Part shown: positions 1 to 64,000 of the stretch, piece by piece
Numbering within the stretch: position 1 is the stretch's first letter
Layout: each line of letters starts with the position of its first letter
NCBI RefSeq assembly: GCF_009914755.1
Contig: NC_060934.1
Length of the DNA: 64,000 nt
From: the human T2T-CHM13v2.0 reference genome, Homo sapiens
Direction: 5' to 3' (one strand)
Made by a program: the position numbers and the translations under genes
The notes under the pieces: model-generated
Database searches by the model: none
What the model saw: the letters and a program-made list of their open reading frames with translations, nothing else
What the model was told of the DNA's origin: nothing

Positions 1-796
1 GGCAGAGGTAGCAGGGGAGTGAAGTGGGCTCTGTGAGGGTCCTTGGTTGGTTTTTGTTTAGTGCGCTGGTTTTGTGTTGGTTGGCCTCCAGCCAGGAGGG
101 AGCGCTTTCAAGAGAGCATCAGTTGCGGTCCTTTAGGGAAAATGCAAACTTGCCCTCAAGACACCTGGTTAAGTATTCAGGTTTCTCTGGCAGTGGGCAG
201 GGCCATAGAGCTCCCAAGAAATTATGACCTTTGTCTTTGGCTACCAGAGCAGGTAGAGAAAGACCACCAGGTGGGGGCAGGGATAGGTGTGTTTGAGCTC
301 ACCCTCTCCTCGGGCAGGGCTTTCTGGGGCTGCTGTTAGTGATTGGGGGTGTGGTTCCTAGTCCAATGGAGTAATATTCCCTGAAGAATTATGGCTGCCT
401 CTGCTGAGTCATACAGGTCATGAGGGAAGTGGGGGAAAGCCAGCAGTCACAGGTCTCACCCCACTCCCACGCAGCCCACAGTCCTAAAGGCCGGTCTCAC
501 TGCCACCGCATCCCCCCAACGGCACCAAGTCTATTTCCAGGCATCTGGTGGCCAGGACTGAGAACTCGCCCCAGACCACAAGCCTATTGAGAAAGCAAGC
601 AGACTCACAGTAGTTCGGCATCTCAGGGAGCCTGCAGCAGCGTTCCAGTTCCTTCAGGGGGTCTGTGGATTCTCTCTGCTTTCTTGGTATGCTCCTGAGG
701 TAGTTCTTGCAAAAGTTCACAGTGTGAGTCTCCACACACTGCCCTGTCCATCCGAGTGGGGGTTGCAAGCTAATCTTGCCTCCACCTCATCATCTT
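1..796 (-). mobile_element. 5'UTR of an older primate L1 (L1PB-like), continuing left of the window
   Basis: Resembles antisense L1PB-type 5'UTR and ends in CATCTT (reverse of the L1 start AAGATG). Confidence 0.55.
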
Positions 797-809
797 AATC
801 CTAGTGTCT

Positions 810-1052
810 GCATGCATGTGTCTTTAAGGTAGAATGATTTATATTCATCTGGGTATATACCTAGTAATGGGATTGCCAGGTCAAATGGTAGTTCTGCTTT
901 TAGCTCTTTGAGGAATCACCATACTGCTTTCCACAAGGATTGAACTAATTTACACTGCCACCAACAGTGTATAAGCATTCCCTTTTCTCCACAACCTCGC
1001 CAGCATCTGTTATTTCTTGACTTTTTAATATTAGCCATTCTGACTGGTTTGA
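810..1052 (-). mobile_element. L1 ORF2 3' fragment
   Basis: gggtatatacctagtaatgggattg...ccaccaacagtgtataagc...gccattctgactgg is antisense L1 ORF2 C-terminal sequence. Confidence 0.85.
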
Positions 1053-3665
1053 AGATTTCTTTTAGACAAGGGTTTCTCTGTGTGCTGTTTGTCCCTAGTT
1101 AACCCAGCATGTCCATGCAAAGAACTGTAGTGTCCCTGAGTAACTCTCATCCTCTTCTGTTTCTTCTTACCCAGCCTTCAATGTCAAAACTGATCCCAGC
1201 TCTTTCTCTAAGTCTGTTCCCCACATGTTGGCATTTAATGGTGATATTCTTTCCATTACACCCTAAGACCTCTCTAGAATTGAAGGACCATTTATCCTGT
1301 GCTTACAGTTGTAGCTAAAGGACGTTCTATGTAAGGACATTCTATGACATTCACTCTGATCACCACCTCCACTCGCCTATGAAATAAAGACCCCCTTAGG
1401 CCCCTTTCCTGGGATTCCATGGCCCAGCAGGATGGCATCACAGAGAGTTTTATTATGTTTTCCTGTGAAAATATCATTTGTGCAGAGTTTATTTATAGCT
1501 AACCTCCCTTTCAAAGTGTGAGGATCTACGTATTATAAGAACCACTTTATAAGTCAAGAAGCAAAAACAGAATCACAGCTTTTCAGCGAATTATCTAATA
1601 ATTGGAAAGACTTTGAAAACTTCTGTCCCATTTTCAAAAGGTCAGAGTGTAATTTTTTTTAAATGAATTGTTCCAATAAAGTAGCAGCTGTGTAGAATGA
1701 ATACCTTTTTCTATGCCCACTAAACTGTGATTCATATAAAAGCAAAGGTCTCTTGAACTAATGAATAGCTGTTAAAGTTAAAGATCTGTGCAGAGAATAA
1801 TGTGTAGGTGCAGTTCAGAGAGTCCTGGAATTATAGCCACACTATAATTGAACTCAGGGGTTACAAAAAGAGCTTTGAAGACCAATGATCTCTGTTTACT
1901 CATAGAACAATAAAAGTTAGTAAAAACCTATTTCCAATCATTCACTCTTCCCTCTGAACTAAAATTCCTTCCAGCACAGCACAGGACCTGTGGTGTGGGG
2001 AGCCTTCAGCCCAGATGCAAACTCCTCAAGCAACGAGCCCAGGTTTGTCAGGGGGGTTTTATGTTTTAGGGCTGAAGACCAGATTAGATAGTCAGAAATC
2101 CCAATCCTTCCTCCACCCCATTAATTCACTGTATAATAAAATACAGTTCCCTTTTTATCCATTTGCTCATCCATAAAATGTAGGCATGCGTCAGCCTCAC
2201 TTTTCACCGCTCATTTCTTTTGATATTGACCAATAAACCTCTATGCGTCTTACTGCCCGTGCCCACTCATTCAACGATTTCCAATCTGTGATCACAATGT
2301 GTTCAAACTCATAAAAGACATAGCAAAAATGCAGTGTACTTTATCCACTCTTTAACCAATTGCCAAGAACACAGAACCCTGAGAAAGGGAAACCATTTGT
2401 ATAATCAACAGTATTTTGCTTACAGTGGTCTTGAAAATATTTCAGAAAAAATCAAAATAAGAAGTGATTCTAGTGCCTTAGAGACTGCATCTCCTGAAAG
2501 CTCGCTACCAAAGATTTTGCTCAGGGTCAATATTTATTCAGCGAGCTCATTCAATAACCATTCTCCTTCCTTTACATCATTATCTAATAAGTTATATGTA
2601 AGTAAATTTAGGGTAAAAACTCACTTCCTGAAGCTTAGATTTAAACGTCTCTAACTCATTCTTTATTAACTACCTACACTTTAACAAAATAATTCTTAGA
2701 GGGTAAAGCTGAAATGCTCTGTTGTAGTGTTAAGGACACTATTAAGAAGAGACATAGTGTCTCATATTGCAGAATTTTGGAACTGGAAAGAGATCATCTA
2801 GTTTAAACTCCTCTTTCCACAGTGAGAGAACTAAAGAGTGGAGAGGTGATTAAGACGATCTCAGGGTCAGCCAGTAGTGACAGTACCAAGATGGGGACCC
2901 CGTTTCACTGAGCCTGTGACCTGTTCCTTTCACCACAGCCCTTTCTGATAGGCTATAAATGTATTCTTAAGTGATCTAAAATCATTTCCCTGGAGTTTTT
3001 CTATACCCAAGTGAATTCATTAAAAAAAAAAGATGATACAAGGCAATAGAAAACCTATTGTGTCCAACTCCTACACACACTACCCCCTCCCACACACATC
3101 ATAGAAAGCAAATTTCATCCTCTCCTGTTTATAATTGGGAGTTCATTCTTCTAGTTCCCAATCTCACAGAACAATTTCTGGCTCCCGGCAAGTTTGACGT
3201 AAATCCTGGAGCGTGTAATTGACACAGTGCGCTACAAGGATCAGAGAACTCAGTGGGATAATGGACAACGCGCCCACTAAGGGCAATGTGACTCATACAT
3301 TTAATCTACCAAGGAGGCTTGCCGCGTAGCACAGTTCCGTCCTGTTAAATGATTTTCTTCTCCTCCTTCAAAGCCCCACTCAGTGACGGTGCTTCCTAGG
3401 CAGCAGTTTTCCAACCACGTTATGATTTCACACTGATCCATTTCATGTCATAGCAACATAACGGGTGGGTGGGGGGGGGGGGTCCTTCTGAGTCACACCC
3501 AATTCCTCCTTATTTTGTCTTCTAGGAAGGTAGAAAATTTCAGGTCAGCATCTATCCAGCCATGACTCATATGCTTTTAAATGACCTGCGAGTTTTTTGA
3601 CAGGTGTTTTTCTATAATACTGAAAATGGATAGCACACATGCAGAATGGGAAGTCTGTTTGTCAG

Positions 3666-4037
3666 TGCTATGGTCTAAATGTTTGTGCTCCAACACCTCA
3701 AATTCATGTGTTGAACCCTAACTTCAAAGGGCTAGGATTAGGATGTATGGTAGTAGGGACCTTTGGGGGGTGACTAGGTCTTGGGGACAGAGGCCTCTTG
3801 AATGGATCAGAGCCTTTATAAATGAGGTCCAGAAAGCTCTCTTGCCTCTCCTGTCACGTGAGGACCCAGCGAAGGAACATCTCTATGAACCAGGAAGCCG
3901 ACCCTCACAGACACAGAATCTGCTGGTGCCTTGACCTTGGACTTCCCACCCTCCAGAACCGTGAGAAATCAATGTCTGTTAATTATAAGCCACGCATTTA
4001 TGGTATTTTGTTCTAGTAGCTCCAATGGACTAAGACA
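3666..4037 (+). mobile_element. MaLR solo LTR (MLT1A-like)
   Basis: tgctatggtctaaatgtttg ... gccttgaccttggacttccc...ccagaaccgtgag ... ggactaagaca. Confidence 0.8.
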
Positions 4038-4814
4038 GCTGGTAAATATTTGTTGAACTCCTGCTACATGCTAGATTGTGCTGCTACAGAAATCAGAAGA
4101 CATTTTCCATGGTCTCTAGAATTCACTCTCCACGGGAGGAAAGCTGAATCGAGTTTCTGCATAATAAGGATGACAATGAGGAATAAAGGAAGCAGAGAAG
4201 GAGTGTGTCTAGCAGAGAAGAGAAGGTCAGAGAACACATCCTTTTTACTGGGGAAACTGATATTTGAGCTAGTTTCCAATAATCAAGTAGAGAGGGAAGA
4301 CAACTTGTACAAAGTCATGGGGGAGGGCTTTGAACCTGCAGGAACCACATGTGTTCTGATATCTTGGAGGCTGAATGAGGAACAAGGAGTCCCAGGAAAT
4401 GAGGCAAGCCAGGTAAAAAGAGGTGAACTCCCCACTTCCTCTGTAGTCTCTCTACCCACAGAGCTCTTTGCCCCCATAGGCCAGGGATCACCCAGAATGT
4501 TTAGTTTGGTTGCTAAAAGTAGATTTCAGAATTTCTAGTCATCTTTGAAATTCAGCTCCCAGGCACTTACATTTTACACCTCTCCTTAGGACTGTGGGAA
4601 ATTCGTGTCTGGTTTTCTGAATATTGCCCTCAGGCTGAAAGCCTCTAAATTCTTGAAGTACAATCAACTGAGCACAGAAGGGGACACAAGAGGCATAATT
4701 GTCCCATTAAATGAAAAACTCTGGGCATTATCCAGCTCCTCTTAATAACAAGTGACTTCTCAATTGTCACTTGGAAAATGAAGGAACAGGAAGGAAGAGG
4801 AAAAGGAGAGAAGC

Positions 4815-5253
4815 TTTATTTATTATTTTTGTTTAATTTTTATTTTAAGTTCAGGGGCACATATGCAGGTTTGTTATACAGGTAAACTTGTGTCACAGGG
4901 GTTGGTTGTACAGATTATTTTATCACCCAGGTATTAAGCTTAGTACCCATTAGTTATTTTTCCTGATCATCTCCCTCCTCCCTCCCTCCACCCTCTGATA
5001 GGCCTCAGTGTGTGTTGTTCTCCTCTGTGTGTCCATGTATTCTCATCATTTAGCTCCCACTTATAAGTGAGAACATGCAGTATTTGGTTTTCTGTTCTTG
5101 CATTAGGTCACTTAGGATAATGACCTCCAGCTCCATCCATGTCACTGCAAATGACATGATCTCATTCTTTTTTATGGCTGCATAGTATTCCATGGTATTT
5201 TTGCATTTTATGGCTGCATAGTATTCCATAGTATTCAAAATATGTACCACATT
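4815..5253 (-). mobile_element. 5'-truncated older L1PA 3' end with an internal ~36-bp duplication
   Basis: ORF 5050..5250(-) contains TMEYYAAIK twice; antisense L1 3'UTR and T-rich tail. Confidence 0.88.
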
Positions 5254-5736
5254 TTGAAAAGATTTATTTTAAAAAATATCTTATTTCTTAAAACAGCTAG
5301 CCAGCCAGCATTATTTGGGGGCTTGTTTATGTGTTTTGTTTTAGCATCTTTGCATTTCCCTAAAAATATAGCGTATTTAAAGGTAAATGGGTGTTGGGGG
5401 GATAGGTCACAGAATTAAAAGTATGTGAATATTTTTCTGAGAATACTGGAATTTTAAAATCCTTGACAAGGGACTGCCTAAAAGGAATAGTTTTAAAATC
5501 CTGATATCTTTTCAGAACCAGGTAAGTCTTGTAACACCTTCTGGATGGAATATTTCAGTTGGGCTCAAAGGGTTCAGGTCTTCTTATATGGTAAATGTTG
5601 GGCATAGAAAGAATTGATGGAATTGTCCATAGTAAGAATGATGAATTCTGCAGGTTGGTGTCTTTATAGGACATGAGACACAGAATAACACCAACATCCA
5701 CCTGCAAGTCTCTTCTTTGCTATGCAATCATGCTTA

Positions 5737-5785
<49 letters not shown>

Positions 5786-5792
5786 CTCTCTC
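5737..5792. repeat. (CT)n microsatellite
   Basis: Direct reading. Confidence 0.95.
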
Positions 5793-6320
5793 CCTGTCTG
5801 TCTCCGTCTCTCCACCTCTTTCCGGTGGGTACTGCTTCGTGCCTAACTCTGGCTCAAATTTTAAAGGCAGTAATTAAGCCCTAGAAACTTCTGGTGCCAA
5901 AGCTGTTCTGCAGCATTGTTAGTGTACTGTAAATCACCATCCTCTCCCCTTGGGGCTCCTTCCCAGAAGCTGTCACAGGCAACTCCATGTTTATGGGAGA
6001 GTCTCTCGACACTTTATACTCATTGAGATAAAATTAAGTCAAAGAGCATTCAGTTAAAATGGCAGAGTAATGAAGTGAGCTCTATTCTGTCCCTCCATTT
6101 AAATTGCATCAAAGACTTTGGACTTGGGGGAGAAGGATGTTGGAGCCATTTTCTTCCTGAGCGGCTCTGCTGTACTGTAGGTACTGTGTGGCTAATTAGG
6201 TCATGGAAGACTGGAGACTTTGCCATCTCTTCGGAGTGGACTCAAAAAATACACAGGTTTTTCAGGGCTCTCATATCAGGCCAAAAAGTGTACAAGAATC
6301 CATCGAGCACCAGTGGAAAA

Positions 6321-6770
6321 ATACACAGCTCTGAAACCTGATCAGAGATACAGAGAGAAGAGAGCAGATGCAGAATAACACAGAGCCCTGATACCTGATC
6401 AGAGACGCGGAGAGGAGAGAGCAGATGTGGAACGACACACAGCCCTGACACCTGATCAGAAACGCGGAGAGGAGAGAGCAGATGTGGTATAATACACAGC
6501 CCTGATACCTGATCAGAGATGCAGAGAGGAGAGAGCAGATGTGGAACGACACACAGCCCTGATACCTGATCAGAGACGTGGAGAGGAGAGAGCAGATGTG
6601 GAATAAGACACAGCTCTGATACCTGATCAGAGATATGGAGAGAAGAAGGCAGATGTGGAATAAGACACAGCTCTGATACCTGATCAGAGATATGGAGAGA
6701 AGAAGGCAGATGTGGAATAAGACACAGCTCTGATACCTGAGCAGAGATGCAGAGAGAAGAGAGTAAATGT
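6321..6770. repeat. Minisatellite, 57-bp unit, ~8 copies
   Basis: Unit ~cagccctgatacctgatcagagacgcggagaggagagagcagatgtggaacgacaca; pattern shifts 3 nt per 60-nt line. Confidence 0.95.
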
Positions 6771-7615
6771 GGTTTTTGGTTTCTGGGAATTTACAGATTA
6801 GTGGGGAAACTACTTTAACAGCCAAGGGCACAGTAAACAAAAGGGATGCGATAGGGAATGACGCCGGATGCTTGGCTATAACTGGTATTAATAGAGAAAC
6901 TTTGAAACTGTGAAATTTTGATAGCTAAGAGAGATTATAGAAATGGTCTAGTCCACAGGTCTCACGCTTGTCATGGTGGTTTCTACTAGGAGTTTCCAAA
7001 TACATACCAGTGCTAAGGTTGCTGGGAGATGTTAATACAGCTTCATATTACACTGAAACTATTTTTTAATCTATCAGTTTCCATCTCCAGCCCTGCTGCC
7101 ATCCCTATTCATCTGTACAGATCCCTATGTGAGATTTCATCAATGCACTTTCCCAGGCGCATTGCATTTGTGCATGCATACATCACCCTCCATTAAAATG
7201 ATCACTGAATCACAAAAATTCTTTATGGCGTCTTGATGGCCGAATAGGAACAGCTCCGGTCTACAGCTCCGGTCTACAGCTCCCAGCGTGAGCGACGCAG
7301 AAGACGGGTGATTTCTGCATTTCCAGCTGAGCTTTGAAGAGAGCAGTGGTTCTCCCAGCACGCAGCTGGAGATCTGAGAACGGGCAGACTGCCTCCTCAA
7401 GTGGGTCCCTGACCCCTGACCCCCGAGCAGCCTAACTGGGAGGCACCCCCCAGCAGGGGCACACTGACACCTCACACAGCAGGGTATTCCAACAGACCTG
7501 CAGCTGAGGGTCCTGTCTGTTAGAAGGAAAACTAACAAACAGAAAGGACATCCACACCAAAAACCCATCTGTACATCACCATCATCAAAGACCAAAAGTA
7601 GATAAAACCACAAAG

Positions 7616-8632
7616 ATGAGGAAAAAACAGAAAAGAAAAACTGGAAACTCTAAAAAGCAGAGTGCCTCTCCTCCTCCAAAGGAACGCAGTTCCTCACCAG
7701 CAACGGGACAAAGCTGGATGAAGAATGACTTTGATGAGCTGAGAGAAGAAGGCGTCAGACGATCAAATTACTCTGAGCTACGGGAGGACATTCAAACCAA
7801 AGGCAAAGAAGTTGAAAACTTTGAAAAAAATTTAGAAGAATGTATAACTAGAATAACTAATACAGAGAAGTGCTTAAAGGAGCTGATGGAGCTGAAAACC
7901 AAGGCTCGAGAACTACGTGAAGAATGCAGAAGCCTCAGGAGCCGATGCGATCAACTGGAAGAAAGGGTATCAGCAATGGAAGATGAAATGAATGAAATGA
8001 AGTGAGAAGGGAAGTTTAGAGAAAAAGGAATAAAAAGAAATGAGCAAAGCCTCCAAGAAATATGGGACTGTGTGAAAAGACCAAATCTACGTCTGATTGG
8101 TGTACCTGAAAGTGATGGGGAGGATGGAACCAAGTTGGAAAACACTCTGCAGGATATTATCCAGGAGAACTTCCCCAATCTAGCAAGGCAGGCCAACGTT
8201 CAGATTCAGGAAATACAGAGAACGCCACAAAGATACTCCTCGAGAAGAGCAACTCCAAGACACATAATTGTCAGATTCACCAAAGTTGAAATGAAGGAAA
8301 AAATGTTAAGGGCAGCCAGAGAGAAAGGTCGGGTTACTCTCAAAGGGAAGCCCATCAGACTAACAGCGGATCTCTCGGCAGAAACCCTACAAGCCAGAAG
8401 AGAGTGGGGGCCAATATTCAACATTCTTAAAGAAAAGAATTTTCAACCCAGAATTTCATATCCAGCCAAACTAAGCTTCATAAGTGAAGGAGAAATAAAA
8501 TACTTTACAGACAAGCAAATGCTGAGAGATTTTGTCACCACCAGGCCTGCCTTACAAGAGCTCCTGAAGGAAGCACTAAACATGGAAAGGAACAACCGGT
8601 ACCAGCCGCTGCAAAATCATGCCAAAATGTAA
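7616..8632 (+). pseudogene. L1 ORF1p (338-codon span) with one premature stop
   Basis: ORFs 7616..8005 and 8072..8632 share a frame; TGA at 8003-8005 where the consensus has CGA (CpG decay). Confidence 0.93.
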
Positions 8633-8695
8633 AGACCATCAAGACTAGGAAGAAACTGCATCAACTAACGAGCAAAATCACCAGCTAACATCATC

Positions 8696-12521
<3,826 letters not shown>

Positions 12522-13514
12522 ACAATGAGATCACATGGACACAGGAAGGGGAATATCACACTCTGGGGACTGTGGTGGGGTGGGGGGAGGGGGGAGGGAT
12601 AGCATCGGGAGATATACCTAATGCTAGATGACGAGTTAGTGGGTGCAGCACACCAGCATGGCACATGTATACATATGTAAGTAACCTGCACAATGTGCAC
12701 ATGTACCCTAAAACTTAAAGTATAATAAAGAAAAAAAAAGAAAAAAAAATGATCACTGAATCCCAACCATGAGCTTCCCTCTTGTTCACATTCACCTGTG
12801 CTCACCCTTCCTCCTTGCCTGCTCAGCATGCCCTATCTCTTGCATTCCAACCTTCAACCTGGTATCCACCTTCTCAAATCACCTTCTTGACCTAGCAGCC
12901 TCCCACACACCCCAGAGGGGCCATCATCAGCTCTCTTCATCCGGATCTATTGTTCTGCTTATTCATTGACTTTGCCACCTCAGTATGCAGTCTTTGAGAA
13001 TCAGTACCTTCCATTTTTCATGAACTGTACAATCCGAGAGCATCAAACAATAGTAGCTGTTTACTGAATTACATTTTAAAAATAGTCCAGGATAAATGAT
13101 TTCTGAATTACAATCTTTAGCATTTTTCAGAGGTGCACACTTTATTTTAATTTGCTCCTTCTATCCACATGTCTTAGTTTAATTCTCAACAGTCCACTAA
13201 ACATTTATGCAAGACTCCCCTTCCAACAAATTGAGCATTCATTTTCATATACCTTGTATACATTAAAGGTAGTTTCCTGCTTTCATGCCTTTTAAGCATT
13301 ATAAAGATCGAGTAGAAAGTGGACATCTATGGGATATCCTGACAGTAGACATCTATGGGATATCATAACAGGGTCTGCTCTAGTTCTGCCAAGTTCTAGA
13401 AAACTCCATCATTCTGACTCTCCATTAGTCTTTGGTAACTGGCTCTGCATCTATCAGAAGGCACATGGAGTCTCCCTGATTAAGTTTCTGGGGTCTCTTT
13501 GATGCGTGTGCCTC

Positions 13515-13813
13515 TTTTTTTTTTTATTTTTGAGACAGGGTCTTGCTCTGTCGCCCAGGCTGGAGTGCATTGGCACAATCTTGGCTCACTGCACCCTCCA
13601 CCTCCTGGGTTCAAGCAATCCTCTTGCCTCAGCCTCCCTCGTAGCTGAAACTACAGGCATATGCCACCATGCCCAACTATTTTTGGTATTTTTAGTAGAG
13701 GTGGGGTTTCACTATGTTGGCCAGTCTCGTCTTGAAGTCCTGACCTCAGGTGATCCACCTGCCTCGGCCTCCTGAAGTGCTGTGATTACGGGCGTGAGCC
13801 ACCGCACCCCGCC
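13515..13813 (-). mobile_element. Alu (S-type)
   Basis: Full dimer with T-tail; degenerate TSD gatgc.tg.cct. Confidence 0.95.
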
Positions 13814-16307
13814 TGATGCTCGTACCTTTATCACTCATACTCTTGTCTCTGTCTAGAACTCCTTTTAGAGGGAATGTTTGGGAATTATTGCTATCCTTAG
13901 CACATTTACCCTCCTCTGGCACTTGGTACTTGCCTGAGCATTCCAGGCTTGCTTGACTACAAGGACATGGCCACTTGGTTTGCCCTGGTTCCGTGAGTGT
14001 TCCCTCTGGTATAGTCTTTCAGTCTCAGCCTCTTGTTGGTCTCTACATTCCAGAAGTTTCCTTTGGGTTGACATCCCATCTCTGTAAACATCATTTGACT
14101 CATTTTCATTAGGAGATGTGTAGTTGAAGAGCATAAGTTTCCAATTTCATATGAGGAGAAACTGAGATTTACACAAAGCTTTATAGGAAATAGTAATAAA
14201 GCTAGAGTTGGCTATTGCAAGATGATAATAAATAAAGACTGTTTGCCCACACCAGATGTTACCTGGTAGATCTGGGACATGAGCAGTTCACCAAATATGG
14301 CAATTCTAACTTACTCACATGAAGGAAAGAAGGCAATCTTCAACACTCACAAGGTTCGGACATTTCCCTACAGAGCTTTTATCAAATTTCTCACATCCTG
14401 ATTGATGTGAATTGTCCCTGGTTTGTGTCCTTTTAGTGTGGGGGAAAGTGATGAGCAGTGAAATCAACAAGGCAGCGACTTCAAAGACCAGAAGATGAGT
14501 GAGCTTCCTGAGTAATCAACAGTTGGCCAAGGATGTTGACCTCACAGTGAAGGTAGTTTTGAGAAAGAGAACACGACCAATGTTTAAAAGTCTCATTCCA
14601 CCTGCTCTTTAGATGGCTGTAAACTCCTAAAAGGCAGATCTGTGTGCTCTGCTTATGACATACTCTCATAACCCTGAGCTCAGGGGCTTATAAGTAGAGA
14701 ACATTCACCAAAGTATTGTTGAATAAAGAATGAATTAATATTATCATAGCTACCAGTACTGGATTTCCATATTATATCCCAGAGATAAACACAGTAAGAT
14801 GCAATCTTATTAAGATAATATCAAGGTTGTAAAAATATTTCTGGCAGAGCTAAATTTTTCTATTTCTTTAGGGCCAAGATTACTATGTACAGTAATAGGA
14901 TGAAAACAGATTAGGAAAATTCCCTGACATAAATAAGAGTTAGTAAAATGCAGAATGTTCAGTGAGGTGCACAGACATTTTAAAAGATTTATGTCATGGG
15001 TTGCCACCGTATTTTGATACTTCCCGATGGCATTTTATGTAAAAATTGAACTTTGAAAGAATTTTATAATTCATTTTAAAGTTAATTTTGTGCATTCATT
15101 ATTAACCAAGGAAGTATACAACTGTGATAAAATAGCTTGCTAACAGTAGCTACCCAGGGACTACACAAACTGTGTTGTATTATGCAGTTGTTCTTTTGCA
15201 TATTTCATTTACTCAGGGGGAAAATATTATAATTTGTAATTTCCATATTGCCAGATTGTTGTGCATTCTCCAATGATTACTGTCTCTATTTGTTTGGAAT
15301 CTGTCAATTTCTGCACAATTTCATAAGACAATTTGACTTCCCAAACACTGGAAGAATCTCGGAGGGCTGCATTTCAATTGAAAATAGAAAAGATCACAGT
15401 TATTGCTCAAGAATACCAACTCAGCATCATCATTTGTTACAGCACCTTCCCAGTCTATTTCTCTTTTCTCCCCTGAAGCTTAACTATTTGATTTCATCTT
15501 GGTACGACAACATTTTCAAAAATGTAATCGTAAATATTATTTATTTTAATGCTGAAATAAGAAATGTGGGAGATGCAGTTATTATAAGTTTGCTGTATGC
15601 TGCAATTGCCTTACAAATGTACCTAGATTTATGTAGGGATTAAATGCAGTAACTCTCTCGCAAGACTCAAAACAATTTCCACAGCATTTAATATATGAAT
15701 TGTATAAACAGTTTTCAAAAATTATTAAGTCAAAGAAATTCTATTTGGTCCTTGCCTGTACATTCTCCACACTTAACAACGTTCTCCTCAGCTCCCTTCC
15801 AGCCCAGCAACTAAAAGGTTCTAATACCGTTATACCGCTTTCACAGCGGCACATTTAATTTTGCTTTGCTTCATCAAGTTGTTCCTCAAATAGGTTTGCA
15901 ATTAGAGTGGATGTCATGTCAATCAGGAAAATCTGTTTGTTTAATTCTATCAAGTCAGCGAGTATTTATTGAATGCCTACTTGGAGCTGAGTGCTGAAAA
16001 TACTCTTTTCTGCAATATTCTGGGCTGCTGGCTCGCTGGATCCTTGAAGGATTTTTTTTTTTCAGGCTCCTTCTTCAAAGTCCTAGTTCTTTAAACCAGA
16101 GAGCAAAAATTAACAGAGTAGCTAAGGGAACTTTTTTCAGCTTCATTTTTCTTACCCATTAGAGTGGTTATTGCGAAATTTTCATGCATTCAACACTATG
16201 CATAGGCAACAAACATATGTAGCAGAAAATAATAATGATAAATATGTAAAACTTTAGAAGCAATCTACAAGATATATATATGCTAGTAGTGTGGTTTAAG
16301 ATCGTGT

Positions 16308-16810
<503 letters not shown>

Positions 16811-17378
16811 GATGAGAAATCAGGATGTCCAGAGGCTTATTTGGGTACTTACGAGAAAGCTGGCTCCAGGGGTCCAAGTTAGCTCAGTTCCGGAAGCTCC
16901 CCTTTCTAAAAAGGCCATTTCCCCAACCAGGAAGCTTCCATTGTCACAGTCATGTAGATGTGCTGGACCCCCAGAACTGCAAATGCGTAGAACTGATTCA
17001 CAATGGAACTTCCCTCTGTTTTTGAACATTGGCCAGAGTATACTGTCCACATATGCCCTGTCTAAACTGCAGGGTAAAGAGAAGTCGCAGATGCTATGAC
17101 CTCTAACTCCTCTTTGCTTGTAAGTTACCCCTCCCCCATGAACTTTGTATATTTGCACCAGAGCCAAGGAATGCAAGTGCAAAGGTGAGGAAGGCTTCCC
17201 AGAGGGAATGTCCCAGTTGGTTTTCAAAGGATGGGAAGGATCTTTGTAGGATATACAGGAGTTGACCTACTGTGGCCCTTTGGCAGAGCAGAGGGCCACA
17301 GTGGGTCAACTCCTCTTCATCCTACAAAGTCCAGCTCAAGCTTTCACTTCCTTGTGACCTCCCTGGTGACCACTGAGC

Positions 17379-18075
17379 CCAGGCACAGCCCCTCTCCCAG
17401 AACAGGGTGAGTCCTCCTTCCAGGCACAGCCCCTCTCCCAGAACAGGGTGCGCCCTCCTTCCAGGCACAGCCCCTCTCAGAGAACAGGGTAAGCCCTCCT
17501 TCCAGGTGCAGCCCCTCTCCCAGAACAGGGTAAGTCCTCCTTCCAGGTGCAGCCCCTCTCCCAGAACAGGGTGAGTCCTCCTTCCAGGTGCAGCCCCTCT
17601 CCCAGAACAGGGTAAGTCCTCCTTCCAGGTGCAGCCCCTCTCCCAGAACAGGGTGCGCCCTCCTTCCAGGCACAGCCCCTCTCAGAGAACAGGGTGTGCC
17701 CTCCTTCCAGACGCAGCCCCTCTCAGAGAACAGGGTAAGCCCTCCTTCCAGGTGCAGCCCCTCTCCCAGAACAGGGTAAGTCCTCCTTCCAGGTGCAGCC
17801 CCTCTCCCAGAACAGGGTGAGTCCTCCTTCCAGGTGCAGCCCCTCTGCCAGAACAGGGTGAGTCCTCCTTCCAGGTGCAGCCCCTCTCCCAGAACAGGGT
17901 GAGTCCTCCTTCCAGGTGCAGCCCCTCTGCCAGAACAGGGTGAGTCCTCCTTCCAGGTGCAGCCCCTCTCCCAGAACAGGGTGAGTCCTCCTTCCAGGTG
18001 CAGCCCCTCTCAGAGAATGGGTTGAGCCCTCCTTCCAGGTGCAGCCCCTCTCCCAGAACAGGGTGCACCCTCCTT
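17379..18075. repeat. Minisatellite/VNTR, 41-bp unit, 17 copies
   Basis: Unit ccaggtgcagcccctctcccagaacagggtgagtcctcctt; starts at 17379, 17420 ... 18035. Confidence 0.97.
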
Positions 18076-18844
18076 CTTCCCTCTGGTGCTCTCACTGGCA
18101 TATTCCCCACGGTCACATTTAACAGCCGCCACCTTATTGTCTCTGAGCTAAATGCTTCCTTCTAGACCCCAGGGAATTACTTAAACGTTGGGTGTATGAG
18201 TATTCACTCTCATCCCCAGATCCTAGGACTTTTGCTAGCATCAGGGACTCTGTAAATATTGTTGAAATACTAATCTGATGAGTTTCCTTACTGATCAAAT
18301 GTGGGGGTTGGTCTCGTTCAGAATTTCCCAGTGGTTCACTGTGTAATATTCATTCTTTGCAAAGCTAATGTACTTTACATGAAAAGGGGTTCCATGATTA
18401 AATACGTTTTGCAACTGCTGGGTTAACTTGATTAAGCAGATTTCTTTACCATGATTGCTCATATCTGGAATGTGGTATAGAGTGTTTTCTAAACGTATCT
18501 GAAGACAGAATCCTATTTTCTTGCTGTCCTCCTAAGACAGTGATCCCAGCACATACTTTGCTAATCTCCATCTTAAAGATTCCTCTAGCACCATGTTTAC
18601 CTGCTAAAGGCTCTGTTGCAAATAATTAATCTGCAATAGATTTAAATAAGTAAATTATTAGGTAGAATGACTTTAGATATGACAGCTGGACAACATCCTG
18701 TGGAAAGGATAAGAAAAAGGATCCACTGTGAATTAGTTTCTATTATAAAGACCCTTTTTCATGCTTGATCATGAGCTGGAAATGGCATAGAACATGCTGA
18801 GGCTGGCAATTATCTTCTAACTCCCAACTACAACATTTTTTTAA

Positions 18845-19164
<320 letters not shown>

Positions 19165-19198
19165 TCAATTATTTATGCTTTTTAAAATTGAGAAAAGA

Positions 19199-19484
19199 GG
19201 CTGGGCGCAGTGGCTCACACCTATCATCCCAGCACTTTGGGAGGCCGAGGCAGGCAGATTACCTGAGGCCAGGAGTTTGAGACCAGCCTGGCCAACATGG
19301 TGAAACCCTCTCTAATACAAAAATTAGCCAGGCATGGTGGCGCACACCTGTAGTCCCAGTTGCTGGGGAGGCTGAGGCATGAGAATCACTTGAACCCAGG
19401 AGGCAGAGGTTGCAGTGAGCTAAGATGGCACCACTGCACTACAGCCTGGGTGATACAGCAAGACCCTTTCTCAAAAAAAAAAAA
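19199..19484 (+). mobile_element. Alu (S-type)
   Basis: Dimer with A-tail. Confidence 0.92.
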
Positions 19485-19911
19485 GAACTGAGAAGAAAAG
19501 ACTTAAAGGAAAATTGGGGGAATGATCTACTGTTTTTTAAGAAGGATAGATTCTTTCACTCCCCAATATTAACTGAGTCCCAGTGGAGGTATTCAGAATC
19601 TGTCAGTGAAAAAAACACTTTGTTTTCTTCAGATTAAAACAAAAGTTGTGCTGATAAGTAAGTTTTCCTTGAAATTCCAAGATCTCTTTCAGCCTCATAT
19701 CCTCTGGATGGTTAGTGGACAAAGAGTGCTTTAGTCTGAATCTGCTATATGATCCCCTTACAAAATCATGCTGCGTCTGCGTGGGAAAGACAGAGGTATT
19801 CATTTATTCCTGACTTATTCATTCTACTCTGCTTTTTCCTTGTGAGATGATGATGATTGATGGTGCTGATGATCATGATGATGATGACCGCGATGGTGAT
19901 TCTTATTGTAA

Positions 19912-20198
19912 TTTTGACACAGAGCCTCATGCTGTTACCCAGGCTGTAGTGCAGTAGTGAGATCCTAGCTCACCACACCTTCCAACTCCTGGACTCAAGT
20001 GATCCTCCCACCCCAGCCTCTCAAGTGCCTGGGACTACAGGCGGGCACCACCCAACCCGGTTAATTTTTAAATCTTTTTGTAGAGACAGGGTCTTGCAAT
20101 GTTGCCCAAGCTGATCTTGAACTCCTAGCCTCAAGTGATCCTCCTGTCTCAGCCTCCCGGGGTGCTGGGATTATGGACATAAGCCACCATGCTTGGCC
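19912..20198 (-). mobile_element. Alu (J-type)
   Basis: Antisense dimer with ctcaagtgatcctcc in both arms. Confidence 0.88.
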
Positions 20199-20763
20199 CT
20201 GTGAGATTATTTTTAAATAGACTTAGTGCAATTAATCTTACACAGAGATGCTCTGTGGTGCCATTCATACCCGGAGCTCCCCATGAGACCAGGCTGAAGG
20301 CTCAGCAGAAACCACCTCTTTGCCCAGCTACCTGTGTGCACTCTCCACCTCCCTCAGCACGCTGCAGGTTTCCCCTGAGGGAATCCCCATCTCAGGTTCT
20401 GCTTCCAGGGAAATTGACCTAAGACATGCCCACTTTCTTTTTCTCTGTCCGTTAACCAGCTTTCTCTGTTTACCCAGGTTTTGGCACTCAAATGGCTTGG
20501 GTTTGCAATGGCACCAGTTTGAGATAAATTTTTTAAAAAATCAACTTGCTATAATCTCTGGGTCTCCTGGTTCCAATTTTTTTATAATCAGATTGGGTAA
20601 GTAACAACCACTGAGTTCTGTCTGCCCTGATTGTGCGGCACAGACAAGCGTCTATCAGGAAAAACAGTCTTCAGGGAAGGTGTGGCGGGCGGGGTATGCA
20701 CTCAAGGCATAGACTTGGACTTTTCCATCAGAGTGTGCATGGCTTGAGGTCAAGGATCATGGC

Positions 20764-21055
20764 TTTTTTTTTTTTTTTTTTTTTTGAGATGGAGTCTCTC
20801 TCTGTCGCCCAGGCTAGAGTGTAGTGTCACAATCTGGGTTCACTGCAACCTCTGCCTCCCAGGTTAAAGCGATTCTCCTGCCTCAGCCTCCCGAGTAGCT
20901 GGGACTACATGCGCGCCCAGCTAATTTTTGTATTTTTAGTAGAGACGGGGTTTCACCATATTGGCCTGGCTGGTCTTTAACTCCTGACCTTGTGATCCGT
21001 CCATCTCAGCCTCGCAAAGTGCTGGGATTACAGGTGTGAGCCACCAGGCGCGGCC
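20764..21055 (-). mobile_element. Alu (S-type)
   Basis: T-tail; TSD ggatcatggcttt/ggatcatgccttt. Confidence 0.93.
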
Positions 21056-22019
21056 GGATCATGCCTTTTAATGTCCATACCCAAGAGATTTAATGACACA
21101 CTGTAAGGTTGAGAATGTACTCAGTAAGTGAGTCGAGAAATGAATCTTCCCGTGGCTCACCTCAGCCCATGATCACCCTTCCCTTCTTTGCAGCCCTTGC
21201 TTTTTATAATGGGTACACCACACCATCAAGCATCAGACTATGTCATAGCTTGCATTATTTTCCAGTTCTTTATGTATGTGATGGCCTCATTTCTTTAAAT
21301 TGTAAAACCTCCAAGATTAGCTGAACTCCATTTTCCAAATTAGACACTATGCAACAAGTCATTCATTTTGCTATTTAAAGCATTTATTAAGTGCTGGGAG
21401 CCAGGCAACAGGCTGGATTCTGAAGATTCAACAAGGAACAAGCAACAGTGCCTACCTTCAAGAAATGCACAGTGCCGTGAGGAAGATAAGTCAGTAGCCA
21501 GAAACGTGAAATAAACACTGTGGATAAAGATAAGCTCGGGGTGCTGGGTAAACATGGATGAGGGAATCATAACTCAGATTGCACATTTCACAGGGTTGTG
21601 GTCAGGACTGGATGATATAAACAATCTGGACGTAATAAATATTAAGAATTTTGGACATGGTGTCTGCTCCATAAATATTAGTTCACATAGCATTCTCCTT
21701 CCTTTTTGCCAAACCTTGCTGCAAAGGACCCTTGCTAGAAGATAAACTAAGTGGCTTAAGAGATACTGTTTTTAAGAGCACTGATAGATATAACTGATGT
21801 GATATTTTTAGGCTAGAAATAGGCTATATTGTATTCCCAATACAATATATTGGGAGGCTACATGCCTCCCAATACAATATACAGTATATTGGGAGGCTAC
21901 ATGCCTCCCAATACAGTTTGATCATTCTGAAAATTAGGCAAAAACACCTCTGCACAAAAGGATCTGCTTATCATCCTAATGTGAGCTCTTTTCCTCCCAT
22001 CTCATAACTCTTAGAGGAG

Positions 22020-22210
22020 CGAGTAAGAACATTCTGGACTTGGAGAGACTTGAGTTCTGATCCTGATTCCCTGACAATCTTTCTGATCATGGACAAGTTA
22101 CTTTCCTAAACCTCATTTTCCTCTGCTATCAGTGGGGGAAATAGTACCCACCTCAAAGAATGGTTGTGATGATTCAAGAAGATAACTCATGGATAGATCT
22201 TAGCACACTC
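22020..22210 (+). mobile_element. MIR SINE
   Basis: ggacaagttactttcctaaacctcattttcctc...atagtacccacctcaaagaatggttgtgatgatt. Confidence 0.65.
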
Positions 22211-23742
22211 AATCATTCAACAAATGTTAGTTGAGCACCTGCTCTGTATTGGATGCTAAAGATAGAGCAGAAGAGGAAAAAAAAAAAAAAAACACACAGA
22301 CCAAATTATACCTGCCCTCATCGAGCTTACACTCTGGTGGGGGAGACAAAAAATATATAAGAGAGAGATAAGGATGACTCATAGTATATTTGAAAGTGAT
22401 AAGAGCTAGGAAGGGAAAAGAAAACAAAGCAAAGAAGGATATGAAGTAGAAGGCAGGCACTGAAATTCCTGGAGGGCGAATTATCTGAATAAAGACCTGA
22501 ACAGGTAGTGCCTGGCACAGGTGAATACGCAGTAAATTTTAGCTATTTTACTAGGATATATTTTTGCTCCACTGCTCTGGATTTGGAGCACATTGTGGCT
22601 AACATGTCTTGGAGAATGCTGATTTAAGGTAATGACTTGGAGTTGTCACACTTTGCTAGTGATTAGACTTAACCACCATTCAGATTTCTCATCTGCATTA
22701 CTGGCTGTTCTCATTTTTTCCCCTTTGCGCTCATGAAGGTTCTTTTCTTGAAACAAATACACATCATCCCCCTCTGGGGTGATATTGCTACCAGAGGAGC
22801 TACTACAGCATTTGCTCTTCCATCTTTCATAAGGACCTGTCCCCATAAAAGAAGCACTTGTCTCCCACAATTGTTTCTCATCAGATGCTAAATTACATAA
22901 AAGGATGCCTTGTTCCAAGTGGAGCATGGGGGCCTCTCACTCAAATGTGGTTAGTGCTGCTAATGGGATCTGCGTGGCTTGCATGGAGGGGGAGACCTTT
23001 AGCCTGTCATAGAAGCTGACATTCTAAATAGCAACAGGTTCCAGATAGAAATACCCAGCTGAGTTAACATGATGACACCACAATCCAAGGGGCTGGGAGC
23101 GCAGTAGAAACAGTTGTCCCTGGTGATCAAGGAAGTGAGAAGGATTTTCTTGCATCTATTTTCTCTTTTCTAGCCAGACAAAAATCCTTGAATTCCTAAG
23201 ATGAAACCATTTGATCTGAACTTTCCATCTGCATCTTTTTCTCCTTTTATTCATGCATCTCAAGCTTTTGACCACGTCCTTTCCAGCTCTAATCAATAAG
23301 TTTGCTAAACACCCAGCTGTTAAACACCCAGTTGAGGAAGAGACTGTTTGACCACGTTCCTTCCAGCTCTAGTCAATAGCTGTTTGCTAAACACCCAGTT
23401 GAGGGTGAGACTGAGCTGTGCGATCTTGGGCAAGTTGTGCAAATTGTTCAGGCTTCAGTTGCTTCTTTTTTGACATGGGAATGAGAACACCTAACCAGAT
23501 AAAACATGAGATTCTGTGAGTGAGGATTGTGAGCTCAGCAAAGATTCAATGACACCAAAAATCATCTCTTAAGGGGCTTCTTGTATAGCTGGACAGATAA
23601 TGTTGGCACCTGGATGAAGGGAAAAAGACCACATATGCAATGCTAAGGTATAATGAAAGCAAGGATTCCAAGATAGATGACTCACTACTAATGGCTCAAC
23701 AGTCTCTTCCTGGCATAGCACTAGTATATGACAGTAAGTACA

Positions 23743-23745
<3 letters not shown>

Positions 23746-23780
<35 letters not shown>

Positions 23781-23784
23781 TGTG
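23746..23784. repeat. (GT)n microsatellite
   Basis: Direct reading. Confidence 0.95.
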
Positions 23785-24349
23785 TTGGACAGATAAATCA
23801 ACTGTGGCATATCCCTACAATAGGATACCAGGGAACAATGGAAATGAATGATCTACAGCTTCATGTGAAAGCATGAATGAAGATTTTTAAAACCAAGGGA
23901 AAGATATCTGGGTTCAGCTGAAGCGCCAGCTTGTTCCACCCAGAGAAGCCCACTTTGTGAGAATTAACAGGAAGGAGCTTGAGCTGCCTGAACCTCTTCT
24001 CTGTGAATTCATGGCATAATGGGTGTTAAAAAAATAAAAGACCTCTGGACTGTAAAAATGTTTTTCTTCATTGAGTAGAAGTGTGGTGTCATCTCCCGCA
24101 AAGAAATGTTTAAAGCAAATTTCAATCATGTCCAAAAAAAAAAAAAAAAAAGATCTGATTCTATTTATTCAGCCTATGAGATGAACAGAAGCAAATGTAA
24201 AACCAGCAATTCAATAAACAAGAGAGAGAAGGAGAAATAAATCGAAAACAAAACAAAAATCTCCCACTCACAAACCAAAATTCTAAGGACACACAAACCA
24301 TCTCAGGCTAAGAAAAACCCAAAAAATTCAGAACTGAAATTCCCTTTCA

Positions 24350-24950
24350 GTTGAGTTCACTAAAGTTGCTGTATAGAATATTAGAATATTAAAAAAAGTA
24401 GAGTCTCAGTAATAATGAACAAAACATAACAGAAAAAAGATAGTAAAAAATTATAAAGCATTTAGAAAACATTTAACAAAATACATGCAAGACTTTTACA
24501 GAGAAAAACATAACCTCATTGAAGGACATGTAAAATACACGAATAAATTAAAAATTATATCCTCTTCTGCATAGTCAATAGTATAAAAGAAGTCAATTGT
24601 CCCCAAATTTTTATAAATTTAATTAATACAAATCCAATCAATACCCTAACAAAGTTTTCTCTAGACTTGAACAAGTCTAAATTCATAGTGAAGAATAAAA
24701 TATCAAGAATAAGCAAGACAACTTTGAATAGAAACAATAAGGCAGGAAAATTTCCTTTACCAAGTAACAGGGGTTATTAGATAGTGTGATGACAGCATTG
24801 ATCAGGATAGACGCACACACCGATGAAACCAAATATTGACCTGACGTAGACCTGCACTTGAATGTAAACTTGAAATATGACACGTGGGATGGCCAGTCAA
24901 TGGGGAAAGGATAGACCCTGGGCAATTAGAATAGAATAGGGCAATTTCAC
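24350..24950 (+). mobile_element. Ancient L1M ORF2 remnant
   Basis: A-rich degenerate similarity to L1 ORF2 (aaatccaatcaataccc...ctaaattcat...gaaacc). Confidence 0.5.
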
Positions 24951-25083
24951 TGGCCCACATGTGCATTCCACATCATTGCACACTTGTCAGATTAGCAATC
25001 ATGAAAAACACCACTGCATGTTGTCAAGGTGCAGAGCAGGGATGAATTTCCTATGCCAGGAGTGGAAGCTAGCGCTAACACTT

Positions 25084-25258
25084 TGTGTGTGTGTGTGTGT
25101 TTAGATGTAGAGTCTCACTATGTCGCCCAGGCTGGAGTGCAGTGGTGCGATCTTGGCTCACTGCAGCCTCTAACTCCTGGGCTCAAGTGATCTTCTCACC
25201 TCAACTTCCCAAGTAGCTGGGACCACAGGCAAGCATCAACATTCCCAGCTAATTATTT

Positions 25259-25289
<31 letters not shown>

Positions 25290-25395
25290 GTAGAGATGTG
25301 GTCTCACTGTAGTCTCAAATGCCTGGGCTCAAGTGATGCTCCTGCCTTGGCCTCCCAAAGTGCTGAGATTACACGGGTGACCCACTGCACTTGAA
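25084..25395 (-). mobile_element. Alu (J-type) with a (GT)n tail and long central T-run
   Basis: Antisense dimer sequence. Confidence 0.88.
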
Positions 25396-27410
25396 CCACT
25401 TTGGATAATACTGGTAGTACCGCCACAAAGAAAATTCTAGAGAGTTTGGGGAAAACAAAACATGAACTTTTAAAAGAAAATAAAGGAGAATATGTCTATG
25501 TCCTAGGAATAGATACGTTTTCTTAAACAAGAGAATAAAAGCAAAAACCATAGAGATGTCTTCATTAATATCATTGCCCCTACTATAAGCAGTGGCCAGT
25601 TAATCTCCCACACCCATGCCTTCCACCTGCTGTGCACTCAACCAGAAGCAAAAGCTTTAGTGACTATGATGCCAGAGTGTCAGGATTATTATCCCCTACT
25701 TACCAAGAGCAAAAGGGTCCCTACTGCTTTCAGAGAGGTGGCAATCTGACTGCAAACTCCTAGCTGAGAAGCTGTTTTATAAGCTTCTTGCACAAATTGT
25801 CTTATCTGGGCTTCAAAGATAACAAAGTCTGAGGCAAAGCATATGTGCTAATATTTTATTGTGGAATGAAACATCGAGGCAGCAGGAATAAGGGAAAATA
25901 GACATTGAGGCAGGTAGGGCTGGAAAGCAAATACCAGGTGGTACGTTATAGAGTTGACCTCAGCTTAAGGTTTCTCTCTCAAGGTTTCTAGTCAGGCTAA
26001 ACAAAACTACCATTTTTCAGAATACATCATCCAGGGAAAGGGAAAGGACACTGCTGCTAGCTCCCTCCCATCTCTCACTGATCCAAGCTGGTACCCTGGG
26101 ACACAAATTCTGCTTTACCTGAGAGTGGTGTCACGCAGCCCTTCTGGTTGACTGTTGGGGAAGCCAAATCCTGCACACCATGGTGTGTACTTCATTTGAA
26201 TCTAAGTTTGGTGGGTAGGGCCCAAACTCTCAATGACTTAATTGGATTGGGACTGGTGGCTGAAGTTTCTGCCAAGGTGGATGTGAAGGAGACAATGGTA
26301 GTGGCAGCCAGGATGTTCCAATGAGCAAGTGCTCAAAGGCCCAGGAGTTGATGGTGCCCAGTGATGCTGGGAATCTGGTTCACTACCTCATGCTAACTCT
26401 GCCTAGAATCACACAATGTTTATCTAACATCCAATCCTCCTACCAACCATGTAGGAGTAGCACTATCCACCTCTTACAGAAAAGAAAACTGAGGCTTTGT
26501 ACAACATACCTTGCACGTAGTAGAATGAGTATTTGAACCTAGTAAAAAGTGCAACGTTTGTACTCTTTCTCCTAGCCAATGTACATCTCCTATTCCAAAA
26601 ATTCTAAGCAAAAGATGGCAATACCTATGATAAAAGAAATTTTGGGGTTGGTGGGAAGACATGGTGGTAGTGGTCACTGTGTGTTGATCGGACTTCAGAA
26701 TAACAAAGGAAGAGTTTCCTTTTTACTTATTACTATGATGCACCATTTAGACATATTAGTTATAGAGAACACAAAACAACATACTTTGACACAACAAATG
26801 AACTGCATTAAATGGAATGTGTTATAACCCAGGCTTGGGCTGACAACATAAAAACCTCTTGATGAAACCATCCCCAAGTAAACCTTTGCATCCCATCTAT
26901 TATTTTGATGTTGTATTTTCACCAAACTGATAATATGTCCAGTCTTCACATGGAATCACCCAAGGTCACATTGACATAAACGGCATTTCTTTAAACACAG
27001 TCCTTGAAACTCCAGTAAGCATCATGCTCTTTCACAGACTTGAAATAGTCACAGCACAAACCCCAAGACAAAGGGGAAGTAACTTCCAGTGAACTGAGCA
27101 AACAGCCTCACTAAAGAGCAGAAGAATTAAAAATAGGTTTTCGGTGGTAACATGAAAAGAAATACAGATTTTCTTTCTTGCCTTGATTCATTCAATTTAG
27201 AGGTGCAAAACAGAGTTCAGCTTCCACTCTCTTATATCTTTGGTCTTTCTCTTCTCAAAGATCTTCAGGTGCAAAATTGAAGTACAACCATCCTATTTAC
27301 TCAGCCATTTCACCCTTTATCTATTTGCTTCCGGTGTATTTTGAGGAAATGAACAATATGTTTCCCATTTTGCCCTCTTAGGCCTCATTTTTCCTATTAA
27401 AAAAAGTTTC

Positions 27411-27565
27411 CCAGCCAGATGTGGTGGCATGCCTGTGGTCCCAGCTACTCAGGAGGCTAAGGTGGGAGGATCACCTAAGCCCAGGCGTTTGAGGCTCCAG
27501 AGAGCCGTGATCATGCCACTGTACTCTAGCCTGGGTGACAGTGAGACCCTGTCTCAAAAAAAAAG
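27411..27565 (+). mobile_element. Alu right monomer (FRAM/AluJ-like)
   Basis: Single arm with A-tail; flanking aaaaaagtttcc repeats. Confidence 0.85.
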
Positions 27566-28375
27566 TTTCCATAATTAAAACAAAAGAAAAATTTCTATAT
27601 GTAGAATGTGATTGCCATCAGAGCAAAAATAATATTTAAAGAGAAGTAAATGACTGCACCACTGCACTCTGGGGTGACAGAGCGAGAGCCTGTCTCTAAA
27701 AAGAAAGCAATAAAGTAAAAAACAAGGTGAAGCAAGATACTTGAAATCATCTGGGATGTATGAAAAAAAGAAATCGTTCAACACTCCTCCACCTCCGTTA
27801 CCTCAGTGCTTTTTCTCCTCTTCTCCCTCAACTCTGTCCCTAGGAGATGCTTTCCTTCTCCCTTAACCCTGTCCCTAGGAGACGCTACCTGAACCTGTGG
27901 TGACAGAGGAAGGGGACAGGTTCTGCCTGCGAGAGATCCGAGAGATGGGGTAGGATGGCAAAGGTCTCTCTTCCTATCCCAACTTCATTGCCTAAAACCT
28001 ATGTGTGACACTTAAAGAAAAATGATAAATGTAAATGTGGTTATTTAATTATTGCTCTCATAGTAATAAAGCAGTCTTTCTACTAAGGCATCAGGAAATC
28101 CCAGAATAACGGAAATGATTGAAAGTGGGAGGGCTAGAGGTAGTTGTGTGAGGATACACGAGAATGTTTTAACAACTAAAAAGAATAAACACAAGTTCCT
28201 CGACCAGAAAGTTCCATTCTGGAGCTAGGAGGTGACTCTGAGAGGTCACACAGGACTTTGAGAGCCGTGGTCGTTAACAACCTAGAAATAAGGCTTTAGT
28301 GTGTGGCAAAAACAAAACAAAAAATTCAGAACAAAATAACTAATGCAGACGCTAAAGATAATATTGAATGACCTT

Positions 28376-28400
28376 CAACACAAAGACCCAAACACCACCA

Positions 28401-28422
<22 letters not shown>
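28376..28422 (-). terminator. Cleavage/polyadenylation site of SFMBT2
   Basis: Two AATAAA on the minus strand (28422-17, 28411-06) followed by a GU-rich downstream element TGGTGGTGTTTGGGTCTTTGTGTTG (28400-28376); a further AATAAA at 28516-11. Confidence 0.75.
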
Positions 28423-33546
<5,124 letters not shown>

Positions 33547-33687
33547 TCAGTTGGCGTACTGGGCGTAGAAAGCCACTTTGACTCTCTCGATCTGGTGGCA
33601 TAACTTGATGGCAGGCCCCAGCTTCAGCTCCATGCACTCCTGCACCGTCGGAAGGGTCAGAAGCAGGAGTGCTTGGCCGTCAATATC
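33547..33687 (-). CDS. SFMBT2: SFMBT2 last coding exon: [46 protein letters not shown]-stop (SAM domain C-half)
   Basis: Acceptor cctttcttttcctgcAG; IDGQALLLL...KLGPAIK is the Polycomb (Ph/Scm/Sfmbt) SAM motif; TGA at 33549-33547. Confidence 0.97.
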
Positions 33688-33805
33688 CTGCAGGAAAAGA
33701 AAGGCAGGTTAGAGAAGGGGCAGTGTGCACTGGGGTACACAGATGCGTCACAGCAGGCTCCAGTCCGGGGCCAAACATGACAACAGGATGCTCTTGTTTC
33801 ATTCA

Positions 33806-34190
<385 letters not shown>

Positions 34191-34521
34191 ACAAGAGCTT
34201 TTGGCTAAGGGCACTCTGGCTACTCTGAAACTCACATACCTACCCTGGTGGGTAGAAAGAGCTGGAACAGGTGGGTTGCTGCGGGAATTGCTTCCCAAGC
34301 TTATCGCCCCTTGCTGGGAGGGCAAGTCACTCTCCACCCCAGGCAGGGCCAGGTCCTCCCTAAGTGATGCTGAGACTTCATCTGAGCACTAAGCAAAGGA
34401 ATCTCTACTAAAAGACAAGGCTCCCTCAGCTCCCTGCCAAGGTCTGGCATTTCACCATTAGGATGGGTGAGAAGATGCTCAAGACAGATATGCCAACGAC
34501 AGCACAGGTTTCCATAAAGGG

Positions 34522-34523
<2 letters not shown>

Positions 34524-34564
<41 letters not shown>
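34524..34564. repeat. (CA)n microsatellite (~20 units)
   Basis: Direct reading. Confidence 0.95.
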
Positions 34565-34566
<2 letters not shown>

Positions 34567-37500
34567 ATTTACAGACACACACTCCCCAGAGCGAGGTGTC
34601 GCTCGTACACAGATCTGTTGCCCCACTGTGTCCTGCCTCAGCCTTTCTCTACCTACACACAGGGCATGAAGACATTCATTCAATGAATGTTCAGTTGAAT
34701 TTGCTGCAGGAGGAAGCATACAAAGACCCACTCCAAAGCTCTAAGACCCTTCCACTGGACATCTCTGTCTCTTCAGCAGCTTGCTTCCTATAGTAATCTG
34801 GTTCATTCACATAGATGTCATTTGACCGGACTGCTGACTTTAACCGCAATCCTCCCTCCTATTTACCAAGATGATCTCAATCGTCCAGAGGGAGTCACTG
34901 AGGGGTCTGAGAGATTGCAGGCCCCAGGCAATGATGATCAGTGGTACCGTGAGAGCATTAAGTGAGCTCTACATACTGGAATTTCTGCCACTTGCAGAAG
35001 AATTATACCCAGGGCTGCCATAAGCCACAAGGACATTAATAGCCAAGCAAAAGCACAAGATCATACGTCTCCGACAACACCTGTCAGTGACTTTCGCACA
35101 GGCAGCTTATTTTCTTAAACTAACGGTTTATTTAGCTGTCTTGAAAATATCTAAAGCAAAAAGGCAAAGTGTGTATAAATGGTAGCCTTGAGCAGACTAA
35201 TCTTCTAAGCAAGCATAGATTCATCATCTGATCAGATTCAAAAGACTAATGTTAAGAGCAGGAATAATTTATCTTCAGATCAGATTCAAAAGCAACAATA
35301 TTCCCTAATAAGTACTGTAGCAATAAAAATGCAACATTAACTTTAAAAGTATCAATGTGAGTGTCATTTTTTATTTTTAAATTACAGATGAGCACTAGCT
35401 ATGATGTAAGCAACTCGAAGCCACGTTCAACCAAGACCAAAGGTGACCTTATCAAATCACAAAGTAAACAGATCTGTCTTGTATACACACTGAAAGCAGG
35501 AGACAAACTGTAGAAAACTGTCACTATATTTTCATGCTATGTTTATATCATTTTTCCCTTGCTCTATAGTGCTCATACATGTTATTTTACTTTCTTTTCA
35601 GATGCTACAGAAAAGGCTGATTGTAGCTGGGGGGATTTGGGAGTACTGTGAAGTAAGTGTTTGGCTCTAGGTCGCGAAGAAACCAAGGGGACCTCTGGCC
35701 TGGGGCCTGTAGGCCAATTCCACTTTCAGAGCCAAATCCACATGTAATACATCAAATTACACCAAGAGGGCATGGGTGTAGGGACTCAAAGTCTTCCAGG
35801 TACCATGGGCCTCATAAAAACACATTTTAAGTAGGCAGAGGGCTGATGTTCTATTCTGTTCTGTTCTGTGGATGTCATTAAACCACGGACAGTTGGCTTA
35901 ACCATTATGTTCAATGACATCCATAGAACAGGAAAGAATAGAAATAGAACTTATTTTACTTTCCCAGGAAGTTTACTTTCCTGGTGAAAATTAATGCCCA
36001 GAAAAGCTAGCCAATCTAACTATGATCACATAGCTAGTTAGAGAAAGTGTTGGCATGAGAACTGTAGTTTTCTGACATTAAACTTTGAAGGGAAAACTGT
36101 AGCTCAGTCTTTAACATCTGTACTTGGGCATGATGGTGATTCAATCACCACTGACTATCAGCACGAAAATATTCGTGTAACTCTTTCTTTACAGAAAATT
36201 TCAGTGAAGGTGGCCAATGCATGTACCACATTTCAGTGCAGATGCACACACTCATGTATTTACTTGCCAATATTTATTGAGCATCTACTAAGTGGCAGGC
36301 ACTTGGCTGGCCTCTGGGGAATGTCACAGTGAACAAAGGAAAGGTTCCCTCTCTGGACATCCCATGAATCTGGAGGGTGGCAGACAAGTAAACAGACTAT
36401 TAGGATACAGGGATATTAACATATGGATGCAGAGCTAAGGGCTCAAACAGGACAGGCAACCAAGCCAGTCTTATAGGGGTGCTGAAAGGGCTTCGAACTG
36501 AGACTTCAGGGACCAGTAAGAATTATTAAGGCCAAGAGGGACTGAAAGAACACAGCTAGTTCCCTGGAACATAGAATTCCAGGAAACTGGGGAGACACCA
36601 AAGGTAAAATCATGACGAGCCCAGAAAGCCACTTTATCTGGAAGACTATTTTTTCTTTCAAGGATTATTTAGATAACAGCATACCTCACAGGTGGTTTGA
36701 TTTTTATAAACATGTTCCTATAGAACTGAGAGCTGCCGGCAGATCACTTTTAATGTTAAACACAGAACTACCATCAATGGACTAATTGTAAAGAAATGAA
36801 ATATGATAAGATATACGACATGCTTAGCACAGGGCAAAATTAAATCGATTTTGATAGAGCACTCGGGTGAGGATCTGGTAGTTCCTAATGGAGGTATTGA
36901 GATCTAGAGAAGTAGAGAAAGGACAGCTTAATCTGGACTAAGCCTATAAACTATCCTGAAATTTTTTCATTAAGGTCAGTTGAGCATTTGAGCAGTCTGC
37001 TTATTGCGCTGTCTCTGACTGATGAAAGCTGAATGCATAGGTAAAATTTTATTTAGAGTGTTGTATGTGCTTAGTTATAGATGAGTGGATTTTTACTGTG
37101 TAATGTACAGGTTTGCAGCATGAGATTATGGAGTATAGATTTTTTAAGCGGTTGCCATAACATTTCAGAAATAAAAGGCACAGACGCTGGTCATGGGGAG
37201 TTCAGAATTTTTGCAAATTATAATAATCTCTGCATTTATAACGTTCAGGGCCTGCGTGCACATAGCGATGACCATGCTGTGCACTGTGATCTCATTCGCA
37301 TGCCAGTGAAGAAAGTCTCTGGGTTCCTTCTAGCTCACCTGTAATCTCAGACAATGCCTGCGGTAACCTACCGGAGGCCTCACCAACTCAGAGCTGGAGT
37401 ATTTGGGCTAAATGACGATGAACCAATTAGTAAAAATTAGTAATTAAAGGTCTGATGGGACAGAAAAGGACTCAAGTGCCCATGTACTTCAGACAGCCCA

Positions 37501-37654
37501 GTGGGCAATGGGTTTTTATTCCAACAGGTGAACTTGCCTAATGTGAAATGTGAAATTACACAGGAATGAGATGATGATCAATGAAAGTCTATCTATTTTT
37601 CTCTCTCGTAAGAGAAACAAGTAGGGATGAAAGGCAAGGCTTTTACTAATATTA

Positions 37655-37915
<261 letters not shown>

Positions 37916-38685
37916 TTAGGGAAGGCATGAAACTTTTCTCTGGTGTTATCAACTGGGCTTAGGAATATAAGAAAGGAAGACTCAATACTTTAGGCTTTTC
38001 CCCATACCAGCTTTGTTTCACTTTCTTGCTTATTACTGAGAACTTGTACACAGTGTAGACAGACACAGGAGCTATTGACGTTTCAAGGTATAAGCCCTCA
38101 TACCTAACCTGGGATCTAGAAATGAGAAATCTGCTCTTCATTCAGGCCTAACTAAACTTTTTTTTATTGTGAAAACTAAGCATTTGAGCCTAAAAATAAA
38201 ACCAAAACATTAGAGTAATACAGAATGCCACACCTTGTATCTTTAGCTATCAGAAGGCACCTCGCAGGGACTGAATCGGTGTATGTTGAATGCACACAGG
38301 GACTGACAGATACGCATCAGTGCAACCAAACCTGCGTGATCAGCGCAACCAAACATGCATGACCAGCGCTTGTCACGTATTTGAATACAACGCTTATCTC
38401 GCCGCAGCACCACTGTCAATAAATGCCAGACAGGCAACGTGCTGTGCTGGGCAGCGCTTTACACAGCATTTCAACCTATTGCTTTAATTTTGTTTTCAAA
38501 ATGGAGATGTGGCTTATCAATAAGCCCCCGATCACCTAAGCCCTTGTATTTCTTACAATTGTCTTTCTTTCCTGTTTGTGTGTTATTTAAAGGGACAAGC
38601 TCATCACCCAGGTTCTTTAGGTCTAAGGAAGTCTCTCCCTGGTTGCTTTTCAGAGTTGTCCAGACAGGAAGGGTGGCCAGTGTGA

Positions 38686-39084
<399 letters not shown>

Positions 39085-40700
39085 TAGTGGTTGTCAATAG
39101 GATGAACTACTTCATCTCTTGGACTTCTCGGGACACAGGGGAAAGAACTACTCTCTTTGGGTGGCACTGGAGACCATTTTAATTTGCTTTTTCCAGTTCA
39201 TTGCTGCATGAACTTGGGAGAAAAGCTGGGAAATTTTCTGGGTACACAGGAAGTCACAGACCTTTTATGTTTCCTGATTTAATGCTGGAAATATCCTCTT
39301 TCTAGACTACTGATTTATATGATCTAAAAAGAGACTGAATAAACCTATCTTTAACATTATATGAAAAACAGTACTTTTTTTTTAACATGAGGTCTTTGAA
39401 CACAGATATTTACACCAGGACAACGCAAGAAACTTCAACAAATTAAGCACAGAGTACAGCAAGAGCCTGGCATTTTCTGCAAGGCCAGTGAGGCAGGATG
39501 CAAGGTGGTGTGTGTGCAGAGTGGCAACTTGTTTCCGTATTAATTTAAGGGATAATGTAAATAAAAACCCTCTCTTCTTCCTTAGGACACAGCATCATAT
39601 GATCTTGTGTTTTAGCTAACTATACTCATTTCATCTGCTGGACTATAGGCTCCTTTAAGGTAGAAATTATATCGACTGTTATTGCATTTGTCCATCACCA
39701 TACCATGGTCTTAAAAATATTTTATGCAGAAAGAAGTGAGGAAGGTAAGAAAACAATGACGAAAGCAGCATTCAGTACGACACACCAGCCAGCGGGCTTC
39801 TGCTCTGGGCAGGCCAGGTGGATACACTGTTCCCTCCTTCTCCCACTAGGCCTAAGTAAGATCCATGGGCATTATATACAAATTCACAAACAGAAGACTC
39901 TGGAAGGTGGAGAAAGGAGGGCAGACCGGCTAGGGGCCTGGGCCCCCAGCTGACAGCACAGTGCTGAGCTCTCTGGTTGTTGTGGTTGCTGTTTGTGTGT
40001 GAGCTTCATGCCCCTGAGACTTGGAGCTGAAGAAGCTGCAACCCAGATTTGCCAAAAGGCACTGACAGGAGGCTCAACCAAAACCAGTTCTCTCCAGACA
40101 AAGGCCTGGCCAAGGGGTGGCCCAGCAAGACAAAAAACCGTGAGACAGCAGCATCTCTTCTGCAGCTGAACATCACAGGGAGGGCTGGACGGACCCCACT
40201 GAGAGCAGCCAAGGCAGAGTGTGCTATCCTGACTTCCGGCCTGGCCAGGTGGCAACTGGGCACCCCATCCCACCACTGACCTGGCATCTGAAAGGGCCAG
40301 CCAGGGAACTGGGACTCTCACCCCTGCCTGGTGGTAAAGAGCCCCCACTGTAGAGTCGGTGGAGATGGCAGGGGGAGCGTGGACTCGCACCCCTCACCTG
40401 GCAGCAACAGGCACCTCCCACCCCTGCTGGGTGGTGTCACTAGAGCCTGGAAGAGTCACCCCTCCGCCCCCCACCATGGCACTGGTGGGGCCTGAGAGGA
40501 GCAGGAATGAGGCTCTGTCTCTCGTCCCTGCCAGGCAGCTCTCAGCAGGGGCCTTGGAGGGAGAAGGGTCTCGCACACCTGCCGAGCAGCGCCGAAGAAC
40601 CCCCTCGCAGGTGTCACGAGGAAGCCGGCTAGGACACGAGGTTCATTTCAGATGCAGAGTCTCAGCACATCAAACAATCGACACGCGGCAACCACCGTAC

Positions 40701-40829
40701 CTGCTCCTGAAATATCTTGGCCAAGGGGGCACAGTCTGTCAGCTTAATGAACCTCACCACGTCGGTGACCGTCCACTCCAACGGGTTGCTCTCCAGAACC
40801 AGTCTCTCCTCCTCCTCCTGTTTCGTGTC
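40701..40829 (-). CDS. SFMBT2: SFMBT2 penultimate exon, 129 nt: [43 protein letters not shown] (SAM domain N-half)
   Basis: Acceptor ccctttctctgcAG, donor GTACGG; W-x-x-x-D-V SAM signature; phase 0/0. Confidence 0.96.
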
Positions 40830-41629
40830 CTGCAGAGAAAGGGCAGGAGGAGCTCAGCTGCGGCACAGTCAGCTGGCTGGGTCCTCTCCAGCACTCTCCA
40901 GGCCTCGGCCGTTCCTGGCCGGAAGCCACTGCCTCCCTTTGCTCCCTCACTGGGCACCTGAAAAAGCTGCACACACTCTCAGTCCCTGAGAAAGTTCTTG
41001 GCTCAGTGATGATGCCCCCTGCAATGACTCATGTGCCTTCAGATGGAAGAAGGCAGGCACAGTGACAGTCGCTCTTGCATCCCTAGTTCAGGAAACCTTG
41101 GGCCTGCTTATGAACGAAGCATCTCTGATTAGAGAAAAGAGGAGAAATACAAGGGGCACGTCCAAGCAGACACGAGACAGTGTCCCCCAGTGTTTCTGTA
41201 ATGGTGGTGCCAGTGGCCCTTTCTGCTGATCTCACACCACCCATGGGGCTAGGGGAGACCTGAAACACTGATTAAATATTTTAAAACATCACAGAGGTGT
41301 CCTATAGAGGGGACGTGGGAGCAAGACACAGCGCAGTCAGGGGAGATGCGGGGAAGGAATTTCTGGAAACCCAGACTTCAAAGGAAACTGAGGACTGTGC
41401 CCTCCTCCTGACAAGAACCCAGGTGGCACTAAAGCCGTCCAGGAAAGAGGCGCTGTCTCCACCCTGGGCACTCCATTCTGATGCCGAAAGGCCCCTCCAC
41501 CCAGAGGTGAAGTGCCAGCCTTTGTTCCTGACTTGGGAACTAGCTAGAGCAGCTGCTGCTGTTGGAGGTATTTTAAACAGGTTTCCCCACATCGTGGCCC
41601 TGAAGTGTAACAGGTGTGCTTCTTCAGAC

Positions 41630-42400
41630 CCAGCGGGAAGCCCTCTGTCCCCACGCCCGGGCATCACCTCTGTCCCCTCGGGCTTGGTCGGCGGGCACTT
41701 CTCCCCTTCCTCTGCTGAGGAGGCAGCCGGCGCCCCGCGGCCCCTTCGTGTCCTCTCTGGGGGTGGCCGGCGCACGGGCTCTGAGCCGCTCCGCAGGGTG
41801 ACGGCCCTCCGGGGCCGGGCCGAGGGCACCTCCGCCGACGAGGTGTCCGTCTGGTCATCCCGGAGCTCGGAGCCGGTCTCCTCACTGGCGGTGTCATCGT
41901 CCATGGCGTCAGCGTCCTCCTCTTCACTTTCCTGGGAAGGAGGAAAAGGCATTTAAGGGGCTGGTGGCCCGGGGGCCTGTAGCGGTGGCCCCGCGGTCAG
42001 ACCCTGGGCCCAGTGCAGACCACCTAGCAAACCCTCGGAAATGGAGCCAGTGGTCCCACCCGTGGGCCCTACGAGGCCCTTCCCAGCCAAAGCAGCTGGA
42101 CACACTACATTTGTTTTCAGCAAGTAAGGAGGAGGGGGCTCTTCTTCAGTGTTTCTGACCATCTTGCCACAATCTCCAGGGCCACCTCTGCTGTGAAGCA
42201 GCCACACTTGCCGGCCAGGGCCAGATGACAGAGCTACAGGCTGGCAGGTGCCCCGGGCAGAACATACCTCCCCCGAGCCCGCGGTGAAGTCCACGGCAGA
42301 AGACCTCCGTTTCTTCTGCACGAAAATGGATTTCCGTCGCTTCCTCCGCCTGGCGGGTTTGGGGTGTCCGCTGTCGGGGTTGCTTTCCCCGATGGGGGGC
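41630..42400. promoter_or_regulatory. Intragenic CpG-rich/GC-rich island over two SFMBT2 exons
   Basis: Dense CpGs (e.g. gccggcgccccgcgg, ccggggccgggccg) against a CpG-depleted background. Confidence 0.65.
41668..41931 (-). CDS. SFMBT2: SFMBT2 coding exon, 264 nt: [27 protein letters not shown]...[15 protein letters not shown] (acidic/low-complexity linker)
   Basis: Inside ORF 41302..41952(-); acceptor tttcctccttcccAG, donor GTGATG; phase 0/0. Confidence 0.93.
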
Positions 42401-42434
42401 TTGGAGATCTTCTTTCTCTTTCCATAGTAATAGG
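42268..42434 (-). CDS. SFMBT2: SFMBT2 coding exon, 167 nt: [55 protein letters not shown] (basic, NLS-like)
   Basis: Inside ORF 41953..42486(-); acceptor cttccttcctacAG, donor GTATGT; A+CC=Thr joins the upstream exon in frame. Confidence 0.95.
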
Positions 42435-42619
42435 CTGTAGGAAGGAAGATGAGAAACTTTTGAAGGCTATACACACACACAGACATGAACAGAGAGAGGA
42501 GAGAGAAAGAAGGGAAACGATTCTTTCATCTGATAGTTCATTTGTGCCTTACGAAGTCATTCTGAGAAAACAGACCCACAGGAGAAGCACTGCTCCAAAG
42601 CTTCAGGTCTGGAAGGTGT

Positions 42620-42972
42620 TCGGGCTGAACTTGGCCCGTCCCCAGTGTTGAAGCCCAAACCCCCAAAGTGAGTGTATCTGGATGTCCCGAACCCCCAAAG
42701 TGAGTGTACAAGGGTGGGGCCCTAATCCAATAGGACATTAATGAGGTCCTAAGAGTGTCCAGGAGAGACACCAAGGACCCAAGACCCAAAGGAGAGGCCC
42801 CATGAGGACACAGGGTGCAGGTGGCTGCCTGAGGCCCAGGAAGGATCTCATCAGAAACCAAAGCTGCTGACACCCTGATCTTGGACTTCCAGCTTCCAGG
42901 ACTGTGGGAGGTAAGTGTGCGCAGTGAAAGCTCAGGGTCTGTGGTATGTTGTTGTAAGCCAGAGCTGACTTC
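42620..42972 (+). mobile_element. MaLR LTR (MLT1-type)
   Basis: ggtggggccctaatccaatagga...ctgacaccctgatcttggacttccagcttccaggactgtg. Confidence 0.7.
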
Positions 42973-44716
42973 TGCAGAAGGTGAAAGAGACAAAGGTGTC
43001 CACAGTTCCCACGGGAGTTTATCCCTGTCTGGACCCCAGACACTGCATACAGTGGTGGCAATGACATCCACCGGAGTGCTCTGACACCTGCTCCCAAGTC
43101 TGAATCTTGAGCGACTGGTCAGTCAGCAAGCACTGGGTGAACATCTGCTGGCGTGGTCCTGGCATGAGGGACTCCCCCAGCTCTTGGTCCGACCAAGATA
43201 AGCTATGATCCTGAACACGTGGGCCAAATTCACCAAGCACTTTTCCTCTTCTCAGAGTTCCTTCTCTATTACATCATTGTATACTTTATTTCCTTCTCAT
43301 TTGCTGGGACTCACATTGCTTCTGAATTCTACAGCAGAGACACAGGTGTACATCTTAATTCAAAAATTATTTATTGAACTTTAGTAGTGATTAATGTTTT
43401 TTATAAACAAAATGTATCATCAGCTAATGAAAACCACCACTAAGGATCCAGCATTCAATTACGACCCAGACGCCTACTCATTAATAAAAGGTTCAACCGT
43501 CCCACTATGTGATGCCCATGAGCCACAAAATAACTGAATGCAGCCAAGGAACCTTTATCTACGAATGGGGTGGGCCAAAGCAAAATGGCAAATGCACCAC
43601 CCCTGGTTTGCAGCAGCCCCGTTGCAGGGAGCATGATTTTAGTGCATTCTCACAGTACTGAGTCGTGGGCTTTGTCCTACAGGTAAGTCACCTATCCTTT
43701 CTGCACCCCAATTTCCTTACTTACAAAATGAGACCATCAGGACTAACAAGCATAGGTTTCCTTCAGGCCTAAGACCCTCTATGTCCCACCTCTTCCCCTG
43801 CGTTTGATCACAGCATGGCATTTGGAAAAACTGTCGGGAAGCCGCACAGCAGCAGCCCTGTAACTCCCAGGAGGCACACCTGCTCCGGGAGCCCCGGCCT
43901 GTTCTCATCAATCTCTCAAAAGGAGCAGCTGGCAGGAGAGCTTGGAACAATGTCCCGTGTCCAGTTCTATAAGGACCGTGTTACTCAGTGAGCAGGAATA
44001 AACTGCCGTGGGCGAGCATTGCTCTGTGGCCATCTCCAGGTACGGGGCAAATGAGCAAGCCTCTGTCCCCTCCCAAACCCCAAGCGTGCATGACAGGGCC
44101 AGGGCAGGCTGGCTTCTTAGAAGCCAGTGGCTGGGGATGAGAACTGGTTTTAGGGAATGCAGCCAAAGGCCAGTATGTGTTTGGAGCCTTAGAACGAGAC
44201 TGGGTGACCCCTGCTTTTCCAGTGTTTGACTCCCCCAAAATATCATTCTGTCCTCCTCCCACTGGAGCCTCTGTTCAGCCTTTAGTAACATTCATTATAA
44301 ATTAACCCAAAGGATCTTGGGACTTAAGAGTTTTATTATATGAGATCCGGAGACATCTCTGAGTTCATTTCGGCAATGCTGAATGGGAGGTGTGGGACCC
44401 TGCTCCTTCCCTGCCATTCCCAGTGTCCTGGAAGAACACAGAAGCCCACCTGGCAGGTAAGCATTCACCGTACACGGCAAAGGCGAGCCCTCGGTTAGGC
44501 CTTTCTTACTCAGGAGCTGCTGTTTCCCAGTGAAGCCCTCCCCTGGAAAAAGGTGCAGTGATGGAGAAACAAGCTCTTCCGGAACCAGGTGACCTGCTGG
44601 GCCAACACACCTGCGGGCCCTACCTGAGAGGCCCTGTGCACAGAATGAGGGGAGGTCTGTGTGATCAGTGAGGGCACAGCTGGCCTCCATCAGAAGGCAG
44701 AGTGGCAAGGGGACTC

Positions 44717-44744
44717 TGTGTGTGTGTGTGTGTTGTGTGTGTGT
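44717..44744. repeat. (GT)n microsatellite, interrupted
   Basis: Direct reading. Confidence 0.9.
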
Positions 44745-45762
44745 AGAAACACACTGAGAGATAATAAAATACAAAGAAAGTCACACTCTCCACAGCGTTT
44801 CCAGTACATTCAGATTCCTGGTTCCAGCACCCATGTTGACAAACGTCACAAGTGACTGTGGCTCACAGAGCACTGGCCACATGGCCAAGCCCTTGTCACA
44901 TCCCAGCTGGCTGGAACGTGGCTGGCAGAGCTAACTTCCAGGTCACTCCCCCTTGCATTAGAGAGAACTGAGGGGAGACGCAGGAAACTCAGAACTGTGG
45001 GTCAGAGGGAGAGAACAGGACTCAGGCACAGGAGGTGGAGGTGTCTGGGAGTGGCTACTATGGATGGAGAAGGTCATCAGAAAGAAAGAAGGGCAGGGCT
45101 CAGGGGAAGCGGTTGCCCAAGGCCAGACATCCTCGAATGGGACTGGGGATGGAAGAGGCAAGAGCTGAAGGTAGGAGAGTGGGGACAGCTCTGAGTCCTG
45201 CACCCTGTGTCCTGGGAGAGAGGCAAAGCCAACTGGCAGAAAAGAAAGTGATGGTGGCTTCTGAGTCCTCCATGGCTCTCTTCAGTGAGGGTGCTGAGGA
45301 AGGCGTCTAAACATGAGAAGCCGATTATGACAAGGATGTGGCCCCCGTATCAAGAAGGGCAATGAAAGCATCATTACACTATCCCAGAGTAAGGACTGAA
45401 AGAGTCATCTGGGTTACTGTTACTGTGATCAATTTTACTGTGCTCTCCTGCCATCCATTGAGCTGTAGAATCAATCAATCCACTGAAACTCATGACAGTA
45501 CACACAGTTCCTCTTCTTCTTTTCCAAGGCCTACCAATGAAAATTCATCCTGTTTTAAATCATCCCATCCCCTCCGTATGTCAGGCTAAAAACACATGTA
45601 TCTGCTACAGCAAATCCTTAAAAATCCTTCCATAGCAATTCCTATGGAAGACTAGTCAAAAGGTTCAAAAAGAAAAAAGCAAATGAAACAAAAACCAAAT
45701 ACCTTAGAGTGCAGTTTAGGTCTCTGGGCTCATGCATTTCTTTTTTCATTATTTGTACTTAC

Positions 45763-45938
45763 TGTATTTGGTTTTGGTATGAATGGAGCAGTTCTCTGGG
45801 CAGTTTTCAGATATCAGCACAGGACTAAACAAATTTGGACAGCACTCTAGCTTGGCACAGACTCGGCGGCAGAAATTTGCGACTTGGTCAGATGTCCGTA
45901 CGATTTTGACCACAGCCCTGTATGTTTTGCCTCTGTAT
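45763..45938 (-). CDS. SFMBT2: SFMBT2 coding exon, 176 nt: [58 protein letters not shown](T)
   Basis: Acceptor ctattttctAG, donor GTAAGT; phase 2 in, phase 1 out; Cys-rich end of the SLED region typical of SFMBT/SCM-like proteins. Confidence 0.95.
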
Positions 45939-47187
45939 CTAGAAAATAGGTGGGGAAGAAAAGCGAGGGCAAGACCAGATTATGATTCAGGCCTATTCTG
46001 TACCACACATTCCGAAGGCAGCAACTTCATTTTCCAATGACAAAGCATATCGCGTGCAGTTTCCCATGTTGCTTCTGTTATTTCTCACAGAGATATTTAT
46101 AAGAAGTGCTCACTAGTGTGCAACAAATGTGTCGTAACAGTGCTAAACCAGAATCCACTTCCATAAACACCCCCACATGTAGCACACCTTCATTTTGCTA
46201 TATACAACTTCATACCAAAGATGAGCGGTGCGGGATACATACCTGATGGGCATGGCTCTCGAAATGAGGTTAGTGAAATCGAATGGGTATTTTCCTGTTG
46301 CTATCATATTTCATTTTTGAAAAATGTGAGTGCATATGGGATCAGGATTCTGCCTTGAAAACCATGCAAATTCAGAACACTGAAAGGATATCTTTGTCAA
46401 GACTGTGTATCATATTGTTGAAATGGGGACGATTTCCATTATTCATAAATGGCATCTGTGCAGAATGGTGATAGGTAAGCAAGGTCACATTTAAATGGAC
46501 AGAAACACAATGGATTTTATAAGGGGAAAAAAAGAAAGAAAAAAGCTACCATTAAAAATGCAGAGTGACTGTATGATTGGGACCTGGAAACCGAGTGAAG
46601 ACCCCCAGCCTTGCAGACACTGGCAGCAAGTGGCTTCAGTGTAAACAGAATCGTAAGGGGTCTCCGGTGGATGAGTGGCAGTTAAAGGAAAAGGCTGCTG
46701 TATCTCTCAAGTGTAAAGGGAGCAACGTGAAATGGTAATGCCGCTTGCCATACTCTGCCCATGAGGGTAACTGGCCACTCCTCTCCTCTAGGTTGGGATG
46801 GTGAAAGATTGCTCCAGGAACTAAAACTTGCTTCCACCTGCTCTCCAGTCCCCCCAGCAACCCCCTCCATGGCTTCGGTTGCTTTCTCCGAAGCAGTAAA
46901 TCGAATCCTTTCTGAACATGCACACCTTCACCGCAATTCCCCACAGACTCAAATCTTGATTGAGTGATAGATAGTGGATGAAATCATACTGCAAGGAGAA
47001 TGCACGCTGGAATCAACAGTACTTCATATGCATCTCTATTTCTTATTAGACTGAGGTCTTTGGAAAGCTACAGTCTATTTGTGTATTAGGAAAAAATAAA
47101 AGGCATTTCTCCAGTTAAATCTCCCCCCGCCCCCCGCAAAAAGCGGTAAATCTAACTGAGGGGCCTCACATAGGAGACCTTCATTCT

Positions 47188-47883
47188 TATTATATGGATT
47201 GAACCATGTCCCTCCTAAATTCATAGGTTGAAGCCATAACCCCCGATAGGACTGTAATTGAAGATGGGGCTTTCAATGAGGTAATTAAATTAAACGAGGT
47301 TATAAGGGTGGGGACCTAATCCCATAGGAGTGGTGGCCTTGTAAGAAGATGAAAAGTTTGAGTGTGGAGGTTCATCCTTGTCATCTCAGCACTTTGGGAG
47401 GCCGAGGCAGGAGGACTGCTAGAGCCCAGAGGTTTAAGACCAGACTGAGCAGCATAGCGAGACCCCCATCTCTACAAAAAATTTAAAAACTATGGGCACG
47501 GTGGGGCACTACTGGGGAGGCTGAGAAGGCTGAGGCAGGAGGATTCCTTGAGCACAGGCGGTCAAGGCTGCAATAAGCTATGATTGTACCACTGTACTCC
47601 AGCCTGGGCGACACAGTGGGGCTCTGTCTCTTAAAAAAAAAAAGAAGAAGAAGAAGAAGAAGTTGAAAAGCCACCAGGGGTGTACATGCACAGAGACTAG
47701 ACCATGTGAGGGCAGAGGGAGAAGGTGGCCATCCACAAGCCAAAAAGAGAAGCTTAAGGAGAAACCAACCCTGGCACCTTCATCTTGGACTTTAGGTCTC
47801 CAGAGCACTGAGAGAATAAACATCGTTGCAAAAGCCATGTGGCCTGTGGCTCTTTGCTGCACAGCCTGGGCTGACTGAGACAA
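47188..47883 (+). mobile_element. MaLR LTR (MLT1-type) interrupted by an AluJ-like element (~47365-47662) with a (GAA)n tail
   Basis: MLT1 5' half (aaattcataggttgaagcc...ggtggggacctaatccc) and 3' half (ggcaccttcatcttggacttt...gactgagaca) flank an Alu. Confidence 0.75.
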
Positions 47884-49896
47884 GGCTCATTCCTCCGGTG
47901 GTGGGGGGTGACAAGAATGGGGACCCCCGGACTGCCTGCCTGCACCTCCCCACCACCCACACAGCAGCTTCTCCTGACCATGGCTGCTGCCTGCTTGTAC
48001 CTTTCCTTCTCGGTTCACATCTTCTAAGGTTTCTCTGAGGTCCTCCTTAAGCACTTGTCTCTGATCTTAGAGGAAACACCAATCTAGATGAAGGGTATGG
48101 AAGTTTTCCCCAAAACCTTTTCAACGCACTAGGAAAACGAGAGTTCTGGAAATCCAAACGCCTTTTATAGTTATCCACAAGGAACTGATTTTATATATGG
48201 GAATCCAAAAACGTCAACAAACATTGCTTGAAGAGATGGCACTGTCTTGCCATCATATATAAATATCAAGTGCAATACTGCTTTCCTTAAACGTAACTAT
48301 TTAGTGAAGAATAAAAATTAAGCTCCTCGCATCCCTCCCCACACCCACCCACACAACAAAGAATTTAGAGTGAGACATGCTTCTGGAACCTAGATATTGT
48401 CACTTGTTGCTCATCACTTTTAAGAAAAAAACTTTCTCCTGCCCCAAGAAAAACCGCAGGTAATGAATTCACCAGTGTAAAACTGGCAACCAGAGCTACA
48501 AAAAGCAGATTCGATGGGTTCTTGTTTTAAAATTAGGCACTACAGCCCTTATCCAAATATTTATGGGAATATGATATACATAATGCCTGGCTGAAAACAC
48601 AAGCACTTGTAGGTTTCAATCACCTTTTGACAGATTTTTAACCCCATCATGGGGACAAAGTAATGGTCAGCTTCTCAACTGGCAACAGATCATAGGTTTT
48701 TATTTCGTTCACATATCACCAAACTACTGAAATATGAAATTCCAGCTTTTTAGGAATGTCTTTCTAAAGACTGGAAAAATACTTTTCCACTAATAAATCT
48801 TTTTTTTTTAAAGTATCAACGGCAAAAAAAATTAAGGATTAAATTCCAACTTGTACTTTATATCTGCATACTCTACTAAATTTACTTCATATTTATTCAG
48901 GGTCTTTCATATCCCAGCCCCTGGGTGTTTGTTTTTCTTCAGTTTCTCTGATGGGTCGAGCTTGACTTTCCATGTAGTGAGAACTAGAAAGTAATCTTCT
49001 GTAGATAAGATCATGCTTTAAATCCTACAGCCTTGAATGGCTGTTGGTTTTTCTAGGCCCTCCATTGACCCTATGTGTAGAGACTTCCCTCTCCGTGCCT
49101 TTGAAGAGGGACTCCAGGACCCACGTTGGGACGGTTCTTGCTTATTGCTTTTGTTGCATTTTCGAAAAAAAAAAAAAAAAAAAAAAAAACAAAAGAAACA
49201 GCACAACTGGGAACACCGTATGTTCCTCGTGTTGTGGGAAATGGAGAGTAAAAATGGGAAATGTAGAATAAAAGTGCTTCACGGCTACATTTTCCCTTGC
49301 AGTTTTATCCACTACGAGTTTGGTGGCCCCACAACTTTGTTGGAAAGAGCTCACTATCGAGATTCTTAGAGTCCCTAGAAAAATAAAATAATGAGACATA
49401 AGAACGCAGGAGAAATGTGCAAGCCAGGTCAGAGGACAAACTGCAGAACAAGGCTCAAAGATGAGACTGCTCATCAAACCTCCAGGTGACGAAGCACACA
49501 CACGCGCTGCCACATCGGAGCGACGGATGAAGGGAGCGGTTATCTGGGGGAAACAGAACCAGGCTGGCTTAATTTTCTCTTCCTAGTTTGGGATGATTTC
49601 ATGGAAACAAGTGTTTCAGTAAAAACTTTCACAATAGGGAAAAGCCCATCTAAAGGTATGAAGATTTAAGTTATAGCATCATTTAAAAACAGCGGGCTCC
49701 TTTTCTCTTCCCTGCCCTTCCTGAACAATTCTGTTTAGAAGCCATGGCAGTGAGGGGTAGAGGGGACTGAGTAAGGATAGGGCACGGGCTGGGGAAGCTG
49801 GCGGATGGCGTGCTGCCTGGACCCCTTCACTGGGGGGCTTGTTGCCCCACCTGCTGGGAGAAAGCCTTCAGTTGTGGCCCTTTTATTTAGGTTTGC

Positions 49897-50329
<433 letters not shown>

Positions 50330-50787
50330 TGAAGAGCCTTTAACCCCAGAGCTGCTGCGGGTGCCTGCCTGGCCTCACTGTGGGATGATCTCTGTCTTCT
50401 CAATCCCACTGCCTTCCCCTCCCTTCCAAAGGCATTGGTCCCAAGGGCCCTCCTTGATGAAACCCATCTGGGAGGAACCCACCAGGGAAAAGGATGGAAG
50501 TGCGGGAGGGACGCAGGGGGGAGGCCGTCGCATGTGGGGACAGCTGTTGGGAGGGTGAGGATACTGGAGAGACGCTGGGGCCTGACGAAATAAATACATA
50601 CTCCAAAGGTGGAGAGCACAGGCCAGGCTTCCACTGTCACAGCCGGAGTTGCAAGTATAGGGAAGGAAAAGGCTAGGATGAACCCTGGCATGCTGGACTG
50701 GAATTGGAGCCTACGTTCCACCACAAGCGCACAGAAAAGGGTGAACACAGCAGGCCTGAGCCACTCCCGTTAGAAAAGCCTGCTTAC

Positions 50788-51032
50788 AGGCAGATCACGA
50801 GGTCAAGAGATTGGGACCATCCTGGCCAACATGGTGAAACCCCATCTCTCCTAAAAATACAAAAAACAGCTGGGCATGGTGGTGCACGCCTGTAGTCTCA
50901 GCTACTCAGGAGGCTGAGGCAGGAGAATCGCTGGAACCCAGGAGGCGGGGGTTGCAGTTAGCCGAGATTGTGCCACTGCATTCCAGCCTGGGTGACAAAG
51001 TGAGACTCCATTTCAAAAAAAAAAAAAAAAAA
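50788..51032 (+). mobile_element. Alu (Sc-like), 5'-truncated
   Basis: cagatcacgaggtcaagagatt...A-tail. Confidence 0.9.
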
Positions 51033-51035
51033 GTA

Positions 51036-51202
51036 CAGGTACATCCCTAATCAGAAAATCTGAAATTCAAAATACTCCAAATTCTGAAATTTTTGAGTGT
51101 CAACATAATATAAGTATACTGCAAGTATTCCAAAAGCTGAAAAAAGATGAAATCCAAAACACTTCTGGTCCCAAGCAATTGGAATAAAGGATATTCAACA
51201 TG
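51036..51202 (-). mobile_element. Tigger4/MER46-type DNA transposon remnant
   Basis: TA-flanked; aaacacttctggtcccaagca...ggatattcaac is the reverse of the Tigger4 terminus. Confidence 0.7.
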
Positions 51203-51818
51203 TATTTGGGGGTGACGGGGCATCAGGCCTTCAACTTATCCCAAATCAATCAGGAGAATGAATAGTATCTTTATTCTGTACCTCCAATATTTCTGTAAGT
51301 ATGAGATTGTTTCAAAAGCACTTAGAAATAATATAAAGGCATGTAGTCATATAATGACTCAAACTATACCAAGCTGACTCTACAGCAGACTTTCCATCAC
51401 ATGAGCATTTCTGAGCACTATTGGTTGAGTACACATGGACACATCCAGATGCTATCAATACATTAAGGATAAATTGATTGTGAAATCCAACTCCAACCTG
51501 AACCAATAAACAGGCTTGTTTTGGAGTTGGCCTACAAATTAGGGTAACTGTTGGAACAACTCTTTCAAAGGCATGCTGAACATACGAAGATACAGCCCTA
51601 TTAAAAAAAAAGGAGAGGCAAAAGACAGCTCTAAGAGTTTACCAACTGGCTGGGAATTAACAGTAAATCTGCATTTATGTAATGAAGCTACTGACATATT
51701 CTCAAGGATCTTACAGCATTTGATCACTTGATCCTTACACGATCTTCCCAGGCACAGTGGACAGGGGTTTGAGCTCCACGTGACAGACCTGGGGATGGCT
51801 GGGTAGGGGGATGACCTG

Positions 51819-52207
<389 letters not shown>

Positions 52208-52237
52208 TAACTTTGTAGGGAGGATGTGTGAAAAGAA

Positions 52238-52660
52238 CAACCCAAATGTCCAACAATGATAGACTGGATTAAGAAAATGTGGCACATATACACCATGGAC
52301 TACTATGCAGCCATAAAAAATGATGAGTTCATGTCCTTGGTAGGGACATGGATGAAGCTGGAAACCATCATTCTCAGCAAACTATGGCAAGGACAAAAAA
52401 CCAAACACCTCATGTTCTCACTCATAGGTGGGAATTGAACAATGAGAACACATGGACACAGGTAGGGGAACATCACACACTGGGGCCTGTTGTGGGGTGG
52501 GGGAGGGGGGAGGGATAGCATTAGGAGATATACCTAATGTTAAATGATGAGTTAATGGGTGCAGCACACCAACATGGCACATGTATACATATGTAACTAA
52601 CCTGCACATTGTGCACATGTACCCTAGAACTTAAAGTATAATAAAAAAAAAAGTTAAAAA
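52238..52660 (+). mobile_element. 5'-truncated L1 3' end (L1PA4-like), antisense to SFMBT2
   Basis: [21 protein letters not shown]...LIGGN, 3'UTR and A-tail; flanking aaaagaac repeat at 52231 and 52661. Confidence 0.92.
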
Positions 52661-53224
52661 AAAAGAACCACCAAAAAGCATGAGATAATGCTTTTCACTT
52701 TCTACTGACACTGTGAGACCAAAGGGTGAGACGCCGATGTTATTTCATACACGGCCCGGCAAGGCTCTCATAAACACTAAGTTTTTGAAGCAATATTTCA
52801 AGTCCCAAGAAGACAAAGTAAGAGGAAAATATTAAGAGACAGCTGAGCTCGCACACAACAGAAAACTCTCTGGCAATATAAATAATCTCAGAAAGAAGGA
52901 AAATAGAAGCAACAAGCAAAAGATTACTGAGTTGGAACTAAGGAATAGCAAAGACAAAAAAGGTGACGGAGGAGAAAGTTGTAAGGGAGAGGTCCAGGAA
53001 GGAGAGCTTTCATCTCAGTCCTCAGATAGACCTTGCCATCCCAGCACCTCTGCATCACTCAGGTTGCAGAGAAATCTGGAGGGAAGAACGCAATCTCATC
53101 CTACAAGCTGAGCACATCAGGAGGGGCTGGGGCTGGCAGTGCTCTCGGAAGCACACTTTGAGACAGTAAAGGAAGTCACAGATCAACAGTGGAAAACACA
53201 GGAGATGCTCTTGCTGGTTGTCAG

Positions 53225-53815
53225 CGCAGGACACTGAGAACCCCAGAGTCCACAGAAGATTATTTTAAGCTCAAGATAGTTGAGATTCGACAGATACAGC
53301 AAGAAGTCTTGTTGGAGCTCCCATTATCTGCTGTAAAATAGAAACTTTAGAGAAATGGAGACTGTCATAAATTCCCTCTTTGGGGGCAGCTTCTCCTCCC
53401 AGGAGAGAGACGTAAGAGTAAAGCTGCCATAAATCTCCTCTCTGGGGACGTTTCCCAGCCTGGCCATGAAGAAGAGAGAAAGACCACTCAGACCTGCATA
53501 AACAAACATTAGCACAAACTTTCTTACTTCTCACTTGCTTTCCTCAAATCCAATTTGTCTTTCCCAAAGCAATCTATTTGTTCTTCTGACGAAAGCCTTT
53601 GCTCCCAGCTCCCTTTCCCGTACTGAGTTGGATACAGAATCCCCAAACGACTGACCCACCCTCTGAGTTATTCATCACTGAGCACTCCCTCGGTATGAGC
53701 GTTACACATGTAAGTGGGCTGTTTCTTCTCTCACTCACCTGTCTTTGGTCAGTTTAACCTTCAGGCTCCCAGTCTCTGAACCTAAAGGAGTGGAGGCAAA
53801 GTTTTTCCTCACTGA
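53225..53815 (+). mobile_element. ERV1-class LTR (MER34-like)
   Basis: gattattttaagctcaag near the start and gaacctaaaggagtggaggcaaagtttttcctc at the end resemble MER34-family termini. Confidence 0.5.
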
Positions 53816-53964
53816 TATCAATATATGTGTGGCCTTCCACTTCCTTCCCATTAGCCAAAGTAGGGATTTCTTTCCACGTCCAAGTGCATAGAGCAGGGTG
53901 GAGACAGAGAGAGGAATATGGGATGATAAAATGCCAAAAAAATCATCTCCTCTCCTTCAATAGC

Positions 53965-54328
53965 TGGTATGTTTTGGCTGTGTCCCCACCCAAATCTCAT
54001 CTTGAATTGTAGCTCCCATAATTCTCAAGTGTTGTGGGAGGGACCCAGTGGGAGGTAACTGAATCATGGGGCAGTTTCCCCCATACTTTTCCTGTGGTAG
54101 TGAATAAGTCTCACAAGACCTGATGGTTTCATAAGGGGAAACCCCTTTTGCTTGATTCTCATTCTCTTCTCTTGTCTGCCACCATGTGAGATGTGCCTTT
54201 CACCTTCCGCCGTGATTATGAGGCCTCCCCAGCCACGTGGAACTGTGAGTCCATTTAACCTTTTTTTCCTTATAAATTACCCAGTTGCAGGTATGTCTTT
54301 ATCAGCGGCATGAAAATGGACTAATACG
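53965..54328 (+). mobile_element. THE1 (MaLR) solo LTR
   Basis: tggctgtgtccccacccaaatctcatcttgaattgtagctcccataat...atgaaaatggactaatac. Confidence 0.9.
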
Positions 54329-56145
54329 GTAGTTAAAAGTTGAGAAGAATCTAAATGGATTTTGAGTCAAAAACAAAAACAGAGTGAAAAAGCCAACACT
54401 GGTGTAACAATCCGTTTATAACCACCGGCACGGCCCAAGCAGAATGTCACTATGGTCTAAGTTCCATCATTCACCCTCAGAATCACCCTTATGAGACCTT
54501 TTAACAAATCTCGTCAGGCAGGGATAGGGGTGTGGGAGCGGAGGACGAGGTTCTGGTTCTTCAAGCTGAACTCACACCCTCAAATGCTGGAGGAAGAATT
54601 AAAAGAGGAAGGAAATGGTGACTCTGAGAACCCTGCAGAAATAGGGAAGCTTTACAAGCTGTGGGAAAGCCTCTGTTCTCATCAGCAATAGTGAGGTACG
54701 GTTCTCGCTTCCTTCAGAACAAAGCTTTCACTTCATTGGTCTCATTCTTGGTCACTGGACTTCAGGGTCGGGAGAATGGGTCACTGGTTTTCAGCCTTAG
54801 GACACCCAAACTCCTCAGAAATTTCTTTCTTCCTTCTTGCCTTTAAGTAATGGGAACTCTGCAACACATGGGCATGTATGTTTATCCCAAGGAGACTACT
54901 GCTCCTCCAGAATGTCTTAAGCTGGCCTGTTTGAATCAGACACGCCACACCGTGATCCAGTGAATTTAGGTACACACATACACAGAAATGCAGTCTTCCC
55001 TTCAAATAGACTGGTTCATGGCTTTGCTTAACGCGAAGTTCACCTCGTGCGTTTTCAGGACAGCAAACTACATACACTTGCGCAAGGTAAACAAAATTAA
55101 CAAATGAACAAACAAAACCTTTTCCGGTGAAGTCTCTCAGTTAGGGAATCCTTTTTTTACATAAATCACTTTATAGCCAAATGTTACCTGCGACAGTTCA
55201 TAAGACAAATGCTTGCGTAAAAGGACAAAAATTAAAGTCAAATAAGTAAAAGCACACACAAAATTAACCACTGCTTATGAAAAAAAAGAAACCACAACAT
55301 TTCCACAGAGCTGAGCATGACGCACCTAACAGTGAAGATCTGACTTTATCTCCTTCCCTCTGATAAGTGACAGTGAGCTCTAACTCACGTGAAATCCTAC
55401 CAGGATATTTCCTCTTTAAATATTCTGAATAACTATAACACAGGACTAGAAGAATTATTAAGCTTCTGCCTGGCTTTTATAAAGATGATCACAAAAGCCA
55501 TTCAAAGAAGAGTTAAGACAGTCTTTTTATTTTCCCTCAAGAAGATTCTGTAACATGCTGAAAAACATATTTAAATGTCTCTAGATGCAGAGAGGTGGAG
55601 GGCTTTTTTTTTCCTTACCCCTCTAAGATATAGCCTAATTCCTCCTCCTGTAATTCAAAACAATGCAGGTAAATTGAGCATATTTAAATTCATTGGCAAG
55701 AAAGAAATTTTCTCTTCCAGAACAGAAATGAACTACATGAGAAGCCATTTTTTTTCCCTGGCATAAAAGCTAGCAAATTTTTGCTTTTCAATACATGTTG
55801 AAGGTAATAATGATAGACTCCTCACAAGTTCAAATATTGCAATAATTTCTTTCTATAAAAGGTACGGTTGTTGGATAAATAGGGGAAAAATCACCCAGAG
55901 ACAATTGTAGGTAACAGTGTAAGTTTTCGTTATATTTACAAGTCAAAACCTCTACAAAGACACCTTCATCCTCTCAAGTAAATGGGTCTTTACTCTTAGG
56001 AGGTGGAAAAAACAACCAGAAATCCTAGATGCCAAATGAGAGCAATCACACTGCCCTAGGGATAATCTCACATCCTCTCTTCCTGAAAACAGTCTTTATA
56101 ATTGTGTACAACAGCTCCCATAATCAACCAAGAGGACTGAATGTC

Positions 56146-56199
56146 ATATGTATATATGACATATATATACATACATATACACATACATACATACTATAT

Positions 56200-56251
<52 letters not shown>
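56146..56251. repeat. Compound (TA)n/(CA)n microsatellite
   Basis: Direct reading. Confidence 0.9.
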
Positions 56252-56252
<1 letters not shown>

Positions 56253-56254
56253 AA

Positions 56255-56385
56255 TATTTTATTTGTTGTAGAGACAGGGTCTTACTATGTTGTCCAGGCT
56301 GGTCTTGAATTCCTGGACTCAAGCGATTTGCTGCTTCAGCTTCCCAAAGTGCAGGGATTACAGTCATGAGCCACCACGCCTGGCC
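56255..56385 (-). mobile_element. Alu left monomer (FLAM-like)
   Basis: gtagagacagggtcttactatgttg...gagccaccacgcctggcc. Confidence 0.85.
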
Positions 56386-58399
56386 TGGACCAAATGTCTT
56401 GAATGTGAGTCTCTCCTCTTGTACGTTAATTTATTCATGACAGAAAACATGCCTTCCTTTCAGCTAAATGGGAAGATGCCAGCTCTCTCTCCTCCCATTT
56501 GCACCAAAGAAAATAGCAAAGTTGTCAAGATCTAAAAAGTTGTCATTTCACATCAGAAGGGAAGAGGTGACTCAACACACAGTATCAGAGCAGGAGAGCT
56601 CCCGCTGACTGTAAAGCTGTCATCATTAGCAGCTGCTTTGAGACGCTGCTATGATCTCGCACAGTTGAAACCCAGTTCAGACAGACATTTTCTCATTAGA
56701 AGTTGCTGTGTAAGAGTTTGCCATGGAACTTTTTGTCATATTTGATATAATAGGTAATATGCTGCCTTTACAATTCAGTAGAGCTGGGTTTCACCATGTC
56801 TGTTTTGATTGTATCAGGCTGGATTTAATAAAAAGCTCTGATCGACTTGGTAACATGAAAACTAGTGCAAACACTTGCAAAATGAACTTCCTCTCACTGT
56901 GGAGCGGGAGCGAGTTTCTGGCTTATTTAGAGGCAGGGAAGGTTTTAATGGGAGCTAAGATTTTTGTACTTTTATTATATCTGTGTCCATTAGGTGTACG
57001 TGGACTGTATTGAATTTTGCAGAAAAGTTTTAAAATAAGAAGGATTTCTCCATTATAAACACTTGCTTATGTTTTCTGCCCCCACTACTACTACAAACTT
57101 ATAAGAAAATGTGCCACTACTGCTAATGATCTCTTTAAAGCAGAAAAATATGAAATATTAGAAAAACATGTTTTTCTCTGAGCTATAGGTGAAGCTCACT
57201 TAAATATTTCTTGAGAAAGAAGGAAATGATGAAATGTAGCAGCATCGTTAATTGGCCTGCCATTTTCTGCAAATAAACCCTCTTCTTATTTACATATATT
57301 CTCTTCCACTTTGGTGATTTGGCAGATTATGATTAGACCATAAATAAGTTTTACTGAATCTAAAACCCCAGAGCTGTTCAAAAATGACACCAGGAATGCT
57401 AAGTGGATTGCTGGCAATGAATGTTGAGTGTGGCACAATCTCTAAACATCTTCAGTCACAGTACTAGTATAAGTTAACTATAGAGGAAAATATTACCGAT
57501 CATACAAATTATTTCATATTTCTCAATTTTCACTATGAATAGGGCAGGTGCCTTCTCTAAAGGAGGCTTAGATATCCTCTAGCCACTGAAAACTGTTTTA
57601 CTCTTTTAAAAAAACATCATTTCTCAAATGTTACATCTCAATGACCATTAAGAAGTCAACTAGTAAAACCTATTCTATTTGAAACCCATAGATGAATATT
57701 AAAAGTCCTCTCAAGCACTCTAAACAATTATTCAACATAAAATTATCTTAGAAACGGATCTTTTTCTATGTGCCTAAACAACCAAGTTCAAGTACATTGA
57801 TACGGCTCCTGCTCTCAATTTCAGAGGTCAAGAAACCTAAAGAAAGCAAAAATGTCACCTTTCCAATTAGCCTATTTCCAAATAAAAGAAAGTTACTTGA
57901 CTCCACGCCAACCCAGATTTTGCTGCCATTTACTTAACCCAGACCAAACATGCACGGGTTCCTTTTATCTTTGAGAACTGTCAACTGCCAGAAAAGAGAG
58001 CATTTGCATTTAGCATAGTCTATATAATATCAAAAATGAAGAGCTGTTTATGAACATAGTATAATAATGATGAGGGATATCCTCTTTACAATTTTCCCCC
58101 TTTTGCTCAAATAACCTATTGGTCCTGAAACATACCAAGTTTTTATGATGCTGAATGTTTAGCATAATAAAATATTAGTTAAGGAAATCTCTACTTCACC
58201 TTAGGAATCCTAAGGCTTAAGGCAACGCTGTATGGCAAAAATGCCAAGAAATTTACGTGTCGCCCATAGAACTGCAGAACGAACGTCCTTCAGTTTGTTC
58301 CATTTCTCAGGGCTGTGTCACAAAGAGAAGTGGCAAGGTTCAAAGTAGCATGGGGAAGTATTACAAAAACCCTTGCTTTCCAGAATTGAAAACACTTAC

Positions 58400-58509
58400 T
58401 TGGCCTTCAGCGTCTCTTCCTGGAAATTCCAGTGGGGATCTTCTACCAGCTGTAATTCTCTTAATACCCTTCCAGGCTTGTAGGCTGCGTTGATTATCAT
58501 GCTAAGAAC
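58400..58509 (-). CDS. SFMBT2: SFMBT2 coding exon (6th from last), 110 nt: [36 protein letters not shown](K); SLED region
   Basis: Manual minus-strand translation; acceptor ttttttttccccaaaAG (58510-11), donor GTAAGT (58399-94); ends in phase 2 and joins the next exon in frame (AA+A=Lys). Confidence 0.93.
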
Positions 58510-60580
58510 CTTTTGGGGAAAAAAATAAGCAGACTGAGCTGCAATTGCATTCATTCCTACTAACACAAGGATGCTTTGAAAACCACACCACTGACATTTA
58601 GGAACAGCTCGCCACTACACCCACATGAAGTGAAGAAACGTGATTAAGTCTGATAGAACACTTGCCAGGCTAACACTGAGTTGTTTCACCATCCATGGAC
58701 AAAAAGCGTGGTAAAATACAATCTCTCTGGCTAGAAAAGTGTGAACCACTCTCTAGAGGGGGTGGCAGACTCCCATTAACTCTTCTAGTTGCAGAAAAGC
58801 TGAACCATTTTCACCAAAGAGCAATTTATTGTACTTCAACAGGATTACTCTTCAGTTGGATAGGCTACTGAGAATTTCATTCTATTTTTACAGATTTCAT
58901 AAGGAACTAATGAAACGGAGACAATCTACTCATGCCAACACTTCTGGAGAGGCTTCACATGCTTGCAAGGAGGGTAACAAATTGTGTGAAACTCTCCTCT
59001 TGCAGGCTCAATTCATGGACATTTAATACTAGGGCAACCCTCTGAAATGTGAATATTTTAAAAGAGAGTCTGGAATATCCAGCGCCATCCAGTATCATAT
59101 TTCCCCCATCCACCCCTCACTCCCAAGTCCAAGAAAACAAGCATGTGTCTACCATGGGGCTCAGAAAGAGCAGGCATTTCTAAGAGTTCCAGCTGCTGAC
59201 CCTGGGGAGATACGATGTTCCTGTTAACCTCAATGAGTTTCTCTAATGAAAGGGACAAGGACCTCAGACCCCTAAGGTGCTCACCTTTCAAAAAGCAAAT
59301 CATCATTAATGATTAACATTGATGAGTTCTGGCACATTCCTGGGCTGCTGCTGTTTGGATAAAGACCTTACAGAACGTGAGAGTGCAAAGCAGAGGCCTA
59401 TGGTGTGGAGTTTCATGAAATGATCCTCTGTGAAGCTCCACTGAGTGACAGTAGCAGGAACAAGACGGGGGAGCACGCAGTGCCCATGCCTCCTGCAGGC
59501 CGTCCGGGTGCGGAAGTTGGAAGGAGCACGCCAGGCATGGAGCTCACATTTTGGATTTCAGAGCAAAATACCGTTGGGAGAGCAAGAGATACACCTGAGT
59601 GAGATGGGAGTCTGGCACTAGTGCCTAAACACGCACTATCTTTTAATGGAGACTATTACAAAATAAATGGAAGGAGATGGGAGAATGTGGATGGAATTTG
59701 CTTGTCACAATTTTCACGGGTCTGTTGTGTTCTGGAACGTAACCAGCTTGGTTTGCACCCTGATTTATTTGAAAACAACAAAGCTTTCTCAAGTTGTAAC
59801 TAAGGATTCACTCTTAAAATACTTTACACTACGCGGTCAGCCCGGCGACGGCCTTTTCTCTGCCTGGGTAACATCTTGCTATGTTCCAAGGGCCTCAAAG
59901 CCACCCACCAAGAGAATGTGGCTTGCCAAGGTGCTAAAAAGCCATGACAAGGCGGTACCGGCAGTTTTGTTGCGTTTGTGTTTTCTGTATTAGAATAATC
60001 ATCTGATTTTATTGTTTACTGTCAGTACAATTTACAGAAACTCAGTTTAAAAATAAATCTAATTAGTACTGACTGCAATAACGCACACAGTGTTTATCAA
60101 CAGACAATAAAATTTCAACAGATTCTTTTCATTGGGTTTCGCTGAGAAAACCCCAGAGCTGCATGTTATTTGCTGCATATCGAGATGCATTTTGTGACTG
60201 CGAAAAGAAAATGCCTTCTGGAGTTCAATTCAGCCTGGGAGCAGGCAGCAATTAAATTATGAAAAGCATCGGATATTGAATGTTTTTCCCTTGGCTTTTC
60301 TTGATGCCACATCATCCGTCTCCAAATTCAACAAGCTCTCTATAAAACTTTGGAATTGTGAGCTGAATAATTTCTGTGCACATGACAATGTCATGTATTA
60401 TAGTTACCTAATGAAAATAACTAAGTGGACAGCTGCTATGACTAGCCACAGTTAGACTGAATTATTGTGCTTTGCAAAACACTGGAGTTCAGTTCATTAT
60501 GTGCTTGATCAGAGAGGGTAGCAGGGAGCCTGCCCCTGCCCCCAAACTAATAGGACCTTAGGTGTCTCATCTTCCTCCAC

Positions 60581-60940
60581 TGATATGGTTTGGCTGTGAC
60601 CCCACCCAAATCTCACCTTGAATTGTAGCTCCCATAATTCCCATGTGTTGTGGGAGGAACCTTGTGGGAGGTAATTGAATTGTAGGGGTGGTTTCCCCCA
60701 TAATGTTCTCGTGGTAGTGAATAAGTCTCATGAGATCTGATGGTTTTATAAGGAGTTCCCCTTTTTGCTTGGCTCCCATTCTCTCGTCTGCTGCCATGTA
60801 AGACGTGCCTTTTGCCGTCTGCCATGATTGTGAGGCCTCCCCAGCCATGTGGATCTGTGAGTCCCTTAAACCTCTTTTCCTTTATAAATTGCCCAGTCTC
60901 AGGTATGTCTTGATCACCAATGTGAAAACGAACTAACACA
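60581..60940 (+). mobile_element. THE1 (MaLR) solo LTR
   Basis: tgatatggtttggctgtg...cccaaatctcaccttgaattgtagctccc...gaaaacgaactaacaca. Confidence 0.9.
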
Positions 60941-60944
60941 TTCC

Positions 60945-61590
60945 CCCACCTCATTTCTCAGCTCTTTTACAGTAAAATCCTTAAGAAGAGTCTACACTCA
61001 ACAGCGCCTTTTCCTCTTCTTCAGTCCTCTCTGGAACCCAATCCAATGGGGCTTTTCTGTGTCCACAATGTCCCTGAAACTGTCTTATCCAGATGCCTGG
61101 TGAGAGCACATGGCCGAAACGCTGGGCAGCTCTGGGTCTATTCTCACCCTGCCGGCAGGGGCTTCCCTGTCTTCCACCTCACGCTCTGAGAGCCTCACCT
61201 CCCAACAACCGCCAGGGCGATCCTTTCAACAGGTCAGATCAGGCCTTTCCTCTGCTCTGTTCTTCTCTTAGGATTGTTCTTCCTGGGGAAACCCTTCCAG
61301 ACCATCCCTCCCCATCCGGGTCTTTACTCCAAAGTCCGTATCAGAAAGGTCTCTGCGAGTATCCTCTGTACACAGCACATTCCTCCCTTCATTCTCTGGC
61401 CTCTCATGGATAACTTGTCTTATTATTAGTATAGGATTATTCCGTAATTGGCTTATTTGTTCACCATCCACCCCCACTAAGACATAAGCAGCAGGAAATC
61501 AGGGACTTCATTCTGTTTGCTGCTGTATCCATGGCAGATACAACCATAACTGGCAAGAGTAGGTGCTCTATAGATATTTTTTGAATTAGT
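60945..61590 (+). mobile_element. L2 remnant
   Basis: gacataagcagcaggaaatcagggacttcattctgtttgctgctgtatcc...taggtgctctatagatattttttgaat resembles the L2 3' end. Confidence 0.55.
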
Positions 61591-64000
61591 TCAATAATTT
61601 CAATATGGGCTCTGAAATTAAATTATTCTGTTCATCTAAAAATTAACAATAAATTCACTCCAAGTATTTGATGCCATATAATCTACATGAATGGAGGCTC
61701 AGGAGTTATCATTTGCTATTGCTTTTCATTGCTACAAAATCTTATCCTATGCTATGATAAGAAAGTTCATCAAATTTATCTTGTCTTCTCTATGAGAAAA
61801 TAATAAAGAAAAGCCTGACATGCAAAAAAAAAAATGTGCACTTTTCCTTTGCCAACCTTCCCTCAGCACCCCAGACCATGTGAGTGTGTTCAAGTTCACA
61901 CCCACCCGTAAGCCTGGCACATTATTCTTAGTGGGTTAACTAATGTTCAGCATAAATTGAAAACAGCAGCAACAAAAACACAGCACAGTATCTTCAAGAG
62001 GCCTGTCTGCATCTGTCTTTGATTCCGAGGACTGACTTCGCTGAGGTCAGCTGGGTAAGACATTCCCTCTGTCCAATATCACATGGAAAAGTCCTCAATA
62101 CGAGATCGTCATTCCTACTCCCTCAACACCTCCTCCCCTGGGTGTTACCGATAAACTTACGACTGCTTCGAAGAATGAAAGCTCTTCTCCTACCACCAAG
62201 TCTATGAACACTGAAGGCTGCTTGGGGCAGCCGACTTTCAGGATTCCGACCAGAAAGCTTTCTAGTTTTTAGGTACATGTTGTTGTGAGTGATAGCCCAG
62301 GACAAATGCTCAGAGCTCCACAATGAAGGGGAAATTCAAACAGCACATGACAGACTCCCCAGATGTGAGAACCAGACACCCCAAACAAAAACACGGAGGG
62401 AAATCGCTTAATGCATCAGCCACAGGGGCAGAAATCGAAACCGTAAATAACAGCTGAGGCCAAATCCCAAACCGCCAGGTCCCACTGGAAAGATCCCAAA
62501 CTGCAGGTGACCAGGAGCCAGAGTCACCTGAGCCCTTTGGGGGTCGGAGGTCACATCACTATTTGCAGTGGGGCGTCTCTGACTCAGGGCCGGGGGTCCG
62601 GGGCACACCGCATTCTGGTTCAGGGGTGCCGCACTACTTCTTTGATTCTGCTGGTCTACGCCTTCACACCCAGTCTTTGGACCTCAGCTGAGTGCCCTGG
62701 TCTCACCAGCATCTCAGCAAACGGGGTGGAGAGTTACACTGGAGCAAAAAAACAAGCCCTGAGAAGCGCCTCATTGCAAAGCATCCTGGGTGCCAGGCTT
62801 CCTGGGGCTTTCTCTGAACTCTTAAGCACCAAAAGAAGAAAAAAGAGAGCAGAAAATCAGGCGTTCTATTTCTACCTTTCTATAGAAGGTTACAGCTCAT
62901 CGATTTCCTTTCTATAAACGTTCCTCTCTTAAGCTCCTGAACCTGGACTGCCAAAAAGCAGCACACAGGACAGGCCAGGTCTGCTGCCGAGCAAACACAA
63001 GTGGAGAGCCCCTGCCTGCTCAGCACCCCTGAAGCTCATGCGGAAAACCCACAAAGGGGTGCCCACAGATGGCCCACATGAAAGGCATGTTTCTCTTTTT
63101 TTCTGAAAAACAGAAGTTAGATACTGTCACTGACATTTACATACTGATATTTTAAGCCAAATAAATTCTAAGAAAAACCACAAGGCTCCCCAAGTCTCTG
63201 AGAGCCACCCTGGGATTTTCTCCAAGGACAATGTCCCCCCACCATGATGTGTGGAGTCCCTGTGAAGGCAGAGGCTCCATCGCCCTACCCAGGTGCGTGT
63301 TTTCAGAGTCGTTTCTGCCAGGAGCGCTTGGCTGGTCTGCTCTCACCTTCATCATGGGTCTGTGTCTGCAGCTGAAACAGTCACTCCAGGACCCACGGAC
63401 AGGAGTAAATAGATTAGATGTTCCGCTCCCCGTTGGCCTCTTGTGCCCAGGCTGGCTCACTGGTTTGCTTTCTCTTTCACACACAGACACTAGCCTGATA
63501 CACTGTCTATAAAGTGAGGACTACAGGCCTGGTGATTCATGAGATGGTATGTAAGTTACAAGGCAAAAATTTCCTGAACACCTCGTGCAATGCAAAGGAA
63601 CGCAACAGCCGACAAGACCCTTTTGGTCATAGGAGGCGAGCAATCTCCTGATATGACATAGATCATGGTTTATCTCTCTTTTGGGGACCCTGGTACTCCG
63701 GGAGAGGTTGGGGTAGAAGGATTTGGGATAGAAAAAGATGCTCCCAATGGACAATGACCCTACTGAGCATGGACACGTGACTTAGGATAAACAGCATCAC
63801 CACTGCCTGTGCCTAACAACTCCACCCTCCATGCAACTGGGCATGGGCATCCTGTAAAAGGCCCAGCATGTGAGGGGCGGTCACCAGCTGGGCCTGTGCC
63901 TCCACGCCAAGGCCTGCTTCGTTCTGAGTTTGCTTATGGGGTACGTCTGGACCTCAGTGGACCATTGAGTGACTCTGGTTCCAGCTTCTCCCAGGTCCCC

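What the first reader, a model, noticed from the sequence alone, without database searches (positions are those of the whole stretch)
7235..7615. L1 with a precisely spliced 5'UTR: a SpIRE(97/622) copy
Seen: the 5'UTR is only ~380 nt instead of ~900 and reads ...gcattttccagctgag|ctttgaagagagcagtgg... with the junction at 7331/7332. Established: the L1 consensus continues CTGAG|GTACCG (donor near +97), and CTTTGAAGAG is preceded by ...TCTGACAG (acceptor near +622). The missing ~520 nt is therefore exactly a GT-AG intron, the class named SpIRE97/622 (Larson et al. 2018). Inference: a spliced L1 mRNA was retrotransposed in cis (TSD and A-tail intact). The copy lacks most of the CpG-rich internal promoter, the antisense promoter and ORF0, so it was probably promoter-crippled from birth. 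The class is known; whether this locus is catalogued I cannot tell.
Basis: partly seen in the sequence, partly recalled or inferred. Interest (0 to 1): 0.8.

Follow-up and report, generated by a model that had tools for sequence, protein, structure and literature searches.

The report
Known spliced L1 copy, SpIRE(97/622)-78
This is an old, dead L1 retrotransposon copy made from an L1 RNA that had lost about 524 bases of its promoter region by splicing, and it is already listed in the published catalogue of such elements, so it is ordinary.

Summary
Window 7235-12745 (+) is an L1PA2-age L1 with a 381-nt 5'UTR. The junction sits at 7331/7332, as reported. Four unspliced L1 copies from the same genome each show one gap of 520-525 nt. 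In 12 of 12 parsed copies the missing segment is bounded by GT...AG. The 30-nt junction occurs 170 times in this genome against 0 for the reversed control. A 17-nt target-site duplication, a TTTT/A nick site and an A-tail show retrotransposition.

Larson et al. 2018 (PMC5860796, S1 Data and S1 Table) list this locus as SpIRE(97/622)-78. Their row reads PA2, hg38 chr10:7137355, 5505 bp, TSD 17, TTTT/A, "5' 23 untemplated".

- The copy lacks the first 14 nt of the element.
- It carries a 13-nt tandem duplication in exon 1.
- ORF1 has an in-frame stop and ORF2 has a 2-nt frameshift.
- It groups with unspliced copies rather than with other SpIREs, and no daughter copies were found.

Interest is low and the novelty rating is "already known".

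The parts
7195..7211 (+). 5' target-site duplication, 17 nt (aaaatgatcactgaatc)
   Evidence: the identical 17-mer recurs at 12746-12762. Larson S1 Table gives TSD 17 and EN site TTTT/A.
7212..7234 (+). 23 extra nt between the TSD and the L1 5' end, origin not found
   Evidence: no other copy in the window at up to 3 mismatches; genome-wide only 2 hits at 2 mismatches against 1 for the reversed control, and neither has informative context. Larson S1 Table: '5' 23 untemplated'.
7235..7331 (+). L1 5'UTR upstream of the splice donor (97 nt). It begins at GATGGCC and so lacks the first 14 nt seen in other copies.
   Evidence: It is 99% identical to the same stretch of the unspliced copy L002.
7251..7276 (+). 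13-nt tandem duplication (cagctccggtcta twice) inside exon 1
   Evidence: a 13-nt gap against L008; the duplication is shared by unspliced copies L002/L022, L003/L023 and L004/L025, and appears in degraded form in L005-L007. It is absent from 9 of 9 other SpIREs read.
7331..7332 (+). Splice junction (donor exon end | acceptor exon start)
   Evidence: The junction occurs at 170 genomic places against 0 for the control.
7332..7615 (+). L1 5'UTR downstream of the acceptor (284 nt)
   Evidence: the same 284-nt length in 10 of 12 parsed unspliced copies.
7616..8632 (+). ORF1, 338 codons, with one in-frame stop at codon 130 (8003-8005)
   Evidence: translation. (Pfam): Tnp_22_trimer, Transposase_22 at 1.8e-64 and Tnp_22_dsRBD at 8.1e-47.
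8633..8695 (+). 63-nt inter-ORF spacer
   Evidence: The 63-bp length matches Larson's Introduction (passage seen).
8696..12521 (+). ORF2. A 2-nt deletion near 8939 shifts the frame and gives a stop at 8945-8947. The rest is open from 8988 to 12521 (1177 codons).
   Evidence: ORF list; this is the only indel seen against all 7 of 7 comparators. (Pfam): Exo_endo_phos, Exo_endo_phos_2 and RVT_1 at 3.9e-47.
12522..12745 (+). 3'UTR and interrupted A-tail
12746..12762 (+). 3' target-site duplication, 17 nt
   Evidence: The reconstructed empty site in Larson S1 Data matches the window flanks.

Best explanation
An L1 transcript of L1PA2 age was spliced within its own 5'UTR. The splice ran from the conserved donor (G98U99 in L1.3 numbering) to the acceptor A620G621 and removed about 524 nt. 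The spliced, polyadenylated RNA was then copied into chromosome 10 by target-primed reverse transcription at a TTTT/A nick. That left a 17-nt target-site duplication, an A-tail, a 5' end 14 nt short of full length, and 23 nt of filler. The copy is the catalogued SpIRE(97/622)-78. It was born without most of the L1 sense-promoter region, including the segment that holds about three quarters of the 5'UTR CpGs and the antisense ORF. It has since acquired an ORF1 stop and an ORF2 frameshift, so it is inert.

Shown here: the structure, the GT...AG bounds, the recurrence of the junction, the retrotransposition hallmarks, the catalogue entry and the broken ORFs. Inferred: that the deletion arose in RNA rather than DNA, that mobilisation was in cis, and that this particular 5'UTR is a weak promoter.
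For: Junction and gap:
- Searches give one gap in 4 of 4 alignments and GT...AG in 12 of 12 parsed unspliced copies.
- The junction occurs 170 times against 0 for the control.

Retrotransposition hallmarks and L1 identity:
- Pfam finds L1 ORF1 and ORF2 domains.
- Identity to full-length L1s is 96.4-98.0% over about 5.39 kb.

Catalogue and published assays:
- The catalogue entry has matching flanks, empty site, TSD 17, TTTT/A and 23 untemplated nt.
- The hg38 start 7137355 corresponds to window 7138, an offset of 217.
- Larson et al. report an RT-PCR experiment designed to detect these intra-5'UTR splice events (section heading and opening lines seen; I did not read its results). They report a 7-fold versus 267-fold promoter assay (section 9 read).

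Independence from other SpIREs:
- In a tree of 29 copies, 15 spliced and 14 unspliced, this copy sits in a set of 7 rows with 97% SH-aLRT support. The other 6 rows in that set are unspliced.
- The spliced state needs at least 4 changes on the tree.
Against: A single copy cannot by itself distinguish RNA splicing from a DNA deletion. The 2-nt AG shared by both ends allows three gap placements and could also serve as microhomology. No ape orthologue could be examined. The promoter weakness was measured on an L1.3-derived construct, not on this 5'UTR, which also differs by a 13-nt duplication, a 14-nt 5' truncation and a G five bases before the donor. The tree sample is biased. The unspliced rows were chosen for similarity to this copy, and only 14 of roughly 170 junction-bearing loci were sampled.
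Confidence: 0.96

Rival explanations
1. A full-length L1 inserted here and later lost about 524 nt of its 5'UTR through a genomic deletion between the two AG dinucleotides.
For: Both gap ends share AG, so a 2-nt microhomology deletion would leave the same sequence.
Against: The same junction is present at 170 places in the genome and the reversed control at none. The 14 other junction-bearing copies I fetched in full include one insertion copied by segmental duplication, but the remainder have different flanks. The ends coincide with GT...AG in 12 of 12 parsed relatives. Both hg38 (Larson S1 Data) and this T2T assembly carry the spliced form.
Confidence: 0.015
2. The splice happened one generation earlier. 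This copy would then be a daughter of a pre-existing SpIRE that was transcribed and retrotransposed, as shown for the RAP1GDS1-intronic SpIRE.
For: Such remobilisation exists. SpIRE-35 gave daughters on chr1 and chr10 (PMC13174262, passages read; re-derived). Only 14 other SpIREs were placed in the tree, so a parent could have been missed or lost.
Against: There is no transduced host sequence at the 5' end. The L1 itself is truncated by 14 nt, and the 23-nt filler matches nothing. This copy groups with 6 unspliced copies, apart from the 14 other SpIREs. Its 13-nt duplication is found in unspliced copies. It is absent from the 9 of 9 other SpIREs read. None of the 39 other scored hits to the 200-nt query aligns across it as a duplication. 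The SpIRE 5'UTR is a weak promoter.
Confidence: 0.04
3. An unspliced insertion was later converted to the spliced form by gene conversion from another SpIRE.
For: None specific. L1 copies can undergo gene conversion, which I state from recall.
Against: The sequences on both sides of the junction carry this copy's own lineage markers: the duplication and the G five bases before the donor. These are absent from the other SpIREs read. Its body also groups with unspliced copies.
Confidence: 0.005

Closest known systems
SpIRE97/622 class (Larson et al. 2018, PLoS Biol, PMC5860796)
   Same: Same donor and acceptor, same roughly 524-nt loss, TSD, A-tail and EN site. This locus is entry SpIRE(97/622)-78 of that catalogue.
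   Different: Nothing that affects class membership. The catalogue row does not mention the 13-nt duplication in exon 1 or the state of the ORFs.
SpIRE97/790 and SpIRE97/976 (Belancio and colleagues, as cited by Larson et al.; section 7 read)
   Same: The same donor, G98U99.
   Different: Their acceptors are at 788/789 or within ORF1 at 974/975. Here the acceptor is the one at 620/621, and ORF1 starts at its normal ATG.
RAP1GDS1-intronic SpIRE-35 and its daughters (Cell Genomics 2026, PMC13174262; passages read)
   Same: An L1PA2-age SpIRE97/622.
   Different: That element sits in a gene intron in sense orientation. It was remobilised through the host promoter and a cryptic acceptor, and gave daughters on chr1 and chr10. 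The copy studied here is intergenic, about 15.7 kb beyond the 3' end of SFMBT2. It carries no host exons, and no daughters were found.
Ordinary full-length L1PA2/L1PA3 copies
   Same: 96.4-98.0% identity over ORF1, ORF2 and the 3'UTR, with the same domain content.
   Different: They keep the 519-525 nt between donor and acceptor.

Membership tests
SpIRE97/622 | L1 of subfamilies PA1-PA6 with a 5'UTR, ORF1 and ORF2 | tested here: met
   Pfam L1 ORF1 and ORF2 domains. 96.4-98.0% identity to full-length L1 copies. Larson's table labels it PA2.
SpIRE97/622 | 5'UTR junction joining the base before G98U99 to the base after A620G621, with a roughly 524-nt loss bounded by GT...AG | tested here: met
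   One gap of 520-525 nt in 4 of 4 alignments. GT...AG in 12 of 12 parsed unspliced copies. The L1.3 numbering is taken from the paper. L1.3 itself was not aligned.
SpIRE97/622 | Hallmarks of target-primed reverse transcription: TSD, 3' A-tract and an EN-type nick site | tested here: met
   A 17-nt TSD at 7195-7211 and 12746-12762, an A-tail, and a TTTT/A site deduced from the empty site.
SpIRE97/622 | Listed in the published catalogue | tested here: met
   Clone 78, SpIRE(97/622)-78, hg38 chr10:7137355-7143069. The flank and junction letters shown in S1 Data match the window. Only about the first 400 letters of the filled site were visible, because the text is cut there.
SpIRE97/622 | The deletion arose in RNA by splicing, not in DNA after insertion | not testable with these tools
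   Indirect support only: recurrence at 170 places against 0 for the control. No ape genome was available for an orthologue check.
SpIRE97/622 | Strongly reduced sense-promoter activity | not testable with these tools
   Published for an L1.3-derived construct, about 7-fold versus about 267-fold. The excised segment holds about 74% of 5'UTR CpGs in relatives.

The most novel reading that the evidence does not exclude
The 23 nt between the TSD and the 14-nt-truncated L1 5' end may not be random filler. They could be the trace of a template switch by the reverse transcriptase onto another, unidentified RNA, which would make this a small L1/RNA chimera of the kind surveyed in PMC13174262. A second possibility is that the 13-nt duplication and the G five bases before the donor mark an L1 sub-lineage with altered donor use.
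Probability: 0.07. Interest if true: 0.2.

Novelty: already known. Interest (0 to 1): 0.07.

Why it matters
It matters little beyond confirming the annotation. The element is one of 116 catalogued SpIRE97/622 copies. These illustrate that splicing of L1 RNA yields promoter-poor, mostly dead-end insertions that standard annotation counts as full-length L1s. This copy adds a clean example that arose from an unspliced lineage independently of other SpIREs. It is intergenic, coding-dead and without detectable progeny, which fits the dead-end view.

Tried and rejected
1. Origin of the 23-nt filler. It has no second copy in the window at up to 3 mismatches. Genome-wide there are two hits at 2 mismatches, both on contig C2 with identical flanks, against one hit for the reversed control. 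Their context is uninformative. I treat these as chance.

2. A SpIRE lineage or a daughter copy. The 200-nt query spanning the duplication and the junction gave 40 scored hits of 434 candidates. None of the 39 non-self hits aligns across the duplication as such, and 9 of 9 fetched lack it.

3. The neighbouring SpIRE-75, 74 kb away and on the opposite strand, as parent or sibling. It is 97.7% identical, no closer than unrelated copies, and it lies in a different well-supported part of the tree.

4. A specially close unspliced progenitor. The best genome-wide hits are 97-98% identical, but only 29 of 18,378 candidates were scored. No near-identical source was seen.

6. The RAP1GDS1 / SpIRE-35 parent-daughter relation looked new when it emerged. 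It is already published.

Full report
WHAT IS THERE

Window 7235-12745 on the + strand is an L1 element. It reads gatggccgaatagg... from 7235 and ...gcatttccagctgag|ctttgaagagagcagtgg across 7331/7332. The ORF1 ATG is at 7616, so the 5'UTR is 381 nt.

A 17-nt direct repeat (aaaatgatcactgaatc) lies at 7195-7211 and again at 12746-12762, just after an interrupted A-tail. The deduced empty site puts the first nick at TTTT/A.

Twenty-three further bases (7212-7234) separate the 5' repeat from the L1. The L1 lacks the 14 nt that other copies carry before GATGGCC.

IS THE GAP A GT-AG INTRON?

The window's own genome could be searched, so I used natural unspliced L1 copies from it as references.

- A 96-nt query of the upstream part (255 candidates, 40 scored) gave loci that continue CTGAG|GTAC in 7 of 7 read.
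- Global alignment of window 7214-7700 to four of them gave one large gap in 4 of 4: 524, 525, 525 and 520 nt.
- The aligner put the gap 2 nt to the left because AG ends both the upstream exon and the intron. One of the three equivalent placements is exactly GT...AG.
- Among 14 unspliced full-length copies fetched later, 13 read GACAG|CTTTGAAG and one reads GATAG|CTTTGAAGG.
- In the 12 of 14 that my anchors parsed (L043 and L044 were not parsed), the segment is 519-525 nt, begins with GT and ends with AG.

IS IT MORE THAN CHANCE?

The 30-nt junction pattern, with one N and up to 2 mismatches, is found 170 times in the genome (90 forward, 80 reverse). The reversed control is found 0 and 0 times. 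Of the 100 rows listed, 54 are exact.

This count is not a count of insertion events. At least one insertion is present several times through segmental duplication. The criteria also differ from the 100-nt BLAT probe that gave 116 in hg38 (Larson et al., section 7). I did not reconcile the two numbers.

IT IS ALREADY CATALOGUED

Searching the supplements of Larson et al. 2018 (PMC5860796) with two short flank strings found [quoted passage not shown]. Its empty-site and filled-site letters match the window as far as the text is shown, which is about the first 400 letters.

The S1 Table row reads PA2, chromosome 10, 7137355, 5505 bp, no gene, TTTT/A, TSD 17, no transduction, "5' 23 untemplated". 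The hg38 start corresponds to window 7138, an offset of 217 from T2T coordinates. Both assemblies therefore carry the spliced form.

WHAT THE SPLICE REMOVED

In the 12 parsed unspliced relatives, the mean CpG counts are 5.5 upstream of the donor, 26.8 in the excised segment and 4.0 downstream. About 74% of 5'UTR CpGs therefore lie in the excised part. The window's 5'UTR has 10 CpGs.

An antisense ORF lies wholly within the excised segment in all 6 copies examined. It is 71 codons in 4 of them and 60 and 102 codons in the other two. I take it to be ORF0, but that name and length are recalled.

The paper reports that the 97/622 splice deletes five transcription-factor sites. A SpIRE97/622 5'UTR gave about 7-fold luciferase activity over a promoterless vector, against about 267-fold for the intact L1.3 5'UTR (section 9). 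That assay did not use this copy.

PRESENT STATE

ORF1 has its full 338 codons but one in-frame stop at codon 130, at 8003-8005. The 63-nt spacer is intact.

ORF2 starts at 8696. A 2-nt deletion near 8939 is the only indel seen against all 7 of 7 comparators. It shifts the frame, and the remainder is open for 1177 codons to 12521. Pfam finds the L1 ORF1 domains and the endonuclease and reverse-transcriptase domains. The copy is coding-dead.

WHERE IT CAME FROM

The upstream exon carries a 13-nt tandem duplication (7251-7276) and a G five bases before the donor.

- The duplication occurs in unspliced L1 copies: L002/L022, L003/L023 and L004/L025, and in degraded form in L005-L007.
- It is absent from the 9 of 9 other SpIREs read. 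Among the 39 non-self hits to a 200-nt query spanning duplication and junction, 38 start after the first repeat unit. The remaining one is 14 nt shorter than the query.
- I built a maximum-likelihood tree of 29 copies over 5391 columns downstream of the junction, with 15 spliced and 14 unspliced rows. L030 was dropped as a partial, more divergent match.
- In that tree this copy sits in a set of 7 rows with 97% SH-aLRT support, and the other 6 rows are unspliced. Within that set it groups with L023 and L025 (81% support), which both carry the duplication and the G. The other 14 SpIREs lie elsewhere, and the spliced state needs at least 4 changes.
- The sample is biased. The unspliced rows were chosen by similarity to this copy, and the SpIREs by similarity of the first 200 nt. 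The tree therefore shows only that this copy does not belong with the sampled SpIREs.
- Its terminal branch is 0.013 substitutions per site. At the 0.17% per million years used in PMC13174262 (methods passage), this suggests roughly 7-8 million years, in keeping with the PA2 label.
- No near-identical source copy was seen, but only 29 of 18,378 candidates were scored.

RIVALS

A DNA deletion at AG microhomology would leave the same letters. It does not explain why the same junction recurs at many unrelated sites with GT...AG ends.

A daughter of an older SpIRE is possible in principle, since such remobilisation is documented for the RAP1GDS1 element. Here there is no transduced sequence, no related SpIRE and a weak promoter.

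Gene conversion has nothing in its favour. The decisive test is the state of the ape orthologues, and these tools could not run it.

VERDICT

The class and this locus are already published.

Noticed in passing
Outside the window: G000 C4:~101635409-101640900 (L016, L031), C1:144.09M, 205.60M and 121.32M (L020, L015/L029, L040), C10:45.36-45.37M (L054, L057): The catalogued SpIRE-35 on chr4 is the parent of other catalogued SpIREs. The copies on chr1 (one insertion, present three times with identical flanks) and chr10 carry two precisely joined chr4 exons 5' of the L1. These exons are joined in turn to the 15 nt that precede SpIRE-35, where an acceptor-like ttttcag sits. The copies also carry about 110 nt of chr4 3' flank, a second A-tail and their own TSDs. 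Larson's table marks entries -6, -35 and -79 as 'Transduction: No', with TSDs that are the parent's TSD carried along. This relation is already published as RAP1GDS1 promoter co-option (PMC13174262, passages read).
   Followed up: yes
Outside the window: G000 C10:~7057600-7063400, minus strand (L028): A second PA2 SpIRE97/622, Larson's SpIRE-75, lies 74 kb upstream on the opposite strand. It has its own flanks and is 97.7% identical to the window copy. It falls in a different well-supported part of the tree. By my own rough arithmetic, with 116 copies in 3.1 Gb a pair this close is not unexpected.
   Followed up: partly
Whole genome: The 30-nt junction pattern with up to 2 mismatches matches 170 places in T2T-CHM13, against 116 SpIRE97/622 catalogued in hg38. 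Segmental duplicates and looser criteria explain part of the excess. Many 1-mismatch rows are an older-looking variant with A before CTGAG and T in GAGAGTAGTGG. I did not check whether any of these places are uncatalogued insertions.
   Followed up: no
L002-L007 (G000 C11:96.42M, C23:124.50M, C19:37.40M, C6:77.32M, C10:50.27M, C4:100.18M): The 13-nt duplication in the first about 40 nt of the L1 5'UTR recurs in unspliced copies that are 90-99% identical to the window's exon 1. L022 carries it but lies in a different part of the tree from L023 and L025. The duplication is therefore either recurrent, by slippage between the flanking CAGCTCC repeats, or an old polymorphism of the lineage.
   Followed up: partly
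L047 and L048 (G000 C1:65.44M, C17:33.83M): Two unspliced L1 copies on different chromosomes are nearly identical, with terminal branches of 0.002 and 100% support. They share the last 7 nt (GATTCAC) before a 5' end that starts at GGAGGAGCC. This could be a short 5' transduction or a duplication.
   Followed up: no
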